In this document: positions 1 through 64,000 of the stretch, piece by piece
Position numbering within the stretch: position 1 is the stretch's first letter
Layout: each line of letters begins with the position of its first letter
Origin: Escherichia phage vB_Eco_mar004NP2
DNA length: 64,000 bases
Sequence record: NC_048205.1
Direction: 5' to 3' (one strand)
Program-made: the position numbers and the translations under genes
Notes under the pieces: generated by a model
Database searches by the model: none
The model's input: only the letters and a program-made list of their open reading frames with translations
Told to the model about the DNA's origin: nothing

Positions 1-136
1 CCTTTAATGTTAGCTGGGGGAGTTACAGCGTATTTCACCCTTTTCTCCCCGATACTTATGTACTCAATTTACCCAATAACTATGTATCTAGTTAGGAAAA
101 GATTTATACATGCAGTAGATTAAGATAAAAAAGTAG

Positions 137-165
137 TTGACTTTTAGCCCTAGTTATTATATAAT
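137..165 (+). promoter_or_regulatory. sigma70-type promoter TTGACT-N17-TATAAT
   Basis: -35 at 137-142, -10 at 160-165, 17-bp spacer; followed by conserved ATATACATAAATT box; upstream of ATG 199. Confidence 0.5.
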
Positions 166-198
166 ATATACATAAATTAGTTAAGAGAGGTATATATT

Positions 199-630
199 AT
201 GTCTGATCGTTTCTACACTCAAATGGCGGAACATTTTCGTATACCACATTACGAGCTAAACATTGCACTCCGTGATCATGACTCTCCTGAGTACAAAAAG
301 CTCGAAAAGAAAGCGGAAAAATCTATTGATACAAAGGTAGGTGCATCTATGTCTAAGGGCAAAAAGTTAACTCGTCTTGATCTTAATAAAATTTTAACTG
401 AACTTTTGGGTACTGATATTGAAGGTGCTAAATTACCACTTCTTGTACTAGAGACTATGATTAAAAAGGTCAAAAATAAAGAATATAAGAAGGTAGAAGT
501 CCCAGAGGGCAGATTAAAGGCTCCTTATCAGGAAGCATTAACCGAGTGTTTGGGTGTAAATCTTGATCTGAGCACCGCAACCGTAAAAACTATGAAAAAC
601 TTCTTAGAGGCCATTAATAACTATGAGTAA
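199..630 (+). CDS. hypothetical early protein (143 aa)
   Basis: ORF with RBS GAGAGG upstream; downstream of strong promoter. Confidence 0.6.
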   Translation: MSDRFYTQMAEHFRIPHYELNIALRDHDSPEYKKLEKKAEKSIDTKVGASMSKGKKLTRLDLNKILTELLGTDIEGAKLPLLVLETMIKKVKNKEYKKVEVPEGRLKAPYQEALTECLGVNLDLSTATVKTMKNFLEAINNYE

Positions 631-913
631 ATTAGTCTATCTATTAAAAGGTTCCACCTGTAACCCGTGTAAACTTTTCGAGCCAGTATTTGATAAAGTA
701 GTCAGTGACTATAATTTGGAAATCCATAAAGAGACTGATAATACAGAATTAATGCAGAAATTTGGTGTGCGCCAAGTTCCTGTAGTAGTTCTGGCGGATC
801 GCTTACCTAATGGTCGAGTAGAAGCTAATCATATTCTGATTGGACGTCAGCTTCGTAAAGAAACTATGCACGAAGCTATTAAAAATTTCCTGGATGATAA
901 TCCAGAGGACTAA
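623..913 (+). CDS. thioredoxin-like small redox protein (CNPC motif)
   Basis: 96 aa; C-x-x-C (STCNPCK) followed by KFGVRQVPVVVL, resembling thioredoxin-fold layout; ATGA-type overlap with upstream ORF. Confidence 0.5.
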   Translation: MSKLVYLLKGSTCNPCKLFEPVFDKVVSDYNLEIHKETDNTELMQKFGVRQVPVVVLADRLPNGRVEANHILIGRQLRKETMHEAIKNFLDDNPED

Positions 914-920
914 TAAACAA

Positions 921-952
921 AGCCTGATCTTAGCTGATCAGGCTTTTATTTT
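921..952 (+). terminator. rho-independent terminator
   Basis: hairpin AGCCTGATC..GATCAGGCT followed by TTTTATTTT. Confidence 0.55.
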
Positions 953-954
953 AC

Positions 955-983
955 TTGCTTTTTGCTAAAAATTTTGGTATAAT
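955..983 (+). promoter_or_regulatory. sigma70-type promoter TTGCTT-N17-TATAAT
   Basis: -35 at 955-960, -10 at 978-983; followed by conserved TATAAATTGATGA box. Confidence 0.5.
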
Positions 984-1040
984 ACTTATATAAATTGATG
1001 AAAAGGCTATCTACACACTACAAGAAATAGGGGTATTCCA

Positions 1041-1418
1041 ATGAACTATGCATATCTAATTATTAATAATAACGTAGTTTGTGGTACTCGCGCCGTTGAG
1101 ATGGGTATTACAGAAGAAAAGTATAAGTCACTTCCAGAAAAGGAACAACAATATTATGTTGAAGAAGCTGCTTGGGAATATGCTGATGTTTATCCCGAAC
1201 AGCGTGAAGATCGCGTTACTATTGTTGTCTCTTTGGGGCTGGTTGGCTGTGATACCGAAGTTGATACAGACCTAGAGACTTTAGAAGAGTGGGGAGAATT
1301 AGACATTTCAGCTAAAAACTCTTTAATCCGTGAGGCTTTTTGGGAAGCAGTTGACTGCCATGTTGTCTTTGAGCCTAACGATGAGGAAGCTGAGAAGCAT
1401 ACTAACCACTGGGGATAA
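1041..1418 (+). CDS. hypothetical early protein (125 aa)
   Basis: ORF with RBS AGGGG; acidic protein. Confidence 0.6.
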   Translation: MNYAYLIINNNVVCGTRAVEMGITEEKYKSLPEKEQQYYVEEAAWEYADVYPEQREDRVTIVVSLGLVGCDTEVDTDLETLEEWGELDISAKNSLIREAFWEAVDCHVVFEPNDEEAEKHTNHWG

Positions 1419-1422
1419 TTAA

Positions 1423-1668
1423 ATGTTAGCGGAACAAGCAAAACGTTTAGCTAGGATAAATAGAGCTGCAATTCTTAAGAGCAGAAAGAAACCATATAAG
1501 TATGTTAAAAAGAGAATAGTTTCTTCTGTGGAGATTGGAGGTTCTTTTGTACAGTTTAATCGTGATGAAATTAGTTATGAAGCTATAAAAGCCCTCTATA
1601 AAGAGGGTTATACTCTCCAACTATCTAATGAGTATGGCACAACTATTTTAACTGTTATTTGGGAATAA
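1423..1668 (+). CDS. hypothetical protein (81 aa)
   Basis: ORF tightly packed between neighbours. Confidence 0.5.
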   Translation: MLAEQAKRLARINRAAILKSRKKPYKYVKKRIVSSVEIGGSFVQFNRDEISYEAIKALYKEGYTLQLSNEYGTTILTVIWE

Positions 1669-2534
1669 TTATGAAAAAAGAATTTAATGTACATAAAACT
1701 CTAGTAGTGCCAGATGATGCCAACTTGTTTTTCGTTGGTGATATTCATGGATGCAATGATTTGCTGGAAGATGCGTTGAAATTAGCTGGGTATAATAGCA
1801 AGAAAGATTGCGTAGTATGTGTTGGTGACTTAATTGACCGGGGCACACAAAACTTACAAGTTTTAGCTAAATTCTTATATAATCCACGTTTTTGTAGCGT
1901 TCGTGGAAATCATGACCAGTTTATGATTGTAGGAGATTGGGCTAACTGGATGTATAATGGAGGTATGTGGGCTATGAATGAGCTGGACGCAGATACCATT
2001 AAAAATATTGCCGAAGACATGGCTGAAAAACTTCCAGTATTTATGACTGTGCTGCATCGTGGCAAGAAGTATGGTGTTGTTCATGGTGGTGTACCTTTTA
2101 CATACAAAGAATGTGGTAACGAAGTAGAAACTCCAGTATGGGATAACCTTATTGCACAAGTAGAAGCAGCTAAGGAAGACCCACATGACCATCCTGGATA
2201 CCATGTTGAACCATATTTATGGGATCGAGATGTAATACAAGAAATAGGCTTCCATTTGTCCAAAAATGGTGAGGAACACCCGTATTTCCAGCGTTATTCT
2301 GGGTTTAAAGAAAAATACATGGTAGAAATACCTCCAGTTAGTGGGGTAGACTTTGTGTTTCATGGGCATACTGGAGTACCTTACCCTATTTTACACCAAA
2401 ATCGTGTTTACTTAGATACTGGCGGTGTTTTCAACGGGCAGTTGACGGTTGCGCAAGTTAATGATGAAACTGGCAAAATCACAACATTTACCACGCTTCG
2501 CGAAGATAGCTGTGGCATACAGAGGATTCTTTAA
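1659..2534 (+). CDS. Ser/Thr protein phosphatase (calcineurin-like metallophosphatase)
   Basis: motifs GDIHG, GDLIDRG, GNHD read in translation; 291 aa. Confidence 0.8.
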   Translation: MGIIMKKEFNVHKTLVVPDDANLFFVGDIHGCNDLLEDALKLAGYNSKKDCVVCVGDLIDRGTQNLQVLAKFLYNPRFCSVRGNHDQFMIVGDWANWMYNGGMWAMNELDADTIKNIAEDMAEKLPVFMTVLHRGKKYGVVHGGVPFTYKECGNEVETPVWDNLIAQVEAAKEDPHDHPGYHVEPYLWDRDVIQEIGFHLSKNGEEHPYFQRYSGFKEKYMVEIPPVSGVDFVFHGHTGVPYPILHQNRVYLDTGGVFNGQLTVAQVNDETGKITTFTTLREDSCGIQRIL

Positions 2535-3055
2535 TGAAAGTCTGCTTTTGGAGCGATCTACACTTAGGACATGCAAATATTACTAAATTCAGACCAATCT
2601 TCTCTACTATGGAAGAGCATGATGAATTTATTATGGATACTATTACATCCATGAAAGATAAGCGTACAGTATTTTATATTTTAGGGGATGCATTTGTATC
2701 TAGAAATGGTTTGGAGAAATTCGAAAAACTCTTTAGTAATGTTAGAACTACATTAGTTTTGGGGAACCACGACTTAGAACGAGAAGGGTTATCTTTCAAA
2801 GACTTAGTGGGAGTTGTAGATAACGTACAATCCCTAGTTAAGTATAAAAACTTTTGGCTTTCCCATGCTCCAGTACATCCAGAAGAGTTAAGGGGCAAGA
2901 AGAACTTACATGGGCATACTCACTTTGAGTTAATGGGGGACCCTCGTTATATTAACGTTTGTGTAGAGTATGCAAAATCACCAGTACGCCTGGAAGACAT
3001 CATGAATGGTAAGTACACTTCTCATGATAAAACTAGCTGGATGTTAAATGTCTAA
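2534..3055 (+). CDS. small metallophosphoesterase-like protein
   Basis: DLHLGH, GNHD, HGHTH motifs; 173 aa; start overlaps upstream stop. Confidence 0.55.
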   Translation: MKVCFWSDLHLGHANITKFRPIFSTMEEHDEFIMDTITSMKDKRTVFYILGDAFVSRNGLEKFEKLFSNVRTTLVLGNHDLEREGLSFKDLVGVVDNVQSLVKYKNFWLSHAPVHPEELRGKKNLHGHTHFELMGDPRYINVCVEYAKSPVRLEDIMNGKYTSHDKTSWMLNV

Positions 3056-3163
3056 GTATATAGCTGAGGTTATTATTAAACGAATTATACAGGCGATAGC
3101 AATACTTATAATCATTTGTATTGCTATTGGCACAGGATTAGGCATTTTAATTGAAAGTTTTAT

Positions 3164-3192
3164 TTGCTAAAATGCCTAAGTTTCTGTATAAT
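3164..3192 (+). promoter_or_regulatory. sigma70-type promoter TTGCTA-N17-TATAAT
   Basis: -35 at 3164-3169, -10 at 3187-3192; conserved TTTATAAATTGATGAGAAGG downstream box. Confidence 0.55.
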
Positions 3193-3222
3193 TACTTTAT
3201 AAATTGATGAGAAGGAATCAAA

Positions 3223-3654
3223 ATGAACAAAGTTGATAAAGCTCTAGTTTTCACAGCAGCAGATAAGTTTGAACAAGTTAAGGCAACTTTCCGAACCTTG
3301 TTCCAGTCTTACGTTCAGGATAAGTCTAATCCTATCTCTGAACGTTTGATGGTCTGGGAATGTCATGCATGCAATGCCTTATTAATTGCTGATTATCGTA
3401 GCGATATAGATAAAGATCTGTGCGAAATTCTTATCGCTGAGGAGGCAGAACGTTATCAGTTAATCTCTTTCCAAGATTTGGCAGAGCATATCATTCCCGA
3501 TGATCTTTGGGATAAATACTATGGTGATCCTGAAGATGAAGGAATGACTCCAGAAGCATGCATTGAGCTGATCTGCAAAGATCATCCTGAAATTGCAGAG
3601 AAATTTGAAAAAGTTTTTGCTTCTGAGTTCTCCGGCGTTGTTAACGATTGGTAA
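3223..3654 (+). CDS. hypothetical early protein (143 aa)
   Basis: ORF with RBS GAAGGA. Confidence 0.6.
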   Translation: MNKVDKALVFTAADKFEQVKATFRTLFQSYVQDKSNPISERLMVWECHACNALLIADYRSDIDKDLCEILIAEEAERYQLISFQDLAEHIIPDDLWDKYYGDPEDEGMTPEACIELICKDHPEIAEKFEKVFASEFSGVVNDW

Positions 3655-3671
3655 GTAATTAAAAAATTCAG

Positions 3672-3700
3672 TTGCTTTAAGCCTTAAAATTCTGTATAAT
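3672..3700 (+). promoter_or_regulatory. sigma70-type promoter TTGCTT-N17-TATAAT
   Basis: -35 at 3672-3677, -10 at 3695-3700; same downstream ATAAATTAATGAGAGAGG box. Confidence 0.55.
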
Positions 3701-3714
3701 AAGTTCATAAATTA

Positions 3715-3984
3715 ATGAGAGAGGAAATTCTAATGGAAAACATGACTAAAAATGAAATGGCTAACGTTCTGGCAATTCTCCTCGACATGCAGGGTTTTGA
3801 AGGCCAGCTCATGAAGATGTCTATTCCGGCAATGAAAAAGATGTACGATTCCCTGAATAAGAATGCTATGGCGTTCAACCTTGCAAAACAAGAAGCACGT
3901 TTTGCTAAAGAGCATCAGGCAACTGCCGAACGTCGTGCAGCATCTTTTGAGCGTGAAGTTAAGCAACTGAAAGGTAAGAAATAA
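3715..3984 (+). CDS. hypothetical protein (89 aa)
   Basis: ORF after promoter; basic C-terminus. Confidence 0.55.
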   Translation: MREEILMENMTKNEMANVLAILLDMQGFEGQLMKMSIPAMKKMYDSLNKNAMAFNLAKQEARFAKEHQATAERRAASFEREVKQLKGKK

Positions 3985-4148
3985 TGGAAAGAATATCCAT
4001 TTTTATGCTATCACTCCTTTTAGGAGTGTTAATATATAGTATAGTTTCTCTTCACACACGTTTAGCAGAACTAGACAATTCTATCCACGAGTTAAATGTG
4101 GAGTTGTGTAAACTAGTTCCAAACAATGAAAAATGTAAGGATATTTAA
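3984..4148 (+). CDS. small single-pass membrane protein (54 aa), not in ORF track
   Basis: ATG overlaps upstream stop (TAATG); hydrophobic N-terminal helix then helical tail; coupled to next ORF. Confidence 0.4.
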   Translation: MERISIFMLSLLLGVLIYSIVSLHTRLAELDNSIHELNVELCKLVPNNEKCKDI

Positions 4149-4429
4149 TGTTGATTGAAATTCTTATTGGGTTACTAGTTCTTACTACACTAGTAGCGAT
4201 TGGTGGAGTTATTGGGATTGTGAATGCACGAAAAAACATGGAAAGTATGCTTAGTACTAATGATGGACTACACCACCGTTTGCTAGAGCAAGAGCAAGAT
4301 ATTGAATTAGCACAAAGACGCTCGGATATTCTTAAGGAAAAACTAAATAGTATAGAAGCAATAGTTGGGAATAATAAATTACCGGCTAAAGTAATGCGTA
4401 CACAGATAATCACGGAGATTAAAAAATGA
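4148..4429 (+). CDS. small membrane protein with coiled-coil tail (93 aa)
   Basis: N-terminal TM helix LIEILIGLLVLTTLVAIGGVIGIV then charged helix. Confidence 0.55.
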   Translation: MLIEILIGLLVLTTLVAIGGVIGIVNARKNMESMLSTNDGLHHRLLEQEQDIELAQRRSDILKEKLNSIEAIVGNNKLPAKVMRTQIITEIKK

Positions 4430-4671
4430 TGATGTTTATTCTAGCATTTTATCTAATCGTGGTGGGAGTTCTAGTTACTAAGTACCATACATGGGCACCA
4501 AAGAATGTAGTTAAGGTAGCACTATTTGTTATTCCAGTCCCACTTATTATACTTTCTATGTTACTGGTGATGTTAATTGGTAAAGTGACGAAGACCGATA
4601 TTAAACGCATTGCTGATGAATTGCAACAGTCTTGTGATATGGTAGAGGATATTCTTAAAGATGAAGCTTAA
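4426..4671 (+). CDS. small two-TM membrane protein (81 aa)
   Basis: two hydrophobic segments; ATGA overlap with upstream gene. Confidence 0.55.
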   Translation: MMMFILAFYLIVVGVLVTKYHTWAPKNVVKVALFVIPVPLIILSMLLVMLIGKVTKTDIKRIADELQQSCDMVEDILKDEA

Positions 4672-4987
4672 TTTTAATGAATTAAATACCTTACATGAGA
4701 TACTACAGTTTGTGAATAATAATATTAGCATTCCAGATGACACGCTAGAAGTTCTCATGTTAATCGAGAAAAAGGTAGGAATTGAAATTGAGGATTCTTG
4801 GAAACCACTTTCTGTATTAACACCACTTAATATGAAAGTGATAGTTAAAAATATTGATACTGGTGAAGAGTGTGAAATGATTCGTAAAGAACTAGCTGAT
4901 AGCTATTCACCAAAGTCTGTAGTAATGTACCATGATGATACCGCTAAGACTCTACAGACAGCTAATTATGTATGGCGTCTCCCATGA
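4661..4987 (+). CDS. hypothetical protein (108 aa)
   Basis: ORF. Confidence 0.5.
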   Translation: MKLNFNELNTLHEILQFVNNNISIPDDTLEVLMLIEKKVGIEIEDSWKPLSVLTPLNMKVIVKNIDTGEECEMIRKELADSYSPKSVVMYHDDTAKTLQTANYVWRLP

Positions 4988-5130
4988 TTGATTTAGTACC
5001 AATTACTGCGGGGCTAATAGCACTATTAGTGCTCGCAGTTTTCATTATTGTGGAGCAGGCCAAAGTAATAAGGAGACTTAAAAACAATGGTAAAACGTCT
5101 TGTTTATCAGGCACCAAAGATTGTAACTGA
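4984..5130 (+). CDS. possible small membrane protein (48 aa), not in ORF track
   Basis: ATGA overlap with upstream stop; hydrophobic core; overlaps next ORF start in another frame, so uncertain. Confidence 0.25.
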   Translation: MIDLVPITAGLIALLVLAVFIIVEQAKVIRRLKNNGKTSCLSGTKDCN

Positions 5131-5287
5131 GTATTTTGTATTACTGCCTCAGATTGTATTTCTAACAGCATTATTTAATATACTTTTTCGACATCTAGGA
5201 ATAACGGAAAATATCTTCTACACTTCTGGGCTACTTCCTTTTATGTACGAAGGCATCATCGTGGCAATTAACGGAGTTCGTAAATGA
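5087..5287 (+). CDS. small membrane protein (66 aa)
   Basis: strong RBS AAGGAGA; hydrophobic segment. Confidence 0.5.
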   Translation: MVKRLVYQAPKIVTEYFVLLPQIVFLTALFNILFRHLGITENIFYTSGLLPFMYEGIIVAINGVRK

Positions 5288-5745
5288 CAGCACTACAACA
5301 ACTACAGAATTACTGGTTTGATAACCAATTTAACGATCTCTTCATCCAGTTGTTTGTCGAAACGAACGGACGCTTCAACTACCGATTCTTTAATAAGTTT
5401 CACGAAACAAAATTCTCGCATACAGAAATTAATGCAGCAATCCAAGACCTAACTGGTTCTAAAGTAATTCAGTATCGTGAAGTAGACTTCACACCAGATT
5501 GTTTTGGGTTTGAATTGTTTAAGAAAGCGTATAAATTTGGTAAGTTTGAGGATGCTCGTCAATGGGTTCATGATTTCTGGTACAACACCGATATTGTCCC
5601 TAGTCGCGTGCTGATTCTTAACTGGATTGCTAAGCAACATCCACCTAAAACGCAATCATCCTTCTTACCGACTGACACAGGAAACCTCTACCATGACAGA
5701 AAAGAAAAACCCATTATTGGAGCAGATGAAGGAGTGGGAGAGTAA
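5284..5745 (+). CDS. hypothetical protein (153 aa)
   Basis: ORF, ATGA overlap with upstream gene. Confidence 0.55.
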   Translation: MTALQQLQNYWFDNQFNDLFIQLFVETNGRFNYRFFNKFHETKFSHTEINAAIQDLTGSKVIQYREVDFTPDCFGFELFKKAYKFGKFEDARQWVHDFWYNTDIVPSRVLILNWIAKQHPPKTQSSFLPTDTGNLYHDRKEKPIIGADEGVGE

Positions 5746-6064
5746 TATTGAAACTGGTCTAATAGACGGTGAAGATATTGTCAACTCCATGCTAGAAGTA
5801 ACAGTAGATAATATTAATCCTATTTTGGCTGGAGAAACCTCAGATCTTATAGGACTCTCTAGCACATTTGATTCTTTGGCTAAATTAGCTTTAGACGATG
5901 AAGATATAACCAAAGAAGATCTCGCTACAGCTATGAATATGGCTATTAATGCTTACATCGGTAAACGTACTGATGAACTTGGTAAACAGATCAATAAGCG
6001 TGATGCTACGCTAGGTCTTATGGAAACGGCCACTATGTTAAGAAGTGGTAAACAACTTCATTAA
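5693..6064 (+). CDS. hypothetical protein (start trimmed to MTEKK)
   Basis: ORF track start 5627 overlaps upstream gene by >100 nt; internal ATG with AGGA upstream chosen. Confidence 0.45.
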   Translation: MTEKKNPLLEQMKEWESNIETGLIDGEDIVNSMLEVTVDNINPILAGETSDLIGLSSTFDSLAKLALDDEDITKEDLATAMNMAINAYIGKRTDELGKQINKRDATLGLMETATMLRSGKQLH

Positions 6065-6071
6065 TTTTAGG

Positions 6072-6104
6072 AGGCCAGGACTTAGTTGTTCTGGCCTTTT
6101 ATGT
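6072..6104 (+). terminator. rho-independent terminator
   Basis: hairpin GGCCAGGAC..TCTGGCC followed by TTTTATGTTTT. Confidence 0.55.
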
Positions 6105-6120
6105 TTTCAAGGAACTTCAA

Positions 6121-6324
6121 ATGCAAGTATATGTCCTTACTAGAGATATAAATGAGTATAATCAGGATGGTGAGTATTTTGTAAAAGTATTCGCTGAAAA
6201 GCCAAGTAAACAACAATTATTAGATGCGGGGGTACCCGAAGACCAGGCTAAGTGTATACTACAAGATAAAGAGTTTACCGGGGATGCTTACGAATGTTTC
6301 TACCTTAACTGTGAGACTATTTAA
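6121..6324 (+). CDS. hypothetical protein (67 aa)
   Basis: ORF after terminator. Confidence 0.45.
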   Translation: MQVYVLTRDINEYNQDGEYFVKVFAEKPSKQQLLDAGVPEDQAKCILQDKEFTGDAYECFYLNCETI

Positions 6325-6325
6325 T

Positions 6326-6772
6326 ATGAGAGAGAAAGTAAATGAATTATTAATCGAGGAAGCTAACAACTTTCCAATAAATAGGTTCATCAAATCGGAT
6401 GGATCTATTAATAGAACTAAAATTAAGCAGCTACATCCCGACTTCCAACAAGAAGCACTAAACCTTATATTTATCAAGAAAGCTGTTGCAGCTCATGGAG
6501 CTTTCTTCGGGTATGAGCGTGTAAATTATAAGACAATGCAACAGCAAGTTGAGATCTATTGTCCAGATCACGATGGTTATTACTGGCAAACTGCTAGATC
6601 TCATTTAGAAGGTCATGGATGTCGACTGTGCGCACACAAGGTTGTGCAGCGTGTCACGGATTATGGAACTTATACCGTACCAGCATGTTACCATAAATTT
6701 GTAATTGACGATAATCATATAGTTTGGTATAATAAGTTTTCAAAGCTAAGAATGGAGATAAGTAGTGAGTAG
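6326..6772 (+). CDS. zinc-ribbon protein with homing-endonuclease-type CxxH..GxGCxxC motif
   Basis: YERVNYKTMQQQVEIYCPDHDGYYWQTARSHLEGHGCRLCAHK; same motif class as ORFs at 24721-25394; start trimmed to ATG 6326. Confidence 0.45.
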   Translation: MREKVNELLIEEANNFPINRFIKSDGSINRTKIKQLHPDFQQEALNLIFIKKAVAAHGAFFGYERVNYKTMQQQVEIYCPDHDGYYWQTARSHLEGHGCRLCAHKVVQRVTDYGTYTVPACYHKFVIDDNHIVWYNKFSKLRMEISSE

Positions 6773-7055
6773 CTATATTGTATGGTCAAACCCACTAGCA
6801 GCACTTAGTAACAAACTATTTAAAACAACGTGGGGGTATAATGAAATAGACTTAGGTAGTCGCCCAATACCAAACAAACACCCCTTAGTTCCAGAGCTGT
6901 ATAAGGTAGTGATAAATGGCACGGAGTATTTGGTTGATAAATTTGACAGAAAACGTTTACTAGAGGGTATCTACGATAATTCTACATCGATAAATGAATT
7001 AGTAGAACATGCCCAAATATACGATAAGAGCTGGATGTTAATATGGAGATCATAG
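6765..7055 (+). CDS. hypothetical protein (96 aa)
   Basis: ORF. Confidence 0.5.
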   Translation: MSSYIVWSNPLAALSNKLFKTTWGYNEIDLGSRPIPNKHPLVPELYKVVINGTEYLVDKFDRKRLLEGIYDNSTSINELVEHAQIYDKSWMLIWRS

Positions 7056-7276
7056 TAATTATTTTAGCAGTTATGTTATTTATTGTAACATTTGTATCGT
7101 TTGCTATTATGCGCAGAGCTATAGAACTAGCGGAAGATATAACAAAATTACGCGGTGAGTTGGCTGCTCTTAAACTACAACGTGAAGCCCTCAAGCTATT
7201 TGTAGCTCAAGGTAGCGTAGAGCATACAGCAGAAGACTTCATCATATATCTCAAACGTTACATGGGAGTTAAATAA
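7043..7276 (+). CDS. small membrane protein with coiled coil (77 aa)
   Basis: N-terminal TM helix plus heptad-like helix. Confidence 0.5.
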   Translation: MEIIVIILAVMLFIVTFVSFAIMRRAIELAEDITKLRGELAALKLQREALKLFVAQGSVEHTAEDFIIYLKRYMGVK

Positions 7277-7461
7277 TGGAAACTCTTTTTCTTTTAATGC
7301 TCGTAGGTTCCTTGCTAGTTATATTAGCACTTCTACTGATCTGCAATATTCTTAATAATAAGAATCTAGAGCTAAAGTGTGAGAACCAAATCCTTAACCG
7401 TGAACTTAAACAATATAATCTAGCAGCCCATAAACTGTTAGACAAACTGGAGAATAAATAA
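7276..7461 (+). CDS. small membrane protein with coiled coil (61 aa)
   Basis: TM helix LFLLMLVGSLLVILALLLI plus helical tail; coupled start. Confidence 0.5.
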   Translation: METLFLLMLVGSLLVILALLLICNILNNKNLELKCENQILNRELKQYNLAAHKLLDKLENK

Positions 7462-8063
7462 TGTTTACACAACAACCTATTCAAGTAGTACCAGACCATG
7501 AACTGAACACATGGGATTATAGCCTTAAAGATTTAACTGCTACTGTACAATTCAAATCTATGAAGCTAACATTTGCACACACTGACCTTAGAGCCTGTAA
7601 AGATCTTGAAGGTAAGCTCGAAGATGCTCGTAGGATTTTTGGCACGGCTCGCATCCCGGCTGATAACCTGATTAATGCACTAATCGATGCGGGATACAAA
7701 CTCGTGAAGACTGAGGTGAACCGCCCCAATACTCCAGTGACTATTAGAGACCCGTGGCAGTCAGGGCCAAATACAATGTGGAACAGCCCTAAAATAACGT
7801 CGGATTTGCACAATGTTCCTTGTGGGGGTGTGGTAAGTAGTACGAAGTCATATAAGTTTGGTGAAGATTATGGGCCTTCTGTACAGTTAAAGCATACCCA
7901 AGAAGCTCTTGAATCTGACATGAAAAGCGTAGCGCCTGCGGATACTGAAGGTTTTAGAAGTCCCATCTATGTTACTCACTTTAATAATCTTAGACCTGGG
8001 AGTATAAATGATACTATCCTTGAGGCGTTGGGAGCTGCTCTTAATGAGAGTAAAAAGGATTAA
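7461..8063 (+). CDS. hypothetical protein (200 aa)
   Basis: ORF, ATGA-type coupling. Confidence 0.55.
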   Translation: MFTQQPIQVVPDHELNTWDYSLKDLTATVQFKSMKLTFAHTDLRACKDLEGKLEDARRIFGTARIPADNLINALIDAGYKLVKTEVNRPNTPVTIRDPWQSGPNTMWNSPKITSDLHNVPCGGVVSSTKSYKFGEDYGPSVQLKHTQEALESDMKSVAPADTEGFRSPIYVTHFNNLRPGSINDTILEALGAALNESKKD

Positions 8064-8143
8064 TAATTTCCTAATACATGAGCCTCTACGGAGGCTCTAA
8101 AATAAAAAGAAGGTCATCCAGACCTTAAAAACGGGAGATAATA

Positions 8144-9028
8144 ATGTATAACTTTAAAGATAAACTAAGACAAAATGCTGGTAAAACAAAACCTAAAGAG
8201 AATAATAATGTTCCTAATGCCAAAGTATTACCATTTCCAGAACTGTCTCAAGAAGAAAAAGATAAGTTAGCATTTATGTTTGATGCTCTTCTAGGGCTAA
8301 GTGGACGTTTATATTCCTCACTCAATATTAATGAGAAACGTCTAGTAGAGATGTTCTGTAAACGTTACCAAGTTACTTCAAAGGGCAATTCTTATAAAGA
8401 AGGTGAAAAAGCATTTACAGTCTTAAAGATTAGCGCATATGCACATCGTTTCTTAGTTTATGGATTGCAAATGGAATACTTCACCATCCCATCATTTAGC
8501 TCTTTCCATATCTTTGAAGATGAACGAATGAATATTGATGATCTCTATGGGGATACGTACAAATACTCAGGAAGTCCATTCCACGATGCATTAAGGAGCT
8601 ACCCTACTAGTTACTTACCAGTTAGGGCATCTCAAGGTAAAGCTAGCGTTTTTGCTGTTTACTCAGGATCTAAAGCATCGGATCTAGAAACTTATATATT
8701 TAAAGAGCGTAAATCTGTACTTCCAGATGAAGCATTGTATAGCAATCCATTGCTTCCAGAAAAAGAACCAGAGAAAATTGATGTAACCCCACCAATCCCA
8801 TCTGATTCTCAATATTTAATTTATGAGAAACAAGTTAAGTTATCCCTAGAAATTGGGTTAGTTACACCGCTTGCTGCAGCGTTCATAAATAGATACCTAG
8901 AAATCCCAGATGAGTTCCACCAACGTTATAATACGAATATTCAGATAACGGATGAATTAATTGCGTTAGCAAAAGATACACCTACTGACACTGAGGCGTA
9001 TCAAAAAGCATACCAAGAGTTATTATAA
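8144..9028 (+). CDS. hypothetical protein (294 aa)
   Basis: ORF with RBS GGGAGA. Confidence 0.6.
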   Translation: MYNFKDKLRQNAGKTKPKENNNVPNAKVLPFPELSQEEKDKLAFMFDALLGLSGRLYSSLNINEKRLVEMFCKRYQVTSKGNSYKEGEKAFTVLKISAYAHRFLVYGLQMEYFTIPSFSSFHIFEDERMNIDDLYGDTYKYSGSPFHDALRSYPTSYLPVRASQGKASVFAVYSGSKASDLETYIFKERKSVLPDEALYSNPLLPEKEPEKIDVTPPIPSDSQYLIYEKQVKLSLEIGLVTPLAAAFINRYLEIPDEFHQRYNTNIQITDELIALAKDTPTDTEAYQKAYQELL

Positions 9029-9561
9029 TATTCTGCATGTCTCGGTGCACAATACCTGTACCGAGACTCAAATACAAACTCTCGTTGACAGATAGCTAAA
9101 TGTATGTTATCATAACTCTATGAGTTAATAGAATTAACCATTTAGAGTTGCCACACAGAAGGTGTGGTGGTTCAGTAATTTAAAATTACTAACTTGTAGC
9201 GGAGGATACGGAGCGACAGGACAAGTTAATAAGTAATTTAATATAAATTGCTAGAAACATCACGAGACCTTCTGGCGGGGGCAAAGCTCTATATGAGAAC
9301 CCTGGGGGATCTTATATTTAAAATAAAAGTAAAACTTTTGACCATATAATTTACATTCAAGATGATACACCTGTTGCCGCTCATCTGCTAGGATGGCACA
9401 ACACTTTCTTCTAGACTCCTAAGTTTCTAGGAAAACTCTTACACTCTAGGGCAGTTTCTCTCCAACGTTACATATCCTAGGCCGGTTTAATACAGGGCGG
9501 TTATTGGGAGGGCGGTTATTTCTAGAAGACATTTTTCCAAAACACATTTCCAGAAATTACT

Positions 9562-10163
9562 GTCGGATTCGCACATTGTGTTTCTAGAAATTTATGGTCG
9601 GATTTGCACAATTGCCTAAGTTTTCATGGACACATAATCTCCTGAAAATGGCAGCATTATTTCGGGCCGAAGGCCCATGATTGCCTGAGTTTTTAGAGCC
9701 ACAAGAATTTTCACTTGTCAAGCTATTTTGCCACCTTTAGCAAATAAAATTTTACTTTATCTCCACTAATCTCAAATTAACCCAAATCTTCTCAACTCTT
9801 CCCCCAAAAACGCAGCAAATCAGGCGTTGCACGCCACCCATGCTGCTCCTCCAGTTTCTCCACTTATTTTCTCTCGCTCTCTCATCTTCTCCTCAAACCT
9901 ATACAATCACACACCCTCCAATCGAAGTCACAAAAATCTTGTCGGATTCGCACATCTTAATCCTAGAAAAACCGTGTCGGATTTGCACATATCCCACAGG
10001 ATTCGAACGCAGTTCGAGATTGCTGGAGTTTTTGGGAAAATTCATTGTCGGATTTGCACACTATAAAAATTTTTGGGGTCGGATTTGCACACTACCAAAA
10101 ATTGTCGGATTCGCACATACACGCCCGCGCGTAATCCATGGTGGCAAATGTCGGATTTGCACA
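9562..10163 (+). repeat. array of 8 direct 14-bp iterons GTCGGATT(C/T)GCACA
   Basis: copies at 9562, 9597, 9941, 9976, 10047, 10078, 10104, 10150, all same orientation, irregular spacing. Confidence 0.85.
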
Positions 10164-10189
10164 AAAGCGCAGGGCAATTGCCCTGCGCT
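10164..10189 (-). terminator. perfect GC-rich palindrome; likely terminator for the minus-strand cassette
   Basis: AGCGCAGGGCAATTGCCCTGCGCT, 11-bp stem; on minus strand followed by TTTTGTG. Confidence 0.45.
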
Positions 10190-10190
10190 A

Positions 10191-10400
10191 AATACGAATG
10201 ATAATGAGAATCATTCGTATTTAAAAAGCGGAATAAGAATGATAATAGTTCTCATTTAGAAAGTGAAATGAGAATCAATCTCATTTAAGAAAGGGAATGA
10301 GAACTATTCAAAAAATGAAATGATTCTCATTTAAAAAATGGAATGATTATCGGTTAGATAGTGAAATGCGAATGATAATGATTCTCATTTAAGAATGGAA
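10191..10400. repeat. cluster of short palindromes AATGAGA-N-TCTCATT (hairpin/operator-like)
   Basis: at least 5 palindromic units read directly; extra copies at 10727-10747 and 19721-19738. Confidence 0.75.
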
Positions 10401-10420
10401 GCGAGAAACACTATTATTTA

Positions 10421-10530
10421 AGTTACCCACAGACTTATTAACAGCACGATTTGATTTGACAGAATCCTAGCCATTTTGAGGCGTTATCAACAGACTTATC
10501 CACAGCTTATCCTACTGTATAAATATACAG
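10421..10530. repeat. left arm of ~110-bp inverted repeat with DnaA-box-like sites and 16-bp palindrome
   Basis: reverse complement of 14001-14110 aligns with identical blocks AGTTAYCCACA..TTATTAACAGCAC and ACTTATCCACAG..TTATCCTACTGTATAAATATACAG. Confidence 0.8.
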
Positions 10531-10788
10531 TATTCCTACGCAGTGAATAATTCTAATATAGCGTTAAAACGTCCTAAATCGCATTCTAACGCGCTTAATT
10601 TTGATGGGGATACTAAAACAAGGGCAAAATTGGAGGAGGCTTAAAAATTAGTTAGCTTGCTAACGATCACACAAGGCGACACGTAACACCCTAATCATTA
10701 GCAGGCTAACCATCACGGGCGCGGTTAAATGAGAATCACTCTCATTTGAGAATTGGGGGCACTCCCTGGTAGTTGCGCCCCGTTATTA

Positions 10789-10983
10789 TTAGTCTGGTAG
10801 TCGATGCGTGATCTTTTCCTCCTCCCCGTAGGAATCCACCAAATGCTGATAATAACCATCGTGATCATAAATCACTTTATCATACTCGCCACGCTCGACC
10901 GCTTGTCGGTTTTCCGGCGTATCGGGCACGTAAAAAACATCAACCATTGTACTGATTTTGGTTACAACAATTTTATTGCTCAT
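10789..10983 (-). CDS. hypothetical protein (start trimmed to MSNKIVV)
   Basis: ORF; RBS AGGGG before internal ATG. Confidence 0.45.
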   Translation of the reverse strand: MSNKIVVTKISTMVDVFYVPDTPENRQAVERGEYDKVIYDHDGYYQHLVDSYGEEEKITHRLPD

Positions 10984-11085
10984 AATAACCCCTAGTAAAT
11001 ATATTTTTGCCAATAGTGGCGAACGTTATCGCCACCAGCGGAATCATTTGCAGCCTCAACATTACCCGCGAAAATATATATAATC

Positions 11086-11430
11086 TCATTGCGCCACCTT
11101 TCGAAACGCTGTTTCAATACTATCCGCAGTGGATTGAATATACGCGCCTTTCATTATCAGGCGCTCGGTGCATATCTTGCGAAAAATATTAATAAAATCA
11201 TCTTCATTTTCTGCAATTAACGCCTCACCCATGACCTGAACGTCGCAAGATGCAAAGGTCAAAAATTGAAACGCTAGTTCACGGGCAACGACCGCATTGA
11301 TTTTATAATGCGCCTTGCCTTCATAAATATTAATAACGCCCTTATAAGCTGGGGAAAGCTGATTTAAGTAGTTTGCTAGTAATGCCGGACGGCAATTAGC
11401 AACAAAACGATTGCCTTCATAAATTACCAT
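11086..11430 (-). CDS. hypothetical protein (start trimmed to MVIYEG)
   Basis: ORF; RBS GGGGAG before ATG 11430; abuts upstream gene. Confidence 0.5.
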   Translation of the reverse strand: MVIYEGNRFVANCRPALLANYLNQLSPAYKGVINIYEGKAHYKINAVVARELAFQFLTFASCDVQVMGEALIAENEDDFINIFRKICTERLIMKGAYIQSTADSIETAFRKVAQ

Positions 11431-11431
11431 T

Positions 11432-11644
11432 TTATAGCACTCCCCGAAACGCAGCGTAAAAGGTGGCAAAATGTTTAACTGTTTCAGCTATCACGTTGCC
11501 CCGTTTATCGAATTTTTTCTCGGTAACACGGAAGGCGTTTTTATTTCGCGCTACATATTCAATTTTACAATCTTCCCGCTCGAACGTGTTAACGTCCACC
11601 AGCTTAAAGCCTTTTGAACGTGCAAGGGAAACGTTACGAATCAT
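11432..11644 (-). CDS. hypothetical protein (70 aa)
   Basis: ORF. Confidence 0.5.
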   Translation of the reverse strand: MIRNVSLARSKGFKLVDVNTFEREDCKIEYVARNKNAFRVTEKKFDKRGNVIAETVKHFATFYAAFRGVL

Positions 11645-11646
11645 TT

Positions 11647-11796
11647 TTATTCTCCTTTACTAGTCATGCAGCCCAGCAGATAAGAAAATACAGCGATACC
11701 CGCACCAATAATAACCGCGTGAACGCCGAAAGCTATTGCAAAAAGTGATAAAATAGCGCCCAAGATACCTGCTAGAATAGCTCGAAAAATAACCAT
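11647..11796 (-). CDS. small membrane protein (49 aa), not in ORF track
   Basis: perfect RBS AGGAGG 6 nt before ATG; hydrophobic throughout. Confidence 0.45.
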   Translation of the reverse strand: MVIFRAILAGILGAILSLFAIAFGVHAVIIGAGIAVFSYLLGCMTSKGE

Positions 11797-11845
11797 TTGT
11801 GATAGCCTCCTAGTTATCGGGGGATATTATATCCCCCGTTATTAA

Positions 11846-12109
11846 TTACATTAAAACAATTTTTGCAGCTTGTTTTTTGGTGCAATGTTCCGCCTTCAGG
11901 GTATCCAGCAAAAAGCCAGCCGTTTGCTGATCGATTTTATCGGCGTTATATAGTTCCTGAATGGTATTATAGGTTTTAGCAATACCGAACTCCTGCACCA
12001 TTTCATAGATGACAGCACGATTAGATACCCAGCCTTGCGCGGTAAACAGATGACTAGCAGAAGAATAAGCAACCATTTTAAGCCTCCAAATTTTTGGGAA
12101 AATTTTCAA
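11846..12109 (-). CDS. hypothetical protein (87 aa)
   Basis: ORF. Confidence 0.5.
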   Translation of the reverse strand: MKIFPKIWRLKMVAYSSASHLFTAQGWVSNRAVIYEMVQEFGIAKTYNTIQELYNADKIDQQTAGFLLDTLKAEHCTKKQAAKIVLM

Positions 12110-12182
12110 CCGTCCTTAAACGGTGTAAAGGCATTATAACAAAAAAGGCCACCAATTATGGCGACCTTTACAAAACTTTACA

Positions 12183-12677
12183 TTAAACTACTTGTAATGT
12201 TTCAATATTGAAACATCGTTTCAATTCGTCATGCAAAACAGCGTATTCATCCCATCGGGTACTATCAGGGATATAAACAAGCTGTTTTAGTCGGTTTGCG
12301 TATATTACCGCTTTATTTCCGATTATTTCAGCGCCACCATATTTAATAATTAATTTCATGACGGAATTAATAGGATCGCCGCCGTTTACATATGTGCCGG
12401 ATTTACTTAATTGATAATGATAAAGGCTTGCATATACATTATCATTCTCATACCATTCGCCCGTTTCCTCATCTTCATAGCCATCGCTACCAAAACGAGA
12501 AGCATTATCAACAGCCATTTCATGAGCGAAAGCGTCGAGATCCGTACCAGCAGGAACAAAATATTCCTCAGTATTCCCTTCACCGCAATAGCCAGTATGA
12601 CAATCGACCAAAATGATCATATCATGTTTAGCCTTGCTCACTTCCCCTAGCGAAAACCCATATTTTTCCTCAGCCAT
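12183..12677 (-). CDS. hypothetical acidic protein (164 aa)
   Basis: ORF with RBS AGGAGG; Asp/Glu-rich. Confidence 0.6.
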   Translation of the reverse strand: MAEEKYGFSLGEVSKAKHDMIILVDCHTGYCGEGNTEEYFVPAGTDLDAFAHEMAVDNASRFGSDGYEDEETGEWYENDNVYASLYHYQLSKSGTYVNGGDPINSVMKLIIKYGGAEIIGNKAVIYANRLKQLVYIPDSTRWDEYAVLHDELKRCFNIETLQVV

Positions 12678-12742
12678 TTATTAGCCTCCTATTAATTAAT
12701 AAGGGAATAGTAAAGCGGGGAAACAATCCCCGCTAAATATTA

Positions 12743-13735
12743 TTACTCGCTTTCGGTGCTAGTGGTAAAAGTAGAAATATCGATACCTTTCACCATTTCA
12801 TCAATCATTTCAGCGATGTTAAAACTTTGCACCATTTCTAGCATTGCCGCTTCCATAGCTGCGCCTGCTACCGCTTTCGCTTTCTGGTTATTCGGGGCGT
12901 ACTGGTCAACCGCTACGCTCAGCAGGTTAGCAATAACTACCCGACCAATCGGCGTATCAATATAACCTTTAATCATAAACGGCGCTTTTTTAGCCGCTAC
13001 TTTCGTGATTTGAGTCAATGCAATTTTGCCAGCTTCCAGTTTTGCAGCATTTACAACAGCGGATTTATTAGCGGCAACGATATTAGCGATCTTGGTCATG
13101 GTATTATTTCCTTTGTTTTCAGTAGTTTGAGTGTTAACGCTTTGAGTGTTAGAATTTACAGCATGTTTTTCCGTGTTGTCAATAGGCTGATCTTCCTCCT
13201 TCCAGAAAGAAAAGCCCGCGCTTTCAATATCCCCATCATATACATAAGGGTACACTTCCGACGGTAACAAAAAATTACCGTTATCATCAAAGGCCATTAC
13301 AGCCGCGAAACGATACCCGTCACAATCCGACCGATTCCAGCCAACTGATAAATAACGCCAAAATGAATCAAGAAAATTTTCAATATCATAAAGATCATTG
13401 GGGTTGGCTTCATAATTTTCTATTGAAAAAACTTCTAAGCCTGCCCCAGTATCATAGGCTTTTACTGTGCTACCTTTTACGATTATGAAATCAGTATCCG
13501 GCCCTCGACTAGTGAGCAATTGATAATCTTGATTATATAAAACAAGCGTTGCCCCTTGTTTATATAACGGTAGAAAACTATTCATATCATAGGCATCGAA
13601 ATCACCAAAAAAGTTTTGGTGAATAGTTTCAGCCTTGTTAATAAAATGTTTAATGCTGGTTGTTCTGCTACCGTCCAGCAGGTTACGCAGCGCACCTTTT
13701 AAGACGGTTGCGTTATCTGGTTTATATAGCCTCAT
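12743..13735 (-). CDS. hypothetical protein (330 aa)
   Basis: ORF with RBS GAGGGAGG; first gene of minus-strand cassette. Confidence 0.6.
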   Translation of the reverse strand: MRLYKPDNATVLKGALRNLLDGSRTTSIKHFINKAETIHQNFFGDFDAYDMNSFLPLYKQGATLVLYNQDYQLLTSRGPDTDFIIVKGSTVKAYDTGAGLEVFSIENYEANPNDLYDIENFLDSFWRYLSVGWNRSDCDGYRFAAVMAFDDNGNFLLPSEVYPYVYDGDIESAGFSFWKEEDQPIDNTEKHAVNSNTQSVNTQTTENKGNNTMTKIANIVAANKSAVVNAAKLEAGKIALTQITKVAAKKAPFMIKGYIDTPIGRVVIANLLSVAVDQYAPNNQKAKAVAGAAMEAAMLEMVQSFNIAEMIDEMVKGIDISTFTTSTESE

Positions 13736-14000
13736 TTGTTGGCCTCCCTCGTTAATCGGTGAGTGAATGATAAAGGCAATTTTCTAGCATAGGCAAATAT
13801 TATTTTACCTTTTTATTTTCCTTGCCTAGCGCCTAGTTTTATGCTAACCGCGCAGCGGTACAGTAAAGAGCAAAACACGGTGAAGCCACCAGGGCGACGG
13901 GTGAAGGCTTCACTTTAATATTACCCCACCGCATTTAGCTCGTTAGAAAGCGTTTTAGGCCGCCTAAAATTGATTGCAGTTGTTAACACTACCTTTTTAC

Positions 14001-14110
14001 CCTGTATATTTATACAGTAGGATAACATGTGGATAAGTCTGTGGATAAGTCCTTATATCGTCGCCTATCGTGTCAAATCATTTTGTGCTGTTAATAAACT
14101 TGTGGATAAC
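14001..14110. repeat. right arm of ~110-bp inverted repeat with DnaA boxes
   Basis: TGTGGATAA at 14027-14035, 14039-14047, 14100-14108; palindrome CTGTATATTTATACAG 14001-14016. Confidence 0.8.
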
Positions 14111-14392
14111 TTAAATGATAGTGGTTCTCACTTAGGACGATAGTTTCTTATAGTTATTATTTCTATCGGTTACGATTTCTTATAATTATTATTTCTCATT
14201 AATTTATAAGTATATTATATATCATGAAATAGTTAGTTGGCTAATGAGATTTTCCGTGATTAATAGTCTGCTAACAGTTCCGGCTGTTACAATCCACCAG
14301 CATGATTATCATCCTAGCAACTATTAGTCTGCTATCTTTCCGATGCATACTAACAAATAAAAGTCAATTAATTTATTTCATAAAATAAGTAG

Positions 14393-14425
14393 TTATCCAC
14401 TGGAAAATAAAAGTCAAGTGGATAA
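14393..14425. promoter_or_regulatory. inverted pair of DnaA boxes
   Basis: AGTTATCCAC..N17..GTGGATAACT, perfect 10-bp inverted repeat matching DnaA-box consensus TTATCCACA. Confidence 0.6.
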
Positions 14426-14826
14426 CTAGGAAAATTTCATTTTTGCTTTTGGGGATAAGTTATCAACAAGGCTAGAATGCGCCTAAAACGCCCTATAACG
14501 CGATGAAGTTTTTAGCCATGCCATTGCATTGCCTACCCTCGTTTATCGCTACCACGAGCTTTTTAGTTTTTGTCAAGTAGGGCAAGGCAAATATAAATGA
14601 AAAAATTACTTGCCAACCTGCTGGGTTTTATGGTATTCGCGCGCCCGTTTCCTTTAATTTTAGTGCGCCGCGCCCAGGTCGCCGCACGGTGTCCGGTGGC
14701 ATTTTGTCTTTACGTTTCTTTACAAAAATAAGGTTGCGCCATTTTTACTATTTGCTATTATTTATCTCGTAGGGCGGCAATGACGAACTACACGGCGGGA
14801 AGTTTACCGCCGCGCTCTTTAAAAAT

Positions 14827-15116
14827 TGGGTACATCTTAAAGTCTATCGGCGGTAAACTTATATTATAAGGAATCGCAGATATGAAACAAACTTTATTGA
14901 TCACTGGTAAACCAGCTAAAAAATTAGATGGTACTACTAAAAAATTGTTGACAATAGCCCAGCAATCCGTAAAATACCGATTTGCTCAGTACAAGAAAGG
15001 CCGCCAGCAGGGTTTAGAAATGATCTGGCGTAATATTATGATCGACCTGAAAGAAAATCATAAAAAACTGCAAAAAACAGTTTGACACCCTAGCCGATAG
15101 GCTTTAAGATGTACCC
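14827..15116. repeat. 24-bp inverted repeat pair flanking the 67-aa gene
   Basis: GGGTACATCTTAAAGTCTATCGGC (14827-14850) versus GCCGATAGGCTTTAAGATGTACCC (15093-15116), 1 mismatch. Confidence 0.7.
14882..15085 (+). CDS. small basic protein (67 aa)
   Basis: ORF with RBS AAGGAA; Lys-rich. Confidence 0.5.
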   Translation: MKQTLLITGKPAKKLDGTTKKLLTIAQQSVKYRFAQYKKGRQQGLEMIWRNIMIDLKENHKKLQKTV

Positions 15117-15315
15117 AGTTCGATGAGAGCGATAACTTGATACAATTTGACGGTTAGGTGATTCCCCATAAATCATCCTGCCCCCTAACTGGGATATAGC
15201 AGCCTGCGTGGAGTTCCTTAAATTGATTATAGCGGTGAGCGGATTGTTGCTTATTACCTGCTACTTTCTAGCAGGTAATGCGGAACAATCCCCTAAATAA
15301 CTTGGAGTTTATACT

Positions 15316-15567
15316 ATGCAAAACGTTATTACCGCGCCTAAAATTGGTCAATCCGTTTTTATTCCTTTCGTTACTAAAACGGATGAACTAACCGGAAAAG
15401 CCGAACGTATTAAAGGTGCGGCGCTTATGCCGTTTGATACAATCGACGCGGTATACGCTGAAAATGAACGTAGTAACAACGGCAAAACCGTTTTTAGCGT
15501 TCGCGTTAAATCCGGCGACGTTGTAAAGGTTGTACAGCGTAACGAAAAATGGGAAGCTGTAGCGTAA
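15316..15567 (+). CDS. hypothetical pre-early protein (83 aa)
   Basis: ORF with conserved upstream box ..CCCCTAAAT..GGAGTTT.. Confidence 0.55.
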   Translation: MQNVITAPKIGQSVFIPFVTKTDELTGKAERIKGAALMPFDTIDAVYAENERSNNGKTVFSVRVKSGDVVKVVQRNEKWEAVA

Positions 15568-15663
15568 TAGTGTTACTTTTATATCCCCCAGTAGTTCGGG
15601 GGATATAACGATTAACATTATGTTAATCTTATCCCTTAAATTAAACTAATAGGAGTTTTTACC

Positions 15664-16071
15664 ATGACTAACGTTAAAACCGCAAAATTTGCTTGGAATG
15701 AAGAAAACACTCAAAAAGCTGTTTCTATGTACCAGCAGTTAATTAATGAAAACGGTTTAGATTTCGCAAATAGCGACGGTTTAAAAGAGATTGCAAAAGC
15801 AGTGGGCGCGTCTTCTCCCGTGTCTGTTCGCTCAAAATTGACCAGCGCAAAAGCGTATCAGAAAAGCGATAAGCCTCGCAAAGTTGGCGGCGGTAGCTCA
15901 ATCCGCAAAGCTCACTATGTACGCGTTATCGCTAAACATGCTATTGATTCCGGCATTATTAAAGACGCCGACGATCTGGCAAGTCTGGAAAGTGCAAAAC
16001 TTGAAACGCTGGACGCCGTAGCGCAACTGTTAGGCGTTGCCGATGAAGTAAAACAGGCCGCAGGTGAATAA
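15664..16071 (+). CDS. hypothetical pre-early protein (135 aa)
   Basis: ORF with conserved upstream box. Confidence 0.6.
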   Translation: MTNVKTAKFAWNEENTQKAVSMYQQLINENGLDFANSDGLKEIAKAVGASSPVSVRSKLTSAKAYQKSDKPRKVGGGSSIRKAHYVRVIAKHAIDSGIIKDADDLASLESAKLETLDAVAQLLGVADEVKQAAGE

Positions 16072-16127
16072 ATTTAATTAGTGGGGAATATTCCCCACTA
16101 TAATTTCCCTTTGACTGGAGTTTTAAA

Positions 16128-16325
16128 ATGATCTTTTACCCCACTGAATCGTTAATTTTAGGCTTATTTATTATGGCGGCCTCGTTATTATTCGCTTATT
16201 TTCAAAATGATTTAGACTCATATTATTTTAAACGTAAGTCTAAATTGGCAAAGCGTTTAGGTCTGATTTGTTTTATTGCCGCCATTGCTTGTGGTGTTAG
16301 TTCTAGCCTTATGCCTTTAAATTAA
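16128..16325 (+). CDS. small membrane protein (65 aa)
   Basis: two hydrophobic segments; conserved upstream box. Confidence 0.5.
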   Translation: MIFYPTESLILGLFIMAASLLFAYFQNDLDSYYFKRKSKLAKRLGLICFIAAIACGVSSSLMPLN

Positions 16326-16422
16326 TGTTGCAAATTATAACGCCTATTATTCAAGGCGTTATATTTGGCAATATTTGCCAATAACAAACGTTTTTTAATC
16401 CCTTTAATGGAGTTTTATTAAT

Positions 16423-18087
16423 ATGATTATTTCCGCAGAAAAACAAACCGTTATCCTGAAAATGGCCGCTGACTTTAATTTCTATGGTAAACGTCTGCGC
16501 GCTACTAAACTGGAGGTCTGCGACGATATATCAAAAGCGGTCTACGATACAACAAAACACTCGACCGCTATCTGCGACTGGTTGGAAGCAAATAAACCAG
16601 CTAAACCGAAAGCGGCGAAAGTAGCAAAAGCCATTAAAAACGATGAGCGTCCAGAAGCGGCGGGGATTGTTTCTAGCACGGTTGAGCAATGGGAAGTAAA
16701 GCAGGGTAAACGCTTTATTATTACGTCGATTCAGAATAATACTTTCCCGCATAAAAACTTTTTAGCCTCATTGGAGCAATTTGCTAAATATATCGGCGCT
16801 GATTTGCTGGTTAGCAAGTTTATTTATAACAAAAACGGTTTTCAAAATGGCGAGGGTGCAGAAGGAATAAAATATGATTCCGCATTTGACAAATATATCT
16901 GCAATAAAAACGTGTTTTTAAATAACCGCCGTTTTGCTTTCATGGCTGAAATTAACGTTTTGCCAACCGCAGATTATCCGCTTTCTGGATTCGCTGAAAC
17001 TGCAACGGCGCTTAATCTGGAAGGTCTGGCAATTGGTCACGCTAAAATTACCGCTGAAAGCGTGCCAGCTTTAAAAGGTGAAGTAGTGCGCCGTATGTAC
17101 TCAACCGGAACGGCAACGCTCAAAAACTACATTCAGCAGAAAGCAGGACAAAAGGCCGAGGCGCTGCATAACTTCGGTGCGCTAATTGTCGAGTTCGACG
17201 AGGACGGGGAATTTTTTGTACGCCAGCTCGAAACGATGGACGAAAGCGGGGTATTTTATGATCTGAATGTGTGCGCTACTCCTGCCGGATGCTATGAGAC
17301 ATCGGGGCATGTTTTAGGCTTGCAATACGGCGATATTCACGCAGAAAAACTAGATGATGATTGTGCCGTTGCGTCATGGGCTGGCGAAAATAGCTTGCTT
17401 GATATTCTCAAGCCTAAATATCAGTTTATCCATGACGTGCATGATTTTACATCACGCAACCATCACAACCGCGCATCCGGTGTATTCCTAGCAAAACAAT
17501 ACGCCGCCGGACGTGATAAGGTATTAGATGATCTTATCGATACGGGGCGCGTGCTGGAATCAATGGAACGTGATTTCTCGCAAACAATCATTGTTGAATC
17601 TAATCACGATTTGGCGCTATCCCGTTGGCTTGATGATCGTAATGCTAACATTAAAGACGATCCAGCAAACGCGGAACTATATCACCGCCTAAATGCCGCG
17701 ATTTATGGAGCTATTGCAGAAAAAGACGATACTTTCAACGTGCTAGATTATGCGCTGCGCAAGGTTGCAGGTTGTGAGTTTAACGCCATTTTTCTAACTA
17801 CTGACCAATCTTTCAAGATTGCAGGCATTGAATGCGGCGTACACGGTCACAACGGCATTAACGGCAGCCGTGGCAATCCTAAACAATTTAAGAAATTGGG
17901 CAAATTAAACACCGGACACACTCACACCGCCAGCATTTATGGCGGCGTGTATACCGCTGGCGTAGCTGGTAGTCTGGACATGGGTTACAACGTTGGCGCG
18001 TCAAGCTGGACGCAAACGCATTTAATTACCTATGCAAACGGTCAGCGCACTTTGATTGACTTTAAAAACGGTAAATTCTTTGCGTAA
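16423..18087 (+). CDS. A1: A1-like pre-early protein (554 aa)
   Basis: size and position next to dmp-like gene as in T5 pre-early region; GDIH and GHNG motifs compatible with phosphoesterase-like fold (recalled, not searched). Confidence 0.6.
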   Translation: MIISAEKQTVILKMAADFNFYGKRLRATKLEVCDDISKAVYDTTKHSTAICDWLEANKPAKPKAAKVAKAIKNDERPEAAGIVSSTVEQWEVKQGKRFIITSIQNNTFPHKNFLASLEQFAKYIGADLLVSKFIYNKNGFQNGEGAEGIKYDSAFDKYICNKNVFLNNRRFAFMAEINVLPTADYPLSGFAETATALNLEGLAIGHAKITAESVPALKGEVVRRMYSTGTATLKNYIQQKAGQKAEALHNFGALIVEFDEDGEFFVRQLETMDESGVFYDLNVCATPAGCYETSGHVLGLQYGDIHAEKLDDDCAVASWAGENSLLDILKPKYQFIHDVHDFTSRNHHNRASGVFLAKQYAAGRDKVLDDLIDTGRVLESMERDFSQTIIVESNHDLALSRWLDDRNANIKDDPANAELYHRLNAAIYGAIAEKDDTFNVLDYALRKVAGCEFNAIFLTTDQSFKIAGIECGVHGHNGINGSRGNPKQFKKLGKLNTGHTHTASIYGGVYTAGVAGSLDMGYNVGASSWTQTHLITYANGQRTLIDFKNGKFFA

Positions 18088-18143
18088 ATAATTAATCCCC
18101 TAGCGGCTTGAAATATAGCCGCTATTACAGGAGCTAAATTAGA

Positions 18144-18401
18144 ATGAAAGTTACATTACCCAAAACGCTAGACGAAAAAGCATTTATTTCACCGGATGAA
18201 ATGGAATCCGATAAAGTTTACAGCTTCGGGCCTATTCTAGCCGCCAAAACTAATACTGATGGGATTATTACGGTCGATTATCGTGATAATGATATTGTAC
18301 CCTTTGACGATGATGGTGCTTTTTATGAGTGGCTAAGCGATAATAATTTACCCGTAAACGGTGAATTAACGCCGTACCAGATGCAGATTATTATCAAATA
18401 A
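18144..18401 (+). CDS. hypothetical pre-early protein (85 aa)
   Basis: ORF. Confidence 0.5.
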   Translation: MKVTLPKTLDEKAFISPDEMESDKVYSFGPILAAKTNTDGIITVDYRDNDIVPFDDDGAFYEWLSDNNLPVNGELTPYQMQIIIK

Positions 18402-18439
18402 ATTAAATCCATTATTAAACTAATTGGAGTTTTATAAAC

Positions 18440-18832
18440 ATGAAAAAGCAAAATATTCCATTTGACCGCGCTCAATCCTCAATTGTTCTGGTTTATTCTA
18501 ATGGTGAGCGTTACCACGTCGAGGCGGGGCACGTTATTGATGAATTGCTAGATTTCAATGACGCTTTGCAGGTTACAACATTTGCATATATGCAAGGCAA
18601 ACTAACTAGCCATATTAAAGCAAAAGGCGTTTATGTTGACACGGTGAAACAAGAAACGATTATCATCGACGCAGTAAAATCCGGTCTAACCTTTGCAGTT
18701 GTCGCGCCTTGCCCCGCTTGCCTTGATGATCAATTGATTTCTGCAAAAGTATATACTTGTGCGGGGATTCGTTCCCATGTATCAGGTGAGGATGTTAGTT
18801 TTATCGCCGATGCGTTGGCTTATGGTCTTTAA
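18440..18832 (+). CDS. hypothetical pre-early protein (130 aa), possibly A2-like by size
   Basis: ORF between A1-like and dmp-like genes; assignment positional only. Confidence 0.5.
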   Translation: MKKQNIPFDRAQSSIVLVYSNGERYHVEAGHVIDELLDFNDALQVTTFAYMQGKLTSHIKAKGVYVDTVKQETIIIDAVKSGLTFAVVAPCPACLDDQLISAKVYTCAGIRSHVSGEDVSFIADALAYGL

Positions 18833-18911
18833 TAGTTAATTTATTATTACCCGCTTATAAATAGCGGGTAATGCTGAATTAATCTAATCCCTTAAATGGA
18901 GAACGTAACAA

Positions 18912-19646
18912 ATGAATAAAGCTATCATGAATCTTTCCCGCAGCTTCCCGCATATTTCCCGCGTCATGATTTGGGATTTAGACGGCACTATCATTAATTC
19001 TTTCCATCGTGTAGCACCCTGCTTTGATAGCGAGGGCAATTTAGATTTAAATAAGTATAAAAATGAAGCGTGTAAACACCATTTAATAATGCAAGATACT
19101 TTATTGCCATTGGTTGAATATATGCGCCAGTGCATGAATGACGCAAATACTTTAAACATTATTTGCACCGCTCGACTGATGAGTAAGTCGGACTATTATT
19201 TCTTGCGTAAACAAGGGTTGCGCGGTCGTGGTAATAGTAATATCCGCGTATTTTCCCGCGATACACTACACAAATATTTTAAAGCTGATAAGGTTAGCGA
19301 AATATACCACAGCAAAGACGCAGTATATAAATCTTATTATTTTGAATTATTTAAACAGTTATATCCTAACGCTGATTTTACAATGATTGATGATCATAAA
19401 GGCGTGCTATCAGCGGCAGCGTCATACGGATTTAAAACGCTGGACGCACAAGCCGTTAATGATATTCTATCAATCGGCGTGGCATTGATAGGTGAAACCT
19501 TTATTGATGAATCTCTCGACGATGATAATGATTATCAATTCCTAGCTGACCGTTTAAAATTATGCTGGGAAGGTATGACCGAGGAAGAACGCGCAGAATA
19601 TAGTTGCAGTCCTCAACAATATATTGAGAAATTAAAAGTTGCCTAA
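18912..19646 (+). CDS. dmp: HAD-family 5'-deoxyribonucleotidase (dmp-like)
   Basis: N-terminal HAD motif I MIWDLDGTI; 244 aa. Confidence 0.7.
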   Translation: MNKAIMNLSRSFPHISRVMIWDLDGTIINSFHRVAPCFDSEGNLDLNKYKNEACKHHLIMQDTLLPLVEYMRQCMNDANTLNIICTARLMSKSDYYFLRKQGLRGRGNSNIRVFSRDTLHKYFKADKVSEIYHSKDAVYKSYYFELFKQLYPNADFTMIDDHKGVLSAAASYGFKTLDAQAVNDILSIGVALIGETFIDESLDDDNDYQFLADRLKLCWEGMTEEERAEYSCSPQQYIEKLKVA

Positions 19647-19798
19647 CAATTAAAGTTGAAATAGTCACGGTGTGTAATGATACCATGCCGTGACTATTAG
19701 CCTGCTAAGTACCGGGCGGTAATGAGACTCATTCTCATCTGGGGGGCCACTGGACACACCCACGCGTACGTAATCCAAAGAAATTGGCAAAAGTCAAA

Positions 19799-20044
19799 TT
19801 AGCGCATAGAAGGGTCATCAAACCTGTATTCTGGTCTGAACTCACGGAATCTCTTCCGCGACGCCCGAGATCCATCCGACCACTCCCGCTCAAACTCCGC
19901 ACGTTTCTCGTCAAACTTCCGCTCCCTTTCCGCAATCTCCCGCGTCACTCCCGCAATATATTTACGATGCTTATTGATTGCCGCAGTCGTCCCGAAAACT
20001 CCCGTGAGTATCCCGATAATAAAAGCAATTACAATACTAAACAT
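19799..20044 (-). CDS. small membrane protein with charged helical tail (81 aa)
   Basis: TM helix FSIVIAFIIGILTGVFGTTAA; 8-nt overlap with upstream ORF. Confidence 0.5.
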   Translation of the reverse strand: MFSIVIAFIIGILTGVFGTTAAINKHRKYIAGVTREIAERERKFDEKRAEFEREWSDGSRASRKRFREFRPEYRFDDPSMR

Positions 20045-20231
20045 CTAATTCCCTCTCAATTTGCAGAATACGGGTACTATCACAGCGTTGAAGCTCTACT
20101 AATTTTTCTAGTGCAAATTGTTGCTGCTTTACCTGGGCCTCTAGAGTTTTTAGGCGAACATACGCGGTATAAGAAACAATGAAAATTGCCCAGATTAATA
20201 TTACTATTAATGTAGCTGCCACTTCCATCAT
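20037..20231 (-). CDS. small membrane protein with coiled coil (64 aa)
   Basis: TM helix plus heptad-like tail; ATGA overlap with upstream ORF. Confidence 0.5.
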   Translation of the reverse strand: MMEVAATLIVILIWAIFIVSYTAYVRLKTLEAQVKQQQFALEKLVELQRCDSTRILQIERELDV

Positions 20232-20335
20232 TTACGTTTCTCCAGCAATAAAGTTTCAATTCTAGCTAAGTGATTATCTAAAATACATTGCCCAATAATC
20301 ACAATCCCTAATAGTGCAATAATTACCCATTCCAT
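20228..20335 (-). CDS. tiny membrane protein (35 aa), not in ORF track
   Basis: translated by hand; TAATG overlap with upstream ORF, ATGA with downstream. Confidence 0.35.
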   Translation of the reverse strand: MEWVIIALLGIVIIGQCILDNHLARIETLLLEKRK

Positions 20336-20463
20336 TAAATCCACCCCGCCATAGCTGCTAACCAAAAACCTACGAAAATAAAGAATAGGAGAGTTCCGAA
20401 CCCAAAACTATTTATCCAACTCTCATACACCTCTCCGCGTCTATTATTTCTTTTGTTTGACAT
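20335..20463 (-). CDS. tiny membrane protein (42 aa), not in ORF track
   Basis: translated by hand; RBS GGAG upstream; hydrophobic C-terminal half. Confidence 0.35.
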   Translation of the reverse strand: MSNKRNNRRGEVYESWINSFGFGTLLFFIFVGFWLAAMAGWI

Positions 20464-20630
20464 ATCTTTCGTGCTCCCATAAATGTGATATTTTAAAATA
20501 TGTGCATAACCAACCGTGCTTGTGGACTCCTAGAAGGACTTCTACTTTTCTTACATAGTGGTTTCTGCCAATATACCATCCAAGAAATAAAAAATTTAGT
20601 TTACTTGGATGTCTTTTTGTTTTATACTAA

Positions 20631-20897
20631 TTACAGGTAATTAGATTGCTCTAGTTTAAATTTACAATCACCATATTTAAGGTCAAACTGACTGAGATCC
20701 CACCACCCAAATTTAGTACGGAGCTGTACTACTGGAAAGCGATCTCCCTTAATACGAACTTTTTGAACCTTGAGACCGTAATATTCTTCTCCCGCACCAC
20801 CAAAAGATTTTACAAATCCCGTACAAAATGGTTTGGGAGCAGGTACACAACCAGATAATATAACTGTGGCAACTAGTGCAATTACAAACTTTTTCAT
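20631..20897 (-). CDS. llp: Llp-like lipoprotein (receptor-blocking, superinfection exclusion)
   Basis: signal peptide plus lipobox LSGC; 88 aa; divergent from receptor-binding protein gene, as in T5 llp/oad. Confidence 0.65.
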   Translation of the reverse strand: MKKFVIALVATVILSGCVPAPKPFCTGFVKSFGGAGEEYYGLKVQKVRIKGDRFPVVQLRTKFGWWDLSQFDLKYGDCKFKLEQSNYL

Positions 20898-20982
20898 ATT
20901 TATCTCTCCATTTCTAATTTATGAATTTATTATAGCAAAATAGAGGGATGAAAGCAAATACATTTTTATAATAGGAGATTAT

Positions 20983-22740
20983 ATGGGTTTTTTCGCTGGA
21001 AAGTATAGCGATGGTAAGACCGTACTATCTTTAAATACTGAATCTGGGGGTGACATTAATCGTCACTATAGTCCAAGTAATAATAGTATTTTTCATAGTG
21101 ATATGCCATTTGTTCTAGTTGAGGGTACTTATGAGGCAGGATTAGGTGATGCCGGGAATGGGTTTTTCGTATGTCAGATGCCTCCTGATATAGTAAATAT
21201 TAAATCTAATGATCCTGGTAGAGTTATACTAACTGCTATTGAGATTAATGGTACTCACAGAGCTTTTCTTAATGGTACTCAGAGTAAAGTTGGTCAAACT
21301 ATAGTTGCCACTCAAGCAGACCCCTTTAGATCTTTTGCTAGTGTTTCTCAAACCAGTGGATTTGCATTTGGTAATAGTCTAGCATCTGGAACTTATAATT
21401 ATAACCCATCGATAGGGCACGAAGAATCTATCTCTAGGAGTGGTACAGGTGGTACTACGTTACATAGTACCTACCATGGGATAGTTAGGCCTGGTGCGGG
21501 AGCTCCTGTAGGTGTTACTGTTGCAGAAGCCTTTGCACAATTAGGTTTTCCTACTAATAGTAGCACAGTACCTGTAGATGGGAATAACCCGTACTATTGG
21601 GATCCTGGATGGATGTCGCCTCTAGGAGCAGCACATAGAGGGCATGATTGGTTTTATGTTTGCAACTCTAATATACGTGGATACGGTGGGGTTAGACAAG
21701 GGCTCCCAGGTAATGTAAATACTATGTACCACGACGGTGGGAACAGATTTGTTTGTAGGGGATCTACTACTAATTTAGCTAACCAGTCGGGTGACTCTAC
21801 AATACTACAGGATTGGTATAATATAACCCCTACTAAGGTTATTTGGTATGTTCTTAATTTAAGGTACTCTAATGGTGGAATGAGTATTTCAGGCAACCCC
21901 TTTACTGGTTCTGATATTCTTATATCTCCTTCTAATTTCATAATTAAAGGGGTAAGTCTCCCTAATACCGGGTATAAATTTATAAATCAGAATGCTTTTG
22001 GTAACCTAGGTTACCGTCCTGATATGGAGTATATAGGAAATAACGCAGCGTATACCGGGGTTTTTGGGGATACCACGGCAAGGTGTGAACTTGTAGGGTC
22101 TAGTAATGGAGGATTATGGTCTCCTGTAGACTATGGTGGAGCTAAATCCCAAATTAGCATTTACAAATTCGGAGCTGGTAAGCAATGGTATGTAAACTCT
22201 AGGGATAATACTATCGGTAATGAACACGGGGTTGTTTGGGGACCATCAGCAGTTCCATTACGACTTTTTGGTGGAAATGTAGGTAGCTCTTACATGGGGG
22301 ATGATATTACTCCCAGCTACCCGGGAACAGGGGATAGATACGTTGGTTTATCAACTATTGGGCTAGGTATACCGGGTGGCAATGCTACAGTAATTCTTAC
22401 CACTGAAGTTATATCAGGTAACCTTAACTGTGCAGGTGTTCCTGCTAATACATGGAATAACGGTGTGTTTCAAGTGCAAGGAAGAAGAGCATATAGCTAT
22501 AGTAATGGAGATGCAATATTCCACCAGATTTTAACATTACCAGTAGGGTATTTAGTACCTTTTCATACTACATCTGCTTTTAGGTACACACCTAACAATG
22601 CCCTAAGTAGAAATAGTTTTATATATACTGCTAAAAATCTGGGGAATGGAAATGTAGAGTTAGGGGTAGTTATGCACGTAAGTTTAGGTAGTGCAGTTTT
22701 CCTACCGAGATTAAGAGTAACAGTTCAACGCCTTACCTAA
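20983..22740 (+). CDS. receptor-binding tail protein (pb5/Oad-like)
   Basis: 585 aa Gly/Asn/Ser-rich protein divergent from llp-like gene; first gene of late block. Confidence 0.6.
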
Positions 22741-22750
22741 AGGAGGAAAT

Positions 22751-23233
22751 ATGGCAAATGATGTATTAGTACCAGATCTTATGTCCCCTGAAGGGATGGA
22801 TGTAATTGAAGCATATTTACAGTGTGGCAGCGATGTGCCTTCTGCCGCACGTAGTCTTGGGATGTCCGAAATTGCTTTTCGAGATATTATGAATCGTAGT
22901 GAAGTTAAGAACTACTTAAATGATATTTTTATGGAGAGTGGTTTCCGTAACAGAGATCGTTTATTTGGTGTTCTGGATGAAGTTATCAAGCGTAAACTAG
23001 AGGAACTAGAAGAAACTGGCATGGGTTCTGACCAAGATATTATGGATATTCTCTGGAAAGCACATAAAATGAAAATGGAAGAAATGAAAATGATGGTAGA
23101 ACTGGAGAAAGTGAAGGCAGCAGCCCGTACTCCAGCTAACCAGACCAACATCCAGAATAATATTATTGCTGGAGCTGGGGATCAAAACTACATGGACTTA
23201 ATTACTTCCCTAGCTACTGGAGGTAAGAAGTAA
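22751..23233 (+). CDS. putative terminase small subunit (160 aa)
   Basis: immediately upstream of and coupled to terminase large subunit; positional. Confidence 0.4.
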
Positions 23234-24549
23234 TGGAAGTATCAAGACCTTACGTTAATACAGTAGATGTTATTGATTTCGGAATAGATAAACGTTTCTT
23301 TCGTCTACCTGTTTCGGGAATACTAGCACAAGAAGGTATTACACCTAATGGTCCTCAAATAGCGATTATTAATGCTCTAGAGGATCCTAGACATCGTTTT
23401 GTAACGGCGTGTGTATCACGCCGTGTAGGTAAATCCTTCATCGCATATACTCTTGGGTTCCTAAAATTGCTGGAACCTAATGTGAAGGTGTTAGTAGTTG
23501 CTCCTAACTATTCACTGGCCAACATCGGATGGTCTCAGATTCGTGGTCTTATTAAAAAATATGGCCTACAAACTGAACGTGAGAACGCTAAAGATAAGGA
23601 AATTGAGTTAGCTAATGGTTCTCTGTTTAAACTAGCTTCCGCTGCTCAGGCTGACTCCGCGGTTGGACGTTCATATGATTTTATCATCTTTGACGAGGCG
23701 GCAATTTCCGATGTGGGTGGTGATGCCTTCAGGGTTCAGCTGCGTCCTACTCTAGATAAACCTAATTCTAAGGCTCTATTTATTTCCACACCTCGTGGAG
23801 GTAACTGGTTTAAAGAGTTTTACGCCTACGGATTTGATGATACGTTGCCTAACTGGGTATCTATTCATGGTACATATCGTGATAACCCTCGTGCTGACCT
23901 GAATGATATAGAAGAAGCACGTCGTACGGTTAGTAAAAACTACTTCCGCCAGGAATATGAAGCTGACTTCTCTGTATTTGAAGGTCAGATTTTTGATACT
24001 TTCAATGCTATTGACCATGTTAAAGACCTTAAGGGTATGCGTCATTTCTTTAAAGATGATGAAGCATTCGAAACGTTGCTTGGTATCGACGTTGGTTATC
24101 GTGATCCTACAGCAGTTCTTACTATTAAGTATCATTACGATACGGATACTTACTATGTATTAGAAGAGTATCAGCAGGCGGAGAAAACTACAGCTCAGCA
24201 TGCTGCTTACATTCAGCACTGTATAGATCGTTATAAAGTTGATCGTATTTTTGTTGACTCCGCGGCAGCTCAGTTCCGTCAAGACTTAGCTTATGAGCAT
24301 GAAATTGCATCAGCTCCAGCTAAAAAATCTGTCCTAGATGGCCTAGCATGCCTGCAAGCACTGTTCCAACAGGGTAAGATTATTGTAGATGCCTCATGCT
24401 CCTCCTTAATTCATGCACTGCAGAACTATAAGTGGGACTTCCAAGAAGGTGAAGAGAAATTATCACGTGAAAAACCACGTCATGATGCTAATTCTCACCT
24501 TTGTGATGCGCTGCGCTATGGAATTTACTCTATTTCCCGTGGTAAATAA
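23233..24549 (+). CDS. terL: terminase large subunit
   Basis: 438 aa; Walker A-like SRRVGKS; position upstream of portal. Confidence 0.8.
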   Translation: MEVSRPYVNTVDVIDFGIDKRFFRLPVSGILAQEGITPNGPQIAIINALEDPRHRFVTACVSRRVGKSFIAYTLGFLKLLEPNVKVLVVAPNYSLANIGWSQIRGLIKKYGLQTERENAKDKEIELANGSLFKLASAAQADSAVGRSYDFIIFDEAAISDVGGDAFRVQLRPTLDKPNSKALFISTPRGGNWFKEFYAYGFDDTLPNWVSIHGTYRDNPRADLNDIEEARRTVSKNYFRQEYEADFSVFEGQIFDTFNAIDHVKDLKGMRHFFKDDEAFETLLGIDVGYRDPTAVLTIKYHYDTDTYYVLEEYQQAEKTTAQHAAYIQHCIDRYKVDRIFVDSAAAQFRQDLAYEHEIASAPAKKSVLDGLACLQALFQQGKIIVDASCSSLIHALQNYKWDFQEGEEKLSREKPRHDANSHLCDALRYGIYSISRGK

Positions 24550-24827
24550 ATAAGTATAGGATGGGATACTACTCAGTTGGTATCCCATTCCTGCATTTTA
24601 AAATCCCCTTTACAAATTCGATACGATTATGTATACTATATTCATTGATCGGGAGAACTTCTCCCATAATAGAACGTAAACAAGAAAAATTAATGCTCTA
24701 CATGGGGTGTAGGAGATTCTATGGGTCGACAAAAGCTAACAATAAAAGATATAAATATTAGATTAGCTGATCGTGGAATCCAAATTGTCGGTGAGTATGT
24801 AAACCAACGTACAAAAACAGTATTTAA

Positions 24828-25394
24828 ATGCCAGAGAGCACATGTTTGGGAAGCAACACACATTCTATACTCCATATGGGGAGAGGTTGTCCACACTGCT
24901 CCAATAATACAATATCGTTAGATGAAGTTAATAACAGAATATCTAATATAGGGTATACTCTGTTAAGCAGCTATACTAATGCTAAAACAAAACTACATCT
25001 ACGCTGCAATAAGGGGCATGACTGTTTACTTACCTTAGATGGATTGACTCAAGGTAAGAGATGTCCTTATTGTTCTCTTAAGTGGGAGAATGGCGGATTC
25101 CTCTATATCATGTCCTCCTCTAGTGGTACTAAAGTAGGCATAAGCTTATACCCTGAGAAACGGCTGAATGAAGTTAAAAGAGAATCTGGATTTTCTGACC
25201 TATACTTGTTCACCATGTATCATCTGCCAGATAGAGAGACTGCTTTAGATTTAGAAAAGGAAGTTCACAGAGAATATTATAATAAAAACTGTGGGTTTTC
25301 TAATTTTACAGGAAGCACGGAATTTTTTAATGTTGCTCCTGAGGATATAGTAATCTTTCTAAGTAGCTTTGGATTGGAGGATTATGGCCACTAA
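24828..25394 (+). CDS. homing-endonuclease-like protein (zinc ribbon plus GIY-YIG-like/T5orf172-type region)
   Basis: CPHCS..CPYCS zinc motifs; GFLYIMSSSSGTKVGIS resembles GIY-YIG-like core; upstream 24721-24921 fragment in another frame has the same motif. Confidence 0.5.
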   Translation: MPESTCLGSNTHSILHMGRGCPHCSNNTISLDEVNNRISNIGYTLLSSYTNAKTKLHLRCNKGHDCLLTLDGLTQGKRCPYCSLKWENGGFLYIMSSSSGTKVGISLYPEKRLNEVKRESGFSDLYLFTMYHLPDRETALDLEKEVHREYYNKNCGFSNFTGSTEFFNVAPEDIVIFLSSFGLEDYGH

Positions 25395-25821
25395 TACTAA
25401 GTACAAACGTGATGCCATTTCCATAATGAGGGATGGTATAAAATCTAGGTATAGTAAGGATGGTTGCTGTGCTATATGTGGTAGTAGTGAAGACCTAGAA
25501 CTTCACCATTATCATACTATATCTCAGCTAATAAAAAAATTTGCTAAAGAACTCCAGCTGGATTTCACTGATGAGAATATCGTCCTTTCAAATAGGGAAG
25601 CATTCTACAAGAAATATGAGCATGAGTTAGTTAGGGACGTGGTAACATTGTGCCAGCACCATCACCAATTATTACATAAGGTTTACACAAAAGAACCTCC
25701 TTTATTTTCTGCTAATAAGCAAAAAGCGTGGGTTCAAAAGCAGAAAGACAAATTACAGAATCCTCAAGAAAAGACACAAGTCAAGACTGAAACAAAATCA
25801 GGATTCGCAAGGTTCTTATAA
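25369..25821 (+). CDS. HNH endonuclease
   Basis: CAICGSSEDLELHH and LCQHHHQLLHK motifs. Confidence 0.7.
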   Translation: MDWRIMATNTKYKRDAISIMRDGIKSRYSKDGCCAICGSSEDLELHHYHTISQLIKKFAKELQLDFTDENIVLSNREAFYKKYEHELVRDVVTLCQHHHQLLHKVYTKEPPLFSANKQKAWVQKQKDKLQNPQEKTQVKTETKSGFARFL

Positions 25822-27032
25822 TGGGTTTAAAAAGCTGGATTACTGAAAAGTTAAATCCGGGTCAACGTATTATAAGAGACATGGAACCAGTTAGTCATCG
25901 CACTAACCGTAAGCCTTTTACCACTGGACAAGCCTACAGTAAAATTGAGATTCTCAATAGAACTGCTAATATGGTTATAGATAGTGCGGCGGAGTGTTCT
26001 TATACTGTCGGAGATAAATATAATATTGTTACGTACGCTAATGGCGTCAAAACAAAGACTCTAGACACTCTCTTAAATGTACGACCTAATCCATTCATGG
26101 ATATAAGCACATTCCGTAGACTTGTAGTCACTGACCTACTTTTTGAAGGTTGTGCATACATCTATTGGGATGGCACATCGCTTTACCATGTCCCGGCTGC
26201 TCTTATGCAGGTCGAGGCAGATGCCAATAAGTTTATCAAAAAGTTTATATTTAATAATCAGATAGACTATCGCGTAGATGAGATTATCTTTATAAAGGAT
26301 AACAGTTACGTGTGTGGCACAAATTCTCAAATTTCTGGACAATCTCGTGTTGCTACTGTTATTGATTCTCTTGAAAAGCGTTCTAAGATGCTTAACTTTA
26401 AAGAGAAATTCCTAGATAACGGAACCGTGATTGGTCTTATTCTTGAGACGGATGAAATCCTGAACAAGAAATTGCGTGAGCGTAAACAAGAAGAATTACA
26501 ACTCGATTATAATCCTAGTACTGGTCAGTCTTCTGTCCTGATTCTAGATGGTGGTATGAAAGCTAAACCGTACTCCCAAATATCCTCTTTTAAAGATCTA
26601 GACTTTAAGGAAGACATTGAAGGATTTAATAAATCTATCTGTCTAGCCTTTGGTGTTCCGCAAGTGTTGCTTGATGGGGGTAATAATGCGAACATTCGAC
26701 CAAACATCGAACTGTTCTATTATATGACTATCATTCCTATGCTGAACAAACTGACTAGTTCTCTTACTTTCTTTTTTGGTTATAAGATCACTCCGAATAC
26801 TAAGGAAGTCGCAGCATTAACACCAGATAAAGAAGCAGAGGCTAAACATTTAACCTCATTGGTTAATAATGGTATTATAACCGGTAACGAAGCTCGTTCA
26901 GAGCTGAACCTTGAACCTTTAGATGATGAGCAGATGAATAAGATCCGTATTCCTGCTAACGTCGCTGGTTCTGCAACAGGTGTATCTGGTCAAGAAGGTG
27001 GTAGACCCAAGAGTTCCACCGAGGGAGATTAA
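25821..27032 (+). CDS. portal protein
   Basis: 403 aa; between terminase and prohead protease. Confidence 0.7.
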   Translation: MGLKSWITEKLNPGQRIIRDMEPVSHRTNRKPFTTGQAYSKIEILNRTANMVIDSAAECSYTVGDKYNIVTYANGVKTKTLDTLLNVRPNPFMDISTFRRLVVTDLLFEGCAYIYWDGTSLYHVPAALMQVEADANKFIKKFIFNNQIDYRVDEIIFIKDNSYVCGTNSQISGQSRVATVIDSLEKRSKMLNFKEKFLDNGTVIGLILETDEILNKKLRERKQEELQLDYNPSTGQSSVLILDGGMKAKPYSQISSFKDLDFKEDIEGFNKSICLAFGVPQVLLDGGNNANIRPNIELFYYMTIIPMLNKLTSSLTFFFGYKITPNTKEVAALTPDKEAEAKHLTSLVNNGIITGNEARSELNLEPLDDEQMNKIRIPANVAGSATGVSGQEGGRPKSSTEGD

Positions 27033-27034
27033 GA

Positions 27035-27520
27035 ATGATTGATTATAGTGGTCTGAGGACCATTTTTGGTGAAAAACTGCCAGAATCTCATATCTTCTTT
27101 GCTACGGTTGCTGCGCATAAATATGTTCCTAGCTATGCTTTTCTGCGTAGAGAACTAGGGCTTTCATCTGCGCATACTAATCGTAAAGTATGGAAGAAAT
27201 TTGTAGAGGCTTATGGTAAAGCAATTCCTCCGGCTCCACCATTAACTCTTTCTAAAGATTTAACTGCGAGCATGTCAGTTGAAGAGGGAGCAGCATTAAC
27301 ACTTTCTGTTACTGCAACTGGGGGTACTGGTCCATATACTTATGCATGGACTAAAGATGGTTCTCCTATTCCTGGTGCTTCAGGAGCTACCTATACTAAG
27401 CCTACAGCAGCAGCTGAGGATGCCGGCTCTTATAAAGTAACTGTAACAGATAGTAAGCAAGTAAGTAAGGATTCTACTGCATGTGCTGTAACAGTTAATC
27501 CTACTGTTCCTGGAGGCTAA
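27035..27520 (+). CDS. capsid decoration protein with Ig-like domain (pb10-like)
   Basis: 161 aa; C-terminal Ig-like repeat TGGTGPYTYAWTKDGSPIPGASGATY. Confidence 0.6.
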   Translation: MIDYSGLRTIFGEKLPESHIFFATVAAHKYVPSYAFLRRELGLSSAHTNRKVWKKFVEAYGKAIPPAPPLTLSKDLTASMSVEEGAALTLSVTATGGTGPYTYAWTKDGSPIPGASGATYTKPTAAAEDAGSYKVTVTDSKQVSKDSTACAVTVNPTVPGG

Positions 27521-27523
27521 TAA

Positions 27524-28156
27524 ATGACACAAGCTGCTATTGACTATAACAAGTTAAAATCAGCACCGGTTCATTTAGATGCTTATATTAAATCTATTGA
27601 TAGCGAATCCAAAGAGGGTGTTGTAAAAATACGTGGATTCGCTAATACAATTAGTAAAGATCGCGCTGGTGATGTAATTCCTGCTTCTGCATGGAAAACA
27701 TCTAATGCACTTACTAACTACATGAAAAACCCGATTATTCTTTTCGGACACGATCATCGTCGTCCAATCGGTAAGTGTATTGATCTTAACCCCACTGAAA
27801 TGGGTCTCGAAATCGAATGCGAGATCTATGAAAGTTCTGACCCGGCTATCTTTTCACTAATTAAAAACGGTGTACTGAAAACTTTTAGTATCGGATTCCG
27901 CTGCCTAGATGCAGAGTGGGATGAAGCTACTGATATATTTATTATTAAAGATTTAGAACTATACGAAGTTTCGGTAGTTTCTGTACCTTGTAATCAGGAC
28001 TCAACATTCAATCTCGCTAAGAGCATGAATGGTCATGATTATACTGAATGGCGTAAATCTTTTACTGCAATAAGTTCTAAAGCTGTCCCAGCTCAAGAAC
28101 GTAATCTTTCTGAACTAGAAAAACTTGCGATAGCTTTAGGCTACGTTAAAGAATAA
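27524..28156 (+). CDS. prohead protease
   Basis: 210 aa immediately upstream of major capsid gene. Confidence 0.65.
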   Translation: MTQAAIDYNKLKSAPVHLDAYIKSIDSESKEGVVKIRGFANTISKDRAGDVIPASAWKTSNALTNYMKNPIILFGHDHRRPIGKCIDLNPTEMGLEIECEIYESSDPAIFSLIKNGVLKTFSIGFRCLDAEWDEATDIFIIKDLELYEVSVVSVPCNQDSTFNLAKSMNGHDYTEWRKSFTAISSKAVPAQERNLSELEKLAIALGYVKE

Positions 28157-28173
28157 CGGAGAATTATTTAAAA

Positions 28174-29550
28174 ATGACTATTGATATTAATAAGCTGAAA
28201 GAAGAACTTGGTCTGGGTGATCTGGCTAAATCTCTGGAAGGTCTGACCGCTGCTCAGAAAGCCCAGGAAGCTGAACGTATGCGTAAAGAGCAGGAAGAAA
28301 AAGAACTGGCTCGTATGAATGACCTGGTTTCTAAAGCAGTTGGCGAAGATCGTCAGAAACTGGAACAAGCTCTGGAACTGGTTAAGTCCCTGGATGAAAA
28401 ATCTAAGAAGAGCGCAGAACTGTTCGCACAGACTGTAGAAAAGCAGCAGGAAACCATTGTTGGTCTTCAGGATGAAATTAAATCTCTGCTAGCAGCTCGT
28501 GAAGGTCGTTCCTTCGTCGGTGATAGCGTAGCTAAAGCACTGTATGGTACTCAGGAAGCTTTTGAAGATGAAGTTGAAAAACTAGTTCTCCTGTCTTATA
28601 TGATGGAGAAGGACGTATTTGAAACTGAACATGGTAAAGCCCACGTTAAAGCTGTTAATACTTCTTCCTCTGTACAGGTTTCCAGTGAAAACTACGAAAC
28701 TATTTTCTCTACCCGTATCCTTCGTGACCTGCAGAAAGAGTTAGTAGTTGGTGCACTGTTCGATGAACTGCCAATGTCCAGCAAAATTCTTACTATGCTG
28801 GTTGAGCCTGAAGCTGGAAAAGCTACTTGGGTAGATGCTGGTTCCTACGGTACTGATGCTACTGTTGGTAACGAAGTTAAAGGTACTCTGACTGAAATTA
28901 GTTTTAAAACCTACAAACTGGCTGCTAAGTCCTTCATTACTGATGAAACTGAAGAAGATGCAATCTTCTCCCTGCTGCCGCTGCTGCGTAAGCGTCTGAT
29001 TGAAGCACATGCTGTTTCTATCGAAGAAGCTTTTATGACTGGTGATGGTACTGGTAAGCCGAAAGGTCTGTTGAAACTGGCTGAAGATGATGGTGCTAAA
29101 GTTACTACTGAAGCTAAAGCTGATGGTACTGTTCTGGTAACTGCTAAAACTATCTCTAAACTGCGTCGTAAACTGGGTCGTCATGGTCTGAAACTGAGCA
29201 AACTGGTACTGATAGTATCTATGGATGCTTACTACGATCTGCTGGAAGACGAAGAATGGCAGGATGTTGCACAGGTTGGTAACGATGCTGTTAAACTGCA
29301 AGGTCAGGTTGGTCGTATCTATGGTCTTCCGGTTGTAGTTTCTGAATACTTCCCAGCTAAAGCAGCAGATAAAGAGTTCGCAGTTATTGTTTATAAAGAT
29401 AACTTCGTAATGCCGCGTCAGCGTGCTGTTACTGTTGAACGTGAGCGCCAAGCTGGTAAACAGCGTGATGCGTACTACGTTACTCAGCGTGTTAACCTGC
29501 AACGTTACTTCGAAAACGGCGTTGTATCTGGTGCTTACGCTGCATCTTAA
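28174..29550 (+). CDS. major capsid protein precursor (pb8-like, with N-terminal scaffold domain)
   Basis: 458 aa; coiled-coil N-terminal ~150 aa; very optimal codon usage; followed by terminator. Confidence 0.85.
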   Translation: MTIDINKLKEELGLGDLAKSLEGLTAAQKAQEAERMRKEQEEKELARMNDLVSKAVGEDRQKLEQALELVKSLDEKSKKSAELFAQTVEKQQETIVGLQDEIKSLLAAREGRSFVGDSVAKALYGTQEAFEDEVEKLVLLSYMMEKDVFETEHGKAHVKAVNTSSSVQVSSENYETIFSTRILRDLQKELVVGALFDELPMSSKILTMLVEPEAGKATWVDAGSYGTDATVGNEVKGTLTEISFKTYKLAAKSFITDETEEDAIFSLLPLLRKRLIEAHAVSIEEAFMTGDGTGKPKGLLKLAEDDGAKVTTEAKADGTVLVTAKTISKLRRKLGRHGLKLSKLVLIVSMDAYYDLLEDEEWQDVAQVGNDAVKLQGQVGRIYGLPVVVSEYFPAKAADKEFAVIVYKDNFVMPRQRAVTVERERQAGKQRDAYYVTQRVNLQRYFENGVVSGAYAAS

Positions 29551-29562
29551 TACAGGCTTTTC

Positions 29563-29596
29563 AGCCGATAAGGAGAGCTTCGGCTCTCCTTTTTTA
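29563..29596 (+). terminator. rho-independent terminator
   Basis: AAGGAGAGC-TTCG-GCTCTCCTT then TTTTTTATT. Confidence 0.7.
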
Positions 29597-29609
29597 TTGG
29601 GAAAAATAA

Positions 29610-30122
29610 ATGCAAATCATCACAGCCGAAGATTATAGATTATATGGTGGTTTAAAACGACCTGAATTAGAATCTGGTGTAGAAATGATGATTACTGCTG
29701 CCAATGCGCTGATCACAAGCCTTCTAGGCATGGATGACGCTGATGCGGTAGACCAGTTAATCAATACAAAACCTACACGTAGGAAATATTTTCTGAGCTC
29801 ACCATCTGCTACCTCCGTAACTAAAGTGACGATTAACGATAATGAGATTGACCCAGAGCAGTATAGGCTATACTCTGACGGTATTATCCTTCTCAAATTT
29901 AATCCTCCAGAAGGTTATATGGATGTAGCATATACACAAGGTGGATTCAATCCAATACCTGAAGATCTCAAACTTGCAGCATGTATGTTAGTAGATCATT
30001 GGCACAAACAAGATTATCGCCAAGCTAAAACAATTGGTGGTGAAACAGTAACCTTCAATAGCACTAAGTCTGGTATTCCAGAGCATATTCGTACTATTAT
30101 TGAAGTATATAGGAGAGTATAA
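29610..30122 (+). CDS. head completion/adaptor protein (170 aa)
   Basis: position after capsid gene. Confidence 0.45.
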   Translation: MQIITAEDYRLYGGLKRPELESGVEMMITAANALITSLLGMDDADAVDQLINTKPTRRKYFLSSPSATSVTKVTINDNEIDPEQYRLYSDGIILLKFNPPEGYMDVAYTQGGFNPIPEDLKLAACMLVDHWHKQDYRQAKTIGGETVTFNSTKSGIPEHIRTIIEVYRRV

Positions 30123-30889
30123 TGTCTCTTTCCGATCTAGCTAAACAAATTATTAAAGAGCAGCTAGATACTGCAGGACGATCTGAAAATAATAAGAATA
30201 CTGTTGTATACTCTGTTGAAACAGGGCTAAAAGATCCTACCAGAGATGGTACTGTTGCTCAAGTATCTTTTAAGTTTTCAAAGCCTGTATCCCAAGATCT
30301 TCTTGATGTTAGAACAGCCTCTATACTAAAAGCTGTATCCTCTAGTTTAGATCTTTCGGGAGATTTAGGTGCTTTAGAGAATTTAATACAAGCAACCGCT
30401 GGTAAAAAATCTGCTGTAGGTAAAAAACGTTCTACAGGCAGAGTACAGGTAAACTTTGGGGATCCTAGAGACGTAGAGGATGGATACTCAGGTGCAATAA
30501 CAGGTGCTTCCGGACGTTTTGTATCAAATAGCAATATGAAGGTTATATTAGAGATAGTTGCTAAAGAGTACTTAATAAAGGATATGAAAAAGACAGGAGC
30601 GCCATTAAAATTTAGAACCGGTCGCTTTGCAAATTCTCTGAAAATTAAGGATGTTATACTTAGAGATGCAGAGACTAGTAAAGGCTCTCCTGAATTGAAC
30701 GTAACATATAATTATATGACTCGTCCATATTCTGTATTCAACCCTGCAGTATCTACGTATAGAAGATTATCTCTAAGACCTTATCCTGGCGCTAGAAATC
30801 CACAAAAACTTATTGGTGAGGCTATAGCAAAAGCTGCAAGAGACCTGATTCACTCTAGATATAAAATCAAGGTTAATCAAGGAACCTAA
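30122..30889 (+). CDS. head-tail connector protein (255 aa)
   Basis: position; coupled start. Confidence 0.4.
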   Translation: MSLSDLAKQIIKEQLDTAGRSENNKNTVVYSVETGLKDPTRDGTVAQVSFKFSKPVSQDLLDVRTASILKAVSSSLDLSGDLGALENLIQATAGKKSAVGKKRSTGRVQVNFGDPRDVEDGYSGAITGASGRFVSNSNMKVILEIVAKEYLIKDMKKTGAPLKFRTGRFANSLKIKDVILRDAETSKGSPELNVTYNYMTRPYSVFNPAVSTYRRLSLRPYPGARNPQKLIGEAIAKAARDLIHSRYKIKVNQGT

Positions 30890-30892
30890 TAA

Positions 30893-31378
30893 ATGGACCA
30901 TAGAACAAGTATTGCACAAGCTCTGGTTGACCGTATATCTAAACAGTTGGACGGTTCTCAACCTGACGAATATTTTAATAACCTATATGGAAACGTTTCT
31001 CGTCAAACTTATAAATTTGAGGAAATACGAGAGTTTCCTTATGTGGCAGTTCATATCGGAACTGAAACTGGGCAGTATCTTCCTTCAGGCCAACAGTGGA
31101 TGTTTTTAGAACTTCCAATCCTGGTGTATGATAAAGAGAAAACAGACATTCAAGAGCAACTTGAAAAACTCGTAGCGGATATAAAAACCGTTATTGACAC
31201 AGGTGGAAATTTAGAATATACTGTTAGTAAACCTAATGGATCGACCTTCCCATGTGAGGCAACTGATATGATCATTACATCAGTTAGTACAGATGAGGGT
31301 CTACTGGCCCCATATGGTTTAGCAGAAATAAATGTAACAGTGAGGTATCAGCCTCCACGTAGGTCACTTCGCAGATAA
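30893..31378 (+). CDS. tail completion/terminator protein (161 aa)
   Basis: position upstream of tail tube gene. Confidence 0.4.
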   Translation: MDHRTSIAQALVDRISKQLDGSQPDEYFNNLYGNVSRQTYKFEEIREFPYVAVHIGTETGQYLPSGQQWMFLELPILVYDKEKTDIQEQLEKLVADIKTVIDTGGNLEYTVSKPNGSTFPCEATDMIITSVSTDEGLLAPYGLAEINVTVRYQPPRRSLRR

Positions 31379-31404
31379 GTTACAGATTAGGAGAAAATAA
31401 TTAA

Positions 31405-32814
31405 ATGTCTTTACAACTATTACGTAATACTCGAATCTTCGTGTCTACGGTTAAGACTGGTCATAATAAGACCAACACGCAAGAGATTCTAGTTCAGGAT
31501 GATATTTCTTGGGGTCAGGACAGTAACTCAACAGATATTACTGTTAATGAAGCTGGTCCGCGTCCAACTCGTGGTTCTAAACGTTTTAATGACTCTTTAA
31601 ACGCGGCTGAGTGGAGTTTCTCTACTTATATCCTGCCATATAAAGATAAAACTACTAACAAACAGATTGTCCCTGACTATATGTTATGGCATGCTCTTTC
31701 TAGCGGTAAAGCTCTTAACCTAGAAGGTGATACAGGAGCACATAATAACGAAACCAATTTTATGGTTAACTTTAAAGATAACGCGTACCACGAACTGGCA
31801 ATGCTGCATATCTACATCCTGACTGACAAAGCATGGAGTTACATCGACTCTTGCCAGATCAACCAGGCAGAAGTTAACGTTGATATTGAGGATATTGGTC
31901 GTGTAACTTGGTCAGGTAATGGTAACCAGCTTATTCCTTTGGATGAGCAACCATTTGATCCTGATACTGTAGGTATTGATGATGAAACTTATATGACTAT
32001 TCAGAGTTCTTATATCAAGAACAAATTGACTATCCTGAAAATTAAGGATATGGATTCTGATAAGGCATATGATATCCCTATTACTGGAGGTACTTTCACC
32101 ATTAATAACAATATTACGTACCTAACCCCCAATATTATGTCCCGTGTAAATATTCCGATCGGTTCATTTACTGGTGCGTTTGAACTAACTGGTTCTCTGA
32201 CAGCTTACCTTAATGATAAAGCTCTAGGATCTATGGAGCTATATAAAGATCTAATTAAAACTCTTAAGGTAGTTAACAAGTTTGAAGTTGCACTTATCCT
32301 TGGTGGTGAATATGATGATGAACGTCCGGCAGCTGTGTTAGTTGCTAAACAGGCGCATGTTAATATTCCTACTATTGAGACTGATGATGTACTTGGTACT
32401 TCAGTAGAGTTTAAAGCTATCCCTACAGATCTGGATACTGGTGATGAAGGTTATCTTGGTTTTTCTAACAAGTATACTAAAACCACTGTGGCTAATCTGA
32501 TTGCTACAGGAGATGGCGCTAAAACTCCACCAAAACTAGTTGAATCAATCACAGTTAAATCAGCTGGTAATGTCACTTCAGTGGAGAATAGCAATACTCT
32601 ACAGATGTCTGTTGAAGTAACTCCGCCAGATGCTACTAATAGTGCTGTAACTTGGTCTATTTCTAGCGGTGATGCAGCTACAATTGATCCAGAATCTGGT
32701 CTATTAACTGCGGATACTACTAAGACTGGAGAAGTTACTGTGAAAGCTGTAGCTAAAGACGGTTCTGGTGTAGAAGGTACTAAGAGCATTACAGTTACTG
32801 GTTCTGGTGGCTAA
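31405..32814 (+). CDS. major tail tube protein with C-terminal Ig-like (Big_2-type) domain (pb6-like)
   Basis: 469 aa; C-terminal VTWSISSGDAATIDPESGLLTA..VTVKAVAKDGSG. Confidence 0.7.
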   Translation: MSLQLLRNTRIFVSTVKTGHNKTNTQEILVQDDISWGQDSNSTDITVNEAGPRPTRGSKRFNDSLNAAEWSFSTYILPYKDKTTNKQIVPDYMLWHALSSGKALNLEGDTGAHNNETNFMVNFKDNAYHELAMLHIYILTDKAWSYIDSCQINQAEVNVDIEDIGRVTWSGNGNQLIPLDEQPFDPDTVGIDDETYMTIQSSYIKNKLTILKIKDMDSDKAYDIPITGGTFTINNNITYLTPNIMSRVNIPIGSFTGAFELTGSLTAYLNDKALGSMELYKDLIKTLKVVNKFEVALILGGEYDDERPAAVLVAKQAHVNIPTIETDDVLGTSVEFKAIPTDLDTGDEGYLGFSNKYTKTTVANLIATGDGAKTPPKLVESITVKSAGNVTSVENSNTLQMSVEVTPPDATNSAVTWSISSGDAATIDPESGLLTADTTKTGEVTVKAVAKDGSGVEGTKSITVTGSGG

Positions 32815-32818
32815 TTAA

Positions 32819-33721
32819 ATGTACTACTCTCTAATGAGAGAGTCAAAAGTTATAGTTGAGTATGATGGTAGGGCATTTCATTTTGATGCCCTATCAAACT
32901 ATGATATACAGACTTCCTACGAGGAATTCAAGACTCTTCGTAGGACTGTTCATCGTAGAACTAACTATGCAGACTCTATTATAAATGCTCAAACCCCCTC
33001 TTCTATCTCTCTAGCAGTAAATTTCAGTAATACTCTTACGGAGGCTAACTTCTTTGAATGGTTAGGTTTTGATAGAAAAGGTAATACTTTCTTACTCCCA
33101 CTATATAGTAATAATATTGAACCTATTATGTTTAATATCTATATAGTAAATAAAGATAATAACTGTGTATATTTTGAAAACTGCTATGTATCTACAGTAG
33201 ATTTTTCTTTAGATAAGAACATACCAATTCTTAATGTTGGTATTGAGTCTGGGAAATTCTCAGAAGTATCTACCTATAGAGAAGCAGCTTCTATTATACA
33301 GGGTGAAGTAATGTCTTACAGCCCAGTAATAGCTTCTACTAATGGCAGCATCTTACCCGGTCTTATTTCTGCCTCTTTATCTTTCCAGCAGCAGTGCTCT
33401 TGGAGAGAGGATAAGAGTGTTTTTGATATAAATAAAATTTATAATAATAAAAGAGCCTATGTAACTGAAATGAATGCTTCGGCAACCCTTTCTTTGTATT
33501 ACTTAAAACGTTTTGCAGGGGATATGGTTTATAATATAGAACCGGAGACAGATGTACCTTTAAATATAAGAAATAATAATATTTCTATAGATTTTCCTTC
33601 AGCACGTATTACAAAACGCCTAGATTTCTCAGATGTGTATAGAGTTGAGTGGGATATTATACCTACTGCTTCCTCAGACCCAGTGAGAATAGATTTCTTT
33701 GGAGAAATTAAAAATGATTAA
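32819..33721 (+). CDS. tail structural protein (300 aa)
   Basis: position between tube and tape measure genes. Confidence 0.4.
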   Translation: MYYSLMRESKVIVEYDGRAFHFDALSNYDIQTSYEEFKTLRRTVHRRTNYADSIINAQTPSSISLAVNFSNTLTEANFFEWLGFDRKGNTFLLPLYSNNIEPIMFNIYIVNKDNNCVYFENCYVSTVDFSLDKNIPILNVGIESGKFSEVSTYREAASIIQGEVMSYSPVIASTNGSILPGLISASLSFQQQCSWREDKSVFDINKIYNNKRAYVTEMNASATLSLYYLKRFAGDMVYNIEPETDVPLNIRNNNISIDFPSARITKRLDFSDVYRVEWDIIPTASSDPVRIDFFGEIKND

Positions 33722-34118
33722 TTTAAAAGATATTACTCTTGATACTCGTACTATTACTCTTTCCTACCCAGGTATGCCGAACTTTAAACTAGAACTTAAC
33801 TATATGTCTCGTGCTACCTCTAAACGTGTTATTTCTTCTGCTAAACGCGATGAATGGGTTAATGGTACTTTGATTCAGGTACAGGATGATGATAAGTTCA
33901 TTGAAGCCTTCGTTGACGCAGCTATTAAAGGTTGGACCGGTTTGACTGTAGGTGACGTTGAAAAACTGATGCTGATTGAAACAGATGCTGATCCTGCTAC
34001 TGAAGTTCCTTTTAGCCGCGATAATGCTGTAATGCTCATGCAGAACTCTGCTGCGTTTGACTCTTGGATCAACCAGACAGTGTTCCACTTAGACACTTTT
34101 CGTAGCCCAAAAGCGTAA
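33699..34118 (+). CDS. tail assembly chaperone (139 aa)
   Basis: acidic small protein upstream of tape measure gene. Confidence 0.45.
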   Translation: MEKLKMINLKDITLDTRTITLSYPGMPNFKLELNYMSRATSKRVISSAKRDEWVNGTLIQVQDDDKFIEAFVDAAIKGWTGLTVGDVEKLMLIETDADPATEVPFSRDNAVMLMQNSAAFDSWINQTVFHLDTFRSPKA

Positions 34119-34179
34119 AGAACTCCTAGATGCTGTTGCTGATTTTGCAGATAAATGTATTAAAAGCTCAGCATCTAAA

Positions 34180-34548
34180 ATGACCAAACAACAATATTTA
34201 ATACTTTGTGAGTCAATGGGTATAGAACCTGATCCTAAGGCTATGCCTGTTGAGCTTGAAGATTTTCCACCTATTGTAGCTATTAGTATGAATATTTATA
34301 ATAGTCTAGTTGACTGTTTCATACCTGGTGACTTTCCTATCTTTATAGGTAAAGATAAAGCTGCTCTAGGTGTTTTATTTGATATTTATGGGATTACCGA
34401 TCCTATAGAAAAAGAATTTGTTCTACACATTATCAATATATTTGATGCTAAAGCTGTAGACGCTGCACGTAAACGTGCCGAGAAGCATAAACCGCAAAAC
34501 GGAAGAATACCTAACGTTAAGCCACATGCTAGATCTCGGGCGCGATAA
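34180..34548 (+). CDS. tail assembly protein/chaperone (122 aa)
   Basis: position. Confidence 0.4.
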   Translation: MTKQQYLILCESMGIEPDPKAMPVELEDFPPIVAISMNIYNSLVDCFIPGDFPIFIGKDKAALGVLFDIYGITDPIEKEFVLHIINIFDAKAVDAARKRAEKHKPQNGRIPNVKPHARSRAR

Positions 34549-34583
34549 AAGTTTCCTCCAATGGGCGTTCCACGATGAGGCTT

Positions 34584-34616
34584 GGCTCTGGGTGATTTGC
34601 CCAGAGCCTTTTTTAT
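34584..34616 (+). terminator. rho-independent terminator
   Basis: GGCTCTGGG-TGATTTG-CCCAGAGCC then TTTTTTATT. Confidence 0.7.
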
Positions 34617-34631
34617 TGGGAAAAATAAAAT

Positions 34632-37600
34632 ATGACTGATAAGCTAATACGAGAATTACTGATAGACGTTAAACAGAAGGGGGCAACTCGTACTGCAAAG
34701 TCTATTGAAAACGTATCTGATGCATTAGAGAATGCTGCTGCGGCTTCTGAGCTAACGAATGAACAGTTAGGTAAAATGCCCAAAACTCTATACTCCATTG
34801 AGAGAGCAGCAGACAGGGCAGCAAAAAGTCTTACTAAAATGCAAGCTAGTAGGGGTATGGCTGGTATCACTAAATCCATTGATGGTATTGGTGATAAGCT
34901 AGATTACCTGGCTATCCAACTTATTGAAGTAACAGATAAGCTAGAAATTGGATTCGACGGAGTTTCTAGATCTGTTAAAACAATGGGCAATGATGTTGCA
35001 GCTGCAACAGAGAAAGTTCAAGATAGATTGTATGACACCAATAGAGTTTTAGGCGGTACAACTAGAGGTTTTAATGACACTGCAGGTGCCGCTGGTAGAG
35101 CTTCTAGAGCTATTGGTAATACTTCTGGTTCGGCACGTGGGGCTACCCGTGATTTTGCAGCAATGGCTAAGATCGGTGGTAGTTTACCTATTATGTATGC
35201 AGCTCTTGCTTCCAACATCTTCGTTTTGCAATCTGCATTCGAACAACTTAAGTTAGGTGATCAGCTAAATCGTCTAGAAAAATTTGGTGTTATAGTAGGT
35301 ACTCAGACAGGTACTCCTGTTCAGTCTCTTGCTAGATCACTACAAGAAGCTGCCGGATATGCTATCTCCTTTGAAGAAGCAATGAGACAAGCATCCTCTG
35401 CTTCTGCGTACGGATTTGATGCTGAACAACTTAATAAATTTGGTCTAGTAGCTCGTCGTGCTGCTGCTGTTCTTGGCGTTGATATGACTGATGCACTTAA
35501 CCGTGTAATTAAGGGTGTATCTAAACAAGAAATCGAACTTCTGGATGAACTTGGTGTTACTATTCGTCTTAATGACGCATATGCTGATTACGTTAAACAG
35601 TTGAATGCTGCAAACACAGGTATAACATATAATATTAATAGCCTTACTACCTTCCAGAAACAGCAAGCGTATGCTAATGCTGTTATAGCAGAGTCTACTA
35701 AACGTTTTGGTTACTTAGATGAAGTTTTACGTGCTACTCCGTGGGAGCAGTTTGCCGCTAATGCTGATGCCGCACTGAGAAAGATTCAGCAGGCTGCTGC
35801 TAAGTATTTAGGGCCGGTAATTGATGCTATCAACACAGTATTTTATACTTCTCAGGCTTCTATATCTGCTGAAGCAGCTAGAGCTCAAGAAAAAACCAAT
35901 AGACAGATAGATCCTACCAACGTTGGTGCTGTTGCTTTAAGTTTGGCCGCTTCTGAAGAAGGCTATAATAAAGCTCTAGATATGTACAAGGAATCTCTTG
36001 ATAAGCGTAATAAGCTAAAATCCGAATTCGATAAACGAATGGAGCAAGCGGATTTCTATACAAGATTAGCCATACGTCAAGTTGGTGAAGGTATTCCTGT
36101 TGGTCTTGCTGCTGCTGGTGCTTCCGAAGCTAATAAAAAGTTCGTAGAAGAAACTGCGGCTATGGGTCTACAAGTAACCAGACTAGGTAAGGAAGTAGAA
36201 GATTCTACTGAAAACCTTAATGCTTGGAAGTCAGCCTATCAAGCTGCGGGTGCTGCTGCTGCAAAAGCTAATCCAGAGTTTCAGAAACAGATTAATCTAC
36301 AGAGAGATACTACTGATCCTGGTGCTGTATATGACTTTAACTCCACAGTATTAAAAGGACTAACTGAACAACAGAAAGCATATAATCAAACTAAGAAAAC
36401 TGCTAGTGACTTAGCTAATGATATACAGAACGTTGCTCAGAATACAGATACTGCTGCTAAAACTAGTGCTACTTTAGCAGATGCTATAAAAAACATAGAA
36501 TCTCTATCCTTAGGCACTGGTAAGAGTGCCGATGAGTATGTTAAAAACCTTAACCTGGGCTATAACACACTGTCTGAAATGAAAACTGCATCTCAGGCTC
36601 TATCTGAGTATGTTAAACTAACTGGTAATGAAACTAAAAATCAGTTAGCAGTTCAACAGAAAATAGCTGATGTGTACAACCAAACTAAGGATAAGGAAAA
36701 GGCTCAGGAAGCGGGTAGACGTTTAGAGTTGCAACAGTTAGAAGAGCAAGAAGCTGCTTTACGCCGTGTTCTTCAAACAAACCAGGGAAATAAAGCTGTT
36801 GAGAAAGAAATTGAAAAAATTCAGCTGGAGAAACTTAGACTTACCAATCAGGGTATGGAAGCCCAGAAGAAGGTCAAGGATTACACAGATAAAATTCTTG
36901 GTGTAGATCGTGAGATAGCTCTCCTGAATGACCGTACTATGACTACTACTCAATATAGATTAGCTCAGCTAAAACTAGAACTAACTGTAGAGAAAGAGAA
37001 GTACGAATGGTATACAAAACAAGCGGACAAACAGAAAGAGGCGGAACAGTCTAGACGTGCGCAAGCACAAATAAGCCGGGAGTTATGGGAAGCGGAGAAG
37101 CAGGCAACTGCCTCACATGTATCAGCTCTCATGGATGCACTAGAAGTCAGCCAAACACAAAGAAATGTTACTGGCCAAGCTCAGATTCTTACGGAAAGAT
37201 TATCTGTTTTGCAAGAACAGCTAGAACTATCTAAGGGCAATACCGAAGAAGAGATCAAGTATCGTAATGAGATCTATAAAACTGCTGCTGCTCTAGAGCA
37301 ACTTAGAAAGCAAAGAGAAGGCCAAATGCAGCAACAGGTAGGATCTTCTGTGGGTGCTGTGTACACTCCTACAACTGGACTATCTGGGGAAGACAAAGAT
37401 TTTGCAGATATGCAAAATAGAATGGCTTCTTATGATCAGGCAATCTCTAAGCTATCTGAATTAAATTCTGAAGCAACCGCTGTGGCTCAAAGTATGGGTA
37501 ACTTAACTAACGCTATGATTCAGTTCTCTCAGGGATCCTTAGATACTACCTCCTTGATTGCTTCTGGCATGCAAACTGTATCTTCTATGATTCAGTATAG

Positions 37601-38312
37601 TACTAGTCAACAGGTTAGTGCTATTGATGCAGCTATCGCAGCGGAGCAGAAACGTGATGGTAAATCAGAAGCATCTAAAGCTAAATTGAAGAAGCTAGAA
37701 GCTGAAAAGCTGAAGATTCAACAAGACGCAGCTAAGAAGCAGATTATCATCCAAACTGCGGTAGCAGTAATGCAAGCGGCAACAGCTGTACCGTACCCGT
37801 TCTCTATTCCTTTGATGGTGGCGGCAGGTTTAGCAGGTGCCTTAGCTCTTGCTCAAGCATCTTCTGCTTCTGGTATGTCAAGTATTGCTGATTCTGGAGC
37901 GGATACAACTAGTTACTTAACCTTAGGAGAGCGTCAGAAGAATATAGATGTGTCTATGTCTGCTAATGCTGGTGAATTATCTTATATCCGTGGTGATAAA
38001 GGCATAGGCGGTGCTAACTCTTTCGTTCCTCGTGCTGAGGGTGGTAATATGTACCCTGGGGTTAGCTATCAAATGGGTGAGCATGGTACAGAAGTAGTTA
38101 CCCCTATGGTTCCTATGAAAGCTACGCCTAATGATGAGCTAAAAACCTCATCTAACTCAACTTCAGGAAGACCTATCATCCTGAATATTAGTGCTATGGA
38201 TGCTGCAAGTTTTAGAGAGTTTGCTTCTAGTAATAGTAGTGCTCTAAGAGACGCAGTGGAATTAGCTCTGAATGAGAACGGTGCTAGTCTGAAAACATTA
38301 GGAAATTCTTAA
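34632..38312 (+). CDS. tape measure protein (pb2-like)
   Basis: 1226 aa, extensive coiled coil, hydrophobic Ala/Gly-rich segment near C-terminus. Confidence 0.9.
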   Translation: MTDKLIRELLIDVKQKGATRTAKSIENVSDALENAAAASELTNEQLGKMPKTLYSIERAADRAAKSLTKMQASRGMAGITKSIDGIGDKLDYLAIQLIEVTDKLEIGFDGVSRSVKTMGNDVAAATEKVQDRLYDTNRVLGGTTRGFNDTAGAAGRASRAIGNTSGSARGATRDFAAMAKIGGSLPIMYAALASNIFVLQSAFEQLKLGDQLNRLEKFGVIVGTQTGTPVQSLARSLQEAAGYAISFEEAMRQASSASAYGFDAEQLNKFGLVARRAAAVLGVDMTDALNRVIKGVSKQEIELLDELGVTIRLNDAYADYVKQLNAANTGITYNINSLTTFQKQQAYANAVIAESTKRFGYLDEVLRATPWEQFAANADAALRKIQQAAAKYLGPVIDAINTVFYTSQASISAEAARAQEKTNRQIDPTNVGAVALSLAASEEGYNKALDMYKESLDKRNKLKSEFDKRMEQADFYTRLAIRQVGEGIPVGLAAAGASEANKKFVEETAAMGLQVTRLGKEVEDSTENLNAWKSAYQAAGAAAAKANPEFQKQINLQRDTTDPGAVYDFNSTVLKGLTEQQKAYNQTKKTASDLANDIQNVAQNTDTAAKTSATLADAIKNIESLSLGTGKSADEYVKNLNLGYNTLSEMKTASQALSEYVKLTGNETKNQLAVQQKIADVYNQTKDKEKAQEAGRRLELQQLEEQEAALRRVLQTNQGNKAVEKEIEKIQLEKLRLTNQGMEAQKKVKDYTDKILGVDREIALLNDRTMTTTQYRLAQLKLELTVEKEKYEWYTKQADKQKEAEQSRRAQAQISRELWEAEKQATASHVSALMDALEVSQTQRNVTGQAQILTERLSVLQEQLELSKGNTEEEIKYRNEIYKTAAALEQLRKQREGQMQQQVGSSVGAVYTPTTGLSGEDKDFADMQNRMASYDQAISKLSELNSEATAVAQSMGNLTNAMIQFSQGSLDTTSLIASGMQTVSSMIQYSTSQQVSAIDAAIAAEQKRDGKSEASKAKLKKLEAEKLKIQQDAAKKQIIIQTAVAVMQAATAVPYPFSIPLMVAAGLAGALALAQASSASGMSSIADSGADTTSYLTLGERQKNIDVSMSANAGELSYIRGDKGIGGANSFVPRAEGGNMYPGVSYQMGEHGTEVVTPMVPMKATPNDELKTSSNSTSGRPIILNISAMDAASFREFASSNSSALRDAVELALNENGASLKTLGNS

Positions 38313-38316
38313 AACT

Positions 38317-38346
38317 GGAGGAGGACTTTGAGTCCTCCTTTTCTTT
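38317..38346 (+). terminator. rho-independent terminator
   Basis: GGAGGACT-TTG-AGTCCTCC then TTTTCTTT. Confidence 0.65.
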
Positions 38347-38421
38347 ATGGAAAAATAAAAATTTCTTGATAAAATTTTCTAATACTATTATAATATTGTT
38401 ATTAAAGAGGAGAAATTAACT

Positions 38422-39036
38422 ATGAGATTACCAGACCCATACACGAATCCAGAACTTTCAGGCTTAGGATTCGAAAGTGTTAACCTGATTGATAATGACC
38501 CAGTAATTCGTGATGAGTTACCAAATGGTAAAGTTAACGAAGTTAAGGTATCTGCTCAATACTGGGGTATAAATATTTCTTATCCAGAATTATTTCCAGA
38601 TGAATATAGTGTTCTAGATGCATTTATTCTAGAATACAAAAGGACTGGTGGTTATATAGATGTTATATTACCACAATACGAAGCTTTTAGAGTTAGAGGT
38701 AATACTAGCCTAGTAAATATACCTGCTGGACAGAAGGGTTCTAATATAACTATGGATACAAAAGGACTTCTCACAGGTATTCCAAAACCAGGGGATCTAT
38801 TTAAGCTATCTAACCATCCAAAAGTATATAAAATAACATCATTCAATAAATCAGGCAATACGTGGTCTATAAACTTATACCCTGATTTATTTATAACTAC
38901 TACTGGGGCTGAGAAACCAGTGTTTAACGGAATACTATTTAGAACAAAACTCATGAATGGTGATGCTTTCGGATCTACATTAAATAATAACGGAACATAT
39001 TCCGGCATCTCATTAAATTTACGGGAAAGTTTATGA
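38422..39036 (+). CDS. distal tail protein (Dit, pb9-like)
   Basis: 204 aa directly after tape measure gene. Confidence 0.6.
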   Translation: MRLPDPYTNPELSGLGFESVNLIDNDPVIRDELPNGKVNEVKVSAQYWGINISYPELFPDEYSVLDAFILEYKRTGGYIDVILPQYEAFRVRGNTSLVNIPAGQKGSNITMDTKGLLTGIPKPGDLFKLSNHPKVYKITSFNKSGNTWSINLYPDLFITTTGAEKPVFNGILFRTKLMNGDAFGSTLNNNGTYSGISLNLRESL

Positions 39037-41882
39037 AGAAAATACTAGATAGTGCTAGAAACTACTTAAAAAATAATAGCAGAATAAAAACTGCTAGTCT
39101 AATTTCCCTAGAATTACCTGGCTCTACTGGTACTAGTACTGCTTTTATTTATTTAACTGATTATTTTAGAGATGTACTATATAATGGTATTTTGTACCAG
39201 GCCGGTAAGGTTAAGTCCATTAGCACACATAAACAAAATAGAGATTTATCTATTGGCAGTCTATCTTTTACTATTACGGGTACAGCGCAGGATGAAGTAC
39301 TGAAATTAGTGCAGAATGGTGTGTCCTTTTTAGATAGAATAGTAACAATCCACCAAGCAATTATTACAGAGGATGGTTCTATTTTACCTGTAGACCCAGA
39401 CACAAATGGCCCTTTATTATACTTTAGAGGGAGAATTACCGGTGGGGGTATTAAGGACAACATTAGTACTTCTGGGGTTGGAACCTCCACAATTACTTGG
39501 AATTGTTCTAACCAATTCTATGACTTTGATAGGGTTAACGGTAGATTTACTGATGATGCTTCTCATAGAGGGCTTGAGGTTGTAGCAGGGCAATTAGTTC
39601 CATCTAACGGGGCTAAAAGACTTGAGTACCAAGAAGATTATGGGTTCTTTCATGCTAATAAAAGTATCTCTATTTTAGCAAAATATCAGGTACAGGAAGA
39701 GAGATACAAGCTAAAGTCTAAGAAAAAGCTATTTGGCCTATCTAGAAGCTATAGTCTTAAAAAGTATTATGAGACTGTTACTAAAGAAGTAGATATAGAT
39801 TTTAACCTTGCTGCTAAGTATATACCAGTAGTTTATGGTGTACAGAAAATACCAGGAATACCTATTTTTGCGGATACGGAACTACACAATCCTAATATAG
39901 TTTATGTAGTATACGCCTTTGCTGAAGGGGAGATAGACGGTTTTCTTGACTTTTCCTTCGGGGATAACCCTATGATTTGTATGGACTCTAATGATAGCTC
40001 TGCTAGAACCTGTTTCGGTGTTAAAAAAGTAGCAGGAGACACCATGCAAAGAATAGCATCAGGAATATCTTCTAGTAGTCCTTCTGTGCATGGTCAGGAA
40101 TATAAGTATAATGATGGTAATGGTGATATAAGGATTTGGACTTATCATGGAAAAGCTGATCAAACGGCTTCTGAAGTATTAGTAGACATAGCGAAAGAAC
40201 GTGGGTTCTACCTTCAGAATATGAATGGCAATGGACCGGAGTACTGGGATGCTAGGTATAAACTACTAGATACTGCATACGCAGTGGTGCGCTTCACTAT
40301 TAATGAAAATAGGACTGAGATTCCTGAAGTTAGTGCTGAAATTCAAGGTAAAAAAGTAAAAGTCTATCATTCTGATGGTAGAGTAACTGCTAATAGTACT
40401 AGTTTAAATGGTATTTGGCAAACACTTGACTACTTAACCTCCGATAGATACGGTGCTAATATTACCATTGATCAGTTCCCTCTTCAGCAATTAATACAGG
40501 AAGCAGCTATTTTAGATATTATAGATGAATCCTATCAGGTATCTTGGCAGCCATATTGGAGATACGTTGGGTGGACTGATCCACTAGCAGAAAATAGACA
40601 AATAGTACAAATGAATACTATTCTGGATACATCTGAATCAGTATTTAAAAATGTGCAAGGTTTATTAGAGTCCTACGGTGGGGCTATTAACAACTTATCT
40701 GGCCAGTACAGGATTACTGTAGAAAAATACTCTAATACTCCATTAGAGATTAATTTTCTAGATACTTACGGTGATTTGGAGCTATCAGATACTACTGGTA
40801 GAAATAAATTCAACTCAGTTCAAGCATCTATCGTAGATCCAGCCCTTAGCTGGAAAACTAATTCCATTACATTCTATAACTCCAAGTATAAGGAACAGGA
40901 CAAGAACCTAGACAAAAAATTACAATTATCTTTTGCAAATATAACTAACTACTATACTGCTAGAAGTTTTGCAGACAGAGAACTTAAGAAATCTAGGTAT
41001 TCTAGAACCCTCTCATTTTCTTTACCATATCAATTCATTGGTATTGAGCCTAATGATGCTATTGCATTTACATACGACCGTTACGGATGGGATAAGAAGT
41101 ACTTTTTAGTAGATGAAGTCGAAAACTCTAGGGAAGGAAAGATAAATGTTACTCTACAGGAGTATGGAAAAGATGTATTCATCAACTCTGATCAAGTAGA
41201 TAATAGTGGTAATGATATACCAGATATTAGTAACAACGTTCTTCCTCCTAGAGATTTTAAGTATACTCCTACACCCGGTGGCTTAGTTGGTTCTATAGGT
41301 AAAAATGGTGAGTTATCCTGGCTTCCGAGTCTAACCAATAATGTAGTTTATTACTCTATTGTGCACTCAGGCCATGCCGAACCTTACATAGTACAACAGT
41401 TAGAGACCAATCCTAACGAACGTATGATCCAAGAAATAATTGGGGAACCAGCAGGTCTGGCTATATTTGAGATAAGAGCAGTAGATATTAATGGTAGAAG
41501 AAGTTCCCCGGTGACTCTGTCTATAGAACTTAACTCTGCTAAAAACCTTAGTGTAGTATCTAATTTTAGGGTAACTAATACTGCTTCTGGAGATGTAACT
41601 GAGTTTGTTGGCCCAGATGTAAAACTAGCTTGGGATAGAATACCTGAAGAAGATATAATAGAGAGTATATTTTATACACTTGAAATACACGATTCGCAAA
41701 ATAGGATGTTAAGAAGTGTACGTATTGAAAATCAGTATACTTATGACTATTTATTAACATATAATAAGGCAGACTTTGCTCTCCAGAACAGCGGTGCTCT
41801 AGGTATAAATAGAAAATTGTATTTTCGTATTAGGGCTGAAGGGGATGATGGAGAACAGTCTGTGGAGTGGGCATCCATTTAA
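39033..41882 (+). CDS. baseplate hub/tail tip protein (pb3-like)
   Basis: 949 aa following Dit. Confidence 0.65.
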   Translation: MKKILDSARNYLKNNSRIKTASLISLELPGSTGTSTAFIYLTDYFRDVLYNGILYQAGKVKSISTHKQNRDLSIGSLSFTITGTAQDEVLKLVQNGVSFLDRIVTIHQAIITEDGSILPVDPDTNGPLLYFRGRITGGGIKDNISTSGVGTSTITWNCSNQFYDFDRVNGRFTDDASHRGLEVVAGQLVPSNGAKRLEYQEDYGFFHANKSISILAKYQVQEERYKLKSKKKLFGLSRSYSLKKYYETVTKEVDIDFNLAAKYIPVVYGVQKIPGIPIFADTELHNPNIVYVVYAFAEGEIDGFLDFSFGDNPMICMDSNDSSARTCFGVKKVAGDTMQRIASGISSSSPSVHGQEYKYNDGNGDIRIWTYHGKADQTASEVLVDIAKERGFYLQNMNGNGPEYWDARYKLLDTAYAVVRFTINENRTEIPEVSAEIQGKKVKVYHSDGRVTANSTSLNGIWQTLDYLTSDRYGANITIDQFPLQQLIQEAAILDIIDESYQVSWQPYWRYVGWTDPLAENRQIVQMNTILDTSESVFKNVQGLLESYGGAINNLSGQYRITVEKYSNTPLEINFLDTYGDLELSDTTGRNKFNSVQASIVDPALSWKTNSITFYNSKYKEQDKNLDKKLQLSFANITNYYTARSFADRELKKSRYSRTLSFSLPYQFIGIEPNDAIAFTYDRYGWDKKYFLVDEVENSREGKINVTLQEYGKDVFINSDQVDNSGNDIPDISNNVLPPRDFKYTPTPGGLVGSIGKNGELSWLPSLTNNVVYYSIVHSGHAEPYIVQQLETNPNERMIQEIIGEPAGLAIFEIRAVDINGRRSSPVTLSIELNSAKNLSVVSNFRVTNTASGDVTEFVGPDVKLAWDRIPEEDIIESIFYTLEIHDSQNRMLRSVRIENQYTYDYLLTYNKADFALQNSGALGINRKLYFRIRAEGDDGEQSVEWASI

Positions 41883-43939
41883 TGATTTCAAATAATGCAC
41901 CAGCCAAAATGGTCTTAAATAGTATAATGACTGGATATACTTTGGCTTATGTCCAGCACTCCATTTATACTGATTATGATGTTATTGGTAGATCTTTTTG
42001 GTTAAAAATAGGAGAAAGTATAGATAGACGTGATTACACCGGTATAGATACTTTCTTCGTAATGATTAATAATTTAACCCCCTCTACCTCCTATGAGATT
42101 CAGGGGGCTTTCTATGACTCAATTATTGACTCAGAGTTACTAGAAGCTAAGATTGGTATCAACCTCTCTAATGAAACTAACTTTAGAACAAAGGAAAAGC
42201 CAATAATTACTGCAGCAAGATCTGAATCAGAACCCGTTGACGTTGGTGTTGGTGCTCCAATAGTTGTTGTAGAGACTGCTGGTGAGGCTAGTTACTGCAC
42301 TATTGAATTAAAAAGTACTGCATCAGAAGATAGTGAATGGGTTAAATATTACATAGGAGCACTGGGACCTACTATCAAATTTGGTGGTGTTCCTGTTGGC
42401 AACTATAAGATCAGAATATCTGGTCAAGTTACTATGCCAGATGGTGTTACAGTTGACTCATCTGGCTATTATGAATATCCTAGCGTTTTCACTGTAGCTT
42501 ATAATTTCGTACCACCTACTGCACCTACTAACATTGACTTTAAAGCTGCACGAATCGCAGACGGTAAGGAACGATATGATGTTAGAATAGAGTGGGACTG
42601 GGAACGTGGTGCTGGTGCTAATGTCCGTGAATTTCTGGTTACTTATATAAACTCTGAAGAATATTCTAAGACTGGCTGGGCTAAAGCTCAAAAGATAAAC
42701 GTTGGTGCTGCCAGAGCCGCAACGATTATATCATTCCCATGGAAAGTTGAGCATACTTTTAAGGTATCATCAATTGCCTGGGGACCAAATAAGCAAGATA
42801 TAGCAGAATCAGCTCCTGTAACGTTTATACTTAATGAAGATACTCCTCTAGACAACAGCTTTGTCAATGAGACTGGTATTGATGTTAACTATGCCTTTAT
42901 TAAGGGCAGCATGAAAGATGGAGAAATCTGGAGACAGACATTCTTAATCGACGCAGCTACTGGTGCTATTAACATTGGTCTGCTAGATGAAGAAGGAAAA
43001 GCACCTATTTCTTTTGACCCTATAAACCGTGTTGTTAACGTTGATGGTAAAGTAATTACTAGAGATATTAATGCTGCGAACTTTATCATGACTAACTTAT
43101 CTGGTAAGGATAATCCAGCAATTTACACTCAAGGTAAATCTTGGGGTGATAATAACTCCGGTATTTGGATGGGTATGGATAATACTTCTGCCAAAGCTAA
43201 ACTAGACATTGGTAACGCCACACAATGGATACGTTATGATGGTGATGTGCTACGTATTTCTAGTGGAGTAGTTATTGGAACTCCTAATGGCGATGTAGAT
43301 CTGGGTACTGGTATGCAAGGTAAGCAAACAGTATTTGTTTATAAGTTAGCAACATCTCTACCTGCTAAACCACTAGAACAAGATTATCCGCCTCCTGGTT
43401 GGTCAAAAACTCCACCTAACCGTACAGATATGACACAAAATATCTATACCACTACAGGTACGCTTGATCCAGTTACTAATAGGTTATTAGAGGGTACTAG
43501 CTGGTCGGATGTAGTTCAGTGGAGTGGTACTGAAGGTACTATAGGGCATGATGGACAACGTGGTCCTGGGATGTATTCTGTAGGTATAGCAGGTTTAGGT
43601 GGTTGGGATGATGGACAAGCTAATTCCTTCTTTCAAAGTAACTTCGGTTCTCCACCAGTTAAATACGATGTATTAACTGAATTTAATAGTAATGCCCCCC
43701 AATCAGCATTTACAAGGCAATGGAATGGGTCTGGTTGGGTTAACCCTGCAATGGTTCTCCATGGAAACATGATTGTTAATGGGACGGTGACGGCAGATAA
43801 AATTGTAGCAGGAAATGCTTTCTTATCTCAGATCGGTGTTAACATCATTTATGATAGGAATGCTGCATTATCGGGAAACCCTGAGGCATACTACAAGATG
43901 AAGATAGACCTAAATAGTGGGTATATCCATATAAGGTAA
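41867..43939 (+). CDS. central tail fibre/straight fibre protein (pb4-like)
   Basis: 690 aa following hub gene. Confidence 0.55.
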   Translation: MGIHLMISNNAPAKMVLNSIMTGYTLAYVQHSIYTDYDVIGRSFWLKIGESIDRRDYTGIDTFFVMINNLTPSTSYEIQGAFYDSIIDSELLEAKIGINLSNETNFRTKEKPIITAARSESEPVDVGVGAPIVVVETAGEASYCTIELKSTASEDSEWVKYYIGALGPTIKFGGVPVGNYKIRISGQVTMPDGVTVDSSGYYEYPSVFTVAYNFVPPTAPTNIDFKAARIADGKERYDVRIEWDWERGAGANVREFLVTYINSEEYSKTGWAKAQKINVGAARAATIISFPWKVEHTFKVSSIAWGPNKQDIAESAPVTFILNEDTPLDNSFVNETGIDVNYAFIKGSMKDGEIWRQTFLIDAATGAINIGLLDEEGKAPISFDPINRVVNVDGKVITRDINAANFIMTNLSGKDNPAIYTQGKSWGDNNSGIWMGMDNTSAKAKLDIGNATQWIRYDGDVLRISSGVVIGTPNGDVDLGTGMQGKQTVFVYKLATSLPAKPLEQDYPPPGWSKTPPNRTDMTQNIYTTTGTLDPVTNRLLEGTSWSDVVQWSGTEGTIGHDGQRGPGMYSVGIAGLGGWDDGQANSFFQSNFGSPPVKYDVLTEFNSNAPQSAFTRQWNGSGWVNPAMVLHGNMIVNGTVTADKIVAGNAFLSQIGVNIIYDRNAALSGNPEAYYKMKIDLNSGYIHIR

Positions 43940-43945
43940 TAAATA

Positions 43946-44368
43946 ATGAGTACTGAAAATAGAGTTATAGACTTAGTAATAGATGAAAAAGTACCTTATG
44001 GTCTAATGATGCAATTCTTAGATGTTGATGATAGTACTTATCCACCTACAAATACCCCTGTTAACTTAACAGGGTATTCCCTAAGGGGTACTATAAAGGC
44101 GGGGCTTGATGAGAACGCGGAAACTTTGGCATCTTTTACTACTAAAATTATTGATGCTGCTCAAGGTGCTATAGCTATAAGTTTACCTGTAGAGGCGGTA
44201 GATAATATTGGTGAAAAAGCTACCAAAGAGAGAGATAAGTATAACCCTCGCCAACGTTTTGCAGGATACTATGATATAATTATGACACGAGATGTCATAG
44301 GATCAGCTATTAGCTCTTTTCGTATAATGGAGGGTAAAGTATTTATCAGTGATGGGGTAACTAGATAA
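43946..44368 (+). CDS. tail collar protein (140 aa)
   Basis: position. Confidence 0.4.
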
Positions 44369-46758
44369 TGGCAATAACTACTAAGATTATTGTACAACAA
44401 ATATTAAATATTGATGATACTAAAGCTACTGCTAGTAAATTTCCTAGATACACAGTAACTCTTGGAAATTCTATTAGCTCTATTACTGCTAATGAGTTAG
44501 TATCTTCTATAGAGGCTGCTGCTAAATCTGCTGCGGCTGCAAAAGATTCTGAAATAGCTGCTAAAACCTCAGAACTTAATGCTAAGAACTCTGAACAGAA
44601 AGCTGCTATTTCTGCTGGAGCTTCTGAAGCTTCTGCTACTCAGTCTGCTACCTCTGCTACTCAGTCTGCCACTTCTGCTACTAAATCCGCAGAATCAGCT
44701 GCAGCTGCAAAAACCTCTGAAACCAATGCTAAGTCTAGTGAAACAAAAGCTAAAACTAGCGAAACTAATGCAAAAGCTAGTGAAACAAAAGCTAAAACTA
44801 GCGAAACTAATGCAAAAGCTAGTGAGGATAAGGCAAAGGCTAGTGAAACCAACGCTGCTGCTTCCGCTGCTGCTGCAAAAATTAGCGAAACTAACGCTAA
44901 AATTAGTGAGACTAATGCTGCTGCGTCTGCTGCCGATTCTAAAGGTTTTAGGGATGAAGCAGAAACATTCGCTAGACAAGCTGCAACATCTGCATCCGCT
45001 GCTAAAGTATCCGAGACTAATGCAAAAGCTAGTGAGACTAAAGCCAAAGCTAGTGAGACTAAAGCCAAAGCTAGTGAGACTAACGCAGCTAGTTCCGCAA
45101 CTTCAGCTAGTCAGTCAGTAACTACTATTCAAGGCTTAAAATCAGATGTTGAGCAGCTAAAATCAGATACTCAGGCCATTAAAAACAGTGCTGTAACAGA
45201 GACAACAGCTATAAAGGCAGATGTTGCGCAGTTAAAAACAGACACACAAGGCATTAAGAATAGCGCGATAACAGAAACTACCACGCTAAAAAACCAAGCT
45301 GCTAATTCTGCAACTAGTGCTGCTAATTCTGCTACTGAAGCAGGAAAACAAGCTACTAATGCTGCTAATAGTGCTAATACTGCTAAAACTGAAGCCGATC
45401 GTTCAAAAACTGAGGCTGATAGATCAGAAGCTGCTGCTAATTCTACCCCCGACATTCAACCTCTTCCAGATGTATGGATACCGTTTAACGATTCTCTAGA
45501 TATGATCACCGGCTTTGCGCCAGGCTATAAAAAAATAACAGTCGGTGATGAGGAAATAACACTGCCCAGTGACAAGATTGTTAGCTTTACACGTGCATCA
45601 ACTGCGACATATATTAATAAATCAGGTGTATTAACTGTTGCGGGGATTGATGAACCTAGATTTGAAAAGGATGGTTTGCTCATTGAGGGGCAAAGAACTA
45701 ACTATCATCTTAACTCACTTACGCCATCTAAGTGGGGAGCTACAACAAGTGTAACTATAACAGAAAGTGGTGTTGATGAGTTTGGATTTACTTATGGGCG
45801 GTTTCAAATAAAGGACGAAAAAATTGGGACAAATACGGCAATGAATATCGCTGCGATTTCAGGAGGAAGAGGTGTCGATGTTACCGGAACTGAAAAGTAT
45901 GTTACAACATCATGTCGTGTAAAAAGCGATAGTGCTAATATACAATGTCGTATAAGATTTGAAAGATATGACGGATCCGCATATTTTTATCTAGCAGATG
46001 CATATCTTAATATAACAGATATGTCCATTAGAAAAACGGGAGTAGGGGCTGCAAGAATAACCGCCCGAGCGGAGAAAGAATCTAATGGATGGATTTATTT
46101 CGAGGTTACATATCAATCTGAAGCTATTGATAATATGGTTGGCTCTCAGATCCAAATTGCTCCACCTGTTTCACCTGGCACTTATTCTGGTGGAGAGTAC
46201 TTACAGGTAGCTACCCCTCAAGTTGAAGGCGGGGCGTGCGCTTCATCGTTTATTATTACAGAAGCGACTCCAGTAACACGGGCAAGCGATATGGTCACAT
46301 TACCAATAAAAAACAACCTTTACAATTTGCCGTTTACAGTACTTGTGGAAGCTCATAAAAACTGGAGTATAACGCCAAATGCAGCGCCACGTGTTTTTGA
46401 TACCAGCGGTCATCAAACCGGAGCGGCTATTATTCTTGCTTTCGGATCTGCCGAAGGCGATAATGATGGTTTCCCTTATTGCGATATAGGTAAATCAAAC
46501 AGAAGGGTTTACGAGAATGCAAAACTAAAAAAGATGATCATGGGAATGAGAGTAAAGAGTGATTACAATACTTGCTGTGTAAGTAATGCCAGAATATCAA
46601 GCGAAACAAAAACGGAATGGAGATACATACAATCAACGGCTACTATAAGGATTGGAGGACAAACAACTACGGGCGAACGTCATCTTTTCGGGCACGTTAG
46701 AAACTTTAGAATCTGGCATAAGGAACTAACTGATAGACAAATGAAGGAGTATGTATGA
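44368..46758 (+). CDS. L-shaped tail fibre protein A with N-terminal tandem repeats and C-terminal LamG-like domain
   Basis: 796 aa; SETNAKASETKAKT repeats; C-terminal RNFRIWHKELTDRQMKEY resembles LamG/ConA-like domain ending. Confidence 0.6.
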   Translation: MAITTKIIVQQILNIDDTKATASKFPRYTVTLGNSISSITANELVSSIEAAAKSAAAAKDSEIAAKTSELNAKNSEQKAAISAGASEASATQSATSATQSATSATKSAESAAAAKTSETNAKSSETKAKTSETNAKASETKAKTSETNAKASEDKAKASETNAAASAAAAKISETNAKISETNAAASAADSKGFRDEAETFARQAATSASAAKVSETNAKASETKAKASETKAKASETNAASSATSASQSVTTIQGLKSDVEQLKSDTQAIKNSAVTETTAIKADVAQLKTDTQGIKNSAITETTTLKNQAANSATSAANSATEAGKQATNAANSANTAKTEADRSKTEADRSEAAANSTPDIQPLPDVWIPFNDSLDMITGFAPGYKKITVGDEEITLPSDKIVSFTRASTATYINKSGVLTVAGIDEPRFEKDGLLIEGQRTNYHLNSLTPSKWGATTSVTITESGVDEFGFTYGRFQIKDEKIGTNTAMNIAAISGGRGVDVTGTEKYVTTSCRVKSDSANIQCRIRFERYDGSAYFYLADAYLNITDMSIRKTGVGAARITARAEKESNGWIYFEVTYQSEAIDNMVGSQIQIAPPVSPGTYSGGEYLQVATPQVEGGACASSFIITEATPVTRASDMVTLPIKNNLYNLPFTVLVEAHKNWSITPNAAPRVFDTSGHQTGAAIILAFGSAEGDNDGFPYCDIGKSNRRVYENAKLKKMIMGMRVKSDYNTCCVSNARISSETKTEWRYIQSTATIRIGGQTTTGERHLFGHVRNFRIWHKELTDRQMKEYV
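44560..45110 (+). repeat. tandem 21-nt (7-aa) coding repeats inside tail-fibre gene
   Basis: repeated GCTAGTGAAAC(A/T)AA(A/T)GC(T/A)AAA units. Confidence 0.8.
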
Positions 46759-47033
46759 GAGATATAATCCTAAAATTCACGGATAAATCAGCATATAAAG
46801 ATTTTCTCTTAAAAATAGAGTGGGATACTAATGAAAATTTGCAAAACCAAATAATGCTTGACGAAATTGGATATACTTATACTGAAATCTCTCCGCTAGG
46901 TGATGAGGAACCTAGATGCATCCGTAATGAAGGGTATTATATTAATGTAAGGATTCTTGATGAATCCTTTACTTACGAATCCTTCGAGCCTTTTATAGTT
47001 CAGCTAGAACAGCCTCTTAGAGTATGGGCATAA
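46755..47033 (+). CDS. hypothetical protein (92 aa)
   Basis: ORF coupled between the two fibre genes. Confidence 0.45.
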   Translation: MRDIILKFTDKSAYKDFLLKIEWDTNENLQNQIMLDEIGYTYTEISPLGDEEPRCIRNEGYYINVRILDESFTYESFEPFIVQLEQPLRVWA

Positions 47034-47042
47034 GGTTTTATA

Positions 47043-48812
47043 ATGGTAACTAAAACAGTAATTCCTACGGATATTACAAAACTTAAAAATGAGTCACTTA
47101 ATAAAAATAATAACCTGAGTGACTTAGCAGACCGTGCAGCAGCATGGCTAAATGTGCGTCCTATTGGATCTACCCCTCTTGCTGGAGATCCTGTTAGTGA
47201 CTATGATGCCGCAACTAAGCGTTGGGTGGAGAACAAACTTAATACTGGCACAGTAGGACCCACAATGAATGGTGTTATGAACTACGGGGTGGGGGATTTT
47301 CATCTTCGAGATAGCCGTGCGTATATTCAACCTTATGAGGTAGTTTCTGATGGGCAGCTTCTTAACAGGGCTGACTGGCCTGAACTTTGGGCGTATGCAC
47401 AAATGGTTGGAGCTATAGATGATTCAGTTTGGTTAGCAGATGTAGGACAACGTGGGAAATATTCTACGGGAGATGGTACCACTACTTTCCGCGTCCCAGA
47501 TCGTAATGGTGTGCAACTAAATTCAATCAAAGGGTTATTCGCTCGTGGTGACGGTGGGGGGGATGCTGGTCAAGCTGGTTCAATATCAGAAGCTGCAGCA
47601 CCCAATATTACTGGTAGTTTTCCTGGCGCTATTGCTGGTGCATATGAAGAAGCGCTTAATAGATATTCATCTAGATTTGGTCTTATTGGGGCGATTGGTG
47701 GTGAAAACGGCTTAGGTGCCGCTCCTGGAGGTGCATCTAAATCATTCGCCGTAGTTAATCCTGATAACCAATACGGATTTAGTTTTGATGCAAACTTAGC
47801 GGACCCTGTTTATGGGCGTTATGGAATAAAAGGTACTATTATTCCAAACAGCTTTATAGGTGTCTGGGTAATCCGTGCTTCTGGTGGGTTCGTGGCTGCA
47901 AAGACTTCGTGGAGTGTTATTAGTGGTGATGCTGTCAAACCTAATACTGGTACTACTGTTTATGGCGGGAGTGTACTATCTGAGTATAAAGTAGGTACTA
48001 GTAGTGAGGCTGTAAGTACACTACGAGCTAAAGCTACTATTGGTGGCACCTACTCTACTGAACTACTAATAGACAATAAATCTACCGGTAAATCGAATTC
48101 CGCCCAGCTTGTAGATAATGGGGATTTTGTAACGGATCGTTTTAAAGCTAGATTAGTTACTGGCATGGCGTGGTCTCAGACTGGCTGGGTACAAGGTACT
48201 CTTTCTCAGAACGAGGTCAATATAGGTAGTACATTTAACTTTAATAGTATATTGAGCGGTTCCCAGTCTTCTTCCGCAGGGTATAAGACATCTGCACATT
48301 TTGGATTAATTCATAATGACTTAGGCTCATTTGCAGATTCTTGTTGGCAGGTAGCGGGAGATGATGATAATAAATTTGGTGTGCGTTTAAAAATTCAGCC
48401 GAATAATAATAGTATTTATTTTTATTCTTGGTGGCCAGGTGCTTCAGCAACCTATACTTTGCAATTAAATGCTGTATCTGATTCTCGCTTAAAGCATGAT
48501 ATTAAGGCTATAGACGCAACTAAGTCCATCGAGGTATTAAAAGGATTAGAATTCCAATCCTTTGTATATAATAACGATGAAAAATCTCGTGTCCGACGTG
48601 GGGTTATTGCTCAGCAAGTAGAGACTATAGAACCACTTTATGTAAAAACTAGAAAATTTTATAATGATGACGGAATAGAGCAGGAGCAAAAGGAATTAGA
48701 TACAACTCCAATGCTTCTTGACACTATGCATGTTGTGCAAGATCTTATTAAACGGATTGAAGATCTAGAGAAAGAGCTTGAGCAATTAAAGGTACAATTA
48801 GTATCACAATAA
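47043..48812 (+). CDS. tail fibre protein B with C-terminal intramolecular chaperone (S74-type autoproteolytic domain)
   Basis: 589 aa; SDSRLKHDI motif and C-terminal coiled coil. Confidence 0.65.
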   Translation: MVTKTVIPTDITKLKNESLNKNNNLSDLADRAAAWLNVRPIGSTPLAGDPVSDYDAATKRWVENKLNTGTVGPTMNGVMNYGVGDFHLRDSRAYIQPYEVVSDGQLLNRADWPELWAYAQMVGAIDDSVWLADVGQRGKYSTGDGTTTFRVPDRNGVQLNSIKGLFARGDGGGDAGQAGSISEAAAPNITGSFPGAIAGAYEEALNRYSSRFGLIGAIGGENGLGAAPGGASKSFAVVNPDNQYGFSFDANLADPVYGRYGIKGTIIPNSFIGVWVIRASGGFVAAKTSWSVISGDAVKPNTGTTVYGGSVLSEYKVGTSSEAVSTLRAKATIGGTYSTELLIDNKSTGKSNSAQLVDNGDFVTDRFKARLVTGMAWSQTGWVQGTLSQNEVNIGSTFNFNSILSGSQSSSAGYKTSAHFGLIHNDLGSFADSCWQVAGDDDNKFGVRLKIQPNNNSIYFYSWWPGASATYTLQLNAVSDSRLKHDIKAIDATKSIEVLKGLEFQSFVYNNDEKSRVRRGVIAQQVETIEPLYVKTRKFYNDDGIEQEQKELDTTPMLLDTMHVVQDLIKRIEDLEKELEQLKVQLVSQ

Positions 48813-48817
48813 AAGAA

Positions 48818-48850
48818 AACCCCAGTGGACAAAATCCACTGGGGTTTATT
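48818..48850. terminator. bidirectional rho-independent terminator
   Basis: CCCCAGTGGA-CAAAAT-TCCACTGGGG with T-tract on plus and A-tract upstream. Confidence 0.75.
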
Positions 48851-48868
48851 ATTTATTTTATATGTAGA

Positions 48869-49315
48869 TTACTTACTTCCTGAACTTCCAAATCCTCCTT
48901 CTCCACGTACAGTCTCTTCTAACTCATCAACGATTTCAAAATTATGAGTTGAGTAATGTGGCAATACCACTAGCTGACAAAGTCTCTCGAAATTCTCCAG
49001 AGTTTGCATTTCAGAACCGTAATTATAGAGGTTCATCTTAATAGTACCACGATAGTCCGAGTCGATCACCCCTGCGGTGTTTGCAATCATCAAATAGCGC
49101 TTACCTAAAGAGCTACGAGGAACCACCAAACCGAACCAACCTCGCGGAATTTCTACCGCGACACCGGTGTCAATCATTAGGGATTTGCCTGGCGCAATAG
49201 CACGTAAATCTGCGGCAGGGTTTGTACCAAAGAATGCTCGCAGATCCATACCTGCGGCATCTTCGGAACCAATCTTAGGCATACAATCTGGATGAGTTAA
49301 TTTAATTTTAATCAT
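48869..49315 (-). CDS. dut: dUTPase
   Basis: 148 aa; motifs VPRSSLG and GVIDSDYRG. Confidence 0.85.
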   Translation of the reverse strand: MIKIKLTHPDCMPKIGSEDAAGMDLRAFFGTNPAADLRAIAPGKSLMIDTGVAVEIPRGWFGLVVPRSSLGKRYLMIANTAGVIDSDYRGTIKMNLYNYGSEMQTLENFERLCQLVVLPHYSTHNFEIVDELEETVRGEGGFGSSGSK

Positions 49316-50187
49316 TGTTCTGCAATCTCCAAAATATCTTTTGTAAACTTATCTAATACATCTTGACCTACAGCAGCAATAGCGTCCACACAGTAGGTAG
49401 GTAAATCAACTAAAATTAGGTTTCGATAAAGCAATTCTTCCGAAGCATTTAAATTCTGTATATATTTCTGTTTTCCAGGTAGTGGAAGCTGATCAATAAT
49501 ATCCAGAACGTTACCAAATTCACGAATAATATTATACCCGCGTTTTGCCCCAATACCTTCAACACCACGGATATTATCCCCTAAATCACCCATAATTGCT
49601 TTCAGAGAGATAAACTGCTCTACATCGTCAACATTATGGTGCTCATACATATCACGAAGATGATATTCACGACGTGTTGTAAAAGAGAAGCGAGAAACTT
49701 TATCAGTTAATAAAGTATCCCAGTCACCATCGGTAGAAATTAGCCAAACATGATCATATAGATGCCCAATCAGCTTAACAATATAAGCTGCCATATCATC
49801 TGCTTCTACACCACGAATAGTGAAGGTTGGGAATGTAGTTTCACATAGTTCGAAAGCATCTTTCAAATACTCGAAAAACTGCTCATCTAACGCTTTTTCC
49901 TCTTCCGTACGCTGAGAGTATTTCTCATCTCGATTCCCTTTATACTCTGGAAGATGCTCTAGGCGGAATGCAGACTTTCCTTTATCCCCTAAAACTATTG
50001 TAGTTCTAGCAGAATAAGATTTTGCTAGAGACTGAATAGTGGAAACATAACTTGAGGCAAATGGTTTTTTACTATTGTTATGTTTGAAGCGGAAGCCTAA
50101 GTTAGTTCCATCAACAATCATTAGGTTACGACGGGAAGCCATTTCAGCTTCCTCTTCTTCAATAAATTTTCCCCAGGATTTACTCAT
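49312..50187 (-). CDS. flap endonuclease/5'-3' exonuclease (D15-like)
   Basis: 291 aa; N-terminal LMIVDGTNLGFR PIN-like motif. Confidence 0.8.
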   Translation of the reverse strand: MSKSWGKFIEEEEAEMASRRNLMIVDGTNLGFRFKHNNSKKPFASSYVSTIQSLAKSYSARTTIVLGDKGKSAFRLEHLPEYKGNRDEKYSQRTEEEKALDEQFFEYLKDAFELCETTFPTFTIRGVEADDMAAYIVKLIGHLYDHVWLISTDGDWDTLLTDKVSRFSFTTRREYHLRDMYEHHNVDDVEQFISLKAIMGDLGDNIRGVEGIGAKRGYNIIREFGNVLDIIDQLPLPGKQKYIQNLNASEELLYRNLILVDLPTYCVDAIAAVGQDVLDKFTKDILEIAEQ

Positions 50188-50669
50188 TATTTAATTAAGT
50201 CCTCAACAGATGCATGATGTAGCCACGGTTCAAATAAACCAATTACGATTTCCATGTCTTTCTTATTTAACACCATATGGGTACGACTCATTAAGTTGTC
50301 AACCATCGGGTCTGCGCTATCCAAAGCTATTAACCACTGTCCTCTGTCTTTTTTGAATATTAATGCAGACTTGGAGTTCATCTGCTCACCTTCACGTGAG
50401 CATTGCTGCCACCACTTCTCTAGAGTGGATTCACCGACATTAAATAAATTACTTGATATATTATCATCTTTATACCACTTAACTTCGAAGCAGTATTTAC
50501 TAATGTGTCCGCTTTGTGGTGGAAGGTAGATGTCACCTTTCAGTCCGTGGCTCTGGCCAAAAGCACCAGAGCCAGGAACACGTTCCCACTCAAGACCTGT
50601 ACGCTCGCGTAGAATATCTCTTACCTGATATTCACCACGTTTACCTTTCTCTCTACTATCTACAGCCAT
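50187..50669 (-). CDS. hypothetical replication-module protein (160 aa)
   Basis: ORF coupled to neighbours. Confidence 0.55.
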   Translation of the reverse strand: MAVDSREKGKRGEYQVRDILRERTGLEWERVPGSGAFGQSHGLKGDIYLPPQSGHISKYCFEVKWYKDDNISSNLFNVGESTLEKWWQQCSREGEQMNSKSALIFKKDRGQWLIALDSADPMVDNLMSRTHMVLNKKDMEIVIGLFEPWLHHASVEDLIK

Positions 50670-50672
50670 GTT

Positions 50673-52511
50673 TTATTCTAAGTAGGAAAATCCTTCTGCA
50701 TCTTTTTTGACAGTAATCTTATGGGCCAATGGATGCGTATGCCCATGAGAAACAATGATAGAGTTTAGACTTTCTTCCTCATTTAATAATTCAACAAGGG
50801 TGTCAAGTCCTTTCGTATCAATAAAGCTAATTACTTCATCAAGGAATAGAAGATTAATATTAACTTTACTAATAGATGTTAGTAGCATTCGAATAGCTAA
50901 CAGAGTTGCTAGGTTGATTCGACTTTGCTGACCAGTAGAGCAGTTCTCCATACTGGTACGGTTTCCATCATTGAAGATTACTACTTGTAATTTTGTTTCA
51001 TCAAGTTCAAATCCAAGTGCGAACTTACCACCAGTCATAATGGAAAGGTATTTATTAATTAGTTCTTCAAATACTTTCACACTATGCTCTAGCTTATACC
51101 CTACCAGATTTTTCAATGCGGCGATCAGAATATCGAGATCAGCAACAGCTTCTGATACTTCATCCAGTTTGGAAGTAATCTCAGACATTTCTGCCTCAGC
51201 TTTCTCAATCTGTTCTAGTTTCGCTTTATATTTTGCATTGGCTAATTCAACATTTGCATTATGCTCTTTGGCAATTGCAACCTTAGAACGTCCATCAGCA
51301 ATTTCCTGTTCTAATTGTCGTATTTGCACCTGTAGGTTTTGCACATTGAGTTCTTCAAAAGAAGCATCACTCATTGAATTTTTGAACTCGTCTCTAGCTG
51401 CTACTGCTTTATCCAAAGCATCCTTTGCTCTAATATACGTAGTGTACTCAAGTTGTTCTTTCTTCAGCTGTTCTAGCTTGGTTTCAAGAGATTGCTTCTC
51501 TTTGAACAGAGGATCATATTCTGTTCTAGCCATATCCATTGCTTTTTGAGCAGCAGTTGTATCCAGGTGAGTACCACAAGTAGGACATTCAGTATTTGAA
51601 GCCTCTTGCTTGAACTTCTGATAACGTTTCTTGACTTCGCCCGCACGTGAGGTCACAATCGTTAGGTCACGCGTAACACTCGAGATCTCTTCATTTTGGT
51701 CGGTGGGCGCAGGCAAATTTTTGAAAGGCTCGAAAGATTGTTCGGCAACTTGTACAGCTTTGTCCAAATTACGCAATTTAGTAATATTAGCCTCTTGAGA
51801 CTTGGCTAATGCCGCCTTAATTTTCGATTCTGTAAGTTCTTGTGCTAATGGTTCTTCATCAAATTCTGGTACTTCGACTGGTTCTTGTAAGGTTCCCAAG
51901 TTATTCTTTCCATTAAGGATTTTTGTAATTACAGCCATTTGGCCCTGCAAATTATTTAAGGTATTTGCTATTTCTTTACGGTCAGCCTTAATAGTTTCTG
52001 ACATTTCTTTATACTGTTCTTGATTGAACAAGTTAACAAGAAAAGCCTTACGTGTTGCATCTGTTGCTTTGAGGAAGTCTAGATTGGAACCAACAGATTG
52101 ATAGATTAGTTTAGTGAATGTTTGGAAGTCACCACCCATAATCTCTTCAATCATCTTGTACGTTTGAGTTGCTGTGTGTCCACTGATATCTTCTCCATTC
52201 TTAATCAGTGTAACCTTAGCAGTTGATTTAACTACTTTATGCAATTCATACTCATCTTCATCTTTCGAGAAGTAAGCATGCATATCATACTCTTTCTTCG
52301 GAGAACCCCAAGAGAATAGGGCGTCCTTCTTGATACCACGTGAGTTCTTGTTATAAAACAATTCCTCAATAACAGTAGCAATAGTGGACTTCCCTAGACC
52401 GTTTCCTCCGATTAACTGAGTAACTGGATTCTTATCGAAATGAATTACGATGTCCCTACCGTAAGACATAACGTTACTAAATTTTAGTGTCTTAATTGTA
52501 ATCTTTGACAT
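50673..52511 (-). CDS. SbcC/Rad50-like ATPase
   Basis: Walker A GGNGLGKST, long coiled-coil middle, C-terminal D-loop LFLDEV; start trimmed to MSKITIKTLKF. Confidence 0.8.
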   Translation of the reverse strand: MSKITIKTLKFSNVMSYGRDIVIHFDKNPVTQLIGGNGLGKSTIATVIEELFYNKNSRGIKKDALFSWGSPKKEYDMHAYFSKDEDEYELHKVVKSTAKVTLIKNGEDISGHTATQTYKMIEEIMGGDFQTFTKLIYQSVGSNLDFLKATDATRKAFLVNLFNQEQYKEMSETIKADRKEIANTLNNLQGQMAVITKILNGKNNLGTLQEPVEVPEFDEEPLAQELTESKIKAALAKSQEANITKLRNLDKAVQVAEQSFEPFKNLPAPTDQNEEISSVTRDLTIVTSRAGEVKKRYQKFKQEASNTECPTCGTHLDTTAAQKAMDMARTEYDPLFKEKQSLETKLEQLKKEQLEYTTYIRAKDALDKAVAARDEFKNSMSDASFEELNVQNLQVQIRQLEQEIADGRSKVAIAKEHNANVELANAKYKAKLEQIEKAEAEMSEITSKLDEVSEAVADLDILIAALKNLVGYKLEHSVKVFEELINKYLSIMTGGKFALGFELDETKLQVVIFNDGNRTSMENCSTGQQSRINLATLLAIRMLLTSISKVNINLLFLDEVISFIDTKGLDTLVELLNEEESLNSIIVSHGHTHPLAHKITVKKDAEGFSYLE

Positions 52512-53469
52512 ATTTCGCAGCTCTAGCCAAGATTCTATCAATGTCGCCTTGAGACAGCTTCTCGACTTCACGGAAGTAAAGTTCAAGTTCCCCTAACATA
52601 TCAAGATCAACAAGATTTAACTTAGCGTCTTTAGTAACTCGATGGTTAATCTTCTTATCTAACAAATCAGAGTCTTTAATAGACTTTAATTGAACAACGT
52701 CACCAGTAACTTCATAGACTACACGATCATAATCACTAGGTTCCATCTCTTCACCTGCTCCGATTGTTTTACGAATCAGTTGTGGTAAATCACCTAGTTC
52801 AATCCATTCTACTTTTAATGTGTCGGTATCAATGATAAAGCAACCATTTGTACCTTTTGTGCGTTCTCTATGGAACGATGTAGTTAATGGAGATCCTGGG
52901 TAGAGAAGTCTAGTAGATCCGATAGTCTGGCTATTAGTATAAGAATGTAAATCGCCAGCAATTACAGTATCATAACAGTTGTACTTAGTTAGATCAATTT
53001 CTGGTTTTACATGTGGAGGGATTTCACCACGAACATGCGTGAAACATAGTTTTGATACAGGAGGTTTCCACTTAGATTTATGGATTTCGTCATATGGAAC
53101 AATATCAAATTCAGGGGAACGATATGGTTTGGTAATTACTTCCCACTTACCACTCGTTACTTTATTAATAACTCCTGCATAATGATATAGGCATGAAATA
53201 GTCTTAGTTATTAATTCATGATTACCTGTAAATACCATTCCTATATGATCTAGCCTAGACATAAATTTTTCTAGAAGTTCTACTTCTTCCGACGACGGGT
53301 CGGAATGATCAAATAAATCACCACCAATAATATGCAAATCACAGTTATGATTATGGAATATATCATTTAACCGTTCTCCTAGCATCAGGAAGCGACGCTT
53401 CTGCCATTCTTTGGGTATCTTATCTTGGCCCAGCTTAATATGATGATCAGCACTAAATAATATTCTCAT
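52492..53469 (-). CDS. SbcD/Mre11-like nuclease
   Basis: MRILFSADHH and GDLFD metallophosphatase motifs; 325 aa. Confidence 0.8.
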   Translation of the reverse strand: MRILFSADHHIKLGQDKIPKEWQKRRFLMLGERLNDIFHNHNCDLHIIGGDLFDHSDPSSEEVELLEKFMSRLDHIGMVFTGNHELITKTISCLYHYAGVINKVTSGKWEVITKPYRSPEFDIVPYDEIHKSKWKPPVSKLCFTHVRGEIPPHVKPEIDLTKYNCYDTVIAGDLHSYTNSQTIGSTRLLYPGSPLTTSFHRERTKGTNGCFIIDTDTLKVEWIELGDLPQLIRKTIGAGEEMEPSDYDRVVYEVTGDVVQLKSIKDSDLLDKKINHRVTKDAKLNLVDLDMLGELELYFREVEKLSQGDIDRILARAAKYVKDYN

Positions 53470-53477
53470 AAGTTAAA

Positions 53478-53497
53478 AAGAAAGGGGCCGAAGCCCC
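53478..53497 (-). terminator. terminator-like hairpin on minus strand
   Basis: AGGGGC-TTCG-GCCCCT followed on minus strand by TTCTTTTT. Confidence 0.5.
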
Positions 53498-53505
53498 TCT
53501 ATTTA

Positions 53506-54279
53506 TTAGTCGTCCAGATCGCTTGCAGCTTCTGTGTCAATACCTTTCTGGGAGCCTGCATTGCTATTACCAGATTTGGCATCATCATCTTTATTCTCAC
53601 GACCCTCCATGAAGGCTTGAATTGCTTCTTTCTGCTCTTCATAGGTAGGAACCGGATAGGTTTGTTCCAGAGAAGGAACTTTTTCGAACTTAATGATGTC
53701 GCCATCTTCATCACACATAGCTTCACCGATCAGATCTACATCTGCAGCATATTGCTTAGATTCTGCACTGTTAGGATCTTGCAGCTTAATCTGGAACTGC
53801 ATAGCAGCAATCTGCTGTACATCATACTCAGTATCGAAACCTTTACCTTTTTTCTCGATAGAAATATCAATATCAAACGGAGTTGCCAGATTCAACTGCT
53901 TCATGATAGACTGGATGCCTTTCAGAATAGTAGCCTTGACTTCCATTACTTTCAGTTTGTTATCAGAACGGTCGATAACAAAAGCGATATAGTTTTTCTT
54001 CGGTTTCAGCGGAACACGATTACCGTCTTTATCCAGCTCTTTCTCGAAGAAGCCCATCTCATGAACCGGATCAGCTTTACCACGAACAAAGCTCTCTTTG
54101 TCACGGTTAAAACGGAGACATTCAAAAGGAGCTACGTTACCCTCTTTATTAGTCAGCCAATAGACATAACGTGGAAGAACACCAGAAACGATACGGACAC
54201 GAGTGATACCGTTGTTGAACTTCAGGAATTCGATTTTATCGTTAGAACCGCCAGTAGTTTCGCCCCAAGACTTAGCCAT
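53506..54279 (-). CDS. hypothetical replication-associated protein (257 aa)
   Basis: ORF with acidic C-terminus. Confidence 0.6.
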   Translation of the reverse strand: MAKSWGETTGGSNDKIEFLKFNNGITRVRIVSGVLPRYVYWLTNKEGNVAPFECLRFNRDKESFVRGKADPVHEMGFFEKELDKDGNRVPLKPKKNYIAFVIDRSDNKLKVMEVKATILKGIQSIMKQLNLATPFDIDISIEKKGKGFDTEYDVQQIAAMQFQIKLQDPNSAESKQYAADVDLIGEAMCDEDGDIIKFEKVPSLEQTYPVPTYEEQKEAIQAFMEGRENKDDDAKSGNSNAGSQKGIDTEAASDLDD

Positions 54280-54556
54280 ATTTTATTTCCTCTTTAAAGA
54301 TTAATTTCGATTTGTTAATTGCGATTAGTGGGTTAGTGTCGATTACTAAACGTGGTATCCATACTGGAACATATTGTATGTTCAAACTAGGATCGTTTGT
54401 AAACTTGTATTCGGCATAATTTCGTAGACTTAAAATTCCTAGATATTCTGCCAGTTGTCTATTAGACAATTTATTTGGATTATCAACTATTGTTGACTCA
54501 TTCAAAATGAATGAGGAACCGACCAATAATTGGTGAGCATCAGGCTCTATGAGCAT
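54272..54556 (-). CDS. hypothetical protein (94 aa)
   Basis: ORF downstream of two promoters. Confidence 0.5.
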   Translation of the reverse strand: MLIEPDAHQLLVGSSFILNESTIVDNPNKLSNRQLAEYLGILSLRNYAEYKFTNDPSLNIQYVPVWIPRLVIDTNPLIAINKSKLIFKEEIKYG

Positions 54557-54663
54557 TCTTTTGAATAACTTAATAATTAGGTCGGAATTTCCTCTAGCTA
54601 GTAAGTATAGCTTTTCATAATCGAAGAATTTAATTTTTGTTTTCTCCTCGAATTTATGTATAT

Positions 54664-54693
54664 ATTATACTAGATTTCGAGAGAATTTAGCAA
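54664..54693 (-). promoter_or_regulatory. sigma70-type promoter TTGCTA-N18-TATAAT (minus strand)
   Basis: reverse complement read directly; contains conserved TATAATATATACATAAATT element. Confidence 0.5.
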
Positions 54694-54764
54694 CTAAAAT
54701 TTTTATTTTTCTGCTTCGGACTTTCTTATCAATCCGAAACTTTCTCTCTCAAATTTATGTATAT

Positions 54765-54793
54765 ATTATACATCATTTATGAGCTGTTGCCAA
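54765..54793 (-). promoter_or_regulatory. sigma70-type promoter TTGGCA-N17-TATAAT (minus strand)
   Basis: second copy of TATAATATATACATAAATT element; overlaps 3' end of helicase gene. Confidence 0.5.
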
Positions 54794-56129
54794 ATGCAAT
54801 TTTAGCTAATTGAACTGCTTTCTCAGGAGTCATGGTAATAGTTTTCCACCCATTGTTACGATATACTGCCATACGTCCAGAAGCCTGCCTTAGTCCAGTG
54901 CCACCTTTCATAATTAGATCTACAACAATAGGGTCGAGTTTACCATCGACAATACGTTGAACACGTCCTGCAAGCTGTTCAATGAGAGATTCATTATTAA
55001 TGAGGCTTCCCATTATTAAACAAGACAGCTCATTAAGGGAAATACCTTCAGAGAAGATACTTTGAGCTGCTGCAAGTACACAAGGCCCACCTTTTGCTAT
55101 ATCTTCCTGAATTTTTAATCGGTCATCCAAGTGAGTTGCCCCTATAATTTCATATGTTGTAACACCACGTTGTGCAAGAGCTTCTAGTACTGTTTGGATT
55201 AACTCTGTTCTATCACTTACAATGAGTACTTTATGTCCCATATTCACATATAAATGTGCTAGGTTTATAATAGTTTCTCGATATTCAGGATGATTATACA
55301 CATCATTAGCACGTAATGCCCACGGTACGTTTTGGTTTCCAGACAACTCAACTGGTACGGAGTACCTGTGGATTGTAGGTGCAACAGTATTATTAACCGG
55401 TGGGCTAAAGATCTTATATCCAAAGAAATCTTTGAACATAACTTGTAGACCATCTTTACGTTTTAATGTTCCAGATAGCCCAATCTTATAGCGAGCACAT
55501 GATATTTCTAGGAAGTTAGTGAAAGTTGTAGCCACACAATGGTGAACTTCATCAACTATAACAGTACCGAATACTTTAGAAAGATTATTCGCATGTTTAT
55601 TCACTGTTTGAATATTACTGACTACAATTGGTGGATCAATATTGTATTTCCCAGAACCTATAATACCTGGCTCAAATCCAAACCATTTACGAACTTCTGC
55701 TGCCCACATCTCACGAATAGATGTGTTAGTACAAATTACCAGAGTTTTCTGGCCAAATTTATACGCAAGTGCAAGGGCTAGGATAGTTTTGCCAAATCCA
55801 GGCTTACCATTAATAATACAGGTATCATCACACTCTTCATATATTGGGAGCTGGTCTTCTTCACGCAGCTTGAACTTAGGTTTTGGTATATCTACCGGAG
55901 CTAATGTGCGTTTATCGACTAATTCGTATTTTACTCCTTTAGCATCTAGTAAGTCCAGACGCGTAATAGGAATCCACTTAATCTCTTTGGCAACAACACC
56001 ACTATTCTTATACATAATAGGGTATTTACTAGTCATTGTCTCAATGTGATAAGTGGTTTGCTTACTACAATAATCCCAAAGTTCATCATCGGGCTTGAAA
56101 TAGGCTTTATTAGATATAACAACCTTCAT
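54777..56129 (-). CDS. superfamily 2 DNA helicase (DExH)
   Basis: Walker A GKPGFGKT, VIVDEVHH motif; 450 aa. Confidence 0.8.
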   Translation of the reverse strand: MKVVISNKAYFKPDDELWDYCSKQTTYHIETMTSKYPIMYKNSGVVAKEIKWIPITRLDLLDAKGVKYELVDKRTLAPVDIPKPKFKLREEDQLPIYEECDDTCIINGKPGFGKTILALALAYKFGQKTLVICTNTSIREMWAAEVRKWFGFEPGIIGSGKYNIDPPIVVSNIQTVNKHANNLSKVFGTVIVDEVHHCVATTFTNFLEISCARYKIGLSGTLKRKDGLQVMFKDFFGYKIFSPPVNNTVAPTIHRYSVPVELSGNQNVPWALRANDVYNHPEYRETIINLAHLYVNMGHKVLIVSDRTELIQTVLEALAQRGVTTYEIIGATHLDDRLKIQEDIAKGGPCVLAAAQSIFSEGISLNELSCLIMGSLINNESLIEQLAGRVQRIVDGKLDPIVVDLIMKGGTGLRQASGRMAVYRNNGWKTITMTPEKAVQLAKIAFGNSS

Positions 56130-56623
56130 AATTTTATTCTAAGTCTAGGAATTTCAGGCTCCTCTTGATGGACTTGATAAATAACAGGGCTATTATTTAC
56201 CAGAATATAGCTTATATAAGCTGGAACATAGGATAATACAAATGGATAAGGAACTTTAGCCACATAGCATTGGTATTTTCCATTATAAATTCTAGCTGAA
56301 TGCAAAACTTTAGAGGTGACAACATCATAGAACGTAGTTTTCTTCCAGTTAATAAGATTTCCATCAGAATCTATAAATTGGCTACGCTTTGACCCAACTA
56401 ATTGAGACAACATTGATATTCTACCTCTAATAGGGTAGAGCTTGTATGGTAATTCTTTCCGTTTCTCAAATAGAATAAGTCTACGTTGAGAAAACGTGCC
56501 AGGCAACTTCCTGTTATCTAGCACATATTTATTATATCTTGTTGTAATTACGGAATAATCACCTTCTTGCTCAATTGATACAAACGCCCGTAAAGCATAT
56601 ACGGGCAATTTGAAATTAAGCAC
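56126..56623 (-). CDS. hypothetical protein (165 aa)
   Basis: ORF coupled between polymerase and helicase. Confidence 0.5.
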   Translation of the reverse strand: MLNFKLPVYALRAFVSIEQEGDYSVITTRYNKYVLDNRKLPGTFSQRRLILFEKRKELPYKLYPIRGRISMLSQLVGSKRSQFIDSDGNLINWKKTTFYDVVTSKVLHSARIYNGKYQCYVAKVPYPFVLSYVPAYISYILVNNSPVIYQVHQEEPEIPRLRIKL

Positions 56624-59183
56624 CGAGAATCCTTCTCACGTTATCCAAATCTTTACATATAGCAATAAACTTATCATCCTTGTACTTGCTATGATCTGGA
56701 TGCTCTTTATCCATTGCAGCTAGTTTCTTATACTCGAACTCTGCATCAAGTAATACACCCTTGACATAACGAGTATATTCATCATCATCAATACAAGCGA
56801 TTGATGGGTGCTGTTTCTTCATCTTACCACAAGAATAGTCACGAGAACCTCCTGCTTCAGAATCTGAATCAATACCAATCGGACAGCCAGGAATACTAAT
56901 ACCACGGTCTTTCTGAATATTACGAATCAGGATTTCATTGTATTGGTCGATCAAGTCTTCACGAACAATAGCAACTACGGAGTCATGAACTAGCATAACA
57001 ATCTTCATCTCTTGTTCTAGGCCAAGAGAAATGATCTCATTATCTGCATCTACAGCACCTAAAAGGAGACTGTCGGAAGAAGCAGACTGAATGATTGCGT
57101 TAAATCCAGAACGGATTTCTTCACCCTGAACACCACGGTCTTCGGAATGGATATTATGCAGACGACGTTTACGACCAAAGTGACTATAGATAAATCCATG
57201 ATTCTTGATCTGGTCGTGACACTTATCAATCCAACGCTTAAGCTGCGGGAACTGACCGAAGTAAGTTTCGATATAGTCCTTCGCATCCGCAACAGTACAC
57301 TCTACAAACGGTTCACCTGTCTTAGCAGCCTGTTCCAGAAGAGCTTCGTTAACAGAATGAGCTACTTTAGCCGGGCCAGAACCATACAGAATACCAAAGG
57401 TGATTGCTTTAGCAGCCTGACGCAGAGCTGGGAATAACTTTTTAACATCACGAGGCTCGCATTGGAGTTTAAATACCATGTGTGCGATGTTAGAGTGGAA
57501 GTCAGGGTATTTATCAGGTTCATTTCTCATGTTGATAAATACTTGTTGCATATTTCTATCACCAGATAGAACAGCAGCATAATAAACTTCCGCAGTTGTT
57601 AAGTCCCATGCAATTACACGATACCCGGGAGGAGCTACTACACAACCCTTGATAATAGATTCATCACGAGGTAACTGTTGCAGGTTCAGTTTACCAGAAG
57701 AACTCAGACGACCAGAAGTAGTCATATGTTCATGGAAACCAGTACGAATGCAACCATCTGCATCAATACTCAGAAGAATCTTCTCAACATAAGTAGAGAT
57801 CAGCTTAGTCAGCTTACGAATCTCTAGTAGAGTCTTAGCAATTGGATGCTGCGTAGCCAGTTCATTCAGAGCTTCTGCATCTGTAGAGTCTGCCCCAGTA
57901 TCCGTCAATTTACCTGTTGGAGTTAAGCCAACATAATCAAACAGAAGAACACGCAGTTGCTTAACAGAGTTTGGGTTAAACGCCTCGTTCTGGTCTTTTT
58001 CTAGCTGAACGACTTCTGGATAAGTATACAGTTTCTCACGAGCCTTATTCAGATTATGGGTTAACTGGTACTGAGCTTCTTTTAAACGATCAATAGAAAT
58101 AGGTACACCACGATCCTCAACACGCTGGAGAAATACACAACCAGGCATTAGGACATCATAATACAGACTGCAAAGTTTTTCATTCTTCTCAATTTTTGGT
58201 AAGAAGAAGTTGTGCAAACGTATGGTGGCATCGGTATCTTTTGCAGCGTAAGGCCACATAATATCAAACGGAATTAAATCATAGGTGAAATCTTCTTTCT
58301 TGATTTTATGTGCTTTGCAGTAATCCTCCTTGAACTTATCTAGTTCAAAGTCATAGTCGCCCATATCGGTATACTTCATTGCTAGAGATTTCAAGCCATG
58401 AGTACCACGACGCTCATCTAGAACATAATGCTGCAACATGGTATCATGGAGCCTGCGTTCTTTATGTGCTTTATCAAAAGTAAGTCCCAGATGGTACTTA
58501 TAAAAGTGCATATCAAACTTCAAGTTGTGAAAAACAATAGTGTGGTTTTCACTATCCAGAATTTTCTGGAGATAATATACTGCAACCTCTGTGAGACAAT
58601 CAGAATCGATATATACACCCTGATACTCTTGGTGAGACATAGAAACACCAAGCAGATAACCATCTCGACAGTATAGTGCTGAGGTTTCGGAGTCGAATGC
58701 GACAGGTCCGATAACCATATTATACACCATCTTGATATATTCTTCCGCCTCGTCAGGGTCAGTAATAGGACGGTAATCACCAGCTTTTGCAATCTTCTCA
58801 CGACCATTGATAATATCGTGGATATTCTCTACTGTTGCATCGAAAACTGGTTTCATTTCAGGCTTAAAGTGTAACTGGGCGGGGCTGATACTCGCAATCC
58901 AGTTAGCATATCCATTATACTCTACACGTTTACCAGTATAGTCACCAATGCCTTTCTTACCTGCAAAGTACAGGAAAGGCTCGGCACCTACCAGTATAAC
59001 AAAATCATAATCATTCGGGTCAAATGGGTTTTCCGGAGTCCCGATAGTAATATGCTTTTTGAGCAAACGACCGGATAACTTCTCGTTACACATATGGAAT
59101 ACATCAACTTCCTCGCCGTATAGCTGGAAATGTTTATCATAACGAGTGTTATTTAGAGCTTTATCAACTACTGCGATTTTCAA
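56616..59183 (-). CDS. DNA polymerase, family A, with 3'-5' exonuclease domain
   Basis: 855 aa; motifs FDSETS and ITFGILYGSG; apparent TTG start with GGAGA RBS. Confidence 0.85.
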   Translation of the reverse strand: MKIAVVDKALNNTRYDKHFQLYGEEVDVFHMCNEKLSGRLLKKHITIGTPENPFDPNDYDFVILVGAEPFLYFAGKKGIGDYTGKRVEYNGYANWIASISPAQLHFKPEMKPVFDATVENIHDIINGREKIAKAGDYRPITDPDEAEEYIKMVYNMVIGPVAFDSETSALYCRDGYLLGVSMSHQEYQGVYIDSDCLTEVAVYYLQKILDSENHTIVFHNLKFDMHFYKYHLGLTFDKAHKERRLHDTMLQHYVLDERRGTHGLKSLAMKYTDMGDYDFELDKFKEDYCKAHKIKKEDFTYDLIPFDIMWPYAAKDTDATIRLHNFFLPKIEKNEKLCSLYYDVLMPGCVFLQRVEDRGVPISIDRLKEAQYQLTHNLNKAREKLYTYPEVVQLEKDQNEAFNPNSVKQLRVLLFDYVGLTPTGKLTDTGADSTDAEALNELATQHPIAKTLLEIRKLTKLISTYVEKILLSIDADGCIRTGFHEHMTTSGRLSSSGKLNLQQLPRDESIIKGCVVAPPGYRVIAWDLTTAEVYYAAVLSGDRNMQQVFINMRNEPDKYPDFHSNIAHMVFKLQCEPRDVKKLFPALRQAAKAITFGILYGSGPAKVAHSVNEALLEQAAKTGEPFVECTVADAKDYIETYFGQFPQLKRWIDKCHDQIKNHGFIYSHFGRKRRLHNIHSEDRGVQGEEIRSGFNAIIQSASSDSLLLGAVDADNEIISLGLEQEMKIVMLVHDSVVAIVREDLIDQYNEILIRNIQKDRGISIPGCPIGIDSDSEAGGSRDYSCGKMKKQHPSIACIDDDEYTRYVKGVLLDAEFEYKKLAAMDKEHPDHSKYKDDKFIAICKDLDNVRRILGA

Positions 59184-59276
59184 ATTTAATCTCCTCTTGG
59201 TAAGTAAGTATAACTTCAGTGTTTCTTCTCTAACTTACCAATATATTATATCAAAATATTGGGATAATAGCAAATA

Positions 59277-59606
59277 CTATTTATAGGTGTGAAGTAATTT
59301 ACGCATTTCATTGCGCTGCTTTTCTAGTACCCGAAATTCTTCATCTATACGCAGAAAAGCATCTAGCGCTTTCATAGATTGCTCAGTATTTTCTACAACA
59401 GCCCAATCATATGTTAGGTATACCTCTTGACCTGTATCTTTTACTTTAAAGTAAATATAAGATGCAGGTAATTTAGGATCACCAAATAAATGGAAATTCT
59501 TTCGTTTATTAAGGGACTCCAGTGTTGTAAACCGCTCTAGTTTAACCTCTTTGTGTGTTACACTATCATACACTGGAACATCCGCATAAATATATACATA
59601 TTCCAT
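59277..59606 (-). CDS. hypothetical protein (109 aa)
   Basis: ORF. Confidence 0.5.
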   Translation of the reverse strand: MEYVYIYADVPVYDSVTHKEVKLERFTTLESLNKRKNFHLFGDPKLPASYIYFKVKDTGQEVYLTYDWAVVENTEQSMKALDAFLRIDEEFRVLEKQRNEMRKLLHTYK

Positions 59607-59632
59607 AGTAGCTCCTCAGTTATTTAGGACTA

Positions 59633-60523
59633 TTATACCAAATCTTTAAGCGATTCAGCAACTAAAATTTCAATACGTTTTGCTAACATATCAATTTCAT
59701 CTTTGTTTAAATCACCTGGATCTTTGCCTTCAGGTAGGAGAAAGTTAGCAACTACAGGTGTTAAACGCGTTTTTGTACGAATTAGCTTAGCCAATGCTTG
59801 TGCAGCTTTATTACCAGAAGCATCATTATCTAGTAAGATAACAACAACTTTTACACCAGCAATAATATAAGGACTGAACTTATCTGCAATGTTATCCGAA
59901 GTAAACTGATGTGTACCAAAGCAGCAAGAAGCATAGTCTATACCATTATCCTCTAGGTTCAGCATATCAAAGATACCTTCAACTAGAATAAGAACTGGAG
60001 TATTATATCGTACAGGGAAAATCGGTGGTGAAACTTGTTTTGGTTTTACTAAGTATTTAGGAGGGGCAGAACTGTTTATAGAACGACCCAAAAATAGGAT
60101 ATTGCGTCCAACAGCATCTGTGATTGGGAATACAATTCTGCCTTCCCAGTCTGCTTGGTGTTGGAAAGCAAAATATTTCTTCAAGGTCTTAGAACTTATA
60201 CCTCGGAAATCACCTTCGAAAAGGTAAGCAGATTCAGGAATTGCAAGATTCGTAGATCCATTCCTAATCTCTGAAATCTTTTTACGTACCTGCGATAGTC
60301 TTGGAGACTGTCGGTACTGAGTCTCATTAAAATAATGGTAAATGCTCGGTATACCTTTACCGAAGCCACAACTCAAGCAGTGCATAATACCTGTTTCAGG
60401 GTCAATACGCAAACTTGGGTGTTTATCGTCATGATCTGGATTGAGACAACAGATGAGGATGTCCCCACCTGTGTCTTTATATTCAATGCCTTTCAGATCA
60501 AGTAGTTCTGTTATTCTACTCAT
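59633..60523 (-). CDS. DNA primase (zinc-binding plus TOPRIM)
   Basis: CCLNPDHDDKHPS..HCLSCG zinc motif; VILLDNDASG TOPRIM-like. Confidence 0.75.
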   Translation of the reverse strand: MSRITELLDLKGIEYKDTGGDILICCLNPDHDDKHPSLRIDPETGIMHCLSCGFGKGIPSIYHYFNETQYRQSPRLSQVRKKISEIRNGSTNLAIPESAYLFEGDFRGISSKTLKKYFAFQHQADWEGRIVFPITDAVGRNILFLGRSINSSAPPKYLVKPKQVSPPIFPVRYNTPVLILVEGIFDMLNLEDNGIDYASCCFGTHQFTSDNIADKFSPYIIAGVKVVVILLDNDASGNKAAQALAKLIRTKTRLTPVVANFLLPEGKDPGDLNKDEIDMLAKRIEILVAESLKDLV

Positions 60524-61992
60524 ATATCGCTGGCCTGTTCACCTGTTGAATTTTCAGCTTTGTCTTTCTTAGCACGTTTAGATTGAGCCGGCTTATCCTT
60601 CTCAATAGGGATAACGAACTCAGCTTCCATTTGAGATATATCTTCCATTGCTAGGTTGGTAGTGTTATCCATCCGCAGGGTTTCCCAGTTCATTTTAGGC
60701 ATAAACTTCACGCTATCAGAAGAACGAGTCTTAACGAAGTCAAACATAATAGCACCTTGACCATTATCAGCTTTTGCAGCATTAAGATTAGCAGCCATGT
60801 CTGCAGAATCAAGAATCCCCTTTGACATACGTGTTCTACCATCTTGATCGATCTGGTAAGGAGCTACACCAGCCACGTTATGTTTCTGGCAGATGGATTT
60901 GAAAGACGAGCTAACAACCATCTGTTCTTTCCAGTCATACATATCAATGGTTTTAGAGTCTGGAAGTCTGGTTTGGTTAATATAGTCCAGTAAAGCTACT
61001 GTAACTTTATCCCCATATCTAGCAACTAATTTATTTAATTCTACATCAACTGTTGTAATAGACAGCTCAGGGTCATAAACAATAATCATAGGAGTATGTA
61101 GCTCATACCCTTCTATTAGCTTACTCTCCATATCGTAGAAATCACTCATCTTAGCCATTGTGTACTGTTTAACGAAGTTGTCGAAAAGCTCTTCACCACC
61201 ATTAAACATTCTAGCTCTAGTTCTGGCTAATCTCAACAGAGCTGCACCTTCTAGAGTATTATTACGCATTGCTAGTGCTGATACACCAGCTAACATGGCT
61301 AGATTACGTCTAAATACTTCATGTTCTTTCATCTCAATTGAGAAGTATGGAGCAATATCTCCATTCAAATATTGCTGAACCTGTATGTTTGAACAGATAA
61401 TGGATTTACCAGTACCACGCCAACCACCAAGCAGTAACGTTTCTGTGCGAGCTAAACCAATTTGAGCGTCGAACTCATTACAAATACCAAGAGCGATTAA
61501 ATTCAGTTTGGTATCTTCTTCTCTCTGGAAAATACGCATGTTATCTGCGTTGAATACTTTTCCAGTATTCGTTACTTTCTCTTCTAATTTTAAGTGAAGG
61601 GAGGCAACTCGGTTGAGAATTTCTCCCTGATCCAGCATTGTTAAATCTTGAAGCACGTCTGTTTCTAGAAGCTTCAGGAATAAATCCTGTGTATATTCAG
61701 CCTCTAGGACTTCAAGTGCCTGTTCCATGCTCACTTCTGGAATTTGAGTGTTAGCTAAGACGACTAGAGCTTGAGAAAGGCGGGCGTTTCTATTAGCTTC
61801 AAGCATAAGTGCGTCAATGGACGGCATTGTGTTATATTTTTTATAATAATTCTGGACGGCTTGGTAAATTGAGGAGAAAGCGTCATTAAAATGATCTTTA
61901 TGCAGTTTTGAGAATGTTTCCAATGCTATTTGCTTCTGTTCGGAAGCTAGAAGCATCTTCAACACTACAGCTTGCACGTTAAACAAGGTCAT
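60520..61992 (-). CDS. replicative helicase/RecA-fold ATPase (DnaB-like)
   Basis: Walker A GGWRGTGKS; start trimmed to MTLFNV with RBS AAAGGAGA. Confidence 0.65.
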   Translation of the reverse strand: MTLFNVQAVVLKMLLASEQKQIALETFSKLHKDHFNDAFSSIYQAVQNYYKKYNTMPSIDALMLEANRNARLSQALVVLANTQIPEVSMEQALEVLEAEYTQDLFLKLLETDVLQDLTMLDQGEILNRVASLHLKLEEKVTNTGKVFNADNMRIFQREEDTKLNLIALGICNEFDAQIGLARTETLLLGGWRGTGKSIICSNIQVQQYLNGDIAPYFSIEMKEHEVFRRNLAMLAGVSALAMRNNTLEGAALLRLARTRARMFNGGEELFDNFVKQYTMAKMSDFYDMESKLIEGYELHTPMIIVYDPELSITTVDVELNKLVARYGDKVTVALLDYINQTRLPDSKTIDMYDWKEQMVVSSSFKSICQKHNVAGVAPYQIDQDGRTRMSKGILDSADMAANLNAAKADNGQGAIMFDFVKTRSSDSVKFMPKMNWETLRMDNTTNLAMEDISQMEAEFVIPIEKDKPAQSKRAKKDKAENSTGEQASDI

Positions 61993-62027
61993 TCTCCTTT
62001 GCACGCTTTCGTGCCTTCTAAATGCAA

Positions 62028-62058
62028 AAAGGGGAAGGAGCATAGCCCCCTCCCCTTA
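62028..62058 (-). terminator. terminator-like hairpin on minus strand
   Basis: GGGGAAGGAG..CCCCCTCCCC imperfect stem, followed on minus strand by TTTTTGC. Confidence 0.45.
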
Positions 62059-62074
62059 GGTTTAATTTACCAGA

Positions 62075-62842
62075 TTATTCAGCAGCCGCAGCTTTTGCAT
62101 CCAGTTTAGCACGCTTAGCGGCACCATCATAGTCCTTAGCAACCAGACCACGACGAGACAGCATAGATTTAACACCACGCTCAGACTTGCCAGTTTTCTC
62201 AGCGATCTCAGCAACAGTCATGTTAACCAGATCCAGACCCTCTAACAGATCTTCACGAGTTTTAGCACTTGAGGTTTCCTGTACCGGCATAGCCGCGATA
62301 CGACCTTCACGAAGCAGGCTCAGAGCTTTACCACGGATCTGCTTGATATTACGACCGAAGTGAGCAGCGATAGCTTCAATAGTAGCACCAGCAACAACCT
62401 GATTAACAAAATCAGTTTCTTCATCCGGAGTGAAGGAACGAACAGCAGCAGCTTTTTCGGTTGGCTTAACAGAAGCGGTCATTTCCAGACTCAGAATCTT
62501 ACCCTGTACCTGTTTAGCACCGAACTGACCACCAGCTACAGCAGCAGCGATTTCAGCATAGGTATACTGACCAGCATGAGCGTTCAGGAAATCAACCAGT
62601 TCAGCTTCCTGCTCAGGAGTCCACGGGGATTTCTGTACTTCGTTAGCTTTTTGTACTTCAAAACCTTCTTTACGCAGCTTAGAGCCAACAGAGCGAGCGG
62701 TAACGTCTTTGCCAGTTTCAGCAGCCAGTTCAGCAGCGATAGCAGCTACTTGTTCTTGAGAGATTACAGCAACACCCAGAGCAGTGGCTTTTGCTTTCAG
62801 AGACTCGGTTACACCTTCTACGTTCCAGTTCAGTTTAGACAT
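62075..62842 (-). CDS. putative DNA-binding protein, Ala/Lys-rich (255 aa)
   Basis: ORF; helix-rich; function positional guess. Confidence 0.5.
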   Translation of the reverse strand: MSKLNWNVEGVTESLKAKATALGVAVISQEQVAAIAAELAAETGKDVTARSVGSKLRKEGFEVQKANEVQKSPWTPEQEAELVDFLNAHAGQYTYAEIAAAVAGGQFGAKQVQGKILSLEMTASVKPTEKAAAVRSFTPDEETDFVNQVVAGATIEAIAAHFGRNIKQIRGKALSLLREGRIAAMPVQETSSAKTREDLLEGLDLVNMTVAEIAEKTGKSERGVKSMLSRRGLVAKDYDGAAKRAKLDAKAAAAE

Positions 62843-63617
62843 TATTATTTTTCTCCAATAGTTCTTTAATCGACAGGATTTCTATCCCATTCGTTTCGGC
62901 TTTCTTATAAGATGAGGAAGAACGTTTTGATTCATCCTCACAGATTAGGTATTTGACGTCTTTAGTAACTGATTTCTTAACCGTATACCCTAGACCTTCT
63001 AAATAGTTTGTTGCATCCGTTCGATTTGCAAAATCTTGCAAAGATCCGGTAATACATACCGCGATTCCATTTGGCTGGGCAACTAATTCATCTGTAATGA
63101 TGACGTCAGCTTTAGTGCCCTTAATACCAGTTGAAAATTTCCACGGTAGTTCGATAACATCCTTGCCTTGTGGGGAATTTAGCCAGGCTTTGTAATTTTC
63201 TCCAGCCTTGCCGTCAGCCTTCACATCATGGAAGCTAGTGCAATTTTGGGATAATTTCTTTGCTGCAACCTCTCCAATTAGAGGGATTCCTAAAGAACCG
63301 AGAACTGAACCAAAGTCAATGTCTCCGCGAACTTTAGTATTTAATTCGCTAATTAACTTAGCGGCAACCTTGCTACCCACGGCTCTAACCAAATCTTCTT
63401 CGGTTAGGTAAAATAGTTCTGAAATCTTCGTCAGCTCCAGCTTCTCAATAGTTTTTGGGCCAAAGCCCTTTAACTTCATTTTTGAACAGAAGTTCTCAAT
63501 TAACTTACTTGATTGCGCTGGACAGTTGGACTTATTCCGACAGAATAATTGTCCGTTGACAAGATCTAGCTTAGAACCACAAGAGGGACATTGTGTTGGA
63601 ATTTCGATTTTCATCAA
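62835..63617 (-). CDS. NAD-dependent DNA ligase, C-terminal subunit (zinc finger, HhH, BRCT-like)
   Basis: N-terminal CPSCGS..C..C zinc motif aligns with LigA zinc finger; 260 aa. Confidence 0.6.
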   Translation of the reverse strand: MMKIEIPTQCPSCGSKLDLVNGQLFCRNKSNCPAQSSKLIENFCSKMKLKGFGPKTIEKLELTKISELFYLTEEDLVRAVGSKVAAKLISELNTKVRGDIDFGSVLGSLGIPLIGEVAAKKLSQNCTSFHDVKADGKAGENYKAWLNSPQGKDVIELPWKFSTGIKGTKADVIITDELVAQPNGIAVCITGSLQDFANRTDATNYLEGLGYTVKKSVTKDVKYLICEDESKRSSSSYKKAETNGIEILSIKELLEKNNNV

Positions 63618-63644
63618 ATTTCTTCCTTATCAATTTATATAAAT

Positions 63645-63673
63645 ATTATAGCAAGTATTTAAGCATTTAGCAA
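63645..63673 (-). promoter_or_regulatory. sigma70-type promoter TTGCTA-N17-TATAAT (minus strand)
   Basis: reverse complement read directly; between the two ligase ORFs. Confidence 0.55.
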
Positions 63674-63774
63674 CTACAATTTTAACTAACTTTGCTTACC
63701 CTCGCCATAACTTTCTATCCCTCAACTGAATGATAATAGTATATACCTAAGCGGCGAAAATGTCAATAACCACT

Positions 63775-64000
63775 TTATAATTCCGATATGGTAGATGGGT
63801 AGCAAAGGGTTATGTATTAATCGTATACTCGCTCTACTATACACGGGATTACACCACCAGCACGAATCACTCGAATCTGGCAACCGATCTCTAGATCGAG
63901 AGAGTTAATATAATCAACGTTATTAAGAGTCGCCTTAACAATTGTAGCATCATCAATAATTACCGGTTCGAAATAGCCAACTGGAGTTACTTTACCAGAA
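63775..64000 (-). CDS. NAD-dependent DNA ligase, N-terminal subunit (3' end only; 5' end beyond window)
   Basis: hand translation gives OB-domain segment [37 protein letters not shown], then 22 unrelated residues and a stop. Confidence 0.5.

Follow-up and report, generated by a model that had tools for sequence, protein, structure and literature searches.

A receptor-binding protein and its cognate blocking lipoprotein in Escherichia phage vB_Eco_mar004NP2: evidence for a BtuB-type host-recognition module

Which outer-membrane receptor is recognized by the tail-tip protein encoded at the head of the late gene block of Escherichia phage vB_Eco_mar004NP2, and is the same receptor blocked by the small lipoprotein whose gene is transcribed away from it? 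The question was pursued in a stretch of 64,000 nucleotides of this phage (NC_048205.1), here called the window, in which the divergent gene pair occupies positions 20631–22740. With high probability the locus is the module by which a T5-like phage (Tequintavirus) recognizes its host through BtuB. The two genes, what they do and the receptor they concern are all known already and belong to textbook T5-like biology. The features discussed below are the following.

20501–22723, no strand: exchangeable receptor-recognition cassette over which DNA homology to T5 is lost (blastn against T5)
20631–20897, minus strand: llp, predicted 88-residue receptor-blocking (superinfection exclusion / lytic conversion) lipoprotein of the BF23/BtuB type (open reading frame, LPAM_1, PHROG 1119)
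20898–20982, no strand: divergent intergenic spacer of 85 bp with both Shine-Dalgarno sites and the putative llp promoter
20929–20957, minus strand: putative llp promoter, sigma-70, T5 early type (exact match to TTGCTT-N17-TATAAT)
20983–22740, plus strand: predicted receptor-binding tail-tip protein (RBP; oad/hrs, pb5 homolog), BtuB-specific allele of 585 residues (PHROG 4815)
22751–23233, plus strand: terS, downstream of the RBP gene
23233–24549, plus strand: terL, after terS

In the program-made list of open reading frames, the 88-residue frame covers 20631–20897 on the minus strand and the 585-residue frame 20983–22740 on the plus strand, so that the start codons point apart across the 85-bp spacer; a gap of 10 bp separates the RBP gene from terS on the same strand, and terL is followed on the plus strand by genes for the portal, a decoration protein, a protease and the major head protein. 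Both frames can be identified as real genes and not chance frames, since their products match PHROG 4815 (E = 3e-273) and PHROG 1119 (E = 7e-24) and since the pair recurs in hundreds of phage records. The same layout, with a divergent llp and an RBP gene directly 5′ of terS and terL, is found in T5, BF23, DT57C, SPC35, EPS7 and phiR2-01. A preliminary description had reported a lipobox-bearing 88-residue protein divergent from a Gly/Asn-rich protein of 585 residues at the head of the late block and had likened the pair to the llp/oad arrangement of T5; its coordinates are right to the base, the larger protein contains 13.8% Gly and 8.7% Asn (and 9.1% Ser), the late genes do follow on the plus strand, and the pair lies, as in T5, between small open reading frames adjacent to the terminal repeat and terS, in the same divergent orientation.

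The 585-residue protein can be placed, by sequence, in the pb5/Hrs family of T5-like tail-tip proteins. The match to PHROG 4815 (receptor binding tail protein) extends over residues 1–585; a Pfam search with the RBP gave no family match, and a search of the PDB recovered pb5 (8b14/8a8c) with E = 5e-50, in two stretches. The protein aligns end to end with T5 pb5 at 29.8% local (tblastn) and 35% global identity; the N-terminus, the central region (residues 284–430 of the window protein) and a C-terminal LPxxxxxxQRLT motif are conserved. The fold is settled by this match to a solved protein; the receptor-contact loops of pb5 are poorly predicted by AF2 (PMC9586334). Far closer than T5 are the RBPs of the BtuB type, with global identities of 74% (DT57C), 72% (SPC35), 68% (BF23) and 57% (phiR2-01), a matrix that leaves out EPS7 because its deposited RBP record is frameshifted; by tblastn the identities are 73.7% to DT571/2, 68.6% to EPS7 and 55% to phiR2-01. 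According to Krauel and Heller (1991), as cited in PMC10644984, the Hrs protein of BF23 functionally replaces pb5 in T5. By analogy, we infer that the window protein is seated on the tip of the straight fiber (pb4), where it would bind the vitamin B12 transporter BtuB irreversibly and thereby trigger DNA ejection; attachment to the tail would be the task of a scaffold made up of the conserved N- and C-terminal parts and the central sheet, and BtuB specificity would reside in the shortened and divergent counterparts of the pb5 loops that enter FhuA.

The assignment of the receptor follows from a sibling isolate, Salmonella phage SPLA5b (OR413584.1; Tequintavirus, Demerecviridae). Outside the module, the window is approximately 99.8% identical to SPLA5b, with a few single-nucleotide differences and one 1-bp indel; across the 2.4 kb from 20500 to 22900 it shows 100.0% megablast identity to both SPLA5b and PMBT29. 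Within the module, 2400 of 2401 nucleotides are shared with SPLA5b, the sole difference lying at 22332 (GGG versus GGT, both Gly), and both RBP and Llp are 100% identical to their SPLA5b counterparts at the amino-acid level; by these comparisons the window phage is a sibling isolate of SPLA5b and not the same record. In SPLA5b, the susceptibility gene found by TraDIS is btuB, and no plaques formed on S. Typhimurium ST4/74 from which btuB had been cleanly deleted; LPS mutants were more sensitive to this phage, which the authors explain by masking of BtuB through O-antigen (PMC10949491). Because SPLA5b, with identical RBP and Llp, requires BtuB, an experiment that was done on this sibling isolate 99.8% identical to the window, BtuB is taken as the receptor here. 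The RBP also clusters with proteins of the BtuB type (57–74% identity), far from T5 (35% global, 30% local), and BF23, SPC35, DT57C, DT571/2, EPS7 and phiR2-01 are described as users of BtuB (among other sources, PMC10644984, PMC4728585, PMC12980165). The suggestion in the preliminary description that the receptor may differ from FhuA is thus supported, given the BtuB dependence of a phage with the identical RBP and the 30–35% identity to pb5; that description had treated the alternative as open, although the BtuB-type allele of BF23 has been known since Mondigler et al. (2006), as cited in PMC10644984 and PMC4728585. It had also named a full-length alignment with pb5 combined with a need for FhuA as the outcome that would speak against it; the alignment is indeed full length, at low identity, but the transporter that is needed is BtuB.

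The end-to-end alignment with pb5 could be read in favor of another TonB-dependent transporter as the target, either FhuA, the receptor of T5, or FepA, that of phages H8 and S124, with the lipoprotein blocking the same protein; for Citrobacter phage Cit2, with 97% identity between its RBP and that of the window, FhuA has in fact been inferred on the strength of "96.9% identity to the RBP of T5" (PMC12980165, 2026). The deposited sequences do not reproduce this value, since the RBP of Cit2 shows 30% identity to T5 pb5, and the remaining identities given in the same paper (71.8% to SPC35, 66.7% to BF23, 73.2% to DT57C; PMC12980165) are those of a BtuB-type protein. For these reasons the FhuA assignment of Cit2 is most likely an error, and its RBP and Llp, discussed in that paper as a "decoupling" of the RBP from a BtuB-type Llp (PMC12980165), most likely form an ordinary matched BtuB pair. 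For the window RBP itself, the identity to pb5 is just 30–35%, and a 97%-identical protein reached 27.7% against the RBPs of H8 and S124, which are of the FepA type (PMC12980165); T5 is unaffected by the Llp of DT57C (PMC4728585), and SPLA5b with its identical proteins requires BtuB (PMC10949491). A FhuA- or FepA-directed module is very improbable on this evidence, and both specificities were rejected on account of the BtuB dependence of SPLA5b and the low identity to pb5 and to FepA-type proteins. Evidence contradicting the identification as a BtuB module was not encountered.

An RBP at least 95% identical to that of the window occurs in at least 96 deposited phage records, and an Llp at least 95% identical in at least about 116. 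For this widespread subclade with an RBP of 585 residues the receptor would thereby be fixed as BtuB, with the consequences that loss of btuB should give cross-resistance across the subclade, a point for the design of phage cocktails, and that the published FhuA assignment of its member Cit2 is corrected. For the window itself little is at stake, as pair, function and receptor have been published for a phage with identical proteins. As a caveat, phage SIA3lw, in which the module is 97.7% identical, has been reported as unable to infect S. Typhimurium, and host range therefore depends on more than the receptor module.

In a DNA comparison with T5, the module has sharp boundaries. Homology by blastn continues at 84% identity to position 20500, is lost over both genes, with only a weak match across the spacer (70%, 20887–21003), and returns at 97.6% from 22724, that is, in the last 17 nucleotides of the RBP gene, into terS. 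The interval 20501–22723 can on this basis be identified with the exchangeable receptor-binding/receptor-blocking module known from the comparison of BF23 with T5. T5, with pb5/oad and Llp (structures 8b14/8a8c and 8a60/7qjf), shares with the window the architecture, the genomic position and a homologous RBP; it differs in its receptor, FhuA instead of BtuB, and in sequence, with 30–35% identity for the RBP and approximately 27% for Llp. The hrs/llp locus of BF23 resembles that of the window in gene order, divergent orientation, a near-identical spacer of 85 bp, genomic site, an Llp of 88 residues (95.5% identical) and use of BtuB; its RBP has 595 residues and is 68% identical to the window protein, which lacks a 6-residue insertion in the L4-equivalent loop and a 3-residue insertion near residue 252 and is most divergent from it at residues 89–283 and 486–548. 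The closest experimentally characterized RBP outside the window's own subclade is that of DT57C (DT571/2), with 586 residues and 74% identity, accompanied by an Llp with 96.6% identity.

The preliminary description had also noted that the RBP is shorter than pb5, for which it gave about 640 residues; pb5 does have 640, and the window protein has 55 fewer. In the multiple alignment the residues absent from the window protein fall mainly at pb5 positions 170–177, 258–272, 282–291, 562–573 and 581–586. By cryo-EM of the FhuA-pb5 complex, four pb5 loops enter FhuA; L1 is tipped by Gln115 and L2 by Phe170, and L4 comprises residues 570–590 (PMC9586334). Since the gaps coincide with the L2 tip and L4, the shortening appears to lie largely in the receptor-inserting loops, and fits a common tail-docking scaffold on which the loops have been re-tailored for a different barrel lumen. 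The window RBP varies in patches among its BtuB-type relatives as well. Residues 1–88 and 314–400 are nearest to SPC35 and BF23 (93–100% and 92–96% identity, respectively), and in these two parts the protein departs from DT57C; residues 118–170, 252–263 and 529–585 are nearest to DT57C (70–100%), which has 83–87% identity over the L1/L2 region (residues 118–170) and is the nearest relative in the C-terminal loop region also; the lowest identity to any BtuB-type relative is seen at residues of approximately 89–283 and 486–548. As the nearest relatives differ from patch to patch, the window allele can be described as a mosaic of known BtuB-type variants; the 595-residue allele of BF23 and SPC35 is set apart from it by the 6-residue insertion in the L4-equivalent loop and by small indels near residue 252. 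Llp is almost invariant while these RBPs vary, with 94–97% identity for Llp against differences of 26–32% between the RBPs. For DT57C and BF23, Golomidova et al. (2016, PMC4728585) found the same contrast and set the site of recombination between hrs and llp. Together, an Llp that hardly varies and a mosaic RBP with variable loops make up a tidy natural data set on how BtuB is recognized and blocked.

The product of llp begins with MKKFVIALVATVILSGC and carries the lipobox L-S-G-C with Cys17. Its sole Pfam match is LPAM_1 (lipid attachment site; E = 1.6e-4). Val occupies position +2, which by the "+2 rule" predicts Lol sorting to the outer membrane, and the lipoprotein is accordingly predicted to be sorted there. 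The identity of the protein is 95.5% to the Llp of BF23, 96.6% to that of DT57C and 94.3% to that of SPC35, and falls to 66% for the Epseptimavirus (EPS7) type and 51% for phiR2-01; G16, C17, C25 and C78 are invariant columns in the family alignment, so that all three cysteines, at mature positions 1, 9 and 62, are kept throughout the family. When llp of DT57C was cloned, the efficiency of plating fell more than 100-fold for DT57C, DT571/2 and BF23, with no effect on T5, and the Llp of BF23 is reported to exclude more than 10^6-fold (PMC4728585). With exclusion known from proteins of more than 94% identity, the 88-residue protein can be identified as the Llp cognate to a BtuB-type RBP. Automated annotation invites comparison with Cor of T1/phi80-like siphophages by putting the window protein into the "Cor" PHROG 1119, and a "Cor" of the Drexlerviridae phage vojen is 36% identical to it over 80 residues. 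Classical Cor proteins block FhuA; on the window gene, however, "Cor" is a family-level label that says nothing about the target.

A different role for the lipoprotein, as a lysis component of the spanin kind or as some unrelated membrane protein that happens to be encoded beside the RBP gene, is suggested by weak matches of related Llps to Rz-like spanin PHROGs (E = 0.01–0.2); these matches span residues 1–24, that is, the signal peptide only. Against such a role stand also the conservation of place and orientation beside the RBP gene in all six phages compared above (T5, BF23, DT57C, SPC35, EPS7 and phiR2-01) and the 96.6% identity to an Llp of demonstrated exclusion (DT57C; PMC4728585), and its probability is close to nil; the spanin-like role was rejected because the matches are confined to the signal peptide and the DT57C protein excludes phages.

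How the blocking might work is suggested by T5, in which Llp acts from the periplasm: the FhuA plug is bound in a non-native conformation, and EL7 and EL8, two extracellular loops, are folded inward so that they cover the pb5 site (PMC9586334). The window protein is likewise a small lipoprotein, probably with a disulfide; T5 Llp and Llps of the BtuB type match PHROG 1119 over its full length (E = 1e-19 to 7e-24), and mature Cys9 and Cys62 of the window protein correspond to the Cys11-Cys58 disulfide of T5 Llp (PMC9586334). In a direct comparison by hhalign, the family alignment matched T5 Llp over 59 columns (probability 90%, E = 1.6e-6), a score to which signal peptide and lipobox contribute; pairwise identity is approximately 27%, and BLASTP gives 28% over 67 residues, mainly signal peptide and first strands. 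A Foldseek search of the PDB with the AF2 model of Llp, built on a shallow alignment (10 clusters from a word-indexed search, all at least 60% identical), gave no match below E = 0.001; sequence search of the PDB gave chance matches only (E of about 0.7–0.9), and neither an RBP nor an Llp structure of the BtuB type was found in the PDB copy searched. An exhaustive HMMER profile search with the Llp alignment against 1.84 billion representatives found no relative beyond the family's own cluster; a 541-residue tandem-repeat protein (P0011), in which 25 profile positions matched eight times, was judged a chance match and dismissed as a relative. In the literature the Llps of BF23 and T5 are termed non-homologous (PMC10644984, PMC4728585). 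On the present comparisons, the window protein appears to be distantly related in structure to T5 Llp, with which it probably shares a small beta-barrel fold; that BtuB-type Llps are true, highly diverged homologs of T5 Llp which jam the BtuB plug from the periplasm by "reverse allostery" is marginally favored.

Within this reading, timing and promoter use of llp and the localization, disulfide and plug-jamming of its product are inferred as follows. Llp would be transcribed early from a strong spacer promoter of the T5 early type; after export the protein would receive its lipid at Cys17 and be delivered to the outer membrane, in the inner leaflet of which it would reside; a disulfide between Cys25 and Cys78 probably holds it together. 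By analogy with T5 Llp and FhuA, it would bind the periplasmic face and the plug of BtuB and close the extracellular loops allosterically; with BtuB inactivated, the infected cell would be spared superinfection and progeny would not be wasted on cell debris. Periplasmic plug-jamming of this kind appears the most likely mechanism, with chances somewhat better than even, and the near-invariance of Llp beside fast-varying RBP loops fits a conserved periplasmic target. An unlikely alternative keeps the BtuB module and turns the lipoprotein around: flipped to the outer leaflet, Llp would occlude the extracellular mouth of BtuB sterically. In favor of this possibility are the marginal sequence similarity to T5 Llp, the lack of a BtuB-Llp structure among the results of the PDB sequence search, an in vitro study that once placed T5 Llp outside the cell, and the discussion of surface-exposed superinfection-exclusion lipoproteins for receptors that are not TonB-dependent transporters (PMC9586334). 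If plug-jamming from the periplasm is nonetheless correct, it would constitute a general, transporter-independent mechanism of exclusion and a trait of the whole BF23-type family, not a peculiarity of this locus; the near-invariance of Llp would then reflect its conserved periplasmic target, and the RBP loops would chase the variable extracellular loops of the transporter.

The spacer contains the Shine-Dalgarno sites of both genes and the putative llp promoter. Its minus strand reads AAAAATGTATTTGCTTTCATCCCTCTATTTTGCTATAATAAATTCATAAATTAGAAATGGAGAGATAAAT-ATG, and on this strand a −35 hexamer TTGCTT is followed after 17 nucleotides by a −10 hexamer TATAAT that is preceded by TG-n and ends 31 nucleotides upstream of the llp start codon; the Shine-Dalgarno sequence of llp is GGAGA (TCTCC on the plus strand, at about 20905–20909), and that of the RBP gene is AGGAGA (about 20973–20978). 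The window contains seven copies of the arrangement TTGCTT-N17-TATAAT where 1.4 would be expected, and all 100 shuffles gave fewer than seven; strong T5 early promoters, PN25 among them, are built in this way. A generic scan for sigma-70 promoters and terminators over 20300–23300 gave no more sites than shuffled sequence and left the spacer unflagged; it missed the putative llp promoter because TTGCTT scores 3/6 against TTGACA. For the RBP gene, promoter scans of the region yielded no convincing candidate; a plus-strand TATAAT at about 20967–20972 was discarded as too near the start codon and not conserved in T5. The spacer sequence is nearly identical in BF23, DT57C and SPC35 and recognizably conserved in T5, EPS7 and phiR2-01, and the blocks shared with the latter three are the llp promoter elements. 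The spacer promoter would drive llp early, in agreement with the early expression of llp in T5 that is announced in the title of Decker et al. (1994), listed among the references of PMC10644984 and PMC8624392.

The FhuA receptor published for Citrobacter phage Cit2 (PMC12980165) looks wrong from protein comparison. This 2026 paper, which also reported a "decoupling" between the RBP (receptor-binding protein) and the receptor-blocking lipoprotein (Llp) in Cit2, gave FhuA as the receptor from "96.9% identity to T5 RBP"; the deposited Cit2 RBP (OP745948.1, L009:983-2740) is 97% identical to the BtuB-type RBP of the window (20983-22740), and only 30% identical to pb5, the FhuA-binding RBP of T5. 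In the reference record of EPS7 (CP000917.1), the RBP gene (L005:1453-3231) lacks a CDS annotation and is spread over three frames, with two apparent frameshifts that are probably an old sequencing error in this much-cited BtuB-phage record. The T5-like enterobacterial module also occurs, at about 95% identity, in short unannotated "Listeria" and "Campylobacter" phage records, probably mislabelled or contaminant contigs; an example matching the window module is the 14 kb OR846838.1, "Listeria phage LM 4-11-1".

Relatives of the BtuB-blocking Llp may extend to the Drexlerviridae, as hinted by a "Cor" lipoprotein of the T1-like Escherichia phage vojen that shares 36% identity over 80 aa with the Llp of the window (tblastn E=5e-4); its gene (L008:4001-4228) adjoins tail-fibre genes. 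Downstream of llp, and outside the exchanged cassette, lie small genes that are kept in T5 (T5p155-158) and BF23:
19799-20463, minus strand, four small ORFs (81, 64, 45 and 42 aa; PHROGs 6447, 5851, 6369 and 8596)
At least one of the four is a predicted membrane protein, whose Pfam LapA-domain match is sub-threshold (21.6 bits vs. a curated cut-off of 28).

With at most one mismatch tolerated, a search of the window for TTGCTT-N17-TATAAT, the early-type promoter pattern of T5, found seven copies vs. 1.4 expected, most of them with a TG extended -10:
955, 3164, 3672 and 46436, plus strand, pattern matches
20929, 59245 and 63645, minus strand, pattern matches
Copies elsewhere in the window are candidate early or pre-early promoters.

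The start of the window (1-10182) falls "before" position 1 of the record of the near-identical Salmonella phage SPLA5b; it matches, in reverse orientation, the early-gene region adjoining the left terminal repeat of T5, and at 98.6% positions 83720-95678 of another close relative, PMBT29. The source assembly therefore has a collapsed or permuted terminal repeat, which lines up early genes with one copy of the repeat and llp/RBP. Downstream of terL, one base is absent at 24858 relative to SPLA5b (CACC to CAC), so that an endonuclease gene is broken into two ORFs:
24721-25394, split endonuclease gene (224 aa in SPLA5b) with the 1-base indel
24721-24921, 66-aa ORF, piece of this gene
24828-25394, 188-aa ORF, piece of this gene
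This indel could reflect a true frameshift or a pseudogene, or else a sequencing error.

Follow-up and report, generated by a model that had tools for sequence, protein, structure and literature searches.

The two short open reading frames (ORFs) between the terminase and portal genes of this phage, 24721-24921 (frame 1) and 24828-25394 (frame 3), are halves of one gene, a homolog of the T5 gene T5.154/T5p150. Taken as a whole, the data make it very probable that this is a free-standing gene of the T5orf172 homing-endonuclease type, knocked out here by the loss of one C, and that the neighbouring HNH gene is a nickase without selfish character. The element is of an already known kind, namely the ortholog of an annotated T5 gene with a private one-base deletion. 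Mildly new are only the sharply bounded block formed by the cassette and the 5' part of the nickase gene, and the two nickase alleles that result.

Genomic setting of the cassette

The window (the whole stretch of DNA analysed, 64,000 nt) belongs to a T5-like phage of the genus Tequintavirus, and the region of the split gene is 97.7% identical to that of phage T5. The best alignment was obtained with Salmonella phage SPLA5b (OR413584); over 49.9 kb the two are 99.85% identical and differ by 67 mismatches and three indel events. Upstream of the split gene, the genes of the receptor-binding tail protein (20983-22740), the small terminase (22751-23233) and the large terminase (terL, 23233-24549) follow one another. 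Downstream, the two ORFs are succeeded by the HNH gene, the portal gene and the genes of the decoration protein, the protease and the major head protein. The features of this region are as follows.

23233-24549, plus strand: terminase large subunit gene, left flank outside the element (Pfam Terminase_6N/6C; annotated as terL in all relatives)
24559-24590, plus strand: terminator-like hairpin 3' of terL, conserved with or without the cassette (seen in the sequence)
24609-24637, plus strand: promoter-like site TTTACA-17-TATACT, for the nickase and portal genes (T5, AY692264, and BF23 have an annotated promoter at this position)
24646-25383, plus strand: the cassette, an optional insertion that cassette-free T5-like phages lack (alignment with IrmaTschudi and SPC35)
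25384-25821, plus strand: conserved HNH nicking endonuclease gene, sciA in some relatives, T5.153 (PDB, PHROGs, all relatives)
25821-27032, plus strand: portal protein gene, right flank (Pfam Phage_portal, 1.7e-50)

The cassette starts immediately after the sequence ending in TATATTCAT at 24645, just downstream of the promoter-like site. The segment that separates it from terL (24550-24645) is 94.8-100% identical across the IMG/VR loci, cassette-free ones included (97.9-100% in all but locus L028).

Thirty-eight of the 67 mismatches to SPLA5b are clustered where the alignment begins, within about 700 nt (10267-10980), in small hypothetical genes, with a 2-nt length difference of an (AT)n run close by (11074-11075). 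This cluster is a local mosaic patch, the two genomes being otherwise 99.9% identical. At window position 47555, a G run contains 7 G against 10 G in SPLA5b (37375-37377), an in-frame difference that adds or removes one glycine inside the SPLA5b 'tail fiber protein' (36862-38634).

One gene split by a single missing base

The preliminary description of this DNA had listed both ORFs, with one unit of a shared motif in each, and they are indeed present at these positions. The repeated units are real; the motif itself, given there with C-x-x-H, should carry C-x3-H and reads Y-x-N-x-x-TK ... C-x3-H ... G-x-x-C-P-x-C. The change of frame had been placed at 24880-24900. This interval turned out to be merely part of the overlap of the two frames (24828-24921), and the actual break is at 24859. 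The gene is accordingly divided into the following parts.

24721-24858, plus strand: 5' gene part, codons 1-46 in frame 1, first zinc finger through its C-x3-H half (tblastn, 100% identity)
24859, plus strand: frameshift site, one C in place of CC in all relatives (alignment, GCAACACCACATT to GCAACACACATT)
24860-25394, plus strand: 3' gene part in frame 3, comprising the rest of finger 1 (its CPxC half), the whole of a second CapR-like finger and the T5orf172/MUG113 nuclease domain (tblastn, Pfam, PHROGs)

At the break, relatives read ACACCACAT and the window reads ACACACAT. In the alignment with SPLA5b, T5, IrisVonRoten and 3sent1, the relatives' GCAACACCACATT encodes E-A-T-P-H-S, and a tblastn search with the repaired protein placed residues 45-224 in frame 3. 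The deletion was absent from all 17 phage records matching the 71-nt stretch, every one of which spans 72 nt, and the 35-mer bearing it had no exact match in IMG/VR.

The same two ORFs in relatives would have spoken against a broken gene; the full-length relatives examined contain instead a single intact ORF with a product of 224-230 aa. All 13 full-cassette relatives that were translated have it intact (224 aa, and 230 aa in one), and each tblastn match listed at 90% identity or more is one piece spanning residues 1-224. Their annotations give one CDS of 675 nt, named 'endonuclease', 'putative homing endonuclease' or 'T5orf172 domain-containing protein'. Between diverged intact copies the dN/dS is 0.08-0.09, indicating strong purifying selection.

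In the window, frame 1 continues past the break to a stop at 24919-24921, which leaves a product of 66 aa containing one half of a zinc finger. Neither of the in-frame ATGs of the downstream frame (24828 and 24876) is preceded by a Shine-Dalgarno sequence; hence the nuclease domain is probably not made. At its 3' end the gene overlaps the start of the nickase gene by 11 nt. For annotation, the two short ORFs should be replaced by one disrupted T5orf172 homing-endonuclease gene.

The T5 RefSeq record (NC_005859; positions 562-1395 of our locus L002) presents T5.154 as a 277-aa protein that starts right after the terL stop and is noted for a 'single transmembrane domain'. This start lies 160 nt further upstream owing to a difference in G-run length: the window has GGGG at 24704-24707 (GAGG in some relatives) where T5 has GGG, which brings an upstream ATG into frame in T5. 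The extended reading (window 24561-24761) crosses the terminator hairpin and the promoter, and the other relatives start at the ATG equivalent to 24721. The 277-aa version is probably an over-extended annotation.

Domain composition of the intact product

The intact 224-aa product is composed of two tandem CapR-like C-x3-H...C-x2-C zinc fingers, presumably DNA-binding modules, followed by a T5orf172 nuclease domain, which is related to GIY-YIG. After repair, the two finger units matched each other in BLASTP (E=2e-10, 29% identity over 56 aa). In Pfam, the repaired protein scored 35.2 bits for CapR (PF21817, cut-off 24.2) in two stretches and 30.9 bits for DUF4379 (PF14311, cut-off 24.5), while both scores stayed below the cut-off for the unrepaired ORFs. 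Residues 125-210 of the repaired protein gave 33.5 bits for T5orf172 (PF10544, cut-off 20) and 35.8 bits for MUG113 (PF13455, cut-off 22.3), and PHROGs returned phrog_681 'endonuclease' at 8.4e-60. The elements GFLYI...KVGIS...R...GSTEFF can be recognised by eye in the nuclease domain. A sequence search of the PDB with the repaired protein gave chance-level matches only (E>=0.059).

Origin of the missing base

The gene had been described as decaying or read by frameshifting. The first half of this description agrees with the private 1-nt deletion found here; the second half was given up. Because the deletion is private and the relatives are intact and under purifying selection, the split reflects either a very recent knockout or a sequencing error, and not programmed frameshifting. 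Between the first two, we consider it rather probable that the missing C is a real, biological and very recent knockout.

A sequencing or assembly error, under which the phage would really possess an intact 224-aa T5orf172 gene, is conceivable and has some weight, although we doubt it. It would agree with a deletion that is unique among the phage records and IMG/VR contigs checked, with an intact gene in a nearest relative as close as SPLA5b, and with strong purifying selection on the gene elsewhere. However, the site is a CC doublet and no long homopolymer. Random errors would be expected in essential genes as well, but over the 50 kb compared with SPLA5b no well-supported gene other than the one split at 24859 has its frame broken by an indel, the other two of the three indel events being the 3-nt in-frame G run and the 2-nt (AT)n run. 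Frameshift decay is, moreover, a documented fate of this class of T5orf172 genes (PMC10448857).

Joining of the two ORFs in expression by programmed -1 ribosomal frameshifting or transcriptional slippage is extremely improbable. The frames do overlap and together encode the complete protein, but the base needed for the repaired protein is ordinary in-frame sequence in every relative, and no other genome conserves the two-frame state. The site, GCA ACA CAC ATT, offers neither an X XXY YYZ heptamer (24850-24870) nor a homopolymer run, so that programmed frameshifting is excluded for practical purposes. With the slippery site absent and all relatives in a single frame, this candidate was rejected, and the knockout is retained as the preferred reading.

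Decayed remnants of the gene in Gostya9, smaug, DT571/2 and locus L040 are about 98% identical to the window up to the sequence ending in GCAACACCACAT and diverge at the next base, where they read WEATPH and then YTSTLYH*. This point lies a few bases from the deletion in the window. The proximity may be a coincidence or may mark a local hotspot (ACACCACA).

The HNH gene is the conserved T5 nicking endonuclease

The product of the HNH gene is identical in 143 of 145 aa to PDB entry 9qgv_A, 'Nicking endonuclease' (E=1.4e-95), and also matches 9qgx_A. One of the two differences, H to Q, falls in the LELHH motif of the crystallised protein; we take it to be an engineered active-site mutation. PHROGs assigned the protein to phrog_8048 HNH (2.8e-7), and the motifs CxxC...HH...N...CxxHH were found in it; Pfam gave no match at E<=0.1. 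Relatives call the gene sciA (Gostya9, Sepoy) or 'nicking site-specific endonuclease'.

An HNH ORF had been proposed at 25369-25821. The ORF is real, but the TTG at 25369 is the longest possible start, and relatives use the ATG at 25384. This ATG has its own Shine-Dalgarno sequence (GGAGGA) and is likely the true start.

The gene was also thought to belong to a mobile endonuclease cassette. Mobility was found to apply to the T5orf172 gene and to about 270 nt at the 5' end of the HNH gene, and not to the HNH gene as such. Optional presence, as looked for in an HNH homing endonuclease, was not observed: the gene occurs in each of the 28 IMG/VR loci and in 517 phage records, irrespective of the cassette. 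Being universal in relatives and matching the solved T5 nickase, it was rejected as a member of a mobile island and kept in it for its 5' tract only. The HNH gene is a conserved T5 nicking endonuclease, neither selfish nor a homing endonuclease, and should be annotated as such and not as a second homing endonuclease.

T5-type DNA has site-specific nicks, and the loci sciA and sciB, which map to the late region, affect nicking (PMC3517423). BF23 DNA also carries specific nicks, according to PMC10644984. As BF23 lacks the cassette and yet has nicked DNA, the T5orf172 gene is not needed for nicking. A literature search for the structure of the T5 nickase or a molecular definition of sciA/sciB returned no primary source.

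Distribution and decay of the cassette

Comparison of terminase-portal spacing, which had been suggested as a check on the insertion, confirmed that it is optional. Most non-carriers, among them SPC35, IrmaTschudi and BF23, span 1081 nt against 1801 nt, with terL joined directly to the HNH gene. The cassette is covered in full by 72 of the 442 phage records matching the region, and 77 records carry a copy at 90% protein identity or more by tblastn. Seventeen IMG/VR loci gave no match to it.

Carriers occur in Tequintavirus and in Epseptimavirus (falkor). Gostya9, smaug, DT571/2 and phA11 retain decayed remnants in which the start codon is mutated and internal stretches are deleted; no gene is annotated there. 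The locus illustrates how a homing endonuclease gene comes and goes in nature, with intact copies under purifying selection, a fresh frameshift in the window, older remnants in several relatives and empty sites in most.

A more distant homolog of 226 aa with 53% identity was found in the Klebsiella Sugarlandvirus Spivey (positions 2001-3153 of locus L043). It lies between terL and the gene of a 160-aa 'nicking endonuclease', again with an 11-nt overlap. Since order and overlap are the same, the arrangement either predates the split of Tequintavirus and Epseptimavirus or was re-created in Sugarlandvirus. Paralogs of 35-39% identity adjoin other essential genes, for example nrdD, in other T5-like phages.

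In IMGVR_UViG_2974597248 (positions 2262-3438 of locus L023), the cassette is 88% identical with a 230-aa ORF, and the nickase gene just 85.6%. OSY-STA (NC_048808) and SP1a (MF774689) were considered as locus variants and set aside, being frameshift-rich assemblies with the nickase and portal genes split into small CDSs.

Two nickase alleles linked to the cassette

Compared with 17 cassette-free loci, the HNH gene of the window shows 78-82% identity, whereas terL shows 85-95% and the portal gene 94-98%. Against nine loci with a full cassette or a remnant of the DT571/2 type (locus L023 excluded), its identity is 95-99.8%. With its 85.6%, L023 represents an intermediate third type between the two main nickase alleles. 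The divergence lies within a single tract.

25384-25653, plus strand: cassette-linked allele tract inside the nickase gene (identity windows, bimodality, block shared with S124)

Per 30-nt window, identity to cassette-free phages is 53-94% within this tract (mostly 53-80%, with one window at 94%) and 87-100% beyond it. The first 90 codons contain 30 synonymous and 21 non-synonymous codon differences, against 2-6 codon differences in the last 55 codons for the Tequintavirus-type loci L025 and L031 and 18 for the more distant L036. Across the phage records the tract is bimodal, with 81 records at 90% or more and 434 at 60-80%. The tract and the block shared with phage S124 (which ends near 25632) have a common right boundary.

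Such linkage might suggest that the T5orf172 protein has been domesticated and serves the nickase or the packaging machinery, perhaps by setting specificity or by regulation, its gene and the nickase allele together making up one functional module. This explanation could draw on the 11-nt overlap with the neighbouring nickase gene, an arrangement kept in Tequintavirus, Epseptimavirus and Sugarlandvirus, on the perfect linkage of the cassette to a distinct nickase allele (21 of the first 90 residues differing), on the low dN/dS of about 0.08 and on the existence of two late-region loci, sciA and sciB, that affect nicking (PMC3517423). We nevertheless regard it as improbable. The T5orf172 gene is missing in roughly 84% of relatives, including BF23 with its specifically nicked DNA; several phages with an intact nickase gene have only remnants of it, and it is broken in the apparently viable phage of the window. 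In addition, the paralogs beside other essential genes such as nrdD correspond to the usual pattern of homing endonuclease genes.

Slightly more speculative is a reading in which the T5orf172 gene behaves as one drive unit with the first 270 nt of the nickase gene and, by homing, replaces the catalytic and DNA-recognition core of the resident nickase with the linked allele, or in which the T5orf172 gene is sciB, the second nicking locus; we give it little credence. If the drive-unit version were true, a nickase of altered nick-site specificity could spread through T5-like phages.

Horizontal transfer and proposed homing

Phage S124 is 97-100% identical to the window over about 24533-25632 and 99-100% from 24633 on. 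Outside this block, terL is 78-92% identical, and the region beyond 25632 (the 3' end of sciA and the portal gene) 82-98%. The cassette therefore looks mobile, as a 1.1 kb block nearly 100% identical to S124 is embedded in diverged flanks. Likewise, in smaug, an Epseptimavirus, the HNH/nickase gene is 98.2% identical against 87.6% for terL. The block carries part of an essential neighbour gene between phage genera.

Two marks of a homing endonuclease gene were thus observed, namely variable presence at one fixed site and an element more similar than its flanks. Sequence comparison supports the view that the zinc-finger/T5orf172 gene is an optional, horizontally moving gene of putative homing-endonuclease type. 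The earlier proposal of such a gene between terminase and portal holds for this T5orf172 member.

In the proposed course of events, a mixed infection with a cassette-free T5-like phage would allow the enzyme to cleave the allele lacking the cassette, at a site within or close to the first two-thirds of the nickase gene. Repair by recombination would then bring in the cassette along with the neighbouring ~270 nt of that gene, and the outcome would be a mobile block of ~1.1 kb and two nickase alleles. A sharply bounded, two-allele pattern is what would be expected if a free-standing homing endonuclease cuts a neighbouring gene and repair co-converts the interval from the cut to the insertion. 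We infer both the homing activity and this position of the cleavage site. The 1.1 kb block could serve as a convenient test system for putative homing by T5orf172 proteins.

Ordinary homologous recombination without the help of an endonuclease could also have produced the block common to S124. The gene order and 11-nt overlap of the 53%-identical homolog in Sugarlandvirus, taken with the strong purifying selection, would also agree with a gene of long standing, perhaps of some use, that was lost several times.

Relation to known systems

Free-standing homing endonucleases of phage T4 (Seg, Mob) are intergenic selfish nucleases beside an essential gene, and a flanking tract travels along with them. 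The cassette of the window resembles them in being intergenic beside an essential gene with a co-travelling flank tract. Unlike Seg (canonical GIY-YIG) and Mob (HNH), its gene belongs to the T5orf172 subfamily with other DNA-binding modules, and cleavage by its product is putative.

The closest known counterparts are T5.154/T5p150 (AY543070, AY692264) and orthologs such as bas32_0003 of IrisVonRoten. They occupy the same locus with 96-99% protein identity and have the same fingers and T5orf172 domain, whereas in the window the gene is one C short and falls into two frames. The BASEL phage annotations name these orthologs 'putative homing endonuclease'.

T5orf172 homing endonuclease genes with repeated CapR/DUF zinc fingers are abundant in T5-like phages, as described by Barth, Dunham & Seed 2023 (PMC10448857). 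They lie most often near terminase genes, differ from isolate to isolate and owe their instability to frameshifts and deletions. The same authors describe homing of the T5orf172 genes of ICP1 as experimentally untested (PMC10448857). Genes of the ICP1 gp174 type share with the window gene the N-terminal CapR/DUF4379 repeats, the C-terminal T5orf172 nuclease, terminase adjacency, variable presence and frameshift decay, but belong to another phage lineage; homing is a proposal in both cases. In the work of Isaev and colleagues (PMC10644984), homing endonuclease genes are given as the main source of difference among T5-like genomes.

The T5 nickase of PDB 9qgv/9qgx is the same protein as the HNH product of the window, with no difference of substance, and the 5' tract of the window gene is the cassette-linked allele. 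Small HNH proteins of the HK97 gp74 type are encoded between the terminase and portal genes in packaging modules. The likeness to them consists in position and in the small HNH protein, whereas the T5 protein is named a nickase by the PDB depositors. Proteins of the HK97 gp74 type are discussed in PMC10448857.

Among the matching records, OR847562.1 (Listeria phage LM 4-11-1), OR849157.1, OR845102.1 and OR850776.1 are only 2-9 kb long and 96-99% identical to the T5-like terminase, nickase or cassette. These short records, including those labelled Listeria phage, are likely mislabelled or contaminant Tequintavirus fragments.

Follow-up and report, generated by a model that had tools for sequence, protein, structure and literature searches.

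The repeated late-operon box of a T5-like phage is most probably a terminator U-tract fused to a weak ribosome-binding site

The DNA analysed here, a 64,000-nt window of Escherichia phage vB_Eco_mar004NP2 (NC_048205.1), belongs to a T5-like phage. Over 33600-35600 it matches Salmonella phage PMBT29 at 100% identity, and some 440 further Demerecviridae records at 80-99%. A 21-base box, TTTTTTATTGGGAAAAATAAA, occurs twice on the plus strand of the window, at 29590-29610 (copy 1) and at 34609-34629 (copy 2). The features at the two sites are as follows.

28174-29550, plus strand: major head (capsid) protein gene, 5' of copy 1; 458-aa ORF, orthologue annotated in phage oldekolle.
29570-29591, plus strand: terminator hairpin 1, AAGGAGAGC-UUCG-GCUCUCCUU, with a C(UUCG)G tetraloop; from terminator scan and folding.
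29590-29598, plus strand: terminator 1 U-tract TTTTTTATT, left part of copy 1; adjoins hairpin 1.
29599-29609, plus strand: right part of copy 1, weak Shine-Dalgarno GGGA (29599-29602) and 7-nt spacer AAAATAA.
29610-30122, plus strand: head-tail adaptor / head completion gene; 170-aa ORF, from annotation.
34180-34548, plus strand: second tape-measure (tail assembly) chaperone gene, 5' of copy 2; 122-aa ORF, from annotation.
34552-34583, plus strand: conserved 3'-UTR element TTTCCTCCAATGGGCGTTCCACGATGAGGCTT; invariant fraction 0.8.
34584-34608, plus strand: terminator hairpin 2, GGCUCUGGGU-GAUUU-GCCCAGAGCC; from terminator scan, folding and covariation.
34609-34617, plus strand: terminator 2 U-tract TTTTTTATT, left part of copy 2; conserved in all sampled lineages.
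34618-34631, plus strand: weak Shine-Dalgarno GGGA (34618-34621) and 10-nt A-rich spacer AAAATAAAAT; 34629 is the last base of the box.
34632-38312, plus strand: tape measure / pore-forming tail tip protein (pb2) gene; 1226-aa ORF, from annotation.

The exact repeat spans 23 bp (29588-29610 and 34607-34629), as it includes two further C's (CC) on the left and no base on the right. No further copy of the box is present in the window on either strand, with up to three mismatches allowed. Dinucleotide-preserving shuffles yielded a mean of 0.03 chance matches, and none of 100 shuffles reached two. Copy 1 lies in a 59-nt intergenic gap and overlaps the head-tail adaptor gene by its final base, the A of the ATG. 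The gap that holds copy 2 measures 83 nt, and this copy stops 2 nt short of the tape-measure ATG. The first-pass annotation had placed an identical second copy of a conserved post-terminator box at 34609-34631, directly before the tape measure gene. The identity and the gene context are borne out: the match is exact from 34609 to 34629, and the ATG at 34632 opens the 1226-aa ORF known as pb2 in public records. The last two bases of that span (34630-34631, AT) fall outside the repeat. The two tape-measure chaperone ORFs upstream of copy 2 (33714-34118 and 34180-34548) are 61 nt apart with the second in the +1 frame, a layout unlike that of typical G/GT chaperone pairs, which overlap and use a -1 frameshift.

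Both copies follow a hairpin without any gap. Hairpin 1 comprises nine pairs and a UUCG loop (-14.5 kcal/mol), and hairpin 2 comprises eleven pairs, seven of them G-C (-19.1 kcal/mol). They start 19 nt past the stop codon of the major head gene and 35 nt past that of the chaperone gene, respectively, and a terminator scan identifies them as the best two intrinsic-terminator candidates within the plus-strand late operon. Copy 2 follows a terminator hairpin, as had been claimed earlier; this hairpin, at 34584-34608, adjoins the T run. The first nine bases of the box, TTTTTTATT, contain six U's with an interrupting A and adjoin both stems directly. They are the terminator's own U-tract, and these nine bases are therefore not 'post-terminator', as the box had been labelled. 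Stem covariation supports RNA hairpins at both sites. Hairpin 1 is the sole consensus structure in a nine-sequence alignment, with one compensatory change from G-C to A-U, and RNAalifold shows compensatory double changes across lineages at four stem pairs of hairpin 2 (nine diverse sequences). The two hairpins are unrelated in sequence and have only the tail in common. A bidirectional function of either was considered and rejected, as the reverse strand carries no T run after the hairpin. Searching 28000-39000 against Rfam 15 gave no match at the gathering score and sub-threshold chance matches only.

Further hairpins were seen in the surroundings. A small GGC-N5-6-GCC hairpin followed by GA (29555-29566) lies just 5' of terminator 1; it is kept with a variable loop in all enterobacterial lineages, and the capsid stop codon of PM135 falls into this loop. 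At 48817-48847, where the plus-strand late operon meets converging minus-strand genes, a hairpin of 13-14 pairs has T runs on both sides and is likely a bidirectional terminator. A second terminator with a UUCG loop is located on the minus strand at 53481-53500 (region 53479-53500).

The right part of the box has the properties of a weak ribosome-binding site. GGGA pairs with UCCU of the 16S rRNA 3' end, and the anti-Shine-Dalgarno duplex is weak at both copies (-4.2 kcal/mol), compared with a window median of -6.0 kcal/mol (67 genes); 50 of these 67 genes bind more strongly. A spacer of 7 nt separates GGGA from the ATG at copy 1, and one of 10 nt does so at copy 2. Most genes in the window carry GGAG and an A/T-rich spacer ending in TAA or AAA, and the start region of the minus-strand gene 62075-62842, ATTGGAGAAAAATAATAATG, is nearly equal to the right half of the box. 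Ribosome_binding_site features are annotated at the orthologous GGAA of Yersinia phage phiR2-01 and at GGA of Klebsiella phage Sealy. We found no sign that the start regions are occluded, since their predicted accessibility is unremarkable (ranks 25 and 51 of 59), and RNA structure thus gives no independent sign of throttled translation.

We hold with high confidence that the box is an intrinsic-terminator U-tract fused to a weak ribosome-binding site, and not a separate element. Its parts are already known. They are textbook signals that are marked in GenBank for T5, BF23, PR1, Sealy and phiR2-01: the T5 record (AY587007) lists hairpin 2 as a putative rho-independent terminator, a terminator feature stands at hairpin 2 in Sealy and in Providencia phage PR1, and the records of BF23 and HdH2 have a 'terminator' feature under the same match.

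Orthologous junctions were compared in 30 T5-like viral contigs and in a more distant set of Demerecviridae, namely Klebsiella/Sugarland-like phages, Eos, L103, the My1-like L104, Proteus phage PM135, Providencia phage PR1 and a Vibrio phage. The T5 group and all of these except the Vibrio phage are referred to as the seven lineages. The T5-6ATT tail is retained at both sites in all sampled enterobacterial lineages; in PM135 the U-tract at site 2 reads TTTTTTATA. A G cluster is found 7-10 nt 5' of the ATG in all seven lineages, with its sequence shifting among Shine-Dalgarno-compatible forms: GGGA, GGGT, GGGTGA, GAGG, GGAG and AGGA at equal distance from the ATG at site 1, and GGA, GGATGA, GAGG and AGGTGA in the orthologues of site 2. 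The spacer is A/T-rich throughout the seven lineages, and its sequence is not conserved. Thus, the conservation that had been claimed for the box holds for its left part, which is invariant through GG(G) across genera. The notion of a discrete box does not hold up, given that its halves vary independently across relatives and that T5 carries a gene between them. In the Vibrio phage, both terminators lack the box, and a canonical AGGAGG lies 11-18 nt further downstream, so that terminator and ribosome-site functions are physically separate there.

T5 itself offers a natural dissection of the box. Its site 2 reads ...GCCCAGAGCC-TTTTTTATT-TATAAACATATAGG..., and a 249-aa ORF is inserted between the U-tract and pb2 (AY587007, L100 1264-2050; corresponding to 34617/34618 of the window). 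The terminator keeps its tail, and the start region of pb2 differs, reading AGGAAAACATTAG-ATG, with the stop codon of the insert overlapping the pb2 start (TAGATG). The insertion therefore cuts the box precisely where the U-tract gives way to the ribosome site, in a phage that is viable. By Pfam, the inserted ORF has a CapR homology domain (E = 2e-24) and a treble-clef zinc finger (E = 1e-6), and it looks like a mobile, homing-endonuclease-like gene.

Some T5-like genomes, L003 (5876-6448), L009 and L025, have a 190-aa ORF in the gap that separates the major head gene from terminator 1 (corresponding to about 29551-29560 of the window). It shares C..C zinc motifs, TFYIQ, KYGIT and LPDGYSETC with the T5 insert, and on these sequence motifs the two apparently form one family. 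Both terminator-bearing gaps therefore look like hot spots at which this gene family inserts.

A box that occurs exactly twice, at equivalent junctions of the late operon, poses the question whether it is a discrete DNA or RNA operator bound by a phage-encoded antiterminator, translational repressor or similar regulator, which would co-ordinate the head-tail joining genes with the tape measure gene. Here, the inverted repeat TTTATT-N6-AATAAA inside the box might be the binding site, GGGAAAAATAAA would be the sequence specifically footprinted by a phage or host protein, and the exact sequence of the A-rich AAAAATAAA would matter for expression. The unusually deep conservation of the left part would fit such an operator, as would the likeness of the two copies in detail within several genomes (TGAAA at both in Eos, GG(G)AAAAATA at both in PR1). 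However, the inverted repeat is kept in the T5 group and at site 1 of PR1 and is lost in Klebsiella-type phages, Eos, L103, the My1-like phage and PM135; as RNA it folds at merely -0.9 kcal/mol. The viability of T5 with its split box and the terminators of the Vibrio relative, which lack the box, also speak against an operator, and so does the spread of the sequence to phages that would share no T5 regulator, which is described below. We consider an operator very unlikely.

This spread became apparent when the 17-mer CTTTTTTATTGGGAAAA, which consists of the first 16 bases of the box and the preceding C, was scanned in IMG/VR. Among the matches listed, the 17-mer occurs in more than 120 stretches, mostly outside T5-like genomes, and in at least 56 distinct non-T5 viral contexts. 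Within these 56 listed contexts, a hairpin adjoins the T run in 36, a start codon that opens at least 100 codons follows within 12 nt in 28, and the two coincide in 20, compared with 2.2%, 4.4% and 0.15%, respectively, at random positions in the same loci. The hairpins are unrelated to those described here. The spacing from GGGA to the start codon in the unrelated phages among these matches is mostly 5-7 nt. Pakpunavirus phages of Pseudomonas, which are likewise unrelated, have an equal architecture, GGGGAGCTTCGGCTCCC-TTTTTCATT-GGAG-ATAAAAA-ATG, and an Acinetobacter phage carries a hairpin of like type with the tail TTTTTTATTG; its record labels this a terminator, and a promoter comes next.

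One unrelated 42.6-kb metagenomic siphophage (L039 9511-9532, minus strand; L078 3100-3145, plus strand) has the identical TTTTTTATTGGGAAAAATAAATGAC behind a different hairpin. There too the gene that directly follows the box encodes a tape measure protein (phrog_9483, E = 9e-104), and no significant homology of this gene to pb2 was detected. The identical box of this phage is probably a case of convergence. We also considered a tape-measure-specific signal and discarded it, as CTTTTTTATTGGGAAAA precedes many different genes in unrelated phages. The wide recurrence of the 17-mer suggests that the box is a convergent and easily reached way to put a start codon behind a terminator. Such a fusion of terminator tail and weak ribosome site could serve as a compact synthetic part.

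The same data bear on why the two copies are so alike. The T5 group shows no difference between them over 23 bp; other genera have differences at 1-5 positions, and the copies still track each other there. One possibility is that this identity is a by-product of a duplicated terminator-ribosome-site cassette, or of gene conversion between sites 5 kb apart, and has no meaning beyond the generic signals. The tracking of the copies, and the fact that the tail alone is shared between otherwise unrelated hairpins, would agree with this. On the other hand, 23 bp is short for homologous recombination, and the independent recurrence of CTTTTTTATTGGGAAAA in unrelated phages shows that convergence suffices. 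Furthermore, the adaptor protein of the window shares only 29-33% identity with those of PM135 and PR1, and PR1, at 29%, carries a site-1 tail equal to that of the T5 group, which points to long-term purifying selection and not to recent homogenisation. Duplication or conversion is therefore rather unlikely in our estimation. The best explanation is that the copies were already near-identical in the common ancestor of the enterobacterial T5-like genera and have stayed so, and that they are identical because both are under the same tight, overlapping constraints.

How tight these constraints may be is seen in a six-sequence alignment of the ~7-kb head-tail module, in which the five sequences other than the Vibrio one were scored for invariance. 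The module has a mean invariant fraction of 0.29. The longest invariant run covers 32 nt (29570-29601) and consists of hairpin 1 and TTTTTTATTGGG, making the site-1 module the most conserved stretch of the head-tail region in these five lineages and a handy landmark. The next-best 30-nt window of the module is 34553-34582, just 5' of hairpin 2. The 23-bp identity and the 32-nt invariant run exceed the strict need of a generic terminator, and the drift of the site 2 stem via compensatory changes shows that a terminator stem can vary. The conservation at site 1 is explained in part by the hairpin sequence being a recurrent optimum in many unrelated phages, in which GGAGAGCTTCGGCTCTCC followed by T's is found and sometimes annotated as a terminator, and further by the overlap of terminator and ribosome-site constraints. 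It hints at unusually tight selection on a terminator that adjoins a start codon.

The element at 34552-34583 (TTTCCTCCAATGGGCGTTCCACGATGAGGCTT) was noted in its own right. It is non-coding, is located between the chaperone stop codon and terminator 2, contains an anti-Shine-Dalgarno-like CCUCC and is found from T5 to the Proteus and Providencia phages. It may form a small hairpin of its own or pair with the downstream U-tract and Shine-Dalgarno. In the latter case, UUCCACGAUGAGG would pair with UUUUAUUGGGAA and hide the Shine-Dalgarno of site 2 in readthrough transcripts, which would further lower translation of the tape measure gene and would supplement, not replace, the fusion of terminator tail and ribosome site. 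This helix is present in the minimum-free-energy and centroid folds with a local gain of ~10 kcal/mol (-29.7 vs -19.1), RNAalifold retains an 11-pair lower stem with the box columns (nine diverse sequences), 94% of cells pair in register as opposed to 55-74% when the strands are slid, and the helix would account for the strong conservation of 34552-34583. However, it shows no compensatory double changes, many of its pairs are G-U, and the Shine-Dalgarno region is no more paired than is usual, with an unpaired probability of 0.48 (rank 36 of 59, 115-nt context). Pairing of purine-rich tracts with U-tracts is moreover a common feature of terminators anyway. We regard the helix as a possible but doubtful addition at site 2. 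At site 1, the consensus fold contains the terminator hairpin only and leaves the box unpaired; a long-range pairing of the box seen in the single-sequence centroid fold is absent from the consensus fold and was dismissed.

It is conceivable that hairpin 1 with TTTTTTATTGGG and the pairing of 34552-34583 form a dedicated cis-regulatory device that goes beyond a generic junction. Examples would be an RNA through which a phage factor controls readthrough or translation, or a Shine-Dalgarno-sequestering switch, which would set the ratios of tape measure to chaperone and of adaptor to capsid. We think this distinctly unlikely.

The fusion of terminator tail and ribosome site acquires its meaning from the layout of the late operon. 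A sigma-70-type site at 31194-31222 (TTGACA-17-TATACT, 11/12), whose TTGACA (31194-31199) is invariant across five lineages, lies 5' of the major tail protein gene, and another at 38366-38394 (TTGATA-17-TATAAT, 11/12) lies 5' of the distal tail protein gene. A further terminator is located at 38317, downstream of the tape measure gene. The two sigma-70-type sites are probably late promoters that delimit terminator-bounded transcription units. A promoter scan found no promoter-like site (at least 10/12) from terminator 1 to 31194 or from terminator 2 to 38366. With no intervening promoter, the adaptor, tail completion, tail terminator and tape measure genes need readthrough.

This would be different if the box itself were a promoter or UP element that restarts transcription past the terminator, for which its A/T-richness and the TAAAAT at 34625-34630 in site 2 might be adduced. 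Yet the box ends 0-2 nt from the ATG, too close for a transcript started by it to include a ribosome site, site 1 has no TAAAAT, and the promoter scan shows no -35/-10 pair at the box, while clear sigma-70-type promoters stand at 31194 and 38366. Moreover, strong promoters read by the host's sigma-70 RNA polymerase are reported for the late genes of T5 (PMC7472727). A promoter role of the box is extremely improbable. A T5 nick site was rejected as well: the box lacks GCGC, and the lone GCGC nearby (34537-34545) is not conserved. Nick sites of T5 involve GCGC-type sequences.

For the fusion of terminator tail and ribosome site, which we prefer, we propose the following scenario. Host RNA polymerase transcribing the late operon would mostly stop at terminator 1, after the abundant major head protein gene, and at terminator 2, which follows the tape-measure chaperone genes. 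A minor share of the transcripts would read through, and on these, ribosomes would start at the weak Shine-Dalgarno directly 3' of the hairpin. Adaptor/neck proteins and tape measure protein, which are present in few copies per virion, would consequently be made in low amounts. Termination, partial readthrough and weak translation at both sites are predicted; the accessible papers on T5-like phages contain predicted promoters and terminators only, and no transcript-end, readthrough or ribosome-binding data were found in them. The dependence on readthrough and the weak Shine-Dalgarno together would give low output of few-copy proteins 3' of genes whose products are required in bulk. Taken together, terminators 1 and 2 probably set the stoichiometry of the late operon, with the abundant capsid and chaperone genes upstream and the low-copy adaptor/neck and tape measure genes downstream.

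Several known systems resemble these junctions. The tail of the lambda tR2 terminator, UUUUUAUUUGG, is like the box in having a U-tract with a single interrupting A, followed by G's; this is a lead only, and tR2 differs in its hairpin and in having no start codon directly after it. The right part of the box resembles Shine-Dalgarno regions with A-rich spacers, in which a G cluster stands 7-10 nt before the ATG, whereas GGGA is a weak variant and its 5' flank is a terminator U-tract. Phage T7 has a leaky terminator, T-phi, after the major capsid gene 10, which acts on T7 RNA polymerase. Both sites described here are similar to T-phi in that a terminator follows an abundant structural gene, and promoterless low-copy genes downstream need readthrough. 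In contrast to T7, host sigma-70 RNA polymerase is used in T5-like phages, and the leakiness of their terminators is predicted. Finally, C(UUCG)G tetraloop hairpins were reportedly described in intercistronic regions of phage T4 by Tuerk et al. in 1988. Site 1 is like such T4-type terminators in its G+C-rich stem, its UUCG loop, its U run and its intergenic place after a highly expressed gene. Nothing essential differs, except that here the U-tract meets the Shine-Dalgarno without a spacer and hairpin 1 is invariant across five lineages.

Follow-up and report, generated by a model that had tools for sequence, protein, structure and literature searches.

The 21-nt repeat units in the tail fiber gene of the window, the 64,000 nt of DNA analyzed here, most probably encode a long coiled-coil rod that forms the proximal arm of a T5-like lateral tail fiber and that gains and loses whole units by slippage or recombination. 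Its proximal end would be anchored by aa 1-40, clamped under the LtfC collar, and its other end would carry the C-terminal binding domain (aa 365-796); at 1.5 Å per residue, the rod would be about 47 nm long. The repeat feature is real, but it is of a known and fairly ordinary kind.

The ltfA gene and its relatives

The window is carried by a T5-like phage that is almost identical to Salmonella phage PMBT29. The 796-aa open reading frame at 44368-46758 (+) is an ltfA-type gene for the lateral (L-shaped) tail fiber, and is 100% identical to the CDS annotated as "tail fiber" in PMBT29. Its product matched phrog_1419, phrog_5481 and phrog_24369 (tail or tail fiber), with the matches to the latter two beginning at residue 1. 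Residues 1-215 matched residues 1-230 of DT57C LtfA (PDB 8hqz_d, E=1.5e-36), and the rod on its own also matched this protein (8HQZ, E=1.2e-13).

The gene is located directly downstream of the genes for pb4 (41867-43939, identified by PF24168-24171) and for the LtfC/p132 collar protein (43946-44368, +; PF23926 LtfC, E=8e-15; phrog_34807), which is the attachment partner of the fiber N-terminus, and the gene order is identical in 17 relatives. It is followed by a gene for a 92-aa protein (46755-47033, +; phrog_1361), which accompanies the C-terminal domain and may be a candidate assembly factor or adaptor, and by an ltfB-like second fiber gene of 589 aa (47043-48812, +). No match to Peptidase_S74 was obtained in the 796-aa protein, while this chaperone domain is found in the ltfB-like gene, which identifies the locus as the two-gene type of DT57C rather than the single-gene type of T5.

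The anchoring segment (aa 1-40; 44368-44487, +), which inserts under the LtfC collar as judged from its homology to residues 1-40 of DT57C LtfA and from cryo-EM descriptions of DT57C (PMC10713586) and of residues 1-40 of T5 pb1 (PMC12750041), has no regular structure in the AlphaFold2 model (pLDDT below 50) and differs from that of phage IrisVonRoten in 1 of 41 codons. The C-terminal domain (aa 365-796; 45460-46755, +) matched NCBIfam NF048003 GTA_spike_fiber (aa 438-639, 58 bits) and PDB 6TB9 (E=5e-9), and is probably the receptor-binding part. It is common to the Stf proteins of lambdoid prophages, with 63-74% identity at 80 prophage loci in IMG/VR.

We compared the fiber to known systems. 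Its N-terminus and rod are homologous to those of DT57C LtfA (PDB 8HQZ; Ayala et al., 2023, PMC10713586; Golomidova et al., 2016, PMC4728585), and the two proteins are also alike in the position after ltfC, a helix from near residue 40, presumably a three-helix coiled coil, and a locus consisting of both ltfA and ltfB. However, DT57C LtfA has a shorter and less regular rod in which SETNAKA units are scarce, and its distal part (a phiEco32 gp14-like region, 19-aa repeats and a C-terminal chaperone) is unrelated to that of the window protein, which is of the Stf/GTA-spike-fiber type without an S74 chaperone. The T5 protein pb1 (Ltf) likewise consists of an anchor (1-40), a coiled-coil domain (41-218) and a distal fiber (PMC12750041), and phrog_24369 is matched over aa 3-205 of the window protein. 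The coiled coil of pb1 comprises about 178 aa, as compared to about 317 aa in the window fiber, and pb1 is unlike the latter in being a single 1396-aa protein with a beta-rich fiber domain of 500 Å and its own chaperone.

The Stf proteins of lambda and lambdoid prophages also have a proximal coiled coil of KTSETNAK-type heptads, located at 102-393 in lambda Stf (PMC12617516). The lambdoid loci share with the window the C-terminal domain, the 92-aa gene, a homolog of which was directly downstream in 79 of the 80 prophage loci, and the start of the next fiber gene. Among the prophage homologs, rod length falls into classes separated by 42, 63 and 105 aa, each a multiple of 7. Unlike the window protein, Stf has its own N-terminal attachment domain (MAVKISGVLKDG...) and another attachment site on the virion; this domain is present in the prophage homologs of the C-terminal domain and absent from the window protein, which has the T5-type anchor instead. 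Segmented coiled-coil fibers, for example T4 fibritin (gpwac), and the repeat-built stalks of bacterial surface proteins, for example M proteins and trimeric autotransporter adhesins, are coiled-coil rods whose lengths evolve by gain and loss of repeat units, with cores that are hydrophobic rather than built from Ala and Ser. They are not known to be related in sequence to the window rod.

Heptad repeats and the predicted rod

Identity at a lag of seven residues was 0.50 for residues 42-258, as compared to 0.16 ± 0.024 in 1000 shuffles (z=14.3), and the signal was absent from residues 365-796 (z=0.3). Together with the homology matches, this periodicity bears out the sequence-only reading of a tail fiber gene with N-terminal heptads. 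That reading had placed the heptads at 44560-45110, where they are indeed found, but its borders were too narrow: the unbroken register spans about 31 heptads (aa 42-258; 44491-45141, +) and the helical rod extends to 45438 (aa 357). The description of the units as near-identical stretches of 21-42 nt holds for three sub-arrays only, the periodicity elsewhere being visible at the protein level alone.

Along the rod, Tandem Repeats Finder identified a TQSATSA-type array of 21-nt units (44623-44682, +; 2.9 copies, 84% matches), the main SETNAKA/SETKAKT array (44718-44856, +; 6.6 units of 21 nt, or 2.5 units of 42 nt at 93% matches), and a KISETNA pair of two 21-nt units (44878-44919, +). The longest exact direct repeat, of 49 nt, lies inside the main array, at 44735 and 44777. 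The non-repetitive GFRDEAETFARQAATSASAAK stretch (44944-45006, +) is where model confidence is lowest and where the sole predicted helix break (aa 206-210) falls, and may therefore be a hinge; an insertion of 3 aa in the HMD-P4 group of phages adjoins it. Beyond it follow the most regular 21-nt array (45013-45087, +; 3.6 copies, 92% matches) and two 25-aa units of 75 nt, each composed of 7+7+11 residues (LKSDVEQLKSDTQAIKNSAVTETTA; 45136-45285, +), so that residues 257-306 consist of these units and not of heptads. The distal heptads (aa 307-357; 45286-45438, +) are degenerate, with a period of 54 at 45291-45395, and their Ala/Ser pattern is moved by +1 relative to the proximal register.

An AlphaFold2 model of the single sequence, computed as a monomer with no alignment, predicted an alpha-helical rod at aa 41-357 (44488-45438, +), with helices at 41-205 and 211-357 and pLDDT values mostly of 80-90. 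The homologous helix of DT57C LtfA begins at T40 and, as seen by cryo-EM, is part of a three-helix coiled coil (PMC10713586). By homology to this protein and to T5 pb1 (PMC10713586, PMC12750041), the rod at aa 41-357 is presumed to be a parallel trimeric coiled coil, in a comparison where the DT57C model covers only about the first 20 helical residues, the coiled coil is not resolved in T5, and the SETNAKA part lies outside both.

The heptad unit is T-N/K-A-K-x-S-E; of 30 heptads, 24 have Ala at position 3 and 27 have Ser at position 6. With spacings of 3 and 4 residues, Ala and Ser would be the core a and d positions, flanked by Glu and Asn/Lys. The conserved positions are rightly spaced for a core, but they are small and half-polar, and DT57C LtfA shows this pattern too, in the stretch that was seen as a three-helix bundle. 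A core of Ala and Ser is atypical for a stable coiled coil.

That the periodic region has some other repetitive fold or is disordered, with the heptads as mere low-complexity sequence, is hardly credible. Ala, Ser and Thr dominate, position 6 is polar, and the Pfam search of the 796-aa protein gave no domain, all of which would fit such a view; against it, the phase is strictly kept over 31 heptads, the helix is predicted with confidence, and phase shifts of 1, 2, 5 and 6 residues are avoided by the indels observed in relatives.

Length variation among relatives

When the N-terminal 122 aa were used as the query of a protein search, only 4 short fragments were recovered, which was useless for counting heptads, because the low-complexity repeat suppresses the scores; DNA matches and the IMG/VR loci were used instead. 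In 17 sequenced relatives, the rod plus anchor ranges from 125 to 382 aa and the C-terminal domain from 420 to 433 aa. The rod indels are of -7, +7, -14, -21, -98, -112 and -239 aa, in addition to gains and losses of the 25-aa unit, which is present in 1, 2 or 3 copies, and only two indels, of +3 and -10 aa, break the heptad register. Between the window and more distant relatives, the differences are of 294, 42 and 21 nt and of 75-nt units. The suggestion that the repeats are linked to length variation is thus supported, at the level of sequence comparison, by unit-sized indels in a gene whose C-terminal domain has an almost constant length. No description of variation in heptad number in T5-like fibers was found in a literature search.

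The comparison among related isolates that had been proposed as a check showed that repeat number varies, and two near-identical phages carry clean in-frame deletions. Phage vB_Eco_mar004NP2 lacks 336 nt or 16 heptads (44536-44871, +; 9 nt of microhomology at the junction, GCTGCAAAA), and KS_S14 lacks 717 nt or 239 aa (44610-45326, +; 7 nt of junction microhomology, flanks 100% identical), corresponding to 27 heptads and both 25-aa units. The latter deletion might be taken for a break of the register (239 = 34x7 + 1), a reading that we rejected, as the Ala-3/Ser-6 register is restored across the junction. VSe12 lacks approximately 44694-44987 (+; 294 nt, 14 heptads), and NG_A1 lacks 16 heptads in an interval that overlaps that of VSe12. 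A single shared event was rejected for these two phages, since the heptad rows show different junctions, and the deletions are probably independent. The array at 45013-45087 is shorter by one unit in T5_ev219, EC100 and L105, and by two units in NG_A1 in the alignment. Exactly the same rod span was observed in eight phages whose ltfA genes, where they align, have 79-100% nucleotide identity to the window. Codon divergence from IrisVonRoten was 0.41 per codon in the heptads, as compared to 0.18 in the C-terminal domain, and was mostly synonymous.

Replication slippage or recombination between repeats would add or remove whole units, because the DNA that encodes the rod is itself a set of direct repeats, and we infer one or the other as the mechanism of the length changes. 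Misalignment between equivalent codons would give products that keep the reading frame and, for the most part, the heptad register; such products stem from the mechanism itself and do not prove selection.

Deletion junctions have 5-9 nt of microhomology and flanks that are 99.5-100% identical, which bears on two other explanations. One is that the shortened genes are artifacts of assembly or sequencing, such as repeat collapse, and that the unit number is the same in the real phages. The four shortened records also have homopolymer indels in ltfB and might be error-prone data, but junction homology of this length is far below assembler k-mers, and assembly collapse was therefore rejected as the main explanation. 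Moreover, the reading frame is open in every shortened case, the four records, which originate from three laboratories, differ in their junctions, the differences of -7 and ±25 aa are common to several independent genomes with intact loci, and the G7-to-G13 change in ltfB of mar004NP2 is untypical of read error, all of which makes an artifact highly improbable. The other is that different phages or prophages have exchanged rod segments, by mosaicism through homologous recombination between genomes, and that this exchange, rather than slippage within the gene, accounts for most of the length differences. The fiber is clearly mosaic, in that the T5-type anchor is joined to a C-terminal cassette that is common with the lambdoid Stf loci, the PMBT29-type and IrisVonRoten-type rods are equal in length with heptad variants in different order, and the copy number of the 25-aa unit tracks groups of related phages. 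Yet, in KS_S14 and mar004NP2 a clean deletion is bordered on both sides by sequence with 99.5-100% identity to the window, which points to events inside the gene, and the exact 49-nt tandem duplicate is local; exchange is thus unlikely to be the main source. Mosaicism and slippage within the gene are not mutually exclusive.

As judged from the sequenced genomes, functional loci hold rod length nearly constant. In phages with an intact ltfB, the rod is within -15 to +18 aa of the window length, with a span of 313-346 aa that is exactly 328 aa in eight of them. The ltfB gene is frameshifted in all four strongly shortened phages (mar004NP2, KS_S14, NG_A1 and VSe12), as compared to none of the 13 others (Fisher p=4e-4), by homopolymer changes that include G7 to G6, G5 to G4 and an added A, as well as G7 to G13 in mar004NP2. 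The association of large deletions with a frameshifted ltfB is based on four phages, and sequence quality or shared ancestry could explain it. The short ltfB of HMD-P4 was considered as a truncation and rejected; it is an intact, different allele of 333 aa. In DT57C LtfA, deletion of one residue in the rod, A198, abolishes fiber function, and fiber-less mutants are frequent on rough hosts (PMC4728585). The isolation host of mar004NP2 is the rough strain MG1655. This pattern suggests that the large deletions represent decay of the locus of a dispensable fiber, for example on rough laboratory hosts, and not tuning of length. IrisVonRoten and JLBYU40 were likewise grown on K-12, yet are intact.

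It is doubtful that the array is an adaptive contingency locus, in which frequent changes in unit number tune the reach of the fiber to the thickness of the O-antigen or capsule. Repeat number does vary between near-identical genomes, with 16 units lost in mar004NP2 and 239 aa in KS_S14, and length differs among close relatives. Slip-prone tracts in the neighboring genes also differ between near-identical phages, with (AG)4 or (AG)3 in ltfC and G7, G6 or G13 in ltfB, and about 30% spontaneous fiber-defective clones have been reported for DT571/2 (PMC4728585). However, loci with an intact ltfB keep the span of 313-346 aa, large changes occur only alongside a broken ltfB, and no host-range correlate is known. 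The units of 21, 42 and 75 nt are multiples of 3 nt, so that slippage gives no on/off switching, and the frame is open in all variants. A broader proposal, to which we give a small chance, is that the lateral fiber locus is a multi-site contingency system, in which slip-prone tracts in ltfC ((AG)4, 44219-44228), ltfA (the heptad arrays) and ltfB (G7, 47556-47562) jointly yield fiber-less, single-fiber and short-armed subpopulations at high frequency. If true, this would amount to bet-hedging between smooth and rough hosts and would explain the fiber-defective clones of DT571/2.

Because the reach of the receptor-binding tip from the tail is set by the rod, rod length is expected to influence the first and reversible contact with the O-antigen. 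Losses of 14 to 34 heptads leave the gene open and in register, which is useful for engineering fibers of defined length and for interpreting the fiber genes of phage-therapy candidates. Degeneration is frequent in the lateral fiber loci of sequenced T5-like isolates, where ltfA may be shortened or ltfB or ltfC frameshifted, and host-range predictions from such genomes may be wrong.

Open reading frames in alternative frames

The repeats are overlapped by long open reading frames in other frames, of 135 aa (44661-45068, -) and 94 aa (44695-44979, -) on the antisense strand and of 180 aa (44579-45121, +) in an alternative sense frame, all of which are by-products of composition. The 94-aa frame was rejected as a gene, as it differs from IrisVonRoten by 1 synonymous and 52 non-synonymous changes and a new stop codon, and so was the 180-aa frame, with 9 synonymous and 75 non-synonymous differences. 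The corresponding ratio for the 135-aa frame, 41/36, is uninformative because its third codon positions are shared with those of ltfA. When synonymous codons were resampled with the protein kept, stop-free runs of equal length arose in these frames. The substitution counts and the resampling agree with the earlier view that the long antisense frames are artifacts, and none of the long alternative-frame open reading frames here should receive a gene annotation.

The fibre gene and its heptad rod

The repeats lie in ltfA, an open reading frame of 796 aa (44368..46758, + strand). Salmonella phage PMBT29, a T5-like Tequintavirus, carries it with 100% identity as a "tail fiber" CDS, and IrisVonRoten (Bas32) with 91% identity as a "lateral tail fiber protein". 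The genes for pb4 (PF24168-24171) and for LtfC, the collar protein (PF23926; 43946-44368), precede ltfA, which is followed by a 92-aa gene and by ltfB (47043..48812), whose product is a fibre protein of 589 aa containing a Peptidase_S74 chaperone. Residues 1-215 match DT57C LtfA (PDB 8HQZ, E=1.5e-36), as does the rod alone (E=1.2e-13), and the lateral-fibre locus is of the two-gene, DT57C-like type. By analogy with these relatives, the repeat region forms the coiled-coil arm of the lateral tail fibre in a T5-like phage, which is a structure of a known type.

Over 10.4 kb, the window differs from PMBT29 by four SNPs (47638, 47931, 48370, 49058) and one 2-nt indel, and it thus represents a close relative distinct from the PMBT29 record; the phage is a near-duplicate of one already sequenced. 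The run at 44219-44228 in ltfC is (AG)4 in the window, with LtfC intact at 140 aa, and (AG)3 in the PMBT29 record, where it splits ltfC into two CDS. The T5 reference ltfC is likewise split, for which Ayala et al. blame a frameshift error (PMC10713586). Fibre genes of the T5-like type, with about 79-90% identity, are also carried by sequences labelled "Listeria phage LM 4-14-1", "Listeria phage LM 4-11-1" and "Campylobacter phage C13" (database matches H15, H32 and H40), which are probably mislabelled or contaminated entries.

Tandem Repeats Finder identified 21-nt arrays on the + strand at 44623-44682, 44718-44856 (also with a 42-nt period, 2.5 copies, 93%), 44878-44919 and 45013-45087 (3.6 copies, 92%), and a 49-nt direct repeat with copies at 44735 and 44777 is the longest exact one. 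With the protein laid out seven residues per row, a single register of about 31 heptads runs from residue 42 to residue 258, where the lag-7 residue identity is 0.50, as compared to 0.16 +/- 0.024 in 1000 shuffles (z=14.3). In residues 258-365 the signal drops to 0.28 (z=5.8), and the C-terminal 432 aa lack it. The sequence-only reading was thus right that the N-terminal part is built of heptads; the periodicity it placed at 44560-45110 is real but extends more widely, to 44491-45141, and its near-identical DNA units hold for three sub-arrays only and not for the rest of the periodic part.

Position 3 of the heptad is Ala in 24/30 and Ser in 5/30 cases, and position 6 is Ser in 27/30. Thr predominates at position 1, Asn, Lys or Ala occupy position 2, Lys or Ala position 4, and Glu or Ala position 7. 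Positions 3 and 6 are spaced 3/4 like the core positions of a coiled coil, and probably correspond to a and d. Residues 257-306 form two 25-aa units, each 7+7+11, distal to which the Ala/Ser pattern resumes with an offset of one position, since 2 x 25 = 50 = 1 mod 7.

AlphaFold2, run on the single sequence as a monomer, predicted two helical stretches, residues 41-205 and 211-357, mostly at pLDDT 80-90, and disordered ends. The only helix break and the dip in confidence both fall within the non-repetitive stretch GFRDEAETFARQAATSASAAK (aa 193-213), which in this model may be a hinge. With the textbook helix rise of 1.5 A per residue, the 317 predicted helical residues give a rod of about 47 nm. 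Published descriptions agree with this picture and, by analogy, with a presumed trimer of the repeat part: DT57C LtfA is helical from T40 onwards, as a coiled coil of three helices extending out of the collar (PMC10713586), T5 pb1 has an anchor (1-40), a coiled coil (41-218) and a fibre domain (PMC12750041), and the proximal coiled coil of lambda Stf comprises residues 102-393 (PMC12617516). Counted in residues, the coiled coil of the window is almost twice as long as that of T5.

The alternative-frame ORFs over the repeats were tested by substitutions relative to IrisVonRoten and by resampling of synonymous codons with the protein fixed. As genes they were rejected: the 94-aa antisense ORF (44695-44979) has 1 synonymous and 52 non-synonymous changes plus a stop, and the 180-aa sense-frame ORF (44579-45121) has 9 and 75, as compared to 52 and 24 for ltfA itself across that stretch. 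The ratio for the 135-aa antisense ORF (44661-45068), 41/36, is uninformative because its third codon positions are common with ltfA. With resampled codons, these frames again contained similarly long runs free of stops, and the observed length was reached in 0.04, 0.87 and 0.30 of simulations. These ORFs are by-products of composition, and the antisense ones artefacts, as had been suggested.

A distal module shared with prophage Stf proteins

The C-terminal domain (aa 365-796) shares 63-74% identity with its Stf counterpart in 80 IMG/VR prophage loci, whose proteins combine a lambda-type N-terminus with a KTSETNAK-type rod. These rods (loci L012, L016, L071 and L078 among them) fall into length classes of 251 aa (13 loci), 293 aa (1), 356 aa (56) and 419 aa (1), which are 42, 63 and 105 aa apart, all multiples of 7; a nine-heptad module of 63 aa, SQKAAKTSETNAKSSQTAAKTSETNAKASETAAKSSQDAAAESESAAAGSATSAAGSATAAAN, explains the 63-aa steps among the three longer classes. 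The window and the lambdoid prophage Stf loci share a cassette (window 45460-48812) made up of the C-terminal domain, the 92-aa gene and, at the beginning of the fibre gene that comes next, its N-terminus (MVTKTVIPTDITKLK). Immediately downstream, 79/80 loci (L012-L091) have a homologue of the 92-aa gene, and in L012, the single locus examined for this, it is followed by a fibre gene beginning MATSTVIPGDITKLK. The fibre thus combines, as a mosaic, a T5-type anchor and rod and an Stf-type distal module. Pfam gave no model for the C-terminal domain. Within it, aa 438-639 (window ~45679-46284) match "GTA_spike_fiber" of NCBIfam (NF048003) with 58 bits against a cut-off of 36, and the domain has a further match in Rcc01080, the head spike fibre of the Rhodobacter capsulatus gene-transfer agent (PDB 6TB9, E=5e-9).

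Rod length among relatives and deletion junctions

We compared orthologues from a small set of related members, 17 GenBank phages and 12 IMG/VR contigs, measuring the span between two motifs, SSIT (aa 37) and the PLPDVW at which the C-terminal domain starts. The span is 328 aa in the window/PMBT29, SPLA5b, IrisVonRoten, Baret, BUCT632, Es2, JLBYU40 and L6jm; 346 aa in T5_ev219, EC100 and three IMG/VR genomes; 321 aa in L105, a single metagenome contig; 315 aa in L107; 313 aa in HMD-P4, SIA3lw and YJin; 230 aa in VSe12; 216 aa in mar004NP2 and NG_A1; and 89 aa in KS_S14. The proposed length variation is thus borne out, with repeat number differing among isolates and spans of 89-346 aa. The C-terminal domain measures 420-433 aa in 17/17 phages, even at 44% identity.

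Most events are whole units: -7 aa in the 45013-45087 array (T5_ev219, EC100, L105), +7 aa (HMD-P4 group), -21 aa (L107), one 25-aa unit gained in the T5_ev219 group and one lost in the HMD-P4 group, -98 aa (VSe12), -112 aa (mar004NP2), 16 heptads with a different junction from that of mar004NP2 (NG_A1), and -239 aa, comprising 27 heptads and both 25-aa units (KS_S14), across whose junction the Ala-3/Ser-6 pattern is unbroken. The only two exceptions, +3 aa adjoining the putative hinge (HMD-P4 group) and -10 aa (L107), are 3- or 4-residue shifts that exchange the two core positions; phase shifts of 1, 2, 5 or 6 residues were absent from the events resolved in these relatives.

The single clean deletions in mar004NP2 (336 nt, window 44536-44871) and KS_S14 (717 nt, 44610-45326) have exact microhomologies of 9 and 7 nt and flanks 99.5-100% identical to the window, and the VSe12 junction lies within a 30-nt imperfect repeat. 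Junction homology of this kind is too short for assembler collapse to have caused the short genes. The junctions bear the signature of direct repeats that were misaligned by slippage or recombined over short homologies, either of which would generate such deletions. Misalignment between equivalent codons would yield in-register products, which alone are thus no proof of selection. Between the window and IrisVonRoten, 0.41 of codons differ in the heptads, 0.18 in the C-terminal domain and 0.02 in the anchor; the length is equal, the differences are mostly synonymous and the heptad variants occur in a different order, a pattern that fits turnover or conversion among units.

The second fibre gene and proposed decay of the locus

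The span is 313-346 aa in every phage with an intact ltfB, and exactly 328 aa in eight. A frameshifted ltfB was found in 4/4 strongly shortened phages and 0/13 others (Fisher p=4e-4, with kinship ignored). NG_A1 and VSe12 have at least one frameshift each; mar004NP2 has G5 -> G4 and an added A, besides an in-frame G7 -> G13; and in KS_S14 a G7 -> G6 frameshift is the sole difference over 2058 nt. The G7 run (47556-47562), the only G/C homopolymer of at least 7 within the 64-kb window, may slip easily and so switch the second fibre protein on and off, or may simply attract sequencing errors.

Phage mar004NP2 was isolated and propagated on rough MG1655 (PMC6563131). In DT57C and DT571/2, lateral fibres are dispensable on rough hosts, fibre function is lost spontaneously in ~30% of clones, and a one-residue deletion in the LtfA rod (A198) abolishes it (PMC4728585). 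The rod is full-length in IrisVonRoten, which infects K-12 in which the O16 antigen has been restored (PMC8594841). On this basis, we take the small steps (+/-1 heptad, +/-1 25-aa unit) to be natural variation that is tolerated and, with moderate confidence, interpret the large deletions as a fibre decaying where it is dispensable. Neither the unit-wise, register-keeping indel spectrum nor its link to ltfB decay was found described in the literature searched; both are unsurprising.

In HMD-P4, ltfB (L115 1701-2702) is an intact but very different allele of 333 aa, with 28% identity to the window protein, the same first 15 residues, TLKQDTSTLKSDVS repeats of its own and an S74-like C-terminus. 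Judged by these sequences, ltfB alleles are exchanged behind a conserved N-terminal tag.
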